A stretch of DNA of 64,000 nucleotides from Chlorokybus atmophyticus (GCA_009103225.1 RHPI01002090.1:768414-832413); one strand, 5' to 3'. Positions 1 through 64,000 are shown, counted from the stretch's first letter. Translations and numbers: made by a program. Notes: generated from the sequence alone by a model not told the origin.

Positions 1-822
1 TGCTTTGTGACAAGACACATGCTGGTATGGCATGTGTGCCCAGTCAAGTGGCAGCATGAGCAGGACAGGAGGATTGGCAGGGCAAAACTTCTTCTTTGCT
101 GCGTGGGTTGATGGCGGTGTATGATGCCAACAACACTCCTCCTTCCACGTGATGCGGAAATGGAGGATGCAGAATGCGCTTTACAGATGTATACACGCAA
201 ACTGTTAATAATGGTGCATATTATTTACTCTTCGCCACAACTTGGTAACAACAAGTGTTGGTTACCGTACTCTTATTGTTTGTTTCTCCTCCCCTCAACA
301 AGTTCTTAGCGTTTCGGCCTTTGATATCAGAGGGGCGGGTCATGAAGCATCCTTCATGTTGCAGTATTGAGGCTGCTATCTTAACATGCAAGTAGTGGTC
401 ATCCAGCGTCAAGTGCCACTGATGCTTGGAGCTTTATGCTAATGTTTGTTGACCTTTCCATATTCCATTGGTTAGCACTCAGTTTTAAATTAGGTAACGA
501 GACACATTGCAGTGGCAGTAGACGGCGGGCGCAGGGAATTTGCACTCATGTGATGGTCTGTAGAAAGGCAACATGATGGCAATTATATGCACGATAGGAG
601 AATGGGTTGTAGAAGCACACAACACCAGAGCAGCACAGTGTAGCACAGCACAATGGTCATCAAGAGCAACAGCATCAATAACAACAGCATGGGCTGGCCC
701 AGGCCCCTACTATCTGAACAGTAAACAATAGCACGCAAGCAAACGCAAAGGCGAGGCGGCAGACAGCGTCGTTGGCGAGGTGGCACGCACAAGCAGCGGT
801 GACGATGACTGGCATGCTGACG

Positions 823-869
823 CACCTGGTACACAAGCGCCACACCGTGTGGCGCTTGTGTACCAGGTG
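823..869. repeat. Perfect 23-bp inverted repeat with 1-nt centre (palindrome/hairpin)
   Basis: cacctggtacacaagcgccacac (823-845) + c + gtgtggcgcttgtgtaccaggtg (847-869); the arms are exact reverse complements. Confidence 0.95.
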
Positions 870-3641
870 GCCCACACGTTAGCAACTGCCAGTGTGGGGC
901 AGTGCTAACTGTGGCGGCGGTTGGTTTCGTGTGGCCTTTGCAATCGGCTGCACCCAATCACAACTGCACTAAAATGGCTGCAACGGTCTCAAGATAGTTA
1001 GGCATTGGCAAATGCAAACATGACCCAAAAAAGCGGTTATGGGACTCATGCTTCCCGCAATGTGCCCACCTTTCGTGCTATCATGTGATACAAATGCTTT
1101 GCTGTCAGCCCATACAACCCGTGGCAATCTGATCATGCGTCCACGCAGCTTTGCAAGCAAACGACAACTGTAACCTTGCATGCACATGTCCATAATCAAC
1201 TCCAACATGCTTGCCACAAAGTCCGACTTGAATGAGCATAAACGTGCAAAGCAGACATACTGGCTTGTAATGACACCATACTTGCAGTTTTATGCAGATC
1301 TGAATGCGGATGTGGAGCATGAGTGAGTAGGATGGCATGAAACTGTGGTTGCTTCTTTTTGCTATAGATGGCCGTGCACAAACCCACTGTTCGCTGCTGA
1401 AAGACATGCATGTCAAGGAATGGTACTGCTCCACCAGGTGCAAACTCATTCAACTATAACATGCTTTCAAAACAAATGCCACCGTGTAATGCAATTGGTG
1501 ACTGGTACATTACATCCTTAAAATCTGAAATGTCGTGCACGAACAAATCATCCACATAACGCACGCTAAATGCATGTTTCTCTACGAGGGCTTAGTCCCC
1601 GAGAGCAATAAAACGGTGCATGAACTCCAACTCACACATGAAAAATAAGAAGTCCGCAAGAAAAACCTGCGTTGTTACCCATCGTGATGCCGATGACTTG
1701 TTGATACACTGCATCTGCTGCGTCTTGAACATACAATTGATCAATCACAAAGTTGAAATGTGCGATTAAAGTTCTGGCAGTGTACACTCTTTGAGATCAT
1801 GTGAGACGCTATGCCATGACACGGTACCATTCAGGTGCGTCTTCACCGTCCTTGCAATCTATTAGCAATGAATGGTGTGCATGTGTGGCTTGAAATTCAA
1901 ACACGCATTGCACAAACTTGGCCTTACGTTCACGCAACTGTGCATGCTCAAGACATCTAGCGTCATGAGGTGCTTGTTTGCTGTTTACTTGGCTTGTTGA
2001 GTGGTTCTTGTGTTCACGTGGTGTCTTCAATAAAATCTGCTAAGTCTGCGAGCATCCATAAACGTATGTGTGGCACTGATACATCGCATTCAGCAAAGTA
2101 GTGTGCCATAAATCATGTGCTAACGGCAACGAACACTTGTAGCATCTGGTCAACCATATGGACACATTTGTAAGGCTTGTTTAAAATGCAGCTGCTATAA
2201 AATATCGTAAGTGTATGTGTACTTTCATTTGTCCATAAAGCAAGCGCATGGACTGTGCACGCTTATTTGCTTGACACGATTATGCAACTATCTGAGGTGT
2301 TAATAATGCATCAAGCATTTAGCATTTCAGCATGAGACAACCAACGGCCTGCAATAACGAGCTCAGCTATGGTGTGCTGATCATCTCGACTCCGGTAAGT
2401 TGTCAATGTTTAATTTATCCACGTAACCCTAAAAATGCTTTTTTAAAATTTCAAACAAGGGTGTTTCACATCAAGCATGTGTTATATTCACGGTAGGCTC
2501 GTCTTTGAAGCGTAACACTTAAGGGACATGTACACTTAAAATAAATTCAAGTACATGTCTGACTTTCATAAAATTTTGATAGTCAACTGTCTGATTTGGC
2601 ACTTTTATTTCTATCTTGGGCTTACAGCTATAAGCCAACCATACACAAGTGTACACATGTGTGTGTTTTATCGGTACCTTTTTGTAGGTCTTGTCAACAG
2701 TGCCTGACGTCGGGCGTCGGGAGTTAGAGCTAGCAAAGTAGCTCGCAACTTTCAGTTGAGGCACATGTGATTGATGCGCAAGATAGGACCGCTATGTTAA
2801 GAGACGTGGTTGCGACTCGCAACTTGCGAGTCTCAGGCAGCACGAGTCACGGAGTGGCGAAGCATTCAAGGCACTCTCAGCTAATGTGCATACAATAGCA
2901 CAAGTATGTATGCATTGATAGATTATGCAATTAAGCCTTTATGTATACATAAGTACACATACACATGTAATTTAATACACACAGTACATCATATTTGCAC
3001 CATTACAACCCCCTCCTCCGGGCGATGGATATAATTACCTATCAACAAAAAGTTGTTATACGCTCGTTTTATAATGCAAAATAAACAAGCGGGGGGGAGG
3101 TGTAAAAGGGAACTTTAATTTGGTTGATATGATGTATTTGGGTGCATGTGCGTATTTATATACTTGGAAATGTGTATATATACATACATACATGCACATG
3201 TGGATTGAATTTTGTACATTATACCTATAGGTATGGTTATAGCTATAACCATCTCATTAATTCAATTTGTATAAATAGCTCATTGGCATTAAGGTAGTCA
3301 AGCACGTATTGCGCAGCGTAACTACCACGCACCTTACATCTTATTTTATGTAATCATTGAATGGCGTGGTTACTACACACCTTATACTATACCGCAGCTT
3401 GCCTTTGTTATAAAAATGTTCTTGCGGTTTGCATGTTGCGTGTCAATGTGACGGGTGCTGGCATGCGGTTTTGGGCCGTCCGTATGACACTATTAATAAT
3501 TGAAGGTGGATTTGTCCCCCTTCCTGCCTTCTTGCACTTACGTAAGTGCTTATAGCACGCATGTTGCAACAACCAACATGACGCAAATAGTGTTTATTAA
3601 TGTAAGCTTGCATCTAAACATGACACATTCAGCCCTGCCTG

Positions 3642-4140
3642 GCACTTGAAGAGCGAATGAAATTTGTTGGACAATATGCCGCATTGTCCTACCTTAACGC
3701 ATCAGGCTTTGAAAAGGCTTTACAATTGCTAGCTCCAAACTCGCGATGCTCGATACTTGTAAGAAAGTGCCGTACAAAACACATGAGTGACATACCTGAC
3801 ATGCCCAGTCATGCGTAGCACTTGAGGAGCGGCTCGATTTAGAATCGAACATGTCACACTGTCATATTGCAATGCAGCAGGCGCTGCAAAGGTTTTGCAA
3901 TTGCTAGCACTAAGTTGTGACACCAGAGACTTGCAAGAAACCGCCGAATGCAAACCATCCGTGACTTACATGGCATGTTAAGCTTTGCGCAGCACTTGAG
4001 GGGTAAATCGAGCATTTTCGCCACAAGATGCCAAATTGTCTTATCTGAATGCAGCAGATTTTTAAAAGGCTTTGCAATAGCTAGCTCTGACTTGTGATAC
4101 CCGAGACTTGCCGAAAAGTGCCGAATGAAAACACCAGTGA
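3642..4140. repeat. Degenerate tandem repeat, about 175-bp unit, about 3 copies
   Basis: Recurring blocks gcacttga(a/g)g at about 3642/3818/3992 and aaagg(c/t)tt..caat.gctagc at about 3712/3888/4066, each followed by g(a)(c)acttg...aag..gccg.a...aaa...c..gtgac. Confidence 0.8.
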
Positions 4141-5471
4141 CAATCACAAGCGCGAGGTTAATTAAATTCAACAAGAGCTGCATGCAGTGAAAGACACGCT
4201 ATTATGATTCTGACGATTGACTTACAATTATCTATTCGTGCTCATCCCGCGACTTTTGGCTTTCATCTCATCTGACAACCTTGTATTCAAATGGCTTTGC
4301 CATTTGCGCTTAACTTGAGCCGAATCTGTGACTTATTGTCCACCTCTCTTTCATCTTGCTAAGACCTAAACAGTGTTTTAGACAAGTCCACTGATCTCAT
4401 TGCACGCGTAACCTCTTTTTAAGCAAACATATAAAGATATAGCTTCAAGTATGCGCGTTATAAGACTCGAGTAGGAAAGTCTAAGCCTGTTGATCACTAT
4501 TGTTTCATTACTATTCCACCTCCGCTAGGCCTAGCACTTCGCGCACCTATAACTACCCATAAATGGTGCAGTTGTGCGAGCTCAGATTCTTGTGCGACGC
4601 GATGTCGGATTCCAACATGCACGATGAGACACACATGATCAATGGAGCAAGAGACATAAGGCTAATTGTGGGCAGTTGGTAAACTTTACGGGTGGTAAAG
4701 GCGTCATATGCCTTCACCGGGTGTGGCAATGATCTCCTGCCATTTCATAATGGCAGCCCCCCCCCCCCCCCCNNNNNNNNNNNNNNNNNNNNNNNNNNNN
4801 NGCCCCCCCCCCCCCTCCGCGCGCGGTACGGGTGGTAAAGGCATCACACGCCTTCATCGCCGGGTAAAGGCACATGCCGCCTATACCACCCATATCAAAT
4901 CCCATGCGGTGGGTAGTACCCATTTTTTCCTGATTGCTTGGTGACTCAATATTATCACATTCAATAAGCTGCGCTTTGCGCTTGGTATCAAAGTCTGGTT
5001 CAACTTATAGGCCCTTTAAGTAAACTGTTGAATATGCGTTTAATTCAACAGCTAAGCTGTTTATCATCGCGCTGCAATCCAACTTAATATTAATATTAAT
5101 AATTCGTGTCCCTTTGCTTCGTGCTACAGTCGTTTCATTGTAGCCCAATAAGCTTTCATTTGCAAGTGCGCGTGCTGCAGATGTACATAGCTAAGTACAA
5201 TGCCTTTGGGACTACATATACATGATAAGCACGGACAAATGCAAGCATCTAAAGCAAGCTTGCACTAAAGCTTTACACAATGATGGCATTGCCAACTCTG
5301 TCATGCGTCTTCCTTCACATGTTCATGTGTATTCATTGTACATCACGAATAAACAATCATGTGCAACGGATGTTCCACTAACAATGCAACATGGAAATGC
5401 ACATACACAGTGGCATGCACAGTCAGCAGCATGCAGAGTGACATAGCGCATACCAACCACACTATTGTAAA

Positions 5472-5698
5472 GTTCACCACCGGGTTCATTCACTACCTAA
5501 CACAACGCCCATGTGGGCAGGTGATTACCAACTGCATATTGACTGCTGCATGTCTAACGGGGTAGAGGCAGTAGATTAGCGTGCTAGTAGCCCGGTGGTC
5601 AACTAATTGTCATTTGTACGACACCTTGCATGTGTTGCTGCGTGCTGACTGAACTACACGTTATGCATGCGCATGCATGTCCTGCATTTGATGTACAC
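5472..5698. mobile_element. Short dispersed repeat / MITE-like element, copy 1
   Basis: 5506-5698 matches the reverse complement of 53009-53202 almost throughout. Imperfect 15-bp inverted motifs gttcaccaccgggtt (5472-5486) and agcccggtggtcaac (5589-5603). No clear TSD or coding capacity. Confidence 0.65.
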
Positions 5699-5892
5699 TA
5701 CTCCACCCTACTATTGTGCGAATCATCTGCCGATGCTGAGAGACGCAACCTGAAACATGTACCAAGTCCTTGTTTATGAAAGCAAATACACAATGCGCAA
5801 GCCAATGCAACATGCACGAAAGTTTTTGCTGTACATGAGCACCTGCCCTGTCCCAACGCAGTACAAAATGCAAGGCCTATAGTGATGTGCTA

Positions 5893-8722
5893 TCAGGAGT
5901 TCATGGCTGCATCGGTATCATTCACAAATGAGACACGCACCCGCAACACGCTAATAAGGCCCCTGTCATTAACATTCAACACACCGCCACTGCTGTCAAC
6001 ATCTTCGCAGTGCATAAGCTCCATGACTGGCCTCGTCAGGTTGGGCCGGGTCATTTCCTCCAGCACGGGTGGCGCTTGCATGTATAAGTTCTCGCCACCA
6101 TATGAAACACTGGGCGCCCGCAGCTTGTTCTTCAATCGCTGGTCCTTCAGAAGCAGATCAATAAACTGCCAACACACAAAAACTTGTCATAGCAGTACAA
6201 TGAAAAAGGAAATACAGCACGAATGGCTCATCACAATTCCAGCTCTCTTCAAAGGGTACAGCGCAAGCTTACTTGCTGCAGAGTATGGCTGCTGTGCATT
6301 GGCATCGAGATGCCTGGGCTGCAAATGATGCACTCTGGGTCTTTCTCATAGGATACAGTGTGGGTGTACACGCCTTGCGTCGCAACGTACCTGCGCAAGG
6401 GTGGAGGAACGGGGTGTGTGCTATGTGCCAGCACACATGCGTGGGTTCGTGACATGTTGCAAGCGGCTTACATCATGTAGTTGTCCATCCCAGTACTGCA
6501 CATGGTTGCCATTTTCAAGGTCTCAACTGTGCAGGCAGCGGCTATGATGGCGTTTGTTGACGCAATCGCTGGTATGATGTTCTTCACAACACCCTACAGA
6601 AACGGCAATGGCATTGTGTACCCTTGTCACTTCTGGCTGAATACCTTCCATAATAAATCGCCTCGCAAACCTTCGTGCAAACAAGCGGCCAGGAGAGGCT
6701 TCCATACCTGAGTCATCGAGTAGGTGACACCTGAGATGCCGTAAGATTCCGCGCGCAACATGGCATTGTCGTACACCCATTTCATGTGCTCTGGGTTGTC
6801 GGCATCAAATGTGTCTCCTGAGCGTTCCTACTTGCAGCATCAAAGGAGTTGGCAACGACACACATATGATTGAGGCTTGGCCAGGCCTCATCCAGGCAAG
6901 AGGTTTGACAGAGCGTTGTGGTGAATGGTTAACAGCTAAATGGTGTTGACGACAAGGGTTGCAAATGCTGACCTGACTCCATTGGATAAGGTGTGCATAC
7001 TCTATACAGTGCGCGGGTGACCGAGGGGTTTCAGCGATTGTGCAGAGCGGGAATGTTGTTTGCGGTGGAAACAACCAGAGGGTGCATTGAAAACAGGGTG
7101 TGGTGCCGGGAATGATGACCCTCGCGTGGCCCTTGAAGCCTTCTGTGCCGCCATCTACCATGGGTTTGATCGTGGTGACATCTGGCTCCCCATCTTCTGT
7201 GTACTCTGCATACGATGCAACATACGTGGTCAACACATCCAATACCTATACATGCACAAATATGATATCCACAGGCCATGTGCATATGGCATACCCAGAA
7301 AGCCACAGGCAACCGCATTGATGTAACTGCGCGCTTCCAGCGAATCCAGTCCCAATACGATGATAGCAAAGTCACGGTACCAATCCTGATCCTTCTCTTC
7401 AATGCGGCAGAAGTGTGGCGTCACCTGCATACATATGGCCACAGAGCTTGGAGCACAATTCACGACAAGCACGCAAACAAGTCATTACAAGCCAAAGCTG
7501 CAAACATGTGCTGGCACACGTGCGTTGTGAGTAGACAGCCTCTACTATGATGGTAATCTAAGATAAACCTTGAAGTGCTAGAGCACTGACTAAAAGATGG
7601 GCTGGTCATGGACAGCGTTGCTGTCAACCTTTCAAGTCTGCATAAAACAAGCATGCAAGCTGTGCTTTGCGGATGACCTGATGCTTACCGTGACACCTGG
7701 GATGCGCTCCATGACACGCTTTGCAGCCACTTCGGCTTTGGGCTTGCCCACATCTTGAGCCCTGCCTTTAGCAGAGAGATGCATATTGGTCAACTTGTGC
7801 TGGGCTTGGGCTACGTGTGATGTGCAGCAGCACACCTGAACAGGAACTGTCGGTTGAGGTTTGAGATGTCGATGGTGTCCATGTCAATCACGTCAATGTT
7901 ACCAAAGCCGCATAGCGCCAGATCCTTTAGCAGCTCACAGCCCAGGCCTCCAGCGCCAATGACAAGTATGCGGCAGTCTGCCTGGAGAAACTGGCGCAGC
8001 TGCATGCCATAACACGCAACTGTTAAGTGCGTAAGACTCAGCAAGTTAGAACCAATATAAGCAGCCACATCATTTGTTGGTAATCCGCATAGGAAGTCAT
8101 GACCTTGCCAACAATAAAAAGTGTGCGGCAGTCTGCACCAGCTGCCAACAGCGAGCTTGCTGACCCAAACGCCTTTGCACGAGCGTGCAACTACTGCTGT
8201 AGGCAAGGTGTTGCAAATGGCCTCGTAATTAACTCAATGACAAGCGCAAAGCTACTGCTGAGCTTCAACATAGCACTGCTAACCATTGCAACTGGTTGAA
8301 TTATACCCATCAAACCACACTTGATTGAACTTCGTGCATGCAACTCGCTAGAACAACATGAAGTGCGAAAACTTGCGAGTGTGACTGCCATGCAGACCTA
8401 CAACTATGCTGTTTGGACCAGTACGCTTGTCCACAAACCGATCCATGTTGCAGCATTCCTAACTCGCATGGGCTGCTCAGCTGCTAAACACGCGTTCGAG
8501 AGGCATCAAGTTTCCTAGCATGCATGCTATTCTAGAGTGTGCAATGTGAAACCTTGCATGTCAGACAGCAACCCTTGTAACAACCAGCAGTTGACAGGAC
8601 GAAGACCAGCTCACCTCCGGGCCCGGCTCAAACCCAGGACCGACGATGTTGCCCTGCCGCAGAAGCAGCTTGTCCAAGTCCCGCCAGCGAGCGTCCTCAT
8701 CCAAGCGCCCATCCTCTAACAT
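5893..8722 (-). CDS. UBA3: NEDD8/RUB-activating enzyme E1 catalytic subunit (multi-exon)
   Basis: Spliced exons give [101 protein letters not shown], the catalytic-Cys segment [24 protein letters not shown], and a C-terminal exon ending at TGA 5893-5895. Confidence 0.95.
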
Positions 8723-9008
8723 GGCTCGCACGCGCGCACGACCACCGCCGCCGCCGCCGCCGTCACCCAGCTGAGCTTAAATCAACCGTATGGAAAGCAA
8801 AACGCAAAAGTGACTTTGTTGCATGCCGGTGGTGACCCAGAGGAGAGGCATGAGCTTGTGGATGGAGACGGGGTGTCAAGAGTTGATTTTAGTTGCTGGT
8901 TGTCGCTGGGCGTCTCTTGGGCAAGTGTGCGTGTAGTGGGGTATGTGTTGGCTTCAGCAGCTGGCATGCTGTAGCAGCAGCAGGCGCAAGCAACAGCGCT
9001 AGGCTGCT

Positions 9009-12000
9009 ATGGCCGCAGGCGTCGAGAATGTGGCCGCAAAGGACATCTACTTCTACGCCAAGTCTGCCTTGAAGAGCAGTGCCGTGCTGCAAGCCATCTG
9101 CGGCCGCGTCAGGGATCCCGCTGTTATTGACGTTGTGCTCGGCAAGGTGAGCAGCCAGCCAGCATGCGTGCTGCTGCTTGCAACCAACGACGTGGTATTC
9201 ACTTGATGCACAGAGACAACTGCTCTTGTGCATGTGAACCAAAGAAACCAACAGCCTCAATCATAACATTCAAAGCAGCTCCATGAACAGAAGTGGTGTC
9301 CAAGCTTTTGCCGAATTGCTCTTCGTTAACACGTGAGACACGTTTGCTCAACGCACACTGTTTATCTTGTTGCAATTTGCTATGCCTTCGCGACTGACAG
9401 TGCAACAGCCGCCGTGTGTTTACAAACAACGTCGCATGATCTTATGTGTCCTCCCGAGGTTTGTCATAGATTACATGGTTGGTGTTCTCAACTGTTGAAG
9501 CTGATGTAGGAACAAATCACCACATCAACGTTCTGTACCCGTTCCTACACACACGCGCTCACGCGCACACGTGCATCCGCACACATGCAGTCGACGACAA
9601 CAACCAGCTCACTGTTGGTGCTTGTTCGCTTGGCAGGAGACAGTGTTGGAATTGCTCGCACAAGGGAACGATGGCTGTTTGCATTCGCTTTGCGAACAGT
9701 CAGTGTTCGGCACAATACGCGACCTGAAGCTACTGCCATGGACCTCAGAGCTCCGCCTGTCGTCTCCAGAAGCACAGGTTGGTCCCTGACTTCACAGTCT
9801 GTGTCGCAGTTTGCATGCCCCCCCCCCCCCCCCCCCCNNNNNNNNNNNNNNNNNNNNNNNNNNNNNNNNNNNNNNNNNNNNNNNNNNNNNNNNNNNNNNN
9901 NNNNNNNNNNNNNNNNNNNNNNNNNNNNNNNNNNNNNNNNNNNNNNNNNNNNNNNNNNNNNNNNNNNNNNNNNNNNNNNNNNNNNNNNNNNNNNNNNNNN
10001 NNNNNNNNNNNNNNNNNNNNNNNNNCCCCCCCCCCCCCCCCCCCCCAAAAGCACCAAGCAGTTGGTCGGAAACTTGAAGCAGTGGCACGCTGTTGTGTTC
10101 TTAAGTGCACGGTGCATCTTGGCCATTTCCTCTGCTTTCCATTGTTCTTCGTGCCTTTAAGCATGCTGGAGAAGAGTGAAGATCAGGCGGAGGGGGGTTT
10201 GGGACTACTTACCTGCAGTCGATGCACATGCACACATGCACATAAGTGTCGCATTGCCAAGAGCAGTGGCTGGTCTGGTGTTTATTGGTAGACTATTTAT
10301 TGTTATTGATGCGATCTGGATGTTGTTGGACATGTGCAAGCCAACAACAACCACTCCATCACTTGGTGCATCTCCTTGAAGCTTGACTACTTGTTGCTAC
10401 TGGCACGGTATACTTGACCACTGGTTCGTGCAGGGGAAGGATCTCCTAGTTCTCCTGTCTGATTCTGGGAAACTGTCGTTTGTCACATTCAGCAATGACC
10501 TGCATCGGTACGCGCTGGTGTTTGGTAGGTTTGCACTCTGTGTGTACTGTTTTTGTTGTCGCGAAGCGGTTGTTGTCGTAACCACTGTATTTGGTAGGTT
10601 TCTGGCTCTGTCCCAGGTGCATTTATCATATCCTGGATTTGATCGCCGAGAACTGGGGCGCTCACTAGCTATTGAGCAAAGGTACGACAGCAGCTGAGCA
10701 CTGCTGCTCAGGCAGTTGAGTCAATACTAATTCTCTCTCGCACATCTTCCCTGACCCGCTGTGTTGCCGCTGTGTACATTCAGGTCACGGGCGGTGGCTG
10801 TCTCCGCCTTTCAGGACCGTTTGTCTATCTTTCCTATTACATCATCCGCAGGAGATCGCATTGTTCAGGAGGTCAGTTCTCAACTGTTGCTGTTTGGTCT
10901 GTGTCACACACGTGTGCGTTGTGAGCAGTGCGCAACCGTTGTGACACACCTGCAGGGCACAGTATACCCAGGAGAGGCCTTTCCTGGTCCGCCCTGGGAG
11001 GCGCCTGATGGCAGCGCTGACGTGTCCTGCCCAAGCTGGGGAACTGTCTGGAGTATGGCGTTCATTGCATGCGATGCTGTGGATGTCGCGCGCGGAGTGG
11101 TCAAGCTGGCTATTATTCTTCACAGGTTGGCCGAATGATGGTGATGTCCAGCCTATTCCAAATTGAGAGAGAGCTTGTATAATTTACTTATTCCAATGCA
11201 GGCCAGGCACTCGAGGGAATGAGATTCAGATACTGAGCTGTTGGACTCATAATCACCACACCTGCTTAGAGGCGCGGTTCATGCCTCCCGGACTCAGTCC
11301 CGGCTACGCGCCAGCACTTGCCATCCAACTTGTTCCCACCGCGCACGTTGGCATGCTTTTGGTCATCTGCGAGGGGTGTGTGCTCCTACTGACTGTGGTG
11401 GCTGTGGCTCAAGCACCTGTGCTAGTTGGCAGTGTTAGGCTGCCTAGTGATGGCCTCTCGACCAGCAAACCGCCCTTCATTACAGCCTGGGAATGGGAAG
11501 CCAACGCGGGGTCGACCAGGCTTATCACCATCACCGACAAAGGCAACTTGCACCTCTTGCAGCTGACAAGTTCTGGCAATGGCGCTGAGCTGCAGCTTGG
11601 CCCTGTGCTGTACACTGCGAGACCCTGCAACCAGTTGTTATGGTTGGCACAGGGATGTGTTGCAGCATTTGTTGAACTTGGAGATGGCGTGATGCTTCAA
11701 TTTGCATCCAATGCTCAACTTCAGCACAAGTCGGACATCCTGAACACTGCGCCGCTTTTGGACTTTCAGATGGTGGACTTTTACAGCGAAAATCAGGATC
11801 AGATCTTTGCTGGCAGTGGGGTTGGAGTTGAAGGGTCCATTCGCGTGATTAGGAATGGCAACAAGGTGGAGCTCCTGCTGAGTTCACCTCCGCAATATGC
11901 TGGTGTTACTGGCGTATGGAGCTTGCGCCTGAGGCGGGAAGATACGTATCATTCTTACCTGGTCATGACGTTTGTGGATGCAACCCGCGTGCTTTCTGTT

Positions 12001-15000
12001 GGCTTGAGCTTCGACGACATTACTGAATTAGTGGGCTTCAATTCTACACAGACAACCATAGCATGTGGGAGGATACAGGACCACTATCTTGTTCAGGTAA
12101 CCTTCGTGTACGAGCTGGATTATCATTGGTATCAAGTATGTTGGTTACTATTCTCAGCATGGCCTTTCATGTGCCAGGTTTGTGGGCATGCTGTGCGGTT
12201 AACTTGCCCCTTGCAAGGCCGCAGTTCTCAGTCCGGACCTTACGTACGAGAATGGGCGTTGCCGGATGCACCCTACACAGCTGTCAAAGTCGGCGCAGTT
12301 GGAGCAACGTTTGCACTTGTATCAATGGTCACCATCAAGCCCAATTTTGTACGGGAAGATGTTCTAGCTGTGCTGCGAGTTGCTGCCGATAACAACGGCC
12401 AACCACATTTGGTAAGTGTCGCCTTTATGTGCAACTATGTCACATGCTTATAAACTGCACAGCGTCACGATTCCCGTCGCTGCACCTGTGCATGCATGAG
12501 AGGCAGCTGTGCACAATGCTTGCAGCGCATGAGTCAGTGGCATCATGGATGTTGTGCGTATGCAGGTGCAAGTACATCGCATAAGCCTTCAGGCAGAGTT
12601 GTCCTGCATCTCAGTGCCAGTGTCCGAAGGACCTGGTTCCAAGTCGGAACATGACATGGCATCTGCACCATGGACAACAGGGCAAGCATTCTGCGTCGTT
12701 GGCACGTATCTACCATCTGTCGAGTTACTTGTTTTGGACGACTCAACCATCCAATGCGTCGCTTCCACTTCTCTAAGCGCACCTGCGCTGTCTGGCGCGA
12801 TCAGCAATGGGCCTCCTGAAAGCGTGCGCTTTGTACAGTTTGACAGCGCCTACATACTCGTTGGCCTACGCAGCGGTGGCCTGCTGCGATACGAGATAAT
12901 CACATCACATCTTTCCAGCCCACCCCATAGAGGCACCCCTGTTGCTGTTGGACACGAGCTTGCTTCAGCTTCCGGCAATGCACAGTCCATCACGCCACAT
13001 GTCACCTTGCGGCTTGCTGCTGTGAGGCGCATTGGCGTGTCCCCTGTATCATTGATTCCTCTGGCTGCGTCCCCTTCCTCCGATGTTGTGGCTCTTAGCG
13101 ATAGGCCGTGGTTGCTACAAGCGCCACGTCGTACCCAATGCATCACCTGCACTTCCATATCGTTCCAGCCGTCAACGCATGCGACTGCTGTCAGCTGCGC
13201 GGATTGCCCCAACGGCGTGTTGTTCATTGCCGACAGCTGCGTCCACTTGGTAGGTTCACGCTTGCAGTTTGAATGGGTTTTTGATTACTTGGCTGATGCG
13301 CTCATTCCAGGAGTGTTTGTCAAGTAGGTGGCAATGGAGCAGTCCAAGCGGCTCAATGTGCAGAAGCTCCCGTTGGGAGCTACACCGCGAAGAGTGCTGT
13401 ACCACAACCAATCCAAGTTGCTTGTGGTTGCATGCACCGATGAAACAACCAGTCACTTCAGCATGATGCCAGGCACCGTGGCCACGTTCCCTGTCATCTG
13501 CGGGCTGAAGTGTGTGGACCCTGTGAGCGGACGAGTGTTCTACGAAATGAGGCTTAAGCCTTGCGAAGTGGCGTTCTCCCTGAAGTCATGGACTTTAGAA
13601 CACGGCCAAGAGTACATTGTGGCAGGTGGGTCAGCTCATGTGGCTGCATTTCAAATACAGCCAATGACGCTGGTATAACATCTTGCAGGCACTGCGTTGG
13701 GAGTTGGTACTCCTCTCCAAGGTGAACGTGGCCGCCTGCTGCTGTTGCGACTGCAATTTCATGCAGGCCATGCTGATCAAGGGAATGGGCATAGAATGGT
13801 CAGCGCTGATGTTGAGCCCGAAGGGTCCTGGGATCTGCAACTTGTGCACGAAGTCACACTTCCCGGCATGGTCTGCGCGACCATGCCATACTTAAACAGC
13901 TACCTCCTTGCCTCCGCTGGCCGCAAGGTACCCGTTCAAGACCATATGGTTGGAGATTCTCATTTTCTAAGCTCACTTCATGCTGCTGTTGTGCAGCTCT
14001 ACTGTCTTACTGCATCGTTTGACGGCGAACGTGCGGTGCTGCACAAGGTGGCCAGATGCCACACACGCCTATTTATTGCTGCCTTGACAACATACCTCAC
14101 GCGCATTGTGGTGGTGGACGTCAAGGACAGCGTTCTTTTCTACACATACCGCGAGGTATGTCGGGACTGAGTTGGTTTGGTTGCATACCATGTCCGCAGA
14201 GGTGGAGCTGCCAGAGTGACGACGGAGGAGCTTCCGTCATCACTCTGGCAGGAGTACAATTGTTCACAGCTCACATATATGCGTGAACACTCTTGTTGTC
14301 CTATCTGCAGGACTCCAAGCAGTTCGAGTTGGAGTACTGCGATCGAGCACAGCGCCTTGTGGCAGACTGCGCATTGTCTGACAGCAACGTGGCTTGTGGG
14401 GTTGATAGACATGGAAACTTCTTTGCGCTCACAAATGGCGAGCGCCCGGAAGGTTCGCTAGCAACAGCTTGCTGAACAGCAATCTGTTGGCTGATGGCCA
14501 TATGCAATGCACGACATGCTCAAGAGCCTCTTGAATATCGATGCAGGTGACGCTAGTACCAATCCAGATATCAACCTTGTCCAGGCGGCGTCGTTTTCAA
14601 TTGGAGAGTCTGCGCTGCATATAAGAGAGGTTGTTCTTCTGCGCTGAATTGTAGTGGAATACTCTGTTTATAACAGCAGCAGAGCTGTCTTCAAGCTTGT
14701 GCACCGGTACTCGACAAACAGCTGCTGACTTTGTGTCTGTGTAGGGCTCACTTGCATACAGGACGCCTGAAGTAGTACGCTCGGCAGATGGTGCCAGCCC
14801 TATAGCAGTTCCCCCTCCCGACTTGCGGCAGCAAACATTGGTGGCGGCTACATTGCTGGGCAGCATTGTTCTCTTCTTGAGATTACCGAAGTAAGCGTGC
14901 CCTTTGCAGACTTGGATTTGAAATACCTACCTTGTTATGGAGCAGGTGGTAATTTCTGTCTCTCATTGTTACAGAGAGGAGTATGACGTTCTGAGAGCTG

Positions 15001-15464
15001 TTGAACATGCGCTGGCTTCGTACCCTATTACTGCACCAGTTCTGGGAAACAGTCACATTGCCTTTCGCTCACAAGCGGTAAGTACAATGGTCAGTTGATG
15101 GATTGGCAGTTACGATGCAGGACATGCACATGTGGTGCACAGTCTTGCAACATGTCGGTCTTATGTTGTTGATCCTGTGGTGTTATTGTGATTTGGCAGT
15201 GTGCTAACACGTCTGCATATCTGCGTATAGGCAAGCCATACTGGCCACGTTCTGGATGGCGACATGCTTGCGCAGTTCCTGGAGTTGCCAGACTACCACC
15301 AGCGCCAAGTGCTGAATTCTTTGTCGGCAGCAAGTCATGCGGCTGTGCTTGGGATGGATGCATACACCACAATCCCGGGCGTGGCGGCCAGTCAGCCTGG
15401 CGCGGAGATGACTGTTGAGAAGATTCTGGCGTTGATAGAGCATGTGCACAGCAGGCTGTCATAG
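9009..15464 (+). CDS. SF3B3/DDB1/CPSF-A family beta-propeller protein, plant At3g11960-type (multi-exon)
   Basis: Exons read YAKSALKSSAVLQAICGRVR..DVVLGK|ETVLELL..LCEQSVFGTIRDL..|GKDLLVLLSDSGKLSFVTFSNDLHR|F..LGRSLAIE..AVSAFQDR..GTVWSMAFI; NTAPLLDF..QDQIFAGSGVGVEGSIRVIRNG; VQKLPLGATPRRVLYH; RIVVVDVKDSVLFY; VEKILALIEHVHSRLS*. Typical MMS1_N plus CPSF_A architecture. The subfamily call is from memory of the Arabidopsis sequence. Confidence 0.88.
9818..10046. other. Assembly gap flanked by poly-C runs (example of six multi-base gaps)
   Basis: N-runs at 4773-4801, 9838-10025, 22542-22561, 23475-23529, 43512-43671 and 59766-59958, mostly bordered by C (or G) homopolymers. Confidence 0.95.
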
Positions 15465-16534
15465 TCGCTTTCGGATGAAGACAGCAATTTCACATGCAAG
15501 GCAGTTCCTGCGTGAGCAGTGCGAAGAGTTTGTACATGGGCAATGAGGCAGTGTGGTGATGTACAATGAGTGGTCCTAGTATAGGGAATGGATTGTGATA
15601 TGTCATGCACAAACATGCGTGCACAAGCAAAGGTGCATAGTAGGGCAAGCATAGCAAGCACAACAAGCAAAGGCAATTATCACAATCGGGGCCACCTAGT
15701 CGCTATTATCTGTGCTGCTATGTGCCGTGCGCTGTAATGGCAGTAGGCAGGCTCAACCAACCTGAGGATACAAGGCAGGGAGTTAGGCCGGAGATTGGGC
15801 GTGGGTAGGACATGTAAGTTAGTATGATAACAACAATGGTGCGCATTGATTTGGTTGCGCAGGTGGGCTCGTCTAACAGCACACTAACCGCCATGGGCAG
15901 TGGCTACTCTGATACCACTGCAAGTGTACAAAAGATGGTCTGCTCGTAAATTGCATGCATAATGTCACAAGCATTAGTCATGCATGTTGTGACGCATACC
16001 AAGCATGCAAGCAGTCAGTGGCCGTCACAATATCATGTCACCACTGGGCTAAAGCTATGTACTTCTTCACTTACTACAACTACTTTGGCTACCCCGTTAG
16101 TCATGCATGCATGCGTGTATGTTCAATCATCACCTGTCCCCGGCACCAGCGTGCTCTCGTGTGACTGAGCAATTCTGTGTCTGGTTGGCAAATGCAGTGC
16201 GCACTAGCGTTGCCACACAGGACATCCTTCGCGCAGTATTGCTCGTGTGCCTGTATAGTTGTGATTCCTTCATGAACACTGCAAACACAGTTTGTGGTCA
16301 CAAAGTTGTTTGACATGTCATGCTTATACATATGTTGCGCGGGGCCTTCCATATTTGACAATCATGTCACAACATTTGACACAGTAATACTGCGACAGTA
16401 AGCACTGTGCAAGTTGTAAAATCAGTGTCAATACAGTTACGGCAATCCGCATCAAACAAGAGGTAAGTGAGATAAGTTAATGTGCATTGCGCGGGGAGCA
16501 GTTGTCACTGCCAGCACATGTTGTATGTTTCCTC

Positions 16535-16880
16535 ATATGACTGTGCGTGACTGTGTATGCTCTATGTTGGCTCGCAGGACTGTGCATGAAGGCATGACTG
16601 TGATTGTGCATGTGCATGCTGCATGTGCATGTGCATGTGCATGTTGGCTCACATGACTGTGCATGACTGTGCATGCTCTATGTTGGCTCGCAGGACTGTG
16701 CATGAAGGCATGACTGTGAATGTGAATGTGAATGTGAATGTGCATGTGCATGCTGTATGTGCAAGTGCATGTGCATGCTGGCTCACATGACTGTACATGC
16801 CTGAATGACGGTGCATGACTGTGCACGAATCAATGACTGTGCATGCTGGCTCTTACATGACTGTACATGCCTGCATGACT
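16535..16880. repeat. Low-complexity (TGCA/TGAC) minisatellite with about 116-bp higher-order duplication
   Basis: tctatgttggctcgcaggactgtgcatgaaggcatgactgtga occurs at 16561 and 16677, embedded in tgcatg/tgaatg/gactgtgcat arrays. Confidence 0.9.
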
Positions 16881-17199
16881 GAGTGCCAACACCCCTCATT
16901 CTGTCGTGCCCTCAGTTCTGTCATAAAATAACCGTTGCAGTTCTTGTGAGTCCTGTGACAGCTTGCAGCCGATTGCGAACTGTGGGTCTTACACGGCAAG
17001 ACCAGGACCAGCCGAGCAGCAAAGTGGCGCCATCCACCATTCAGCAGCACTGCATCACATTACACCCCCGCCCTCGCCCTGCTCCTACTTTTGCTGCCTG
17101 TTACTGCTGTGCTACCTCCACATCCTCCACGTTCTCATCGTGGGCCTCTGGCGTCTGTGCCCAGGTGCCCCGGACCAGCCTTATCAGAGAGCTCCGTGT

Positions 17200-17444
17200 G
17201 CTCCGCGACGTCCCGCAGTGCGCGCGTGAAGTCGCCGCCGACAGCGGAAGAGGGTCCGGCCGCCAGGGTCTCCCGCAGGTGAGCAAACCGGCGCTCCTTG
17301 AGGCGCTAGAGGGGACAGCTGCTGCAATCGATCAGCGACACCCTGGGGCTTCCACCGGTTAACTCGCATGCGGGAGACCTGGCGCCGGACACTCTTCCGC
17401 TGCCAACGGCGACATCACGCGCGCACCGCAGGACATTGCGGAGC
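17200..17444. repeat. Long imperfect inverted repeat (foldback), about 84-94-bp arms
   Basis: 17200-17283 versus the reverse complement of 17363-17444: 71 of 84 columns identical (11 substitutions, 2 single-base indels). Pairing extends weakly to 17293/17353. Confidence 0.92.
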
Positions 17445-17668
17445 TTCTGGTGACGCTGATTCGGGGACTCAGCCGCAAGCCGTTGGACAGTCATCGATGC
17501 ATCTCGCACACACTCTCAAGTTCACGCCTTGCATAATGGGCAATGCGGCTGTGCGGACTAGCTGCAGTAATGCACCAACATACTTGGAAGGTGATTGACC
17601 CTATGTGCAAAGCTCCCAACTCAATCAACACCGACCCATCAAGCGCAATTTTCGGAGCTTCCGCATGC

Positions 17669-20600
17669 TCAAGTAAACGTGGTGAAATGTTGCTGTATGT
17701 CGTGCGGCTCGCATGCCTCGCCAACCAGAGTCAGCTTCTGGCACAGGCCAGGCGCAATGGTGTGCTCCACCAGTTGCGGGTGCAGAATGCGCGCCAGCAT
17801 TTCAACTCCATTTATCAACCTGCACGAGCCTGACATCGGTACTGGTACTGCTACAGCACATGCGCGTGTAACAACAACAACGGCAATCAGATTCACCTTG
17901 GACCGGGACGCGAGAAGAGCGCACTTTCGCAGATGTACACTTGTCCTGTCCGAACTGCCGGCAACGACCACCAACCAGGCAACGCCACCAGGTCTTGGAT
18001 CTGCATCAGTACGGAGGGAGAGTTTAAGCAAATCAAAACACCTCCAATGCTACCTGCGCCACACGCGCACGCGCACTCACACACACGCGTGCAAACATAG
18101 CATCTACGGGTACCTCAGCCATGGTTTTGCGCTGTGAAGAGGAACAGGGTGCAAGGATGAGCACTTCAGGAGCGTAGGTCACCACCTCATCCCACTCGAT
18201 CCGTCGCGCTGCGCATCCTGGCTCCTGGTTGGCAAGCACACGATGCTTTTGCCGTGTGCAAAACCACCACAACACCACACCGCACACGCGCAAACAAGTA
18301 GCCCACCTGCAGCTCGTCGCGCCCGCCAGCCAGCGTCTTCATCTCGCCGAGCCAGTGGCCGCCCAACACGATCGGCGAGAGTCCCTCCAGCGAGAGCACG
18401 CGTGGGCGGAAGCCCGATGGGACGGAGGCTACCGCCTGTGCGATGGCATCGAGTCGGGACTTTAGACTGTCGACCAAGGCCGTGGCACGGTTCTCCGCAC
18501 CGACCGCGTCGCCGATCTGGTGAATGGTATCCAGCATGTCACCCACCTGCGAGGTGTTGATGTCGTTCTTAGTGTCAACGTGCAGCACTGTGCGTGTCTG
18601 CGCGCGTGTCTGCGTGTGCGTACAGTGCGAGGTCGAAGAGTCAGGATGTTGACTTCCGGTGGCGCGAGCTTGGCGAGGGCCAGGGCGCGCGCAACCTCGC
18701 TGGTGTCCACATCGCAGGCGGCACATGTGTCCTGTTTGCAAAACAGTATTTTTCAATTGATCACGCAACAAGTCAGTAGATTGAGATACACTGTCGCGTG
18801 GGTTTATACCTGAGTGAGAATGAGATCGGGGCGCTGGTCAGCAATCCAGTCCGCATCCAAAGAGAACAGCTTCGCCCCGCTCTCTTTGATCTTTCGCAGC
18901 TGGTCGCACACACGCTTGGTCAAGAATGCTACATCACCAACGACATGATAACCTGCCGATCTGAGTATGAAATAGTACCTGTTGCTCAATCTCTTTGCTG
19001 GACAAGTCCTCTGTGCGGATGGCACTGCGGCTTACCTGCATGCCGCAACAACGCAAGGATGGTAGCGTCAGCGTTAACCCCATGCAGGGAAAACACGGGT
19101 TGAAAGCATGCGAACGCAGTGAGTAGCAACCAGCCAGGGACTGCATTGACTGACCACATGGCGGCCTTCTGAAATATTGCTGGGAAAATCGCAGAAGTCG
19201 CTTATGCCAATCACTCTGTCCAGCACACCTGTTTGACACATACAGCAAGTCGAATGGATCGTCGGCAGGCGCGACGACACGCGACAAGTACAAACAGTCC
19301 AACAAACATTGCAACACTGTGTTGTGTTGGCATGTGGTGACGACGCATGTTCTCTCACCCAAAGCGTGCAGTATCTCCGTCCCGCTCGGAAGCAACGAGC
19401 AGATGCGCTGCGCAGTGGTGGGCGTGCCAACATCACCCCCGCATTCGTTGGACGCCGCGGCGGGACTCATCATCCGCACACCCTCAAGCTGCACAGAACC
19501 GCCAAACACCCCTCAACCTCACCTCCTCAACAACCAACACGACAAGCCCTCCTAATTCCTTCTCACAACCCACCTGCTGATGAGACATCAACTCCGCTAC
19601 ATCCCGGCAACGGCTCACAAGCGAGGCCGCGAAGCGAGGGTTGCTGCCCCAGTGAAGGTGAACATAGCTGGCGAGGGCGTTGCCGAGTTGGTAACCCTCT
19701 AAGGTTGCGTTGGCGTTGGGCTGCTGGAGACGGACACTGTAAGCGTATGATAGAGGTGATGATGCTGGTGAGGATGCGCATGCGGGTTTCGGGCAGTCGG
19801 GGAGGCTCTCGGGGACGATCTCGCTGAAGTGGTAGACTTGGCCGCGGACCGTTTGCGAAGAGGGGAAGAGTGTACACGCGTCTTGAGTCTCGACCTGTAA
19901 GTTGCACACTTGAATTGGTACATGAGATACACATGACGTTGAGGCCATCCCAGTTGCTCACCTCCACATAACCCATCTTCATGGCGTGGACCATGCGCGT
20001 GCGGAAGGGAAGCACGCCGCACATCGAATGCACTCCACCATCTTTGGTCTGGTCGTTATGTAAACATTATCGTCACCATCATGCCTCTGACTATCATCCG
20101 CTTGCGCGTGTGCACACACCTGCAGGCTTTGAGACAAGTACATAAGGCCGCCGCACTCTCCGTAGACAATGCCGCCGCCGGCAGCAACATCCCTCACGGC
20201 TGCACGCATCTCCATGTTGGCCGCCAGATCCGCCGCATGCAGCTCAGGGTAGCCTGCATCAGGCTGATGATTGAACCAACAACATTGTGTGCGTTGCACG
20301 ACAACGACAAGTACGAGTACGAGTACCTCCGCCAAAGTACAGCCCGGTGACGCCAGATGGCAACGCTGAATCCATGATTGGTGAGAAGTACACCAGTTCC
20401 GCGCCAGCCTCTGCAGTATAAGCCACCAAATTGATTAAGTCTGTTATGCAAGCTATCCGTTGCAAACAAAGCTATCCTACCTTGCAGCAAGAAAAGGTTC
20501 TCATGGTAGTAGAAGCAGAATGCGGCGTCCCGTGCAACGCCGATGCGAACACGTGCAATGTGATCGGCTATGTGCGGGTGTTGGATGGTTATGCTCGGGA

Positions 20601-21843
20601 GCGCAGGTTGCGTGTCGGGTGAGATGTTGGCCACAGCAGAAGTGGATTGCAGCAGTGCGTCCAAGTCGAGGTTGTCCTCAACCAACGTCGCAAGCGTGTC
20701 CAAGTACTGGCGCGTCTGCGCTGGTGAGCACAGATGTCAACCACCTCTTCAGACTATACAAAGCAGTCACCATGGCAACCATCACCACCACCACCACCAC
20801 CACCACCATCACCATCACCATCACCTTGCGGTCCGTTAGCGACTTCCGCTGGCATGTGCAGCCCGAGGTGGCGCTCAGGTACAACGACGCGGTTGTCCTT
20901 GGGCACGGCCCCGAGGACGCAAACATCCGGCAAGGCCGACTCAAGAGCCTCTCTCAACCACGCTGCGTGTGCCTTACCCCCAACCTGACACACACCAGAG
21001 CGTGAGCATGTGGGTGATTGAGAGCGTGTGCATGTGACGAGTTCGAACTCCACCTTGTTCAGGACGAGGCCGGCGAAGGTGACGTTGGTGTCGAATGCGG
21101 TGAATCCAAGTGCGAGTGCGGCGGCGGAGCGTGCGAGGGCCCAGCAGTCGAGGACGAGGACGACGGGAGACCTGAGCCACTTGGACATCTCTGCGGTGCT
21201 GCCGACCTCACTACGACCGTCACGACCGTCATAAAGACCCATCACGCCCTCAACCACAGCAACGTCTGCGCCCGAGGCGTGCTTGCGAAATAACTCGATG
21301 TTGCTCTGCCTGCGCATAAACACACATGTTGAACGCACAGCACGCGCGTGCGTGCCACAGACCCTGCGTGCCACTGTTGACCCATGCAGGTTTTAACGGG
21401 CAGTACGCTTGGCATTATGCGTTGCATACAGGCATGTCGCTTACTTGTCCAGCATCCAGCCATCGAGGTTGATTGATGGCCGCCCGCAAGCGGCCTCATG
21501 GTGCATTGGATCCAAGAAGTCTGCGCACAATGCAAGCGGATATGCATCATTCCTGGCACCTCACACAAACGCAACCACAGCTGTACCAACGGATGCAAGT
21601 CGACACCTTGCGTGCAATGAGACGCAAGTGCAATGCAGCATGCAGTGCCAAAGCACCCGGCGTCGGCATGCACAGTGGTCATTGTCATAGTTGTCATAGC
21701 CCACGCGACTAACCTGGTCCAACTTTGAATGGCTGGACGTTAAGTCCCCTTCTTGTGAGTGCTGCCATGAGTCCCACCGCGACGCTGGTCTTGCCCACGC
21801 CGCTGTACGTTCCAGCAACTACCACCGCGGGAGGCACCGCCAT
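17669..21843 (-). CDS. cbiA: Cobyrinate a,c-diamide synthase (CbiA/CobB) fused to a C-terminal BtuF-like periplasmic-binding-protein domain; 18 exons, about 850 aa
   Basis: 18 exons with GT-AG introns and consistent phases (2553 nt including stop): 21843-21714, 21520-21445, 21309-21054, 20984-20825, 20720-20481, 20410-20327, 20253-20120, 20048-19962, 19894-19574, 19488-19359, 19228-19155, 19035-18979, 18899-18810, 18731-18624, 18546-18307, 18224-18114, 18000-17897, 17819-17669. CbiA motifs: [76 protein letters not shown] motifs: [64 protein letters not shown]. The gene symbol refers to the N-terminal domain only. Confidence 0.93.
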
Positions 21844-22641
21844 ACTGGAAATATCCGCGTCCACCTCCGATTCTACATGCACGGAGAATGCGGAACTGTC
21901 CCCACGCACAGTTTCAACCGCCGGCGGCAACAACAATGTCGCCCATGCCGCCAGCAATGCTACGCCGCATGCGGCAGCAGCAGTGTGCCTGTGCGAGTTA
22001 TGGCCGCAAGTTACGTCACTGCGAGTACGCTGATGTCAAAACCTGGCGCTGTAACTAGCTGTCGTAATCTGTTCGTCTCGGCTCGTGACTTCAGTGCGGC
22101 CGATCCGGATCGGCTAAGTTTGTACCGAGAACTGGACTTGAGTGAGATTGAAATGACAAAGGGGGCTGTGCTCAGTGCAGTGCACCAGGCAGCACACATG
22201 CTGGCGGCAACGGGGCTCACCCACCCTGGTACCGCCCTGGTGACATGGTTGGCATTTTGTGAAGTGATTGGAGTCTGGTTCCGTGACATAGAGTTGCTAC
22301 AGGACTCTGCACTGGCACAGGCTGAGTAGTCAATACCCAGGTAAGCGTTGCCTTGCGCTTGTTTGGCGCTGTAGGCGTGGCTTCCTGCATTGTACGTGGG
22401 CAACGCGTACAAATCAAGCTCGTTCAGCTGTTGACACATTGAGAGTTAGCATACGCATCCATGACACGCACAAGCACACGCACGAACACGCACACACTGC
22501 TACTCCCACCCACAACACCCATCCTCCCCCCCCCCCCCCCCNNNNNNNNNNNNNNNNNNNNCCCCCCCCACCCCACCCCACCCATCCACATACAAACAAA
22601 CAAACAAACAAAAACACTCACTCTTCTTCCAGTCGCAAAAG

Positions 22642-25600
22642 ATGTCCCGTCCTCCCTCCTCCTCCTCCTCCCGTCCCCCTCCCGTCCTCCCCTCCCCCGC
22701 CTGGCCCGCGTCCGCCGCCATTGCCGCCCCGGCCTGGCCCTCCCACTCCACCCCTCCCGTCCGCCGCACGCTCAGCGCAGGATCGTCGGCAGGCGGCGTG
22801 CCCGCGCTCGCGCTGCCGAGTGCGGGAAGAGCAACAGGAGGGAGCAGTGTCGGGAGCACGCCGAGGATCTCAGGTGGTGGTGTTGGGGTGTCGGGACGGA
22901 GCGGACACGATGGATCGACAAACGATGGATCGGGTGAGTAGTAGTTGGTGGCTGGGGTTGTGAGCAAGCGTTGACGCTCACGTGAAAGAAAGTCCTCATC
23001 GTGTCCGACAACTGGTTGGTTGGTGATAGGAGCGTTGATAGTGGTTGTCGAGAGGCTGACGTTGAGGCTGTCGTTGAGGTTGGCACTTTTGTAGGTGAGG
23101 AGCGTGCGCAGTTCGAGGCGTTGAAGGACGACATCCGTGCGCTGCACCGCGCGCTGATGCGCTGCACGGGACCGGCGGAGGACTCTGCATCTACAACAGC
23201 GGAGACAGTGTTGCCTCGACGGCCCGCCACGGGGTACGGCACGCGCCCGGGAGCTGCTGTTCACAGTAACGTCAAACACGCGCATGCGCGCCCCGCCACA
23301 GCCGACAACCGCCGCGCCACCCAAGCACAGGTAGAAGGGCGTGTCTCTCACGCTTGTCAGATTGGACTTGTTGACGCTGGCTTGCCAATGACAGTCCTAG
23401 TCATGCGACATGCATGCGCATGCACATGTGAACGCACACACGCACGCACACGCAGACGCGCCCCCCCCCCCCCCNNNNNNNNNNNNNNNNNNNNNNNNNN
23501 NNNNNNNNNNNNNNNNNNNNNNNNNNNNNCCCCCCCCCCCCCTGCCACACACACACGTCTCTCGCAGAATGAGGAGTGGGCTCATGCTGATCTCGAGGGC
23601 CGTTTGCGTCGCCACGAGTGGTCCCGCGATCCTCTCCAGCGCGCTTCCGCGCAGCTGGCCCTCGCCGACCTTCTCTCCGCCAAGGCCGCGGAGCTCCAGC
23701 GCCGCGCACTCGCAGCCACGGACAGGTACTTCCCGCACTCACGCGGCGGCGGAAGCAACACCAACAACGCAGCCACGAACAATCCAAAAGGAGGAGGAGG
23801 GGAGAGTGTAGGCTACGTTTCGATGTCGCTGTTGTCGTCGTCGTCGCATCTGAACACGTTTGTCTGCGCCGCGCAACGTACAGCCGACCTCGCGTCCCTC
23901 GTGGACGAAACAAGGTGAGAGAGGGCAGCTTACACTCTTGCGTCGTGTACAATGAGACACACCATAACCAAGTGGCAAGTTGTAATGATGATGATGATGA
24001 TGGCGGTCCACATCATCATCATCATCGTCGTCGTTGCTACTGTCTTGACAGCTGTGAGTGCGCACCTGCATGCGTGCGTGTGCACGTCTGCGCTCACGCA
24101 CATGTGTGTGCCAAACCAGAAGTGTGCAAGTGCGGATGCAGCAGGAGTTGGCCGTGGCATCTGCGCGTGCTCGCAGCCTCGATGAAGAGAACGCCGCGTT
24201 GCACACATCTCTCATCGCTTCCCTTTCCGCATCATCAAAACAAAGCTCACCACCTTCATCAAAGCCAACAACCACAAAGACGACAGCCGCGCAAACACTC
24301 GACGATGGCCACATCTCATTGACTCAGCAGCAAGAGCGAGAGCGCGAGCGCGAGGATGCGCGCAGGGCTATCCGCCACCTGCGCGGGGAGAACGAGGACT
24401 TGCACAGGAGTGTGGATGAGTTGAGACTGAAGGAGAGGGTGCTTGCGAGCAGGAGTGCGGGCAAGCACCTGCTGACGTGCGGCATGCAGACGGATGCGGT
24501 GATGCATGTATGCACTTCTTGCGTCGAGTTGCGTAAAAGGGTGGCATCCCAACAGTCCGCTCTCAGTGCAGCAATAGCAGGTAGGTGCAAACCCACACAC
24601 CTGTGCCTTCTTCTTGCGTTCCCATGCCTTAGCCGCATACTACTCATGTCGTGTGCGTGTGCATGTGTGTTCGTGCACGTGCGTGTATGCGTGCATACGC
24701 GTATGGATGTATACGCAGAGTCCTCGCACATCATGGCAGCATTGCGTCGCCAGCTGGCGGACTCGGAGTCCGCCCGCGTTCATGCCATCACTGAAGCATC
24801 CGAGCAGGCCTCCGCCCATGCACAGGCTATACAGAGAGAAGAAGCCGCCTGCGCTTTGGCCGAGGAAGCCGCTGGGCGGTGTGAAGAGTACCGCAGGCGA
24901 GTCGAAGAGTTGGGTCGTGCGAATGAGCACGCAGATTACAGACTGGCTGAGAGAGACTCGGAATTGAGTGACGTGAAGCGGGAGTTTGAAGGTGTGACGA
25001 TTGTTGGTCTCACATCTGCACGCGTGTACACACCAAGTACACATGTGTGTACAGGTGTGTGTTGTAGATCTCACTGAGGGTTGTGTTTGTGAATTGGTGG
25101 TTGGTACAGATGTGAGGTTGCAGCTTCAAGGCGCTTGCGCTGAGACGGCAGCTCTGCACACGAGACTAGCGGACAGCGAGGCGCAGAGCCTGAAGCGCAT
25201 CGATGAGTTGATGAACAACGGCATTGCAACCGAGGCTAAAGCGCGAGAACTCGCGCAGAAGCTCACCCGCAGCGAACAGAAGGTGACTGGCTGAGACGTT
25301 CCCGATACTCACACAAAATCTCACATGCACACGTTCTTTCGTGGGCGCACACGCACCCACACATGCGCACATGTTCGCACACGTACATATGCACGCACAC
25401 GCGCGCACACACACCGTCCTCTACTTTGCAGCGCAAAGAGGACGCGCGGTTCATCAGCACGCAATGCTCCGCACGTCTCCGTGACCACGAGTTCGAAGAG
25501 GTCATGCGCGTCGAGCACGAGGCGATCGCGAAGTTGCGGAAGCAACTCGAGGGCGAAGCGCGCGCACTCAAGTCCATCAGCCTGCTTGCCAGACACAACA

Positions 25601-26336
25601 TGATACAGCTGGAGCTCGTCGGCAACAACATGGACGATGTTGCACACGCCGGCAACCGTGACGACCACAGCAACAACAACCACAACGCACAGAATGTGCG
25701 GCTGCAGCGCAGGGCTCAGGAGCTTCAATCTCAGGCAAGGAGCGAGTAACAGCTAACCTCAACCTGAGCCAAATGATGTTTGTCCATCGCACTTACTCTA
25801 CGTGTGTTCCCTCCAGGTGAATGAGTTGCAGGCACAGCTAAGGTTGCAGCAAGTCGAGTTGGAGCGTGCGAGGAAGGAGGCGGGTGCCATGAGCGGCGTG
25901 AAGCAAGAGCAGGAGCGCCTCAACGCGCTGCTGCAGTCGCGAGTGGGCTTGCTGGAAACGGTTCAGCAGCAGGGCAGTAAGGACTCGAGCATGACAGGTA
26001 AGGCAATGCTAAGCACACATGTTGTGTATGCATACACTACTTAACTGCGATTGTGTGACAGCGGATGCGGCTGTGCAAGCGAGTGGCGAGGTGGAGCGCA
26101 GCGACGCGTTAGAGTTGGAGGAGCTTAGGGCGAGGGGTTCCAGCACGAGTGCGAGAAGTCGTTCGAGTGGGACGGGTGTTTCGGTTGGGGTGCAGGTGGG
26201 AAGGGCGATGAAGGGAGCATTGGCGCAGTCGGAAGTAGCTAAGCCATGGGATGCGGACATGAAGCGGAGCCAAAGCAAGATGCGCAGCTGGAACCATCGT
26301 TCACAGCGCACGTTCCTTCTTCTTTCAGCTGCTTAG
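22642..26336 (+). CDS. Uncharacterised coiled-coil protein (multi-exon)
   Basis: Ser/Pro/Gly-rich first exon 22642-22933 (phase-1 intron to 23093), then exons rich in heptad E/Q/R/A/L runs (EERAQFEALKDDIRALHRAL; QQELAVASARARSLDEENAAL; ERERED..ENEDLHRSVDELRLKE; EEYRRRVEELGRANE; FEEVMRVEHEAIAKLRKQLEGE; LNALLQSRVGLLETVQ). Ends FLLLSAA* at 26336. No family motif recognised; some exon boundaries are uncertain. Confidence 0.75.
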
Positions 26337-27180
26337 ATGCATCGTCGTTAGCAAATAGGCCTGGACAGCAAGCAACTGCCTTGCGCATGTACTGATTCTG
26401 GAACTGATATGGAGCCTGAGGCTCAGGAAAACACAGTCTCACAGCATACAGACACACTCATTTCAACAATAGGCAGGCAGGTAGAACATGGACTACCCCC
26501 AGGCCACCTACTCGCAGAAAGTGCCCTTTGCACAAATACAGTAACAAGTAACAAATCGTTTTTTTTGCCTGCTTGATATTCTAACGGTTGATGACCTCTA
26601 ACAGTCAAGCGAAGACACATAATCGACATTCTCACTATCAACTTTGACAAAAACTGTGCTTGCAGGTAGCAAGTACACACTCGGCAGGTAGCAAATGATA
26701 ACGGCACACTTGCATATTTATAGCAAGAGACAGGACATACAATTCAGCGCCAGTGTCTACGTATATCATCAATGTAGTTGTAAGTCAACGACTGTTGTTG
26801 AGATATTGGCGTGGTATTGTGCAAACCATGCTGCGGTGAGTACACAATACGCAGCAGCAAGTCAGGAACGACAGCAGCACTTTGCCGCAGTCACGGGAAC
26901 ATTGAACACCAATGAGGTTACCACACAACACAGCGTACAGGTATCGCAGTGAGTCATTGGTGAAAGCAGTCATTGCATTGAGAGATAGAATGCATACAAC
27001 TGACAGCAGTATGACTGCAACAGGTAGCAAGCGGAGGCAATGGAAACTGACTAGGCGTTTTGGCACCGATAGGTATCACAGGTTGGGTCAACTTATGAAC
27101 AAAATGTGTATGTAACTGCTTTGTCTCCACATACATGTTCTGCTGCGGACTGACAGCTTACTGGGCAGTGCCTGTTAGCC

Positions 27181-29766
27181 TCAAACCCACTTGCTGTGGA
27201 ACACCCCCTTCTTGTCGAGGCGCTCATAAGTGTGAGCCCCGAAGAGGTCACGCTGAGCCTGGATAAGGTTGGCCGGCAGGCGCTCACGACGGAATTGGTC
27301 AAAGTACCCCAGACTTGCAGAGAAGCCAGGAACAGCCACTCCACTGGTCACCGCCAGTGAGACCACCCTGCGCCAAGCGTCCTGACGCTTGTTAATCTCA
27401 TCAGAGAACTCAGAGTCCAGCAGCAAGTTGGAGAGGGAAGCATTGCGCTGGTAGGCCTTGGTGATGCGGTCCAGGAAGACTGCCCGGATGATGCAACCGC
27501 CCTTCCAGATCCGCGCGATCTTCCCAAGCTCCAAGCCCCAGTTCATCTCTTCGCTCTTGGCTTTAATCAAGTTCATCCCCTGGGCGTAGCTGCAAATCTT
27601 GCTGGCGTACAATGCCTGCAAGCATTGAGGATCAGGTTAGGGATGTTACATCTAGAACACCTTGAGTCAGAAGAAATCATGGCTATGCTTGAAAATGTCC
27701 TCACCTGGCGCACATCATCGATGAGCTGGGCCTTATCAACCTGAACCTTTGAGTGGTCGTAGGGGAACACGTGGGATGCCTGCACACGCTCATCCTTGGC
27801 AGTGGACAAGTAGCGAGCATCCAACGATGATGTAATAGTTGGGGCCGCAACACCAAGATTTGCCGCCTCCTGCACGGTCCACTTGCCAGTGCCCTTGCTG
27901 CCGGACTTGTCAACGACCTAACAATGCCAATGATTGCATAAACCAATCGTTAGCATGCCGAAGCATTTAGGACAACACTGCCTGACATGCATTGCTGCTT
28001 GTTAACCCATACCTTGTCAACAAGATAACCATCCCCGTCATCATCCTTTCGCAGGAAAATCTTGGCGGTGATCTCAATCAAGAAGCTGAGCAGCTCTCCC
28101 TTGTTCCACTCATCAAAAACCTGAGCCAACTCCTCGTTCGTCAGGTGGCCAAGAGTCTTCAGGATATCATAGCTGCGCAACACAAAAATCAGCAAAGTCC
28201 AATCAGTTAACAAGTCCGTGCTACCTTAACGTAGCATAAGCCGCTTACGCTTCAGCAATGAGCTGCATGTCTCCATATTCAATGCCGTTGTGAATCATCT
28301 TGACATAGTTGCCGGCACCACCTTCGCCAATGTAGGTTACACAGGGGCCATCATCAACCTACGCGTGCAGTCACTTGAGCATGGAACCAGCGCTTTACTA
28401 GCCCAACAGGGTTAGCAGTACATCACCTGCGCAGCGGCTTTCTTGACAACATCCTCAATGACAGCATACGCCTCGGCAGAACCTCCCGGCATCAGAGATG
28501 GGCCGTGGCGAGCCCCCTCTTCACCACCAGAAACGCCCATGCCCATGTACAAAATGCCATCAGCCTGCACCTCCTTCTGCCTTCGCATGGTGTTTTCGTA
28601 CCTGTGGAGCAAAAGGCCTTGTGCGATAAACCCCACACTTACATGGACTATGCAGCAGATTGAGGACATGTCAATATCCAGCTCAGTCTGCACAAGTGCA
28701 ACCACTTACCACTCATTACCGCCGTCGATGATCACGTCACCTTTCTCCAAGTACTTCTTCAGCTCGCCAATGGTGTCATCAACAGGCTGTCCCGCCTTGA
28801 CCAGAATGATGATGGCTCTGCACAGCATGGCAACACTGTGGGTTAGGTAGACTCTTGTGAGAACTTGCATTTCAACATTTACTAGCCAACTGCTAATATA
28901 CGAAAGGCTGTGCATAGACATGCTTTACGCACAACTCAATTGTACATGACCACAGCAAAGCAGTCAAGTACAATTCGGTTGTTGCGTAAGACCAGTGCTA
29001 GAGGCTGAATGACAACATGCCACATGTCACGCTGAATAGCAGTCAGTCACGCACAGGAGGAAGCATGTTTATAATCACATACAGCTAGACTAACATGACA
29101 GCTTCACCAGGAGAGACCAACAAAAGAAAAGAGCGACGGCATGCCCTAGAGGACTCGTGCAGCAGCAGTAGTTGCCCTTTTCGAGTGTCAGCAAGCACCA
29201 GCACGCACACTGAACAGTGTTTGCGTGCTGACCAATAACTGACAATAAGACTGTCGTTACCTTGGCTTCTCGATTGACTCGACAAACTCTTTCATATTGT
29301 AATAGCCTTTGAGAGGAAGGTTGCCCTCCTCCTTGGCGCGCTTCACGGTATCGTCAACCTGCCAATCCAATTGGCAGGTTGGTTATTGTGTCCTGTGAGG
29401 GACTTGCATGGCACGTCCGTTTGACGCACCTTGCTGTCTGTTCGGTTGTACACAGAGATGGGAAAGCCCTTTTCAGCAATGTTCAAAGCCAGGTTCTGCA
29501 AACAATAGAACGCGTGTGTCACCAACAATTGAAAATCACTCGTGGGAGCTTTGGAAACAAGATACTATAGCATATGGCAATCTACTGCGCTGAGCAACGC
29601 CCGCTCTACTCTGGCGATGCACGGACACAGGGGTCAACACTTAGCTCACAATCCTAGTCACCATGCAGCTTGCAAAACGCCATGCTGAAGGCAAATCAAC
29701 CAGCCAGCAACCCACCTGGCCCATGACGGCCAGCCCTGCCAGACCAATGCGCGACTTCTCAGCCAT
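27181..29766 (-). CDS. PGD: 6-phosphogluconate dehydrogenase, decarboxylating (no N-terminal transit peptide; 5' UTR intron 29775-29975)
   Basis: [17 protein letters not shown]|[124 protein letters not shown], ending GVFHSKWV*. Confidence 0.97.
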
Positions 29767-30253
29767 GTTGAAACCTGCGAGACATGAGCACGTGTCAGAA
29801 CACATGAGAGCACGCTGGCATACACACATTCTGCGTGCTCAGCATGCTTTGCAGGTCAAAGCAAAGCTGTCAAGCGCCAAGCCAGCGCAAGCCCACTCTC
29901 GGGGCACCAGAACGGCCCATGCCAGTCCAAGCTCCTCGCGGTATGCCGGTCAGCAAGTGGCAACTTGCTACTTACCGGGTAGCTGAGCTTCGTGTGCTTC
30001 TCTACCAACAAACTCTTGCTCCTGAAGCCGAGCACCGCCGCTAAGCCCGCAGCGCCAAGAAAGCGCCCAGTTGATGGGCAGACAGTGCCGACTGCAGCCA
30101 GGCGGAGTGGCAGTGGTTGTTGGCTACGCAACCCCAAGCAGGCTGAATCTTTGCTGCAGAATGAGATGGATGGTGGGAGTGAGATGCCCGGTGCCCGGTT
30201 GCGGCAAATACCGAGAGCTTGCGGCGCGCGTCTCCAGCAATCTGCCGTTACCA

Positions 30254-30262
30254 TTAGGGTTT
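30254..30262. promoter_or_regulatory. Telo-box (AAACCCTAA, reverse strand) in the PGD/COQ2 divergent promoter
   Basis: ttagggttt, within attagggtttcg, about 120 bp upstream of the COQ2 ATG. The telo-box is an established plant promoter element. Confidence 0.5.
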
Positions 30263-30378
30263 CGTCAAAGTCACGCATGCCAACTTGGGCTTGGCATTGC
30301 CAAGCCCTGCAAAACGAATAGTATTCCTACAACCCGGAAGTGTGCCTGCTGCATGCTGCTGACGCCCGGGGCAGCGGG

Positions 30379-32585
30379 ATGCGGCGGCGGCTCGGGCGCC
30401 TGCTGGCGCAGCGTATTGGGGAGCAACTTTGTGGTTGGAACAGAGAACTTGATGCTGGCGTTCGGGTCGGGGCTGCAAACGAGCGCCTGCTGAAAACCTG
30501 CTCCGCTCCCCAAGTGCGGGGCAGCAGGCTGAACAACCGCTACAGTGGCCGGGTGCTGAGTCCGTTCGCATGCGTGTCGCCTCTTTTGCAAGGCTACTCC
30601 TCTCATCGTAGCAGCGAAAAGGAGACGGAGCACGATGGCCATAAGCAGGCTGGTAGCAGTCAGCGTGAGTTTACCCATGCGTCTGCTTCAGCTCCGGGCC
30701 TGTTGCAGCGACATGTGCCTCTCCGACTTTGGCCATATGTTCAGCTGGCAAGGCTCGACAAGCCTGTGGGGACTTGGCTTCTTTACTGGCCTTGCACGTG
30801 GTACGTTACAAGCTTGCGGTTGTGAGTCCAAGGACGCCGGTGTGTAACGCACATTGCTTGTAAATAATGTGATCCGGTTTTGCCCCTTCTTGGGGTATTT
30901 GAATTGTGTCAAAGAACTCTCAACGCTCCTTTGTGTGGCTGTTTGCTCTTGGCAAAAACAGTCTATATTCACAAGACGCTGCATGCAAACTATTCGTCTC
31001 GGGCGTTTTTGGAAATGCTGCATTGAGCTTGCTCTTAGAACCTCGCCTTTCGCCGCGCATGACTGCTGCGTTTCAGTAGTAGCTTCTGCATGGTTGCGTG
31101 ACCCTCATAAATGTAGGTAGCTGTTGTTGTTCTACAGGGAATAATCAAGCCTGCCACGTGAACTTGCACCCCATCAGCTACATCATCCCGGTGTGTGCAG
31201 GTCGATCGCCATGGCTGCAGCACCTGGCTCGCTCCCTGACGTAAAGTTGCTGACGCTCTTCGGCATGGGTGCATTGTTGATGCGTGGAGCTGGTTGCACT
31301 GTTAATGACCTACTTGATCGCAAGTTTGATCGCCAGGTCTGGTTTACTGTATTGATACTAGCCACTAGCGTATGCTTCTGGTTTTGCAAGGATGTTGCTG
31401 GAGTCTGGCATATGTGACCAGTGCTATCTTATGCATGCGCCCATTGTGAAGTTGGTGATTGGTGCTAGCCACTCTACGCACAAACTGCTGACAGTTCACA
31501 GTTCAGTAGGTGGAGCGAACCAGGGATCGGCCGCTTGCGTCAGGCGCTCTGACGCCAATGCAGGGGGGTGGTTTCCTTGTGGCACAGCTGCTGGCAGCTC
31601 TCAGCATATTGCTTCAGCTCAATGATTACAGGTGAGTCCGCTGGTACTGCGTTCTTCTCGCTTGATTGACTGACAACACTCTATGTCAGTAAAGTGCTCG
31701 GGGCTTCATCAGTGTTGCTGGTGGGGACATACCCGTTGATGAAGCGGGTAACAGATTGGGTAAGCAGCTGCAGCATTTATTGCGGCACTGGCTTCACAGT
31801 AGCAGACCAGGCAGCACTTGATCTTGCATCGTGTGCAGCCGCAAGCATACCTTGGTTTGACCTTTAATTGGGGCGCGCTTCTTGGGTGGGCTGCTGTTCG
31901 AGGCACATGCGACTGGAGTGTGGTGCTTCCAATGTATGCTGCCGGTATCTGTTGGACCCTGGTCTACGATACCATATATGCACATCAGGTTTGTATGGCG
32001 TAGCTGGCGCAAACTCTCATGCTTCACGTGTTTGCCGTTGTAGGCTGTGGCATCAAGGCTCTGAGTGATTCCTCCGCACAGGACAAGTATGATGATGCGC
32101 TTATAGGGGTCAAATCCACTGCTCTACGGTTTGGAGACAGAACACCCATTTGGTTGACGGGCTTCACTGCCTGCACCGTGGCTGGGCTGGCGGCAGCAGG
32201 CTCAGCAGCCCAGATCGGTGCGCACAGAACAGTAGACTTAACTGGGTCCCCTGCTTGAAAGCCTGTGTTGTTACCGACAATGGCACTTGCAACACAGGAT
32301 GGCCTTTCTATGCCGCTGTGGCTGCCGGTGGAGCACACTTGGGCTGGCAGGTTGCTACGGTCAATATCCACAACCGCGATGACTGTGCGGCCAAGTATGT
32401 GGCCCGGGCATACTCTCAGCCTTCTGCACTTGGTTGTCATTGCAGCAAGTCATTCAGTTCCGTCCAGATCTTGACTGCGAGACTGCAGTGATATGGCCTG
32501 CTTGCTGACGTGCAGGTTTGCATCAAATAAATGGTTTGGGGCTGTCATTTGCACTGGCGCGGTGCTTGGGAGGTTGTACCAATGA
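30379..32585 (+). CDS. COQ2: 4-hydroxybenzoate polyprenyltransferase (UbiA family, mitochondrial; multi-exon)
   Basis: Arg-rich N-terminal presequence ([12 protein letters not shown]..), [42 protein letters not shown]|[43 protein letters not shown]|[19 protein letters not shown], ending [22 protein letters not shown]. Confidence 0.95.
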
Positions 32586-35273
32586 TGCAGAAGGCAAGCA
32601 AAAATGCGGCTGGATGCTCTTGCTTGGAAGGGCCGCTGCTGGTAAGCATAGTGAGCCCCGACCATTGCAATGAGATAATATGCGTACTGCAGCACTCTCT
32701 GACGTCATTGTGTTCACTCACAGCACAACTGCCAACGAGTGAAGGCCAATTTGCAATCAGACATCTTGCAAAGATGGACGTTGCTAGTTGACTGCTTTAT
32801 GAGTTCATCACGGCACATGCGTTTGGTTGGTGCATGCTGGCTCTGCACCTGCTCGTCATGCTTTAGTGCTTACCATTCCAGGCGTGGGTACATCTGGCCC
32901 TGCCCAGGGTACTTATTGCCTGTCTGTTGGCCAATTGCTACGCTGCTCGGCATTTTTGCTAGCCATGAGGCACAGGCTGACAGGAGTGCCAGCGTGTGAA
33001 GGCGACTCTTCTCATGCAGCATGCAGTCTGCTTTGTGGACGTTGTGCTAGATTCATGCATAAGAACACGCTGCTGCTGTCACTGCATTAAAGAAGGCTGG
33101 TCGCTAACCGTCGCCGCGGTGCAGGTGAATGGTGTCTAGACACCATGCGTATTGGACTAATGGGGCAAGGGCTTAGCGTAGTAGGTGGAGTCGATAGCCC
33201 GGTGGTGAATTGCTGATGTAGAGTGTAAGCATGGTATGTGCCCACTGCTGCATGTTGTGTTGCTGTGTTGTTGCTGTTTTACACTTTGCATGTGACTAAT
33301 CCAGCATACAATTTTGTGTACGCTGAGTGATGTGCGCACAAGCTGAGGTAAGTCAAGCGAGGTCGCGAACGGGCTTGTGCGTTTGAGCAGCTGCGTGCTT
33401 GCATGCGCGCAAGTCATACATACGCACTTGCGTGAGCTTGGCCATCCCATTTCATGCGCTGATTAAGTAATGGATTTCTCCGTCATGTGCCGAGCCTAAT
33501 GGGATATGCCACACATGCGCAACCATCCTGATGCATGATAATGATGCAACATTGCATGCCATGCACTTGTTGCTTGTCAAAACTGATTATGGCTCTTAAT
33601 AATATTGTAATCGCGCTCACAAGCAATCTGCACAAATTAAGTCAACTATGAGACTACGCATTACAGTTGCTAAAGTCATAGCCAACATGAAACGTGCTGA
33701 ATCAGCTGCGATAATATGAGATAATTATTGCGCAACACAATACCAGTGCGTCACGTTTTAATTAATAAAGCATGGTCACAGTAAGACTCAACCAATTTAT
33801 GCACCTTAACACATGATTTGCAAATTATGTCGATTCATATGAAACATATTAAATAACAAAAAGCACCTACTTTTAGATTTTAAAAACGCGACTTGTTATC
33901 GTACCGTACATATTGTTGCAAACAAGTCGGGTAAAGTATTGATTACACTTAGCGTTGATCATCCACGCCTTTAACACTCTTTTGCAATTTGAAGATATTA
34001 GGTATGCATTATTTAAGTATCATAATTGTAACTTTCGTCAAGTTTATGAACAACTCAAATGTGATACATTCATTACTAAAGCATATAATAATACCATACT
34101 ACATATGACTATAGCTTGTGTCTCTTTGGGGCCGTTGATTTGCCCTCAATCCAAACACTTTAGTCTTGAATTTAAGAAAGCCTAACAAATGCCAGTTTGC
34201 CTTGAGATTGGCACCATTCCTCCTAGTACCTTCACTTACTCGCCTACAGTCTACTTTCAATACCGTGACCACGAATGTTTCGGGTCATTTCGTTATCATA
34301 CAAAGGTGTCGTTACTTCAATATAATGACGGACTGTCGCTATAACGCATCAATGCTAAATAATGACCATTATCACTACAACAAGGGATTTATTAGCAAAA
34401 TATAAATGTTCATTATTAAAAAAGCAAGATATGCATTCATTAAGAGCCGGACATCTCCGTGTATTGACCTTTAATCATTACATTGAAGGAGTGTGATAGT
34501 CATGACAAAGGTGGAAATTTGCCTCATGTAAAACGGTTAGTTAGTATTGACACCACTGAGAGGGTGTCGTAAGAAAGAGCGTAATTACAGCGCGGGTAGA
34601 CTGTATTCTGGTCATTGGCCAAGGCCAAGTGACGTCAGCAGCTCGTCAGCTGTCTGACGCCCCCGCCTGTCATCGTATCTAGACTTAATGATGCGGTGTA
34701 ACTCATCGCTGTTGTTAGTAGCGGCAGTAGTGCTGCCTTGTTGTGGTTGTCGTTGTTGTCGCCGCGCGTGTAGCTGAGAGCGGCGGCGGTGTCGGCGAGC
34801 TTGTATGATTGTAACCCACCCGCCACTCCCTGGTGAATCGAGTTGTTTTGAGCCGCGCATTGTGAGTGACATGAGTCACGCAGCTATAGCCTTGAGCAAC
34901 AAGAGTCGCAAACATGATGTAATAGATTGCGTGCGAACCATTCGATGTGCTCACATCGGGCGGCTGCGCGTGATACGCCCTGGCTTATAGGCATATCGCG
35001 CACCGTCAGTTCGACCCAAGCAGTCAATAGAAGTATACAAGACTGCCCCACCTCAATTACAAGTTTGTCACTGTAGAGAAATCATCGGAGCACTGTACTC
35101 AATCTTAAGATTATAGTTGATGACAATTGCAACTTAGATCTTGCATTACACGCATTGTCGTGTATTGGTAGTACCGGTAATGCGGGGTGTGCAATTCAAG
35201 CACTGCAGCGTATGCTTATATGACTCATAAGCGTACGCTGACCAGAAGCTCCAAGAATGTGTGGATGCGTGAA

Positions 35274-35282
35274 TTAGGGTTT
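35274..35282. promoter_or_regulatory. Telo-box upstream of the RBBP6-like gene
   Basis: The same 12-mer attagggtttcg as at 30253-30264, about 290 bp upstream of ATG 35572, at the start of a GC-rich 5' region. Confidence 0.5.
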
Positions 35283-35571
35283 CGGCAGCTGCCACAGTGA
35301 TAGGCCTTTCAGGCGGCATAGGCGGAGACAGCGGCGGCGGGAACGGCGGCGGGGTTGGTACTGTAGACAAAGGGCAAGGAGGTAGAATTTTTCACAATTG
35401 ATCAAGCAGTATTTGGGTGGTTGCGATAATCGTGAATTAGTCGCCGCTTGATCGCTTACAGGCATGCTTATCAGCGGCGCAGCAGAGGAGCTGCGCCGCT
35501 GCGCCAGGCGTTGACTGGGGTTAGGATCTGGTTGCCACTGTGCCGTGGTCCTTGCGAGGCACGTGTGCAGG

Positions 35572-38500
35572 ATGGCTGTCCACTTTAAGTTCAAAAGCGC
35601 CAAGGACTACGATTCCATCGGCTTGGACGGGCACTTCATCTCCGTCGGCGATCTCAAGCAGGCAATTGTCACCAGCAAAGGTCTTGCAAAAGGAGCTGAC
35701 TTTGATCTGCTTTTAACAAACGCCCAGACAAACGAAGGTAGCCCGGCGTCACTATGTTTCCTGTGCTGGCAGACGTTTGTTCGTCTGTTCCGTCTTGCCT
35801 ACGGCTTTCTTTCACCGTGCCATTCTGCGAGTAGCCCGATCCTACACATGCAACAAAAAGACATACGCTAACGATATTCTGCGATGCGCTGCAGAGTATG
35901 AGGATGAAGCCTTCCTTATACCAAAGAACACCTCGGTGATTGTAAAGCGAGTGCCATCAACACGGCCCAAGGGTTTCAATGCTGCAGTCAGGTAGTGCTT
36001 CCTATCGCAATTGCCGCACATACTCAGGTTATGTTGCTTTCTTGTGAGGGCTTCATTTGCATTGATACGCAATGCAACCTGTGGTCGTTTGGAACAGGGC
36101 GTCCAGTGTGCCTGTGCCTGCGACTGCGCCTACTCCTGCTTCAATCACTGCAAGAGCTCCAGCTGCGCCGCCCTCAACTGCACCCATGGCAAGTTTCAAT
36201 CTTCCAGCAATAGGGTTGCATTGTGCTTGTTGAGTCATCACCAAGTGAGCATACCTTGCAAGTACGCTAACCAGCACTACTTTGTATGCAGCGCACGGAC
36301 ATCGATAGAGACTTGTTCACCGCACAGTCCGCAGTTGCACCAGCACAGCAGGCCGCAGTAGGTGATGAGGCAAGCAAAATTCTCGCCATGGTAACAGAGA
36401 CTGCTGCAGACTGGCAAAGGTAGTGCTTGGCTAGGTCATGCTTGCCATTGCTTGATCAAGACTCTCACTCAGAATTATCTCATGTTTTCGTTGCAATTTC
36501 TAGGCAAACACAGCAGACAGCTGCGCGAACCCAGTTCAGTGGACGAGGTGGTCGTGGTGGCTTCCAAAGAGGAGGATTTCAAGGCACACAGGGGCGGACG
36601 CCGCCGCCTGGGTATGTCTGCCATCGCTGCGGACAGCCAGGTAACGTGCAATCTCGCACTGCGTTCGTCAGAGGTCTCAGTCCATTGATTTGTAAGATGT
36701 GCTAGGTGGTTGTTTGTGTTCTGGGTGCTTCCTTGGATGATCGTGCAGCCTAATGTGCGTGGTACCACTGCAGGCCACTTTATTAGCCAGTGCCCGACAA
36801 ATGGTGATACGAGTTACGATGTTCGTCGCGTAAAGTTCCCTGTTGGCATTCCTCGGAGTATGCTTGTACCAAATGCACAAGGAAGCCTTCTGTTGCCAAG
36901 TGGCGAAGTGGCATCTATACGTCCGAATGAGTAAGTGCTGTGCCTTACCACATTGTGGCATAGTGAGTATGTAAGCTGGGGGCTGTACTGATTGCGGTTC
37001 TCGCAGAGCTGCATTTGCCAAGCAGACTGTTGGCCTCCCTTCTTTCAAAGGGCAGGATGGGCTGTCCCCTGAATTGGCGTGCCCGTTGTGTGAAGGCCTA
37101 TTCCGAGATGCGGTTATGATACCTTGTTGCCAAAATAGCTTCTGCGACAGCTGTACGTCTTGCATGCGCCAATCACTAGTAGCGGCAGTTTGTTGCGTGA
37201 CATGCATAACTCACTCAAGCATTGCAGGTATAAGGGACTACTTGCTGGAGCATGGAGAGTGCCCATCATGTGGCGCCAAGAATGTAAAGAATGACAATCT
37301 CCTCCCCAACCTAACTCTTCGAAAAGCTATTGATGGCTATATGAGGACCATGCAGACACAGATGAAGACGACCCCTGCTTCAAAGCCAGGTGGGTTAACA
37401 TGGACAGTGCATGGTGTCTTCTACGTATCAGTGCTGAGGACATGCGTTGTATATGTGATACAAGTTGTATTGGTTTTGATTTCGAAAGTTGATCGCGCAG
37501 GGCTACCTGCAGCATCTGCACAAACGCTGGCTGTGGCTTCAGCCCCTGGCAGTCCTGATGGACAAGCACAAGCTGTGCGTAGTGCAGGGGCAACCAGTGC
37601 AGCGCGCAGTGCAGCAAGCTTGCTGAGAACAACTGCCAGTGCCACAAGCGAGGTGGAAGGCGCGGATGATTCAGTTTCGGTAGCACCTGTTGACAAGTCG
37701 CAAGTCCGTCCCAATGGACAGCATGCAGTGTCTGGCGATGGACAATTAAGCCCACCGAGTAGCGGTGGTGTTGGTGTTGAGCCTAAGGCATCTGTTGCAA
37801 ATGCACGTGTGCCTGATGACACACAACCTGGCTTAGCGGATGCCCGTAAAGCGTCTTCTAATAAACCTGCACTGTCTACACACACCGGAGGCTCTGTTGG
37901 GCTGCAAGGTTTGTGCAGCGCGTTCATAGGCGATTATCTTCGGCACGTCTGAGTTGTTGCATCCCCACAGAATTGCACATTGTCTACGAATGCGGTTTAT
38001 TGTGCTGATCTGTGAGTGTTCACTGCTAACTCTCTGTACTGCATTACATCCTGAACTCTGGGCTTCTGGAAGCTGAAGCATTTCACTTTCCCGTTGAGCC
38101 CTGGTCGTAGTATTGCTAGTTGCTGGACTCAGTATTGCTCTTGTTTGATAGACGCCATAGCCACCGTCCAGGTCGACTCACCTGCAAAACGGGCTAAGCT
38201 GGCCGAGAAGGTATGTTATTTTGCCTTTGTTTGTCTGCTACTGGCAGGGTTGCTTGCACAAGTTCGCGTGAGCTAGTTGGTTGATTCATATGCGTCGTGT
38301 CTGCAGAAGCTTAGTAGGCAGCTGTGACATTCTACATTTGCTCATGCATGTGTACGGCCTTGGCCCTGGGCATGTGCATTTTACGAGCAGTGCAGTACAA
38401 TGCTTGTTATTGTACAGGTGGACAGAAGGTGCTTCAACTGTGGCAGTGCAAGCCATGTGGCACGAGAGTGCCCCAATCGCCCAATGGCAGGCATGCCACC

Positions 38501-40306
38501 AAGACCGTTCTTTGAACCAGGTACGTGTGATAATCGAGCCAAGTAGCGCAACCTGAAGCAGTGACATGCATGGGTATCCTACTTACTGTGTCTGTCATGC
38601 AGGCATGCACCCTGGCATGATGATGCCTCCAGGTGGCATGGACCCCATGTTTGGAATGATGCATCATGGGTTTCCAGGCATGCCATACGACGGTCCCCCA
38701 CCTTTTCATCCAGGCATGGGCTTCATGCCCCATCCTGGGCCTTTCCCATCCATGGGACCTGGGCCTGGATTTCCAGGCTTCATGATACCCCCTCGCATGC
38801 CAATGGGACCCCATGCCAGGTAGTTGCATTCTCATGGCCAAATATATCATAGTTGTTGAGCACTGCCAACTACTGATGCAATGGTCGGAATGCAGTTGGG
38901 CGGGACGTCCCCCTCTATCCAAGGAGGAGTTTCTTCGTTTGCAGGAGGATGAGCGAAGGAAACGGCGCGCAGCACAGAGCAGATCAGCTGGCGCAGTCCA
39001 GAGTGGTGATGACGAGCACGTGCCTTCTCGCTCAAGACTTGTACGTCCTGAAGAACAGGACGGTGCTGATGTAGAGCGTCAAGGTCCTGAACGCAAGAGA
39101 TGTCACGCGGCGCCAAACAAAGTATCTAGTCGAGCTTACAGCGATGAAGACGCTAATGATCGAGTGCACTCTCGCTCCCGGCAGTCACGGCCTTCCCCAG
39201 CAGAAGAAGATGCAGATGTTGAGCGGTGCCGAGAGGAGGAGCGAAGAAGCAGGCAGGTGCTGCATGGCAGTGAGTATGAACGACAATCAAGTGATGACCA
39301 CGATGCACTGCCTTCCCGATCTCGGCATGTCCATTCCTTGGAGGAAGTAGATGCCATTGAGCACGAGGACGAAGAAAGCAGGCGGATAGCGCATGGCAGA
39401 GAGTATGGACGCCCTGTAAGTGGTCATGAACCACAGCCCTCCCTCTCCCGGCATGCCCTTTCTGTAGATGACGTTGACATCCAATATGAGAAGGAAGAGC
39501 GAAGGAGGCGTGCAGCGCATAGCAAGGCGTCTGGCCCAGTCAGGAGGAGTGATCATGAGCGAGTGCGCTCTCACTCCCGATACTCTCGTATTTCTCCCGC
39601 AGAAGACACAGAGTACGAGCAGCGGCAAGATGAAGAGGGAAGCAGAAGCCGCGGCGCTCGTGCTCCTTCAATAGAAGATGTCGAATATGAGCAGCGGCGA
39701 GATGAAGAGGGAAGCAGAAGGCACGGCGCGCGTGCTACTCCAACAGAAGATGTCGAATACGAGCAGCGGCGAGATCAAGAGAAAAGCAGAAGGCGCGGCG
39801 CGCGTGCTCCCACAGCAGAAGACATCGAATACGAGCAGCGGCGAGATCAAGAGGGAGACAGGCGCGCGGCGCGAAGCAGACCATCTGAGCTACACGGTGA
39901 TGATGAGGCTGAACCCCAGCAGCATCGCTATCGGCACTCTCGCCCTGCTGCACGTGAAGTTGTTGAGGCAGAGCATTGGAGAGAGAAAGAGCATAGCACA
40001 AGTCGCGTAGGTCAGAGCAGTAGAGTGTCTGGGCAAGTCATGGATGATAAGCTGCGGGGATCTGTGTACTCACGTCTTGGTCCACGAGAAAAAGTTGCAG
40101 ACGAGCGGTGGCAAATGCCGGGATCCGCTGTGGAGCATCCTGTGGATGATCACCGTAGAAGGAAGTCAAAACGAGATGTTCTGAAGTCTGTTGATGTTCA
40201 TGAGGGACAAGGTTTGCGAACCAATGATGAAGAAAGGGAACACAGACGTAGCAGCAAGTCAAGACGAGAGCACGCACATTACACACATAGCACACATTCT
40301 TCATGA
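35572..40306 (+). CDS. RBBP6: DWNN-zinc knuckle-RING E3 ligase / polyadenylation factor (RBBP6/Mpe1-like), with a second knuckle and RS/RE-rich tail
   Basis: DWNN: MAVHFKFKSAKDYDSIGLDGHFISVGDLKQAI..NAQTNE|EYEDEAFLIPKNTSVIVKRVP. Knuckle: PPPGYVCHRCGQP|GHFISQCPTNGD. RING: ELACPLCEGLFRDAVMIPCCQNSFCDSC|IRDYLLEHGECPSCG..PNLTLRKAI. Long Arg/Glu/Ser-rich last exon. Confidence 0.93.
39601..39880 (+). repeat. In-frame 72-bp (24-aa) coding tandem repeat, 4 copies
   Basis: Units start at 39601, 39673, 39745 and 39817: agaaga(c/t)..cga(a/g)ta(c/t)gagcagcggc(a/g)agat(g/c)aagag.., encoding ED(T/V/I)EYEQR(Q/R)D(E/Q)E(G/K)SRR.GARA(P/T). Confidence 0.95.
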
Positions 40307-43300
40307 ACCTTGCTGGTTTAGCGTGGTAATCCACCTTGATACAAGAGAATTCTGCTGCACTCCCTTGCTTGGTAGGTTATTATTTGAGCTCTATTGGCTG
40401 TGCTGTTGTGCTCCTTTGCTTGTTAGCATTGTGCAGTGCGCATGCTCACATCTGCACTCGTATTGCTTATGGGTGTCTTTGTTTGCGTTATGATGGATGT
40501 TTATCGCATACTGCAATGCTGGAATGTCTAAGGTGCAAAAATGGATGCAGCATGCTGTGTACATGACTTACGGGGTGTTAACGGTAGTGTAGGTAGCAAG
40601 CTAGATAGTGTAGAAAATAAAAAAAAAATAAAAAAAAAAAACATATGTAGTGCTGTGCATGTGTAGTGGGTGAGCCCGGTGGTCAACATGTCATGATCAT
40701 GGTGGTTGTTGCATTTGTACAAAAGATGCAAGCTACACCACGCGCATGCAAGGCACACCGCATGCAAAACACACATCAACTCACCGCACGCATGCATTTA
40801 CATATACCACCACCTGGCTATATGTTAGCCTAGCTAGCTCACTAAGCACGACACCAACTACCATTACCATGTTGGACATCATGCAGTTCATGCATGGCAA
40901 TTCATAGTCTTTACCTGCACGCATGTGCAGCTAGTTAGTCTTCCACGCAGTTGCCTCAGCCAGCATGAGCAGAACACGGACTCCCCTCGGGCGCCCCCCC
41001 CCCCCCACNCCCCCCACACACACACACACTCTCTCTCCCGCTCTCCTTCACCCACACCCTCACTCCCTCCGCTTCCTGGTGCTGCTTTTGCTTGAAACCC
41101 TCGTCCAGGGCCCCTCTGCTCCACCCCTCTGCCCTGCCCCTTTCCTCTGCCTTGCCCCACTGGCAGCGGTGCTGTCGTGTCGCTCGGCCATGAGCTGGGT
41201 CACTGGCACGCCTTGGCTGCTAGTTAAGTGCTGCTGGTGGGGTTGTCATGTTGTGATCATGTTTTCCGCATTTGCTATGCATAGACAATCACACGTTAAT
41301 TATTCACACAACATACCCATGTGCAGAGCACTTGTATGCTGCATAGCATGCAGCATACTCGCGCACATGTGCATCAAGCAACTTCATCCCAGCTATTGCA
41401 CTTACCACAACTAGATCTCTGGGCTTGGTTAACGGGGCTAGCTGTGTGCAATGCAAGACGCAGCAGCAACAGCAGGCAGACGTGGGCGAAATGCAATGTA
41501 GTAGATTGACAGGTCCTGCACCTGTGTTTTGAGAGAAAAGAGCAGAAGACTTGGTAAGGGATGCAATGTGTACTGTTGCAATAACTATGGCTAACGCCAA
41601 CAATGCATTAATGCTTTATGTGATGGTTTCAATGGTCTTCAGATAGGTAACTTGACTTGGTCTGGGCTGTGCTTATGTACATCAGCACATGTGGTGTGCT
41701 AGTGGCAGATGGGTTTTTGATGCTATGGCTATGCATCAATGTGCCCGTTGTAGTATAACACGTACTGCTTGCGTGCACAAACATTCGTAACAAAAAAGGC
41801 GTCAGGTCTGTGTCATGCACACCAACTTATTTGCCAAAAACGAAGCAACACTGCAACCATTGTGCTAATGCTCGATGAGTTATACATGCTGCAGGGAAAG
41901 GCCTCTCAGGTCGTCCAGTAGGGCCTCTCCTTACCTTGCACCTCCTCAGCCCATTGCTGCATTGCACACACGCATGTCGTACAGTAAGTGTGGGTATGGT
42001 TGAGAGTACTACTCCTCGGCCTATATTGATCCAATGCTGTTATGCATATGCAGAGCTTGTAGTGACAGGCACATTGTACACTTGGGCTAGCAGCGGGAAT
42101 TGACTATACTTCTGGAGAGTAAAGCCGGTTTATTTTTTTATAAAACTCAGATATAAGTCCCCCTCATGGGAGGTAAGAGCCTCTCACTTCGAATGGTGAA
42201 CTTCATATACACCTTTCTTTGCACACATTATGCAAATTAATTGTTGAGATGCTAGTAGCAGATACCATCCTGGGTTTTGTTTCGTCTCATGTGATGTTAA
42301 CACGTTTAAGTAGGGTATACTATACTACATTATGAGCACTACATTTAAGAAACGAAATGGCAAGGTATCGTGGGATGTTCTTGCAATTTGCGTCATAATG
42401 TGCTTTGAAAGGGAATAAGCTTAGCATCGCTTTTCCCGTGCTTTTATTAGCACATATTAGCGTCGTTGTAACAAACAGTATTTGCTATGCAAATGCCATG
42501 CAAAGTAATTGGCAAGTTCTTATCGTTTGGCCATTTTTCGTGAAAAAGAGGGGCTGTAAAGCAAGCAAATTAACAAGCACGCAAATAACAAACAGGGAGC
42601 AAAGTAACAAGCACTGGCTGGTACACAATACATGTTTATATATATAAACCACAAAAATAAGTTTACACATGTGGGTACAATATACTCCGTAGCTTTTTAT
42701 AAGCTAGCTGGTTTGTACACATAATACATACCACGGTTTGATTGAATGCACATTGACTTAGTGTAGCGCAAGCGATATTTGAGATCCAAACTTTCAGTTT
42801 ATTATCTGCATGTGCACATGCTTTTGCATAAGATATGCGTAATGCGATGATGAGCATGACCCCTTTAATAGCACAACCGCAAGCATGTTAGCTTACACCA
42901 CCATCGGGCTATTGCAAACTATTAGTACACACATAACTAACTACACTACATTAAACCTCCCCTTTCGGCATACATGCGTACATGTTGTTAATTACCTATT
43001 ATATAGACTATAGACTTTCGTGTGTCGTGCGTGCACACATGTGCGCGCAGCCTGCGGCTCTTACTTGTTGTGCAAAGGTATGCTAGGGGGAGGGGGGGGC
43101 GTTGTTGCAATATCGACGCACTGCATCACGAAGTACTGTGCAACTACTAATACACTTGTAGCAAGCTGGCTACAATGCATGCATGCTTGGCTGACGGTTT
43201 TGGGTGTAGTGGCCCACTACCCAACCGGGTAGACGTAGGCAGGTGGAATGGACTCAAGTGTATGCGAGTTCGATGATAACATTTTGTCCATATTTTTTCG

Positions 43301-46300
43301 TGTGCTCTATGTAATGTAATGTGTGATGTCCATGCATGTGCATTGCACTACATTATTTGTACACCAATTACTAGCTTTAGCATGTACAATGTGGTTTGTG
43401 GTTACATTCAAATTCAGCCAATTGCAAACTGAGATGCACTTGCGATGAACAATGACACGAGAGTCTTGCAAAAGAACACATATCAATTAACAATTAGGTG
43501 GATCCCCCCCCNNNNNNNNNNNNNNNNNNNNNNNNNNNNNNNNNNNNNNNNNNNNNNNNNNNNNNNNNNNNNNNNNNNNNNNNNNNNNNNNNNNNNNNNN
43601 NNNNNNNNNNNNNNNNNNNNNNNNNNNNNNNNNNNNNNNNNNNNNNNNNNNNNNNNNNNNNNNNNNNNNNNCCGCCCTTTGCCCCTTTTACCCATTCATT
43701 ACATGCGAGACAAAGTCATGTTGGTTGCAGATTGCAAAATGCATTATGACGTCAAGCCGGTTGATTCGCGTAAAACGCAAATTAACATCTGCATCGTGCA
43801 TGATGAGCGAGCAATGCATAGTAGCACAAGCACTTCAAAGTTTGCTTTATTTGAGTGCACAGCGACAGTGAACTGCTGCAGCACTTGCAACAAGCTTTCA
43901 TTATAATAATAATTATGTATGCACAATAAGCAAAGAAATATGGATCGGCAAGGCAAGTTAACACATCCTCTTCGCATCTATTGTACACTTGCTCCTATGT
44001 ATACACAAAGCAGCACAATGGAATTGTGATGAACACAAATACAAGCACGCTTAAAGACTGCCATTCCAAGCAAACCGTACAAACCCGCCATCGCAGGCAC
44101 ATAGGTGCAACTTGCGCGATGTGACATCACGGTTGGTGACGGCTTAAATACAAACACATATGCACAAGCGCCGCACATGGTTAGGAAGGCTTGCCGTAAG
44201 TCGCGAGCACTGGGTGCTTCAACGCAACGCGCCCACGTCGCGAGTCGCGGCGCCGCCAGATAAATGGCTGCATCGCGCGGCCAGGTTGGTTAGCACCGTT
44301 CAATGTGAATGATCGAAAGAAGCATAAACGGTCAACCGCAATGATTCTGGTAGTCGACTGATCAACCGGCTTGCGTTTACTGCTCGGCCGTTATCAATTG
44401 CATATGCCTGGACTGGGCAAGGCCGATTTGTACCGGTCACTTTTTTGCACTGAGGGACAATACCTCCCCATCTATATCTCTCGTGGCTTACTTGTAACAA
44501 ATACAAGTGAACCACGAGACGTTCAATTGTGATAATATGTACTATGATGTTATATATTCATTACATGGTATAGGTTTAGGGTTTGGTCCAACGGCTTATT
44601 AAGCCCTCAATTCGGAGAGCACCCTATTGCAGTATTGAACTCATCTCATTTAATGGGTGTTAGGTTGTAGCATTTGAGTTGAGTTATCATAAGCGAATGC
44701 ACTTGAACTCATTTTGGTTCCGTACCAGACAAATCGCATACTCACAAAGCGCATACATTTCAATAACATATGCCAAGTTGTATAAGCCCATCGGCAAGAG
44801 GATTTTCACAACCAAACAATTGCCAACTCATCTCATTCAAGCATTACTCAATCAATCCATTGCATAACATATGTCATATTTCACTTGTTTTTATACTTGT
44901 CGCCATTTGCAGTGTAATAGATCCTTAACTTTGAGGCCATCCGTACATTTGCGCAACAACATGAGTTGTTTAACACATGATTGGATAACAATGCAATCGC
45001 TACACCAAACACATGAAGAACGCGTGCATCTGCGTGTGCATTGACATGCATGAGGTGCAATGTGCGGGTGTGCAATCATTAGTAAACATAGGCCTAGTGT
45101 CCAGTGCAGTATGTGCGAGTATCTGTGTGAGCCTGTTGGTGTGTGTGCACGCACGTGTATGCAGATGCGCAGGCTAGTGCAATGCAGCGTGTGCACTTGT
45201 GTGTGTCGGTCAATGTAGGCTTCCTGTGTAGTGCAGTGTGCGTCTTTATCTTTTGTCTCTTGGTGTGCGTGCATACATGTGCCAGTCAGTGTATGCGTGC
45301 ACATGTATGCGTGTGTGTGCGTGTGTCAGACAAGCAGTGTGTGCGCGTGCAGTGCTTTGCACGGGTGTCAGTCAATGTGGGCCTGGGGTGCAGTGTGTGC
45401 GGGTAAATGAGTGCTTATTGGCGTGTGCGCGCGCGTGCTCCAGCGTGTGTGTACGTGTGCGTGCGTGCACTGACTTGCCTAGCAGCCGTGCCTCTTTGGC
45501 GATGGTCGGCCGCTACGCCTTCATGGCCGCCTGCTCTGCGGCCTGGAGTCTAATCCATCTGTGTGCAGTCTGTAATATGGCCAGCGCTACTGCCCAACAG
45601 AGCTGCACAGCTCTTTCGCCGCCGCCTCGCAGCCGCCGTCCTCACTGCCGCCAGTGCCGCCGCCACGTGGCCAGAATTTACGGGCACAACGTGACTGGCC
45701 AAGGCGGACCTCACGTGAACACGCCGACGATTCTCCATCGCCGACGGAAGTCCCAGTATGCCGACGGACTGCCCGCGATGGTCGACGGGCCGGCGGCTTG
45801 CGGCCCGCAAGTTGCGGGCCACGGAGCAAGCCTTTCTCACTTTCCTGGTTCCATGCGCACTTACCGCAATTACTTGGTCAGTGCCCCCCTTTCCTGAAAG
45901 CCCCCCACCCAATAATGACGGGGGTATGCTATCAGAGGAGGGCTCTATTAATCGAGGGGGGCTGTATTCGGCCGCAGTATGGTACCATACGACGGCCGCC
46001 GTACGGAGTTTTAGCCGACTTTACGTCTTTTAGCCTGTTTTATTGTGTTTTGGCCTGTTAGAGGGGCCCTAGGCTAGGCGGGTAGGGGGGGTTGTATACG
46101 AAAAGGCGGGGTTGTGCTGCACAACTTGTGCATGTAAACATAACCCCCTCCCCAAAAACCATGGGGGGGACACTATTAGAGGGGGGCTTCAAACCGGGTA
46201 CATACGGTCTCTGCATTGTGCAATTTTTGGCATCTATTACACGACGGTGCTGCATGTGACAACTCGGTTGATATGGGGCAAGCACGGGCGCGATGTAGAA

Positions 46301-47178
46301 TTTGCTGCATGCAAGATATTTTCTCGCGTTTACAGAAGGTATATGCCGTCTTGTATTGTGCGCACGTATTCACATACTGTGGTAGTTATATGCCAGTGTC
46401 AACCGACCATAGTCTTTTGCAAGCTGGAGGTTGAGGTTATTGCTGATTGCTAGTTTATGCGCGACAAAACGGCGCTTCGTCTATATGCAATCTACTTGCC
46501 CGCAAAATGGTAAGGTTGGCGGGTGTTGGCACAAAGCCGCAGTTTACCGTAGCCACAGCAAACTGCAGCTTTTGCGTCTCAGGATGCATCGATTGACACC
46601 AGCAATAAATATAATGAGACTTAACACCAACCCGCCAAAGTGTCACACAGTATTGTTGCACTCGTGATCACATGCACCACATGGCATACTTTGTACATAC
46701 TGCACCTACCAAGATCAGATCAATCTGCAGTATGTGACGGCAAGTACCAAGGAGCATGCAACCGCAGCCGCCAACTGACATACGCGAGTTTAACGCGTTT
46801 CCACTAATCAGAAGCACCAAGACCCAAATGTGCCCTCAATCAACGCTTGTTCATCTGAATGCTTCCTGCGCCAAGAGGGCGACTACATCTGCGGTCCGCC
46901 ACAACTATGTATGTCCCACTATTAACAGTGCCAAAGTGTACAGCCATGAGCCCTTGCCAACGATTTAAGTACATCACGTGCTCTGCGACCCCTCCTGCTG
47001 CGATCGGTTCTGCTGCGAAGCTGACGTACTGGCTGGATTGGCTGATGGTGGCGTAGGCAAGCCATTAAACTGCAGCAGTCGCTGCAAAAACAGCTTGCCT
47101 GCCTCCTTGGCAGAGTCCGCTGGAGACAGTCATGTCAGTAGATATATTGAATCCAACAGCAATGCACGCAGCTGCACA

Positions 47179-49466
47179 TCATCGGCAAAGATCGGTACCT
47201 CCTGATGCTTCGTCAGTATAGCTATCAGGATAACCACCGTATGGATGCTGCTGTGGCCTTGGTTGGGGAGCACCCACAGCTGTCCCAGAGCCAAACTTTG
47301 CAGCGGCTGCTGCTGCAGCAGCAGAGCTGCCTGTCGGCGTGCCAGACAACAGCCAATTCATAACCTGCCGCAACAGCTGTACATCAGCATCCATGCATCC
47401 ACTGTACCAGCAAGCAGAAGCTGCACAATGACACAGCATCACTGTGTGATACCTCTTGCATGTCAATGGTGCCATCAGCTGAGCCAGGAGAGGGCAAAAT
47501 CAATCCGCGCCCAGTGGGCGACTGGAGGTGGGTGAGCAACTCAGGGGGAAAGGGGTGTGTGTTACCATAGTGCATAGCGGCAGCTGTGGCATACTGGAAG
47601 TACGGGTGGGTGGGTGTCTGTACAGCATTCATCTGCAACCGCCACATCCTGTCAATTGGCCTGCACCACACAAGCGGCAAGCGGATCTCAACACCTAGGG
47701 GTTCTTGCATTCGACTATACCTCTTGTAAAATCTGCAGATCTGAAGGGGACAACATGGCGTTCACGCCTTGTGCTCGGAATGCAGCGGACAGTGCTGCTG
47801 CTGAAGACAGAAGCCGTCCATGAGAACTAGCAAACGTCAAATGATGGCACTTGGGGCACACTCAACCACCTAGGGTCATACCGTGGGAAGATGGATGAGA
47901 CATCATTCCATGACTTGGCATGGCAGGCACCACATTGCTGTGAGGAATTTGTATTGACAATCCTGGCCGCACACAAGGCCGCTTTGCTGGAGATGTTTCT
48001 TGACTGCTGTAGCCTCTGTCCAGCACAGAGTATGAGTGGACTGGGTACACACACAGACAGCGTCCTCAAAGCATAACTCGACACCAGCGTAATCACCCAG
48101 AAGTTGATGGCACCGGATACTGCGAGGCTGGAGTGGTGGCTTGACTGCTCCCGCCATGTGCAAGACCCGCTCGGCCTGCATGCTTGTGATCGCCTGTTGT
48201 GGCATCTCCACTGCTTCCATCTTCACTGTTGCCTAAACCCTTCTTACAAAGAGCACTATAGCGATTCTTGACTGCATTGTCCGTTCTGTGGTGAAATAGA
48301 GGTCACGAGCAGCAACTCAAGCACTCATCGCCTGTGCCATACAGCAACCACACGATGCGCACCTCCCTTGAACCATTTTGGCGATCTCTGTCCACCTGTT
48401 ACCATACCGCCGATGCCCCTGCAAAAACAAAGTTTGGTCACTGAACGACAAGTTCTTGGACAATGGTGATCGACCTGCTGAATATGCATCCTGCTGCCTA
48501 TGATATCGACTTGCCAATCTTGACCAACACGCATGGACCGCTAAGCGCTAAAGCATTCTCACCTCCAGCAACAACTCATCCTCTTCAGGACTCCACCCCC
48601 CCTTCTTTATACAAACATTCAAAAAATTCTGCCACCTGCACGCTCAAGCCTTTGTCACAATCTCGGGTGAACTGTGCCCCACAATCACTGCCGTGAACCA
48701 CAATCAACAACCTACCGCCGTCGGCATTGCTTGCTAGCTTTGGTGGATATCTTTGATGCTATAAGCGCCCATCTGACCGGTCACGACAAGGTTAGCGGTA
48801 TGCATTTGCTGCGTCACTGCCTCAAGCAACTCTGTCACAATGTATGCAGCCTTTGACATACCAAGCCAGCAACTCACTTTTTGGTGCCGTGTCTTGCCAC
48901 AAGTTCCCGCAGCTGCTCATCCTCCTGCTCAGAACCAACGCAACAGTAAGCGGCCTGCGCTGCTAGCTCCGACACAAAGCGCTAAGCAGACTCAGGCAAT
49001 TGACTCAACATACTACACTCTAGACATTATTCCCCGACAATGCTGTTGGCGACGCTATTTCTGAGCTAGAACTACGCGGATGCGCAGCTGTCTGGCAGCG
49101 ACAATGTGCAGCTGCAGTACTAGCAACTGAAACCCCACGCAATTGCAAAGAGACTAGCCTGGGGCGCGATGCATGGGAGGCCATGAGTTCTGTGGCGAAA
49201 GAACTATGCTGCTGCATGTAACACGAAGTGCATGCAATGACCAGGATGGTGCAGACAAAGGTGGATTCACAAGAACTGCTGCAGCTGAATCCTAGTAAAT
49301 CAATCACCTCTTTGGTCCAAGCAGTCTGGCGGCCTAAGGTCGCTGCGGGCGGCAGGGAGGGCAATTCGCCCGTGGGCGCAAGATTCGCCAGGGCCAACGT
49401 CGGCGAGGACGCCGAGGCGCCGGCGGGCGCCTCGGCGAACTCTCCTCCCCGCCCCAGTGTGGGTAC
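47179..49466 (-). CDS. R2R3-MYB transcription factor, FOUR LIPS/MYB88-like (start and stop not fully resolved)
   Basis: Spliced exons give QTAWTKE|EDEQLRELVARHGTK|KWALIASKISTKASKQCRR|RWQNFLNVCIKKGGWSPEEDELLLE|GHRRYGNRWTEIAKMVQG|RTDNAVKNRYSALCKK, closely matching the FLP/MYB88 repeat signature. No in-frame ATG lies in exon 49466-49308; a possible micro-exon start is ATG 49662. Confidence 0.85.
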
Positions 49467-51505
49467 CTACCGACAGCAACCCGAGATTGCTCTTCGCCTC
49501 CACCTTGTTGTACACCCACTCCCACAACCAAGGTGTCACAACACCTGACAGACGCTCTGCATCTAGGCCTACATGACACCCTCGCACAACGCCACGCAAA
49601 CCCAGCCGACGCCGACGCCGTCTCCTACCGTAGCCACAGCCTTCGCACACCGCTTGCAGCATGCACTGCGCCCGCGACCCCCCAGGACGTACGCCCCAGA
49701 ACACTGTCGCTAGTCGCAAAATAGCAGCACTCGCGGCCCAGCGCGGGTATGACGCAACGCTGCCGCCAGCTCAACCGCCGCCGGCGCCCTCCCGTCGTCC
49801 TCTCCGGCCGCCCCCGCCGCCGCCCGCCCAGCCAGGGACTCCTGCACAGTGTGCAGGTTGGCCGGGTTATTGGTTCAAAAGGATTTTAGGGCTACGGCCG
49901 CACAGTGCCGTACGCAGACCGAATCCCAAGATCTCGCCTTGTGCATGACTGCATTCTCCCTCGCACTGCTGCTTTCCTGGAAAAAAGGCAGGGGGAGTCA
50001 TTCACGCTTTGACCGAACCTGCCCGGCCCATGCCACGATGCAGCTGCTACCTTCTGGGCGTCACTCTGCCCGCACTGACTCGCGCAAGGCGTTGACACTG
50101 CCATTGCGAGTGATGTCGAGTTTGCAGCTCCGCGACAAGCTGTGACCGGCGTGAGGATTGTGCAAAAAGGGTCCGCTTGTGGAAGACATTGACGGGGTCG
50201 GGGACATGATTGCGACCGGACAAGCAAAGCGGTTGATGGACGACGTTGTCCGCACCATGCGTGCGCATTGTGCGAGCGGCCGAGCGGCGCGCGTAACAAG
50301 CGTTTCGGCGCGCTCACCTTCACTAAGGATTGCGCGTCCCCGCCGTGTCAGTCGCGCAGCGCGACTTGCGCTGTCGAACAAGCTGCAAAAGTCGGCAGGG
50401 AAGACTTTCAAACCGAAAAGCACACTTTGCGCGACTCATCATGGCGCTAGGCATGCCTACGCTGCACATGGATGGTGCGCGGGAAAGAAAGCGTTTACAA
50501 TGTGCCATGCGTTAGGCTCCTACCTTTAGGAGCGCTGGAGCCATGTGTTAAATACTTCAAGAGTTTGCAATTTGCAACTTATTGATCATCAAGTATAATA
50601 GACTTAATATTTTGGAGATACTTGCTTCAATTATTTCAATACATGGTATGTTAGACCGTAACAACTTTGCAAGAATGGTATTATACATTACAAGCACTTT
50701 AGTCTCAAAGATGCACCAATGAGAAACCATTCAATCGCTATATGCATTATAAATCAGTTGCACAATTACGGACTTAGCAACACGGTCATTGATTGGGCAA
50801 GCATAATACGGCTTGAATGTTGGATATCATGTTGATTAATGTACTGACATTACAACTTTCGTTCAATCAGCTTATACATTTCCCCTACTCTCATGTTTCG
50901 CAATGGGGCAAAGACGCGACACTTTATCATCATTTATGTCTTACGCATGCTTTACCACGTCCATTGACGCGTATGCGCATTGCACATATGCACATGCATA
51001 ATGGCTCAATTCGGCATTTGCTCACTCGTGGCGCTGTGCATCATATGTTTTATGCAAGCCTTGATCGCTGTCTTTGCCACTGCTGCTTCCTGCTTCCCCT
51101 GCCTACTACTTGCTATCAGTCTTATTTGTCAGCCACTGTTGGTTGTTTTTAATTTGCAAGCACTAAGCTGTTTTGGGCTTAGGCCAGCCCTGAGCACGTT
51201 GCATGGTCGTTGGCATTGCTTATTTGCTCAATGTACATTATATCCTGCTCATATGATTTGCTTTTTATAAATGTATTGTGTGCGCTAATACGCGTGCTGC
51301 AAGCACATTTTAAGTAAGACTCGATGTGGGGGCTTGTACGAGTACACGCTTATGGGGCTGACGAAAGTCTCTGTTCGTTACTTACATAAATAAAACGGAC
51401 CAAGTGGGGATTTCATCTGTTAAGCTGTGCAATGCTTGGCAATCATGTTCACGCGGTCGTCTTCATGTTTCCTCATGATCTGTAGACACAATACTACACA
51501 AGGCA

Positions 51506-51960
51506 TTAATTAATACTAATATATGCTAGCACAGAGCTATTCAACGTTGATCCATATGTAAGCCTCATGTTACAGTGCTGTGACAAGACGGCTTGTATGG
51601 TAGTCTCAGAGTTGATAATAGCAGTTAACGTTAAACTTCTGTCATCATGATAAAGACTGCCATTATGTGACAGTTGATACTCCCAAGGTGGGGTTGACGT
51701 TCCCGAGGTAGGGAATATGTTAGCATGTGTTAACAGATTAGCGCACACTGTCAAGAGCTTGTGAGCCACCATGGTGTGTGTTAGGTCGGAGAGCAACAAG
51801 GGTGTATAAGCTGAGTGGCAGCTACTGGTGGGCATTGTCACGAAGTGGGTAATGATGAGCTTAAAAACCCAAGAACTTGGAACCCACCTAGGTCTTTATG
51901 GTTGAGTCCGTGAGGCTCCGTGTTACAGGCATCAACCTGTGTGTGCACTGATGATTTGCT
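51506..51960 (-). mobile_element. Possible highly decayed Ty3/Gypsy pol remnant (RNase H / integrase linker)
   Basis: Minus-strand translation has TQP*RPRW..FKLII and HNGSLYHDDRSL..IQAVLSQHCN, loosely like TQP.L..RQARW..F...I and DGLLYYKDRL.VP..IL...HD. The match is weak and interrupted. Confidence 0.25.
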
Positions 51961-53008
51961 ACGTATATGTAGGGTGCTTGCCTAGTAGCTGTTGGAGGGG
52001 CTCACCCCCTACCACTGTTGTGGGGGTAGTGTGTGTGCGTGCACGTGTGCGTGCTTGTTAGTGTTTGGAGCCGGAGGTGGTCATCCAGAGCTTCATCCTT
52101 GGTGCGGTGCTGCTGGTCTACCACCTGGGTGCTGCATCAATGTGCGTGGTAAAGTCTTTGTGTGAGTACATAAGTCTACAAGTGCTACCAAGCAGATAAG
52201 TAAATGCCACGTGTTACAATACTTGAATGGACTGTATTCATGTTATTATTTGCGATAAACTGTGCCGGTTTGCACGCACCCGCAGAAACCATTCACTTAA
52301 AGATTTTGATTGCATTGCATCCGAGTGCCCGCCTGCGCCATTCGAGCACAGGCGCCACAAAGCATGCCGTCTATTGCATAACTCGATGCAATTGCTCACC
52401 ATCAATCGCGGCGATAACAAGTCAACAAGGTTGGCTAATATCGGCATGTTGCAAATAGCACATGTAGTGGAGAATTGAAAACAAAAGAATATCTCAAACT
52501 TCGTGAGTTCAACATACTCACCATATAGTACTCACATTCATCTCGTTTTGCATTGTTTATACATCTAATAAACATGATCAATGAAGCAATTGTCATAATA
52601 AGGGTTTTATGCAATCACACGAGGGCAACTTTGCACAAGGCATCACAACAAGCATATGTGAACAAGATATCAAAGCTCCTCCCCCTACACATTCCCATGC
52701 CGTTTTTATGTACACAAGCACCACAATGCAGGCACCTTTTTGTGTGTGTGTTGCAATATGGACTTTCGGGGTAACACAAGCAGCAAAAAACAATTGTAAA
52801 TACGACATGTAATCTACTAACTTACAAGAGTGATTGAAAACATGGTATACGCACACATGGCAGCAGTCTCACTATAGCGTGTTTGGCTCAGGTACGAACT
52901 GTGGTGGTGGGCTATGCGCTGCAAGCCCAACTTCTGCCCAAGGACAGAAATTTGTATGCTTGTTCGTTGTGCTTGCTCGTTTACAAACTTGAAATGCAAG
53001 CATGCACT

Positions 53009-53202
53009 GTGTACATCAAATGCAAGACATGCATGCGCATGCACAACGTGTAGTCAAGTCAGCATGCAGCAACACATGCAAGGTACATCAAATGAAATTC
53101 AGTTGACCACCGGGCTACTACTAGCACGCTAATCTACCGCCTCTACCCCGTTAGACATGCAGCAGTCAACATGCAGTTGGTAATCACCTGCCCACATGGG
53201 CG
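53009..53202 (-). mobile_element. Short dispersed repeat, copy 2 (inverted relative to 5506-5698)
   Basis: The reverse complement reads cgcccatgtgggcaggtgattaccaactgcatgttgactgctgcatgtctaacggggtagaggcggtagattagcgtgctagtagtagcccggtggtcaac..gcatttgatgtacac, matching 5506-5698. Confidence 0.8.
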
Positions 53203-53591
53203 TGTGTATCGTGACAATTACAATATGAAGTTATACATGGAAGGCTCATCAAGGAGTTCGCGAAACTGCAGCGTGCCTTTATGCAATGCTTGTTCTTGAT
53301 GTTGAGCACATTGCAAGTTCTCCGATGTACTGCTTGACACACAAACGCATGAATCACTTAATTCAATACAAATGAAGCAGGGTGGCATGCAGCAATGTAT
53401 GTTATGCACAAACCAAGTTGTGCAAGGTATGTCAACGCCTTGCGCACTGCGCCGTTGGTATAACTGTGTGTGCATTTCTTATCAAAGCCGCACCATAATT
53501 TTGGTGGAAGCCTTCTGGCCAACCGATGTGGGAGTGCCAGAAGTACTACTGGTTGTTGTGCCTATTTCTGAACACCACTTACCAGCTGGAG

Positions 53592-55774
53592 TTATTGGCA
53601 GCCAAGTGCGGCAGAAACAGCAGCCCGTTCTCGCAACTCTTCTAAGTTCCATGCTTCTGACACCAAATACGTGCCTGACATGCACACATGTCACGACTAT
53701 GTGTACTGCGAGAGGCATTCCAGCAAGCTGGCGGGATGCAGCTTGAAGAAAAAGGGGTTTCAATACTTACCAATGGCTTCACGTCGTAGGGCAGTAAGGT
53801 GTGCTGCACTGCAAGGTGAAACCGTATGAGGGTTGATTTGGCAAAATAAGCAAATGACACGCGTGCCAACATGCCAGCTTACTAAGTTGCATTGGAGGAG
53901 GCGGGAAACCATGCATGCAGCACGTGCACGAGTAGCAAACAACCATACCTATCCAGTGCCCGAGCAAAGTCGGATGCCAAACTCCGTATGTATGTGCCTT
54001 TGCTGCAGACAACACGAAAGTGGACAGCTTGCCTGCGCGCAAAAACATGCTGCGATGAGATACAAAACTCTAAATGAGGCCAGCGTATCAGCTGGCAGCT
54101 GGCATGGGCCATGCATCATGGACATATTCAACATGCCTGTCCACAGGGTCTCTGTTGACCTCAAATACATCTATCCGCACTGTACGAGCAGCAACTGCAA
54201 TTGTCTCTCCTCTACGGGCCTTTTCATACAATCGCTCTCCGTTCACCTGTGGCGTCAGTACTGAGCAACAGTTTCGCAGGCAACTTGGCTGTCACTTTGC
54301 ACAACCAACAGAGCACGCACGCACGCACGCGCAGCGTGTCCAACTTGCCCCGTGCAGAACAGACAACTACAACATGCCAATGAGCAGAGCTTGATGCCTG
54401 TATTGCCGAGTACATGGGAGGAATCTGCTGAATTTCACCCATAAATCGCTCCGTGGTGCTGGCAAGCATGTCGTCCGTAATATGCTCCCAGTCCTTGGTT
54501 TCGATAACCTGCTCAGCAGAAGGCCCGCCAGTTACACTGATACCAAGGGGACGACTGAACAATGCTTGCAGCATCTACTCTACTCATTCTCACACAGAAG
54601 CAGTACCAGCGTTTCTGCATCATAAGACGCAGTGTGTTCTCCTAACCTCAGCGTCCCGGTGTACTCCTTGGTCATTGCCTGATAACTGTCACATGAATAG
54701 CCTGCTTCATTGAATATGGATGCTGCAACAGCCAGACAAGTCATGCACCACGACTTATAGTGATGAAGGAACCTCATTCCACATCACCAAAAGTTGCACA
54801 GCCAACCTGTCTGCAAGCTTCGTGGCGCGCCCAACGCAACATATCAGCAGCCCCGTTGCCATCGGGTCTAGCGTCCCGGCATGGCCGACCTGAAGGACAT
54901 CAATGATAATGACAACTGAGCACAATGTTCAAGTATCTTGAAGGAGCGTCATTGTTAACCTTACCTTGCGAATATTTGCAATCTTCCTCAGTCTTGCACA
55001 AACTCCAAAAGACGTAAGACCTGCCCATTGTGCGTGGTCAACATCAGAGGTATGCACCGCCTCTCTAGTTCACGAACGACAAAGCATCAAGAAAAAAGCT
55101 TCAGGAGGCGTAACACAACAAGAAGATGATCTACCACCGCATGCAGTATGGGGCTACACCCGCCACACAGTCTGTGACACAGAGCCAGGTCTTGCACGGC
55201 TGCACCGAAACGAGGGTGCAATCCTGCTGCGCAATGTAACATGCAAGCATGGTTGCTTGCCTTTTGGCTTGTCTACAAGCACCACCACACCGCCTTCGGC
55301 ACTCCAGTCGACAGGCAGGTCAGCACCTTTCACTAGAACAAGCGGCTCAAACTTAGGCTTCTTGACGGGTAGAGCAGCAGCCAATGAAGCCACGGTCGCA
55401 GCCAGGGCGCGCTTGTGGTCAGCTTGTCTGCACGACATTGCTGAGTCAGTGAGGTGTAGCTGTGAAACGCACTCCACTTGCGCAAACAGATCCCTTCACG
55501 CATTGGCATGCCTCCACATTGAGACGGTGATTGCACAGCGTAAACAGATGGTTGTGCTTGCAAGGGAAGGGAATTGAGCTTACCCCATGCAGCCTAGCAC
55601 GCCGCCTGGCGTGCAGGAGGAGGTGAAGACCGGACGACAGTTGCGCCTTGCGCTTGCTGGCAGGCAACGGCGCGGTAGAGGAAGGAGCAGCTCCGGTCGG
55701 TGAAGGCATCCGCGCAGCACTGCCGCCCTGCCAACGCCCGCCGCCGTCGACGCCGTGGTCGTCGTCCACATCAT
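53592..55774 (-). CDS. truB: tRNA pseudouridine(55) synthase TruB, probably organelle-targeted (multi-exon)
   Basis: Thr/Ala/Arg-rich N-terminal transit-like peptide; VVLVDKPK|[19 protein letters not shown]|[27 protein letters not shown]; [25 protein letters not shown]; [13 protein letters not shown]; [22 protein letters not shown]; [11 protein letters not shown]|[14 protein letters not shown]. Confidence 0.93.
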
Positions 55775-55888
55775 TGCTGCTCACTCATGGGTGTCGGCAG
55801 CAATGTAGCTGGGTGGCGCTGAGCGGCCAGCTTCCAGCAGCGGCGGCCCGGGGTTCGGCATGCTGGCAATCTGAGCTGTGCAGCAGAG

Positions 55889-58800
55889 ATGAAGTCGTTC
55901 GGGGGCGCTGTGGCTGCAGCGCTCACTGCACCTCCTCCAGCAAGAGTGCGCTTCTGCGTTTACGACAGCCGCAGGGGCCAACGGGAGGTGTGCCACATGG
56001 CCTTGATGATTTTTGCAGACAACGGCGTCATTGCGCAGCTTGCTGTAGACAGCACACAATCACCACATGCAATTGTGTTTGTGCATGTGTGGTATGGCTG
56101 ATGTGCGAGCTAAGCATGCTAGAGATCAAGAGTATGTGGCCTGGCTGTTAACTCGTTCAACTAGTAGATTGGTACAAGAATACCAAGTTAAGGCTGCGCG
56201 CGTCGTCCACTCTACCTGTTGCATGAGCTGTACATTGTTTGTGCACCAATTGTGTACTGCCACATCACTGTACTGAACCAACCTGCCTTCCTGCCTTGCT
56301 CATCGTCACTGCGGTGTTGGCATGCTTTGACATTACAGCATAGACTATTTCGCTATGCTTTTGCTTGCGGGTATGCTGTGCTGAGCGGCACCCGTTGCTG
56401 GTTCGCCACAGGGAGAAGAAGCTGAGAAGGTCCTTTGCTTTCTGCCCAGTGAGGTACCAAAACAGGAACAGCTTGCTTGGGTTGGACTCAGCCAGGCTCT
56501 GGTGAACTTTACCAGGTGTGTTCTCACCGCAAGTATATGCACTGTGCGTTTGCATAAAGTGCGTGTACTGTGGATATATGGTCTTTGCGCAACAACCACT
56601 ACTTGCGGTCTTGTCAACTACTTGCGGACTCTTAAATAATCAGCGCAAAGGAATGCTTCTGAAGCACTCCGCTGCAGCACATTTTCACCAGACGCGCCTT
56701 GTGAGATCATGCAAACTGAGCATCATCGGCATGCGTACTGGGAGTGCGAGCCAGGCATCTGGATGCTGCTGGTGGGTTGCTGTGCGCCACGGAGCGCTGA
56801 TGATGGCAACAAGTGTAGGATGACACGCCGCTCACAGTCTACTCACAGGAGGTGGAGAGTAACTTGCAATTGGATAGCCACCCCCACGACGACACACTCC
56901 GATCCATACTTCGCCTCGGCCACAGGTGCATGCATTTCGTGCAAACGGGTAGAGGTTGGGACTGTGAGGCGTGTCATCTGCAGTGTTCAGTAGCTCTTTC
57001 TTTGCATAAGCAGGTTGTTTGCACTGTTTCATGGCTCCATTGGTCAGCTACTGGAAAAGGAAGCGCCGGATGCAAGGCATGCGCGTCGACTGCTGCACCT
57101 GTTCTTTGACGATTACGTCTCTGAGCTGAGAGGTAAGTGACACCAGGCTGCTGCTGCAGTGGATGACAGGAAGTAACAATGTCGGTTGTGCAACCAAGCA
57201 TAGTACGAAGGCAAGGGGGCGAGCTCTCCTTGGCAGATGGTCTGCGCCAGCGTGGACACATTGAAGTGTTTGCTGCAAATCAACAGCTTGTACAGGCTGC
57301 GCAGGTGTGCCCAGTGCATTACAACGTTTCGAGCTATGTCACTGCTTGTATAATTCTGTAGTCACGCCTGCAATAAGACTCACCCAAACAGTTGCGTATC
57401 ATCTGCTTGCTGTCGATCACTTTTGTTGTACGCTGCCGTTGCCTTATGTCCTGCCTAGTAATCTACAGCTGGCACCACACAGGACGTTGTACATAGCGTA
57501 TATTCAGGCCTTGGCCACGGTGCTGTTAGGTACGTGGTACTACTGCCCTGTAATCCTCACCTCTGCTAGCCTCCCCTTGAGCATGTTACGATCATGGGCT
57601 GCAGGTTACAGTTGCATGGTGCTCTCACTCCATAATGACACTATTGGGTGCATGAACACTATGCGTGCATCATGTTATCTGGCGTTATTGCTGATATTTC
57701 GTCCCTGCTGGTCAGGTACTCAATGGTGTTGTACAAGCAATTCTACCTGTGGAGTGACGTTGAAATGGTGCAGCTCAGTGCGTTCATTGCATAACTTATG
57801 TGCCTTGCACTGTCGTAGTAACAGCTGTGTCTGGTATTGCATTGCAGGATGATGCAGCAGCGCTGTACAGCTATGCTTTGCATGCTGTTGTACCTGGTGC
57901 ACCCGGACGAATGTCTGGGCGCCAACAACAATCCAGGCCCGCCAGCCCAAAGCATGCATACAGCGCTGCAAGCAGACGCTTGGCTGCCACCTCTCCACTG
58001 TGCCCGGCAACGTGGCAGCAAGATGAGCACGGCTTCCTAGGCTCTTCGTGTTCCTACGCTGACGTTGACGGACTGATTGCTGTACAGTTCAGAGGAGGCG
58101 CCGAAACCTGCCAGCTGCTTGCGTGGCAGGTGCAGTCTCTGCTGCCACCCACATCCGTGTCATGCTCTTGCAACTACGCAACTCGACAACCACATGCTCA
58201 CCGTGCGCTAATGCAGCGTGATGCGCTCACCATCCTGTTGCTGCTGCCAAGTCCACCACCTTTGCCTGCGTCCTCCGTTCAGTCCAAGCTGCTTGAGCTG
58301 GTGAGTGCACAACGCAACTCTCATGACAGCAGGTGGTCTGGTCAGATAGAGTCCGCGCCTGACGTGGTCTGTGTGAAGCTGGTGCTGACTCAAACGGGCG
58401 TTCAAGTGCTTCAACTGTGTGCAAGTCTGGCTAAGGAGCTGGCTTCCATCAAAGATGGGTATGCAGCATGCTTGCAGCACATGTTCAACGTTGGCATAAT
58501 TTACTAAAGGAGTGCCCTGCATGTGCGTCAGCAATACATCTTGACTTTGTTGTTGCCTTAGTCATATACCAGGGTATCGCTATCTGTACGTGGATCGTAT
58601 GCATCTGGCTGTTCGAGCGTCTCCTGATAAAAAGGTCCAAAGAGTGCAGCAAGATTACTGTGCAAAATTGCTTGCTTCCGCTAAAGTTATCCATCTGCAA
58701 CTATATCAGCATTGTACAATGCCTCTCGGCTTACTTTTGTGTCCAACTTCTCTGACAGGTTGCAACTTTATCACGAGACTCTCTCGCTGTTCTCAATCAG

Positions 58801-59233
58801 GTAGATGGGCAGAGAACTGTGTTGCTAATGAAGTCTGAACCAAGTTTTGCAACGTCATGTACCTGGATAGCTGCGCAGGTGCGAGATGACTTGCTTGCAA
58901 GCTGCAAAGCTGGCACTCTCAGCGAGCCTTGTGAAGTGGCGGTCAGATCAAAACAAGGCGCCTGGGTTGTAGCACGCAGGTATGTAGTGGTTTCACGCAG
59001 TGTACTTGATTTGATTACGTGTGGGGGATGTACTCAACCTCTTGCTGCAGATCAAATGAACAAGAGCTGTATGTTGTTATGGAACGCATAGGCGATACAC
59101 TCATGGAGGCCCACTCAGCCATTGAATGCCTTAGTGCCGGGTAACTGTTTAGCTAGCCTGCAGGTCTCCGGATTGATCTCATTTGCTTGTTTGCTTGCCC
59201 AGTCACTTTGACGGGGCGTTTTCAACTATGTGA
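55889..59233 (+). CDS. CCZ1: Vacuolar fusion protein CCZ1 (MON1-CCZ1 Rab7 GEF subunit; multi-exon)
   Basis: Splicing gives RFCVYDSRRGQRE|GEEAEKVLCFLPSEVPKQEQLAWVGLSQALVNFT|STFSPDAPCEIMQTEHHRHAYWECEPGIWMLLV (first longin domain) and a C-terminus EVAVRSKQGAWVVAR|RSNEQELYVVMERIGDTLMEAHSAIECLSA|GHFDGAFSTM*, as in plant CCZ1. Confidence 0.9.
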
Positions 59234-61059
59234 CAAGAAGAAGGCTGCCCAAGCTCAGAAGGCGAATCACAAGATGTGCAAGGGTTGCACATGGTTGTTG
59301 ATTTGCGATGCAATTGCTTGTGGGCATTCAAATGATCTGGGGGGCGCAGTCGTGACCCAAGCAACCTGAATGCTGTCGTGCTCTGTGCGCCCTTGCGCCC
59401 TTGTGCGGCCCACGCCTTGCTATCTTCATAAGCATGCATTCACCTACTTACTATCCAAAAACATCAACATTGCCGCACTCGTTTTTGTGTTTGCCCCCAC
59501 CCCTGCAATGTTGGTGACTTGGCTGCCATATATCATGGCGGCCAGCTATATCGCTTGCCGATGGTTGTGCATGCGATGTTCAGCACAGTAATCAATGCAA
59601 TATGCACACATGGGTAGCAGGATACATGGGTAGCTGTGCACAAGCATGTCAAGTTGAAAGGGGCGATGAAGTGTGGAACTTCTCATGCCTTAATGTTTGT
59701 AATCACCACTTCTATCCAGCACGCGCGTGGGGGCGGCATGGAGGGGAGGCGCGGGGGGGGGGATGNNNNNNNNNNNNNNNNNNNNNNNNNNNNNNNNNNN
59801 NNNNNNNNNNNNNNNNNNNNNNNNNNNNNNNNNNNNNNNNNNNNNNNNNNNNNNNNNNNNNNNNNNNNNNNNNNNNNNNNNNNNNNNNNNNNNNNNNNNN
59901 NNNNNNNNNNNNNNNNNNNNNNNNNNNNNNNNNNNNNNNNNNNNNNNNNNNNNNNNNNGGGACATCTTAGTCAGGTGTCATTGCGATGCTACAGCTTGAC
60001 AAGACAATGTATGCAGCCGAAGTCAGCGTTTGCGAGACCTTGCAACATATGTAGTTTACAAGCAGGCGGTCTTGCAAATCTCGAGGGATATGCATCGTGT
60101 AGGCTGGCGGCGGCGTGGACACGATTAGTGCGATATTTGATGGAACACCGTGTTCCATGGCGTATGGGGCATATATATGAGACATGAGGCTCTTTTATTG
60201 ACAACAAATTTTGCCATAGCATAATCTTAAATGTGTCATAACATCAAATCTCGATGCACAGCGTCGCTAAGTAGTTGGCTACTCGGTAGCAAGGAGAGGC
60301 TCTCCCTTGCCCGCCTTTGAATTGCGACTCTACCCAAACTATGCTAAAGTCCTTTCGTATCTATCCGAAACGGGTGGTGGTGATTGTAAGTGGCGCACAT
60401 TAACAGTGTCTGATAAGTGTTGAACATCATGTCACACGAAACCCGATGATATAAGATTTGACTGAAGAGCAACAAGTGGTATATAAGCTTCGCTGCCGTA
60501 TAGTAGCATTATGTGTGTGCTTTTTGAATGGCAAATTTTGCAACTGATGCAACGCTTGATTAGGAGTTTTTGAAGATGCTCTTCTTATTATTCCGTATAT
60601 GTTCTTGACAGCGTGCACACCCGCGATACCCTCTGAAGGTACGTATGCACGCCGCCGAATGTACGTCATGTGTCATATGTGCACATACCACATGAATGTG
60701 GTGCATGCGCATGTGTGGGCTCATGCCTGTTATTAACCTTGCATATGCCTGCAATCTCAAGCCGCTTGGCACACACGCCGGTAATGTGTGAAGCTGAGGA
60801 AGGTGTTACACGTCAGTCTGTATATGTTCATGTGTTTTCGTGCCGCGGGTGTCACGCCCAAAGGGCTGGCAAAAGTCACTCTCATGTTCCTTACTTATGT
60901 GGTAAGTAAAAAAAACTAAGTGAGAATCCCGTATAGTCAAGTTGTGTAGTACTTGGCATATGTGCTCATGAAATTAGTACTTGGGCACTTGGTGTGCAAG
61001 GGCGTTGTAGCTACACATAGGCGCTGTCTACCAGCAAGCACAGAGCTGGTCGGTGTCAT

Positions 61060-61180
61060 ATGTCCGCATGTATATGCATATGGTTGCATATGCATGCATG
61101 TGTCCGCATATGAGTTCATATGTGCGGATATGAGTGATGTATGCATGTGTATGCATATGTCCGCATATGTATGCATATGT
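61060..61180. repeat. ATGC-rich simple repeat
   Basis: Recurrent gcatatg / tgtccgcatatg / tatgcat units. Confidence 0.8.
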
Positions 61181-63101
61181 ATGAGGTCCTAGACTGATGT
61201 GACTAGCCTTGGGCGTTCACAATGTCAGAGGCTCATGTGTGATTAGTCTTGGGCGTTGACAAGATGTTATAGGGCTGATGTGGCAGCTCCTAGACATGAG
61301 TATAGGTCAACGCAGCCATGACAAGGCAAGTAGCCTTGGACATGGTTGTTCTGGGTCGGAGCTCAGCATGTGCATACTCGACTCTTGTGTGTGGGGTGCC
61401 TAGTTCAGTTGTTTAAGGGGCTCTCCCTCTCATCCCAAGTGGGGTGTAGTGTCCATAGCAGCCTTGCACGTGAGTAGGGTGTGCTTGAGTGTGTGTGAGC
61501 TGAGTTGAGGGTTTGTTGTGCATCCTCTCCATCCCGTTGCGTGTGCACAAGTATGTGACAAACACGAGCAGGTAAGTGTGTGTCCCACGTTACAGCGGGG
61601 AATTATATTCATTTTGTGTTAACAGCTGTCGGTCGATGCACATTTGAGTACAATAGTCTTTGCACACTATGGTACGTGCATGCACACCTTGTGCAAAGTT
61701 GCAAAGTAATATCAAACGTCTGCATGCTAACCAAGCAACCGGTTTATTAATGATTTAACTGTTAATGAGTATTAATGGTGATTATCCAATGCGCAAGTTT
61801 GGAGCCTTTTTGTGATGTATGTACCTACAGCTTGTACACGTAGCGTGTTGCATGCATTAACATGCTTGATGACCGCATTTATAACAGCGCCCCGCGATTA
61901 TGCAAACAGCGCCCCGCGATTATTGAAGCCCATCGGGCAAAGGAGGGGGTGCGGTGCGGGGCTGGCTGTATTTAGGGTCAAATTTCAGCGGGGAAACTGT
62001 TCTGCAGTCCCCTCTCCCTCCTCTACGCATAGAATAGCTTGGGGCATAAGAATTTGTTTATTTATTTTACACACGTTATCAACAAATTATGTAAATAAGA
62101 ATGTTGCTATGCTGCTAGACTATTCCACTATAGTTGTCGTTGTTTTGTATGCGATAGCTCATATTATCATCATCGATGCTATTAAAATATCCAACAACAA
62201 CGAATAATCAACAATAAAAAGTTAGTGGTATAAACTCATCTTACATGACTTTAAACATGAAACAATGGGACTTGCATGAAGTGGAACGTGTACGACGTAG
62301 GCAGGCACTGTCGAATGCTGACACGCAGTTGGTACGTTAAGGCATGACAGTGTCATATTGACGGTGTCAATGATGTGTCTGCGGGCGCGCCGGCGCACTT
62401 TTACCGCCTGTTTCTTTGTTTTTGAGCCTGTGTGGCGCCCGCGCAGATTCACAATAACAACAACATCAGCAGGGGTCCGAGTCAACTGTCGACGCCTTGC
62501 ATTGGTTTAGCGTACTTACCGCGCTCTGTCGCATCGCAGCCGTCGACAGTACGAGATCTCGGCTCGTGATCTGCCGGGCTCCGGTCTTAACGCGGTGCAA
62601 GAGCCACTTGCAGGCTAGAACCCTTGCAGCAATGTGGTGCGGGCGATCGCGCTCGCTGCACTGAGCAGGGATGGCTGCAGCACCGTCTGAGCTGCAAGAC
62701 CGGCTGGAATCCCTCATGCCCCGCCGCCGTCAGCAACTCTGCGCGGGATACACGCCCGGTCAGCAGCAACTGCCGCACTACGCAATGCGTCCGGCAAACC
62801 ACACTGTGTTGTGGAATAACCACAAAATGTCGCGGGTGAAGCGCGGTTAAAGTCATCAGAACGGCAGATCTTGGTTTCACTGACCGAAAAGAGTTTTAGC
62901 AACAGTCCGTTTCACGGTCAAACCGAGGCCGCGTCCCTCGGATATTCTCGCCAGTTTTTGCCGCGCAGGCTGAACGCAAAGCGTTGGCCACCTTCGTAGT
63001 TTTCGCAGTCGGGTAGTTGTTGTTGCAAGGCGGCGGCGGCGGTAGTAGTGGCGGTGAAGGCTGCGAGGAACACCGACGCACCCACCCGCATTCCTGTTAC
63101 C

Positions 63102-63939
63102 ATGGCGGAAGGCAAGAAGACCGGAGTCGTCAAGTGGTTCAACAGCAGCAAGGTGAGTCTACGACGGTGTCGTCGTACTAGCTGGGGTCGCCTCGCCTGT
63201 TGCATGCACTGTATTTGCAGCTGCGAGTTCTTTAGCTCTTTAGCTTGCTGTAGACAACCTAGCGGCCATGTCACGCTAGTTTTCGTCGCATGTTGCTTTC
63301 GTCGTTTGCCTTGCCTGCGGGCATGTAACACAGTGCATGCTTCCAGGGCTTTGGCTTCATCACCCCCAGCGATGGAGGCGATGATCTCTTCGTCCATCAG
63401 ACTGTGATTCATGCTGAAGGCTTCCGGTCCCTCCGTGAGGGAGAGGCTGTGGAGTTTAACGTCGAGAACAGCGACGATGGCAGGACAAAGGCCCTTGACG
63501 TGACTGGACCCAACGGAGCCTATGTTCAAGTAAGGATGCTGCTTCACACTGAACCTGGCCACATGACACGGCCGCTCATCTGCCCTATTGCCTTTTGTCA
63601 AGCAACAGCTTGAATTCATTGCAGTGTCAGTGCCTGCTGCCCTTGGCGACGTTGGTACTGTAGGCCCGTGTAGTTTACACGTGCTGCCTGTTGCAGGGTG
63701 CACCCAGGCGCGATGGCTACGACCAGCAAGAGGACCGTCGCGGTGGAAACGGTGGTGGTTATGCTCCTCGCGGAGGCTACGGCGGCGGCGGTGGTCGCGG
63801 TGGTGGAGGTGGTCGCGGTGGCGGTCGTGGCGGTTACGGCGCTGGCGGCGGCGGCGGCGGCGGCGGCGGCGAGCGCAGGTGTTACAACTGCAACGGAAGC
63901 GGGCATATCGCCCGTGACTGCACTACTGTTGCACAGTAG
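63102..63939 (+). CDS. Cold-shock-domain, glycine-rich, CCHC zinc-knuckle RNA-binding protein (plant CSDP/GRP2 type; 3 exons)
   Basis: [17 protein letters not shown]|[55 protein letters not shown]|GAPRR..RGG/Gly-rich..[16 protein letters not shown]. Confidence 0.95.
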
Positions 63940-64000
63940 ACCTGTGCTTTGCTGGCGTCTGCTTTTCCTTGGGTTCCCTGGCCGGTGCTAGTTCACCTGT

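What the first reader, a model, noticed from the sequence alone, without database searches (positions are those of the whole stretch)
17669..21843. Spliced eukaryotic gene fusing an intact B12-pathway amidotransferase (CbiA/CobB) to a BtuF-like corrinoid-binding domain
Seen: 18 exons with 17 GT-AG introns join in phase into one ORF of about 850 aa. The N-terminal about 500 aa keeps the CbiA/CobB P-loop (GTYSGVGKT), [24 protein letters not shown], the GATase nucleophile (GECGG) and the YVHLHW His motif. The C-terminal about 340 aa is a class III substrate-binding-protein domain of the BtuF/Fe-B12 type. Established: de novo cobalamin synthesis is confined to prokaryotes, where CbiA/CobB amidates the a and c side chains of cobyrinate/hydrogenobyrinate (the homologue CfbB does so on Ni-sirohydrochlorin), and BtuF-type proteins are normally separate exported ABC components. 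The algal B12 handling I know of (CBA1 uptake; CobT/CobS/CobC-type lower-ligand remodelling) does not involve this step. Inference: an anciently acquired, fully domesticated bacterial module that captures incomplete corrinoids or another tetrapyrrole with the binding domain and amidates them in cis, i.e. an undescribed salvage, repair or sensing route. No other cob/cbi gene is in this window. I cannot exclude that homologues are already annotated in other algae or bryophytes.
Basis: partly seen in the sequence, partly recalled or inferred. Interest (0 to 1): 0.9.

Follow-up and report, generated by a model that had tools for sequence, protein, structure and literature searches.

The report
Algal CobB amidase fused to corrinoid-binder
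A green alga that cannot make vitamin B12 still carries and expresses an intact bacterial-type B12-pathway amidating enzyme fused to a cytosolic BtuF-like binding domain; the same unstudied fusion occurs in many algae, early land plants and water moulds and probably repairs or salvages imported B12-like molecules.

Summary
The minus strand at 21843-17669 carries an 18-exon gene with 17 GT-AG introns. One spliced RNA contig spans both halves, including the 19574/19488 fusion junction, and moves one acceptor to 18899. The 850-aa product is identical to the existing JGI/EukProt model of Chlorokybus atmophyticus.

The N-terminal half scores as a CobB/CbiA a,c-diamide synthase, well above curated cut-offs and 50-54% identical to bacterial enzymes, with every catalytic motif intact. 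The C-terminal half is not an exported BtuF. It belongs to an unnamed, signal-less bacterial subfamily of class III binding proteins, 45-49% identical, with conserved cysteines.

The fusion is not unique. It occurs in streptophyte algae, liverworts, mosses, lycophytes, ferns, prasinophytes, oomycetes and dinoflagellates, and carries automatic names there. I found no functional study.

The bacterial relatives of the binding domain sometimes lie beside cobB, cobO, cobQ and btu genes, or beside another amide ligase. In land plants reported to lack B12-dependent methionine synthase, the catalytic cysteine is often lost.

Corrinoid salvage or repair is the best reading but is unproven (about 0.45). 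An earlier scan note reports METH in this genome. The scan had not noted this fusion before.

The parts
17669..21843 (-). Coding span, ATG to TGA. 18 exons, 2553 nt, 850 aa. Identical to EukProt/JGI model Chlat1 3948.
21844..21961 (-). 5' UTR, at least 118 nt, covered by an RNA contig. No in-frame ATG lies upstream, so the protein starts directly at the P-loop with no transit peptide.
17300..17668 (-). 3' UTR, covered by the same RNA contig, which runs on past 17300.
21714..21843 (-). Exon 1. Holds the P-loop GTYSGVGKT at 21813-21787.
21445..21520 (-). Exon 2. Completes KVGPDFLDP.
21054..21309 (-). Exon 3. Holds EGVMGLYDG.
20825..20984 (-). Exon 4. Holds PERHLGL.
20481..20720 (-). Exon 5. Linker and start of the GATase_3 domain.
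20327..20410 (-). Exon 6.
20120..20253 (-). Exon 7. Holds the glutaminase nucleophile motif GECGG at 20161-20147.
19962..20048 (-). Exon 8.
19574..19894 (-). Exon 9. End of the CobB half, with YVHLHWG at 19666-19646.
19489..19573 (-). Intron 9 (85 nt), the junction between the two halves. If retained it gives an in-frame stop. It is spliced out in the RNA contig.
19359..19488 (-). Exon 10. Disordered linker and start of the binding domain, with [11 protein letters not shown] at 19407-19375.
19155..19228 (-). Exon 11. Holds DFCDFP.
18979..19035 (-). Exon 12.
18810..18899 (-). Exon 13. The acceptor at 18899 is fixed by RNA; my first model had 18914.
18624..18731 (-). Exon 14. Completes TQDTCAACD, the CxxC motif.
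18307..18546 (-). Exon 15. Holds GGHWLGEM.
18114..18224 (-). Exon 16. Holds PGC and PCSS.
17897..18000 (-). Exon 17.
17669..17819 (-). Exon 18. Conserved C-terminal tail and the stop codon.

Best explanation
This is a nuclear, expressed gene of Chlorokybus atmophyticus. It has no N-terminal extension, so the protein is probably cytosolic. It has two parts.

Residues 1-496 are a complete CobB/CbiA-type enzyme. The P-loop domain activates a carboxylate with ATP. The GATase_3 domain, with Cys349 in GECGG, supplies ammonia from glutamine. In bacteria this chemistry converts the a and c acetate side chains of cobyrinate or hydrogenobyrinate into amides.

Residues 523-850 follow a roughly 20-residue disordered linker. 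They form a two-lobed class III binding-protein domain from a signal-less, unnamed bacterial subfamily. Its conserved residues, including four or five cysteines, sit on the loops that line the cleft between the lobes.

Proposed mechanism: the binding domain holds an imported corrinoid that has free a or c carboxylates, either an incomplete corrinoid or a de-amidated B12 analogue. It presents the corrinoid to the tethered amidase, which restores the amides so the cofactor can serve B12-dependent enzymes such as METH.

Shown: the gene structure, its transcription as one message, the family membership of both halves, the intact catalytic motifs, the wide conservation of the fusion, and the occasional linkage of the two families in bacterial cob salvage clusters.

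Inferred: the ligand, the substrate, cooperation between the domains in cis, and the cytosolic location.
For: One spliced transcript covers both halves, and the model equals the database protein.

CobB identity:
- NF002204 scores 479.6 bits against a cut-off of 254, and TIGR00379 scores 426.6 against 261.
- The half is 50-54% identical over 97% of its length to bacterial cobyrinate a,c-diamide synthases.
- All motifs match the bacterial enzymes.

Binding half:
- It is 45-49% identical, E about 1e-90, to 323-aa bacterial proteins that begin '[13 protein letters not shown]' with no signal peptide.
- The predicted structure is confident, with pLDDT 91.8.
- Its nearest folds are heme binders and BtuF.

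Bacterial linkage of that subfamily:
- btuF-like/FecCD/ABC, then SBP-like, then CobO, CobB, CobC, CobQ.
- SBP-like directly followed by CobB.
- CobU, CobT, CobS, CobB, CobO, a TonB-dependent receptor, SBP-like, CobQ.
- FecCD, ABC ATPase, Dph6-like, SBP-like, CobO.
- An independent bacterial CbiA-TM-BtuF fusion sits in a CobU-T-S-C-[fusion]-CobO operon.

Eukaryotes: the sequences form one clade in the CobB tree. Catalytic residues are intact in algae, oomycetes and a dinoflagellate. The Cys nucleophile is lost in Riccia, lycophytes and a fern-like sequence, lineages in which METH was not found according to PMC11439496. An earlier scan note (s1-171893, not tested here) reports METH in this genome.
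Against: - No ligand or activity has been shown for any member of the eukaryotic fusion family or of the signal-less subfamily.
- Only 2 of 80 representative bacterial loci have CobB within 10 kb of the SBP-like gene. Most neighbours are unrelated or lineage-specific.
- The bacterial CobB genes that lie next to SBP-like genes are not the closest relatives of the eukaryotic CobB half, so the fusion was not inherited as that operon.
- The gene persists as a long ORF in liverworts, mosses and lycophytes, which are reported to lack METH. Marchantia and the mosses keep the catalytic Cys.
- Ostreococcus, a B12 auxotroph, has a diverged ERHLGL motif.
- AlphaFold gives no confident arrangement between the domains: full-length pTM is 0.63 and the linker is disordered.
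- The fold search cannot separate B12, heme and siderophore binders.
- The conserved cysteines have no counterpart in BtuF as I recall it, and could indicate a metal or iron-sulfur site.
Confidence: 0.45

Rival explanations
1. The enzyme amidates another tetrapyrrole, such as a sirohydrochlorin- or siroheme-type isobacteriochlorin, as the paralogue CfbB does. The binding domain would then hold that molecule or heme.
For: The CfbB model NF033195 still scores 408 bits. The fold matches to heme binders (PhuT, ShuT, BhuT) are as good as those to BtuF. The gene is kept in land plants reported to lack METH, and those plants do make siroheme (my own knowledge).
Against: The CfbB score is below its cut-off of 560, while the CobB models are far above theirs. 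Identity to bona fide CobB is 50-54%. The bacterial neighbours are cob and btu genes. The protein has no transit peptide, whereas plant siroheme synthesis is plastidic (my own knowledge).
Confidence: 0.12
2. The C-terminal domain handles a metal or carries an iron-sulfur cluster through its conserved cysteines. It would then act as a chelatase-like or redox partner of the amidase rather than as a corrinoid holder.
For: Cys56, Cys120, Cys123 and Cys237 (domain numbering) are invariant or nearly so in the 39-sequence alignment, and Cys260 is nearly so. They lie on loops after strands. One bacterial relative follows an Opp/Nik-type transporter. Twelve Chloroflexota loci have a flavin reductase gene just downstream.
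Against: The nearest solved folds are binders of tetrapyrrole-sized ligands. The N-lobe motifs align with BtuF. The cysteine motif is lost in liverworts, which keep the rest of the domain.
Confidence: 0.15
3. The protein is mainly a non-catalytic B12 or tetrapyrrole sensor, chaperone or scaffold. The amidase chemistry would be dispensable.
For: The long ORF is retained with the glutaminase Cys replaced in both Riccia species, Diphasiastrum, Selaginella and a fern-like sequence. ERHLGL is lost in lycophytes.
Against: In Chlorokybus, and in most algal and protist orthologues, every catalytic motif is identical or near-identical to active bacterial enzymes. That pattern argues for selection on catalysis.
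Confidence: 0.12
4. The gene is a functionless relic in Chlorokybus, or the fusion is an artefact that joins two genes.
For: None beyond the absence of functional data. The RNA evidence is an assembled contig rather than single long reads.
Against: The intron-free contig crosses the junction with 133 nt on its shorter side. The frame is open for 850 aa. The same architecture occurs in dozens of distant eukaryotes.
Confidence: 0.03

Closest known systems
Bacterial cobyrinate/hydrogenobyrinate a,c-diamide synthase (CbiA of Salmonella, CobB of Pseudomonas denitrificans; NCBIfam NF002204, TIGR00379)
   Same: The same two-domain enzyme, a P-loop synthetase plus a GATase_3 domain. All catalytic motifs are present. 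It is 50-54% identical to bacterial members and scores far above the HMM cut-offs.
   Different: It is encoded in a eukaryotic nucleus with 17 introns. The organism has no known corrin ring pathway. It carries a 330-aa binding domain at its C-terminus. Its substrate is untested.
BtuF, the periplasmic B12-binding protein of the BtuCD-F importer
   Same: It has the class III two-lobed fold, with TM-score by target of 0.77-0.86 to Vibrio and E. coli BtuF. The N-lobe motifs SL.P..TE and (S/C)D(Y/F)P align.
   Different: It has no signal peptide. The BtuF HMM scores only 23-27 bits against a cut-off of 234. It has its own conserved cysteines and a C-terminal tail. It is fused to an enzyme rather than partnered with a transporter.
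Unnamed signal-less Peripla_BP_2 subfamily of bacteria and some archaea (for example P0206, P0222; Chloroflexota, Acidobacteriota, Tectimicrobiota, Nitrospirota)
   Same: It is 45-49% identical over the whole domain, with the same motifs and the same C-terminal tail.
   Different: The bacterial proteins are free-standing, or are fused or adjacent to Dph6-like ligases or DUF5522. The eukaryotic domain is fused behind CobB. In the tree the eukaryotic and bacterial sequences fall on opposite sides of one branch, with support 89.
Ni-sirohydrochlorin a,c-diamide synthase CfbB (coenzyme F430 pathway)
   Same: It is a paralogous enzyme with the same chemistry on a and c acetates. The model scores 408 bits.
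   Different: The score is below the family cut-off of 560, and the CobB models score higher.
CBA1, the algal cobalamin acquisition protein
   Same: Both are algal proteins linked to B12 handling with a distant BtuF-like binding domain (my own knowledge of the literature).
   Different: As I recall, CBA1 is a secretory-pathway uptake protein with no enzyme domain. This protein lacks a signal peptide and carries a CobB enzyme. I made no sequence comparison here.
Bacterial CbiA-TM-BtuF fusion (P0181) in a CobU-CobT-CobS-CobC-[fusion]-CobO operon
   Same: It has the same domain order, CobB then a Peripla_BP_2 domain, in a corrinoid salvage setting.
   Different: Its binding domain is the ordinary exported type, placed behind a hydrophobic segment. 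It lacks the cysteine motifs. Its CobB half lies outside the eukaryotic clade. It is therefore an independent fusion.

Membership tests
CobB/CbiA a,c-diamide synthase | Whole-protein HMM score above the curated cut-off | tested here: met
   NF002204 scores 479.6 bits (cut-off 254). TIGR00379 scores 426.6 (cut-off 261.4).
CobB/CbiA a,c-diamide synthase | N-terminal P-loop synthetase domain with GxxSGxGKT and the GPD(F/Y)(I/L)DP motif | tested here: met
   GTYSGVGKT and KVGPDFLDP align with the bacterial enzymes.
CobB/CbiA a,c-diamide synthase | GATase_3 domain with the Cys nucleophile and C-terminal His motif | tested here: met
   GATase_3 matches with E 5e-29. GECGG and YVHLHWG are conserved.
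CobB/CbiA a,c-diamide synthase | ATP- and glutamine-dependent amidation of the a and c carboxylates of cobyrinate or hydrogenobyrinate | not testable with these tools
   This needs an enzyme assay.
CobB/CbiA a,c-diamide synthase | Operates within a corrin biosynthesis pathway, with other cob/cbi genes in the organism | tested here: inconclusive
   No other cob gene is in the window. I did not survey the whole genome. Eukaryotes are not known to make corrins.
CfbB (Ni-sirohydrochlorin a,c-diamide synthase) | HMM score above the curated cut-off | tested here: not met
   408 bits against a cut-off of 560.
CobQ/CbiP cobyric acid synthase | HMM score above the curated cut-off | tested here: not met
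   25-39 bits against cut-offs of 273-310.
BtuF (periplasmic B12-binding protein) | HMM score above the curated cut-off | tested here: not met
   NF002894 scores 23-27 bits against a cut-off of 234.
BtuF (periplasmic B12-binding protein) | Export signal and partnership with a BtuCD-type permease | tested here: not met
   The domain sits inside a protein with no signal peptide. Its bacterial kin start at the first strand.
BtuF (periplasmic B12-binding protein) | Class III (Peripla_BP_2) two-lobed fold | tested here: met
   Pfam PF01497 matches with E 2.5e-19. The model has pLDDT 91.8. Foldseek matches BtuF, PhuT and ShuT with E 1e-12 to 1e-15.
BtuF (periplasmic B12-binding protein) | Binds cobalamin | not testable with these tools
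   This needs a binding assay.
Signal-less Cys-rich Peripla_BP_2 subfamily (unnamed) | Full-length similarity and shared motifs ([12 protein letters not shown](Y/F)P, TQDxCxxCD, GGHW, PGC, PCSS, FSRPGPR, conserved tail) | tested here: met
   45-49% identity over 92% of the query, E about 1e-90. Alignments A1 and A2 show the motifs.
Eukaryotic CobB-SBP fusion family (automatically named, uncharacterised) | Same domain order, and placement inside the eukaryotic clade in trees of both halves | tested here: met
   Domain scans agree. In the CobB tree the eukaryotic clade has SH-aLRT 99. The binding-domain tree puts eukaryotes and bacteria on opposite sides of one branch with support 89, though eukaryotic monophyly is not resolved there.

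The most novel reading that the evidence does not exclude
The signal-less, Cys-rich binding domain defines a widespread and undescribed cytoplasmic module for handling corrinoids or other tetrapyrroles. It recruits unrelated ATP-dependent amide ligases. These are CobB-type in many eukaryotes and some bacteria, and Dph6-like in other bacteria and, going by Atlas cluster labels, in diatoms. DUF5522 is often attached as well. Together they would form a side-chain re-amidation system that repairs de-amidated or incomplete B12 analogues. B12-dependent eukaryotes would have inherited it early, and land plants would be losing it along with B12 use.
Probability: 0.3. Interest if true: 0.85.

Novelty: new variant of a known kind. 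Interest (0 to 1): 0.65.

Why it matters
Eukaryotes are held to be pure consumers of vitamin B12. Known algal B12 handling covers uptake, lower-ligand remodelling and cofactor trafficking. An intact, conserved and expressed corrin-ring amidase in many B12-using eukaryotes would add an enzymatic step on the corrin ring itself.

If it repairs or completes corrinoids, it changes which B12-like compounds in water and soil count as bioavailable to algae. It would also explain scattered 'CobB' hits in algal transcriptomes that earlier studies listed without comment. And it would give a function to a large, unnamed family of cytoplasmic binding-protein-fold proteins in bacteria.

The hypothesis can be tested directly with recombinant protein and with knock-outs in tractable species that carry the gene, such as Ostreococcus, Marchantia and Physcomitrium.

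Tried and rejected
- Pfam on single exons gave only weak or partial hits. Full-length scans became possible once the database copy P0160 was found.
- I tested whether the bacterial SBP-like subfamily is regularly encoded next to cobB. It is not. Only 2 of 80 species-representative loci have CobB within 10 kb, 2 have CobO and 1 has CobQ. Clustering of neighbours found no universal partner. The linkage is real but occasional.
- I tested whether the eukaryotic fusion descends from the bacterial SBP-like/CobB gene pair or from the bacterial CbiA-TM-BtuF fusion. The CobB tree rejects both.
- Full-length AlphaFold gave no confident inter-domain geometry (pTM 0.63). It therefore gives no structural support for, or against, hand-over of a ligand in cis.
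- No solved structure is related by sequence to the CobB half. No curated NCBIfam model covers the binding subfamily.
- Six literature searches and the text of seven papers turned up only passing mentions of eukaryotic CobB-like sequences (PMC4057078; bioRxiv 10.1101/2020.07.01.177865) and no characterisation.
- Contamination is rejected because the gene has spliceosomal introns that are removed in RNA.
- I could not type the spliced protein into the tools, so searches on the whole protein and its halves used P0160, which one search showed to be identical.
Full report
**1. The observation**

On the minus strand between 21843 and 17669 I joined 18 exons. All 17 introns begin GT and end (C)AG. 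They are 67-193 nt long, mean 95 nt.

Public RNA runs of the same organism hold the locus. When laid on 17300-22300, one 2915-nt contig of run X1 lacks the introns and reproduces the 15 junctions the tool listed; two more were not shown. These include 19574/19488, the junction between the two halves, with 133 nt on its shorter side. The contig continues through a 3' UTR of at least 370 nt. A second contig covers exon 1 and at least 118 nt upstream.

The RNA corrected one detail. The acceptor of exon 13 is at 18899, not at the 18914 I had first chosen. This removes five residues and gives 850 aa. The corrected protein is identical to database protein P0160, labelled EukProt 'jgi/Chlat1/3948/Chrsp26S04208'. 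The window is therefore Chlorokybus atmophyticus, and the gene model already exists.

If intron 9 were retained, the frame would stop inside it. The fusion therefore depends on splicing, and the RNA shows that splicing. There is no in-frame ATG upstream of 21843 within the transcribed 5' region. The protein thus starts six residues before the first strand of the P-loop domain and has no targeting extension.

**2. The N-terminal half**

- Pfam finds CbiA at residues 7-192 and GATase_3 at 266-474.
- NCBIfam places it in the CobB equivalog NF002204 with 479.6 bits (cut-off 254) and in TIGR00379 with 426.6 bits (cut-off 261).
- The CfbB model stays below its cut-off, at 408 against 560. The CobQ models score about 25-39 bits.
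- The half is 50-54% identical over 97% of its length to bacterial enzymes from Acidobacteriota, Actinomycetota and Cyanobacteria.
- In an alignment with 34 bacterial sequences, the P-loop, GPDF(I/L)DP, NLDGWM, EGVMGL(F/Y)DG, PERHLGL, GGGYPE, (G/A)ECGGLMYL and the HxH motif are identical or nearly so.
- No solved structure is related by sequence.

**3. The C-terminal half**

Pfam finds Peripla_BP_2 at 527-792 with E 2.5e-19. The BtuF, IsdE and other curated models score far below their cut-offs.

Its real relatives are about 323-aa proteins from Chloroflexota, Acidobacteriota, Tectimicrobiota/Entotheonella, Nitrospirota, Binatota, Planctomycetota and a few archaea. They are 45-49% identical over 92% of the query, with E about 1e-90. 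These proteins begin 'M(K/R)[11 protein letters not shown]', which is the first strand of the fold, and have no signal peptide.

Bacterial and eukaryotic members share these motifs: LPSGTE, CD(Y/F)P, TQDxCxxCD, GGHW(I/L)PE, PGC, PCSS, FSRPGPR and a conserved C-terminal tail.

AlphaFold models the domain with mean pLDDT 91.8 and pTM 0.89. By the secondary-structure map, the conserved motifs lie on loops that follow the strands of both lobes. That is where class III binding proteins hold their ligand; this last point is an inference from topology.

Foldseek's best solved matches are a staphylococcal iron-binding protein, the heme binders PhuT, ShuT, BhuT, RhuT and HmuT, and BtuF of Vibrio and E. 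coli. Among reviewed proteins the top matches are YvrC, the Halobacterium cobalamin-binding protein and Vibrio BtuF. 'BtuF-like' is therefore correct for the fold and for the ligand size class. Membership in BtuF proper fails on score and on export.

For the full-length protein, AlphaFold gives pLDDT 88.6 but pTM 0.63, with residues 500-520 disordered. The model is two well-folded bodies on a flexible tether.

**4. Distribution**

An exhaustive profile-free search with exons 3-4 returned many long proteins. Domain scans show CbiA + GATase_3 + Peripla_BP_2 in them, and some carry Kelch repeats and DUF5522 as well.

Named members:
- Mosses: Physcomitrium and Ceratodon.
- Lycophytes: Selaginella and Diphasiastrum.
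- Fern: Pteridium.
- Streptophyte algae: Spirogloea, Mesotaenium, and Chara and Closterium (partial models).
- Chlorophytes: Chloropicon, Monoraphidium, Ostreococcus tauri and Cymbomonas.
- Oomycetes: Aphanomyces and Saprolegnia.
- Dinoflagellate: Prorocentrum.

No seed plant appeared, but the word-based search is not exhaustive.

In a maximum-likelihood tree of the CobB half, all 24 eukaryotic or fusion-type sequences form one clade (SH-aLRT 99). The clade is nested among mainstream bacterial CobB. Its sister group, with support 89, includes cyanobacterial and acidobacterial enzymes. Inside the streptophytes the order is Zygnematophyceae, Chara, then liverworts, mosses and lycophytes.

In the tree of the binding half, the bacterial free-standing proteins fall on one side of a branch (support 89) and the eukaryotic domains on the other. 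Eukaryotic monophyly is not resolved there. Both were quick searches, and the donor lineage is unresolved. The simplest reading is one old fusion that was inherited vertically in green plants.

**5. Clues to function from bacteria**

Some relatives of the binding domain lie in corrinoid salvage settings:
- P0206 follows a btuF-like gene, a FecCD permease and an ABC ATPase. It precedes CobO, CobB, CobC and CobQ.
- P0222 overlaps the start of a CobB gene, which is confirmed as CobB at 477.7 bits. A second Peripla_BP_2 gene follows. Locus L016 repeats this arrangement.
- L024 reads CobU, CobT, CobS, a nitroreductase-family protein, CobB, CobO, a TonB-dependent receptor, the SBP-like gene and CobQ.
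- L027 reads FecCD, ABC ATPase, a Dph6-like ATP pyrophosphatase, the SBP-like gene and CobO.

A separate bacterial protein, P0181, fuses CobB through a hydrophobic segment to an ordinary BtuF-type domain. It sits inside a CobU-CobT-CobS-CobC-[fusion]-CobO operon.

The linkage is occasional, however. Among 80 species-representative loci:
- 2 have CobB within 10 kb, 2 have CobO and 1 has CobQ.
- 12, all Chloroflexota, have a Flavin_Reduct gene 69-222 nt downstream.
- 6, from three phyla, have a Dph6-like gene close by, 5 of them within 80 nt and 1 at 582 nt.
- The rest have unrelated neighbours.

ESM Atlas cluster labels add three architectures: bacterial Dph6-like + Peripla_BP_2 fusions, bacterial Peripla_BP_2 + DUF5522 proteins, and a mostly diatom cluster with DUF5522 and Peripla_BP_2. 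These are leads only, not verified by alignment.

The recurring theme is a cytoplasmic binding module placed beside an ATP-dependent enzyme that makes amides.

**6. Clues from eukaryotes**

The catalytic motifs and the CxxC motif are intact in Chlorokybus, Spirogloea, Chloropicon, Monoraphidium, the oomycetes, Prorocentrum and several unnamed Kelch-bearing orthologues. Mesotaenium keeps the catalytic motifs, but its binding half is poorly modelled.

In land plants they erode:
- The glutaminase Cys is Gly in both Riccia species, Ser in Diphasiastrum and in a fern-like sequence (P0154), and Ala in Selaginella.
- ERHLGL is lost in the lycophytes and in P0154.
- The CxxC pair is lost in liverworts, Diphasiastrum and ferns.

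Dorrell et al. 2024 (PMC11439496) report METH across algae and streptophyte algae. Among land plants they found it only in hornworts.

The pattern fits an ancestral B12-linked enzyme that lost constraint where B12 use was lost. The sample is small, though. Marchantia and the mosses keep the Cys, and the B12-auxotroph Ostreococcus has a diverged ERHLGL motif.

**7. Reading**

I commit to a cytosolic corrinoid a/c side-chain amidase with a tethered corrinoid-holding domain, serving salvage or repair, at about 0.45.

Rivals:
- another tetrapyrrole as substrate (0.12);
- a metal or iron-sulfur role for the Cys-rich domain (0.15);
- a mainly non-catalytic sensor or chaperone role (0.12);
- a relic or an artefact (0.03).

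**8. Novelty**

The gene model and its homologues are public and carry automatic names. Six full-text searches and the text of seven papers gave only passing listings of eukaryotic 'CobB' hits (PMC4057078; bioRxiv 10.1101/2020.07.01.177865). I found no study of the fusion or of the signal-less binding subfamily. Subscription-only literature was not searchable.

I class it as a new variant of a known kind. The specific gene is ordinary as an annotation, and the biology behind it is open and testable.

Noticed in passing
Orthologues P0003, P0151 (Riccia), P0158 (Diphasiastrum), P0088 (Selaginella), P0154 (fern-like): The glutaminase nucleophile Cys of GECGG is replaced by Gly, Ser or Ala, and ERHLGL is lost in lycophytes, yet the roughly 1000-aa ORFs are kept. 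The amidase looks catalytically dead in several land-plant lineages.
   Followed up: partly
L010, L012, L025, L070, L011, L017, L019, L014, L018, L009, L015, L008 (downstream of the match at about 10001-10970): In 12 loci, 11 titled Chloroflexota/Dehalococcoidia and one an unclassified bacterium, a Flavin_Reduct (PF01613) gene lies 69-222 nt downstream of the signal-less SBP-like gene. As I recall, the corrin reductase CobR belongs to this family.
   Followed up: partly
L027:9297-10001, L049:9234-9974, L068, L064, L076, L071: A Dph6-like ATP pyrophosphatase (diphthine-ammonia ligase family) lies beside the SBP-like gene in six loci from three phyla, within 80 nt in five of them. Atlas cluster labels show the two fused in other bacteria.
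   Followed up: partly
C-termini of P0164, P0008, P0166, P0176, P0037, P0006: Oomycete, dinoflagellate and related orthologues end in DUF5522, with the motif YVDPxSGYxVFT...RxCCGxxCRHCPWGHxNV. Most have Kelch repeats before it. Atlas labels show DUF5522 also attached to bacterial and diatom SBP-like proteins.
   Followed up: partly
L001:3302-5584: This is a bacterial protein with CobB, a hydrophobic segment and an ordinary BtuF-type domain in one chain. It sits inside a CobU-CobT-CobS-CobC-[fusion]-CobO operon. If the gene call is right, a cytoplasmic amidase would be anchored to a periplasmic B12 binder.
   Followed up: partly
window 20772-20833 (intron 4): A (GGT/GAT)n microsatellite lies inside intron 4. 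The reads tool skipped it as a repeat.
   Followed up: no
window 21844-21961: The 5' UTR holds out-of-frame upstream ATGs, one followed directly by TAG (a minimal upstream ORF).
   Followed up: no
window 22542-22561, 23475-23529, 4773-4801, 9838-10025, 43512-43671, 59766-59958: Assembly gaps (runs of N). The one at 22542 sits about 700 nt upstream of the gene's start codon, next to a poly-C tract.
   Followed up: no
P0155 (Physcomitrium), P0157 (Ceratodon), P0161 (Mesotaenium), P0162 (Chara): Several database models of orthologues lack the P-loop exon or part of the binding domain. These are probably gene-model errors rather than real losses.
   Followed up: no
P0354 (Rhizophlyctis rosea, a chytrid): A 467-aa CobB-only protein from a chytrid fungus groups inside the eukaryotic clade of the CobB tree on a long branch. 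I could not tell whether it is an unfused form, a truncated model or contamination.
   Followed up: no
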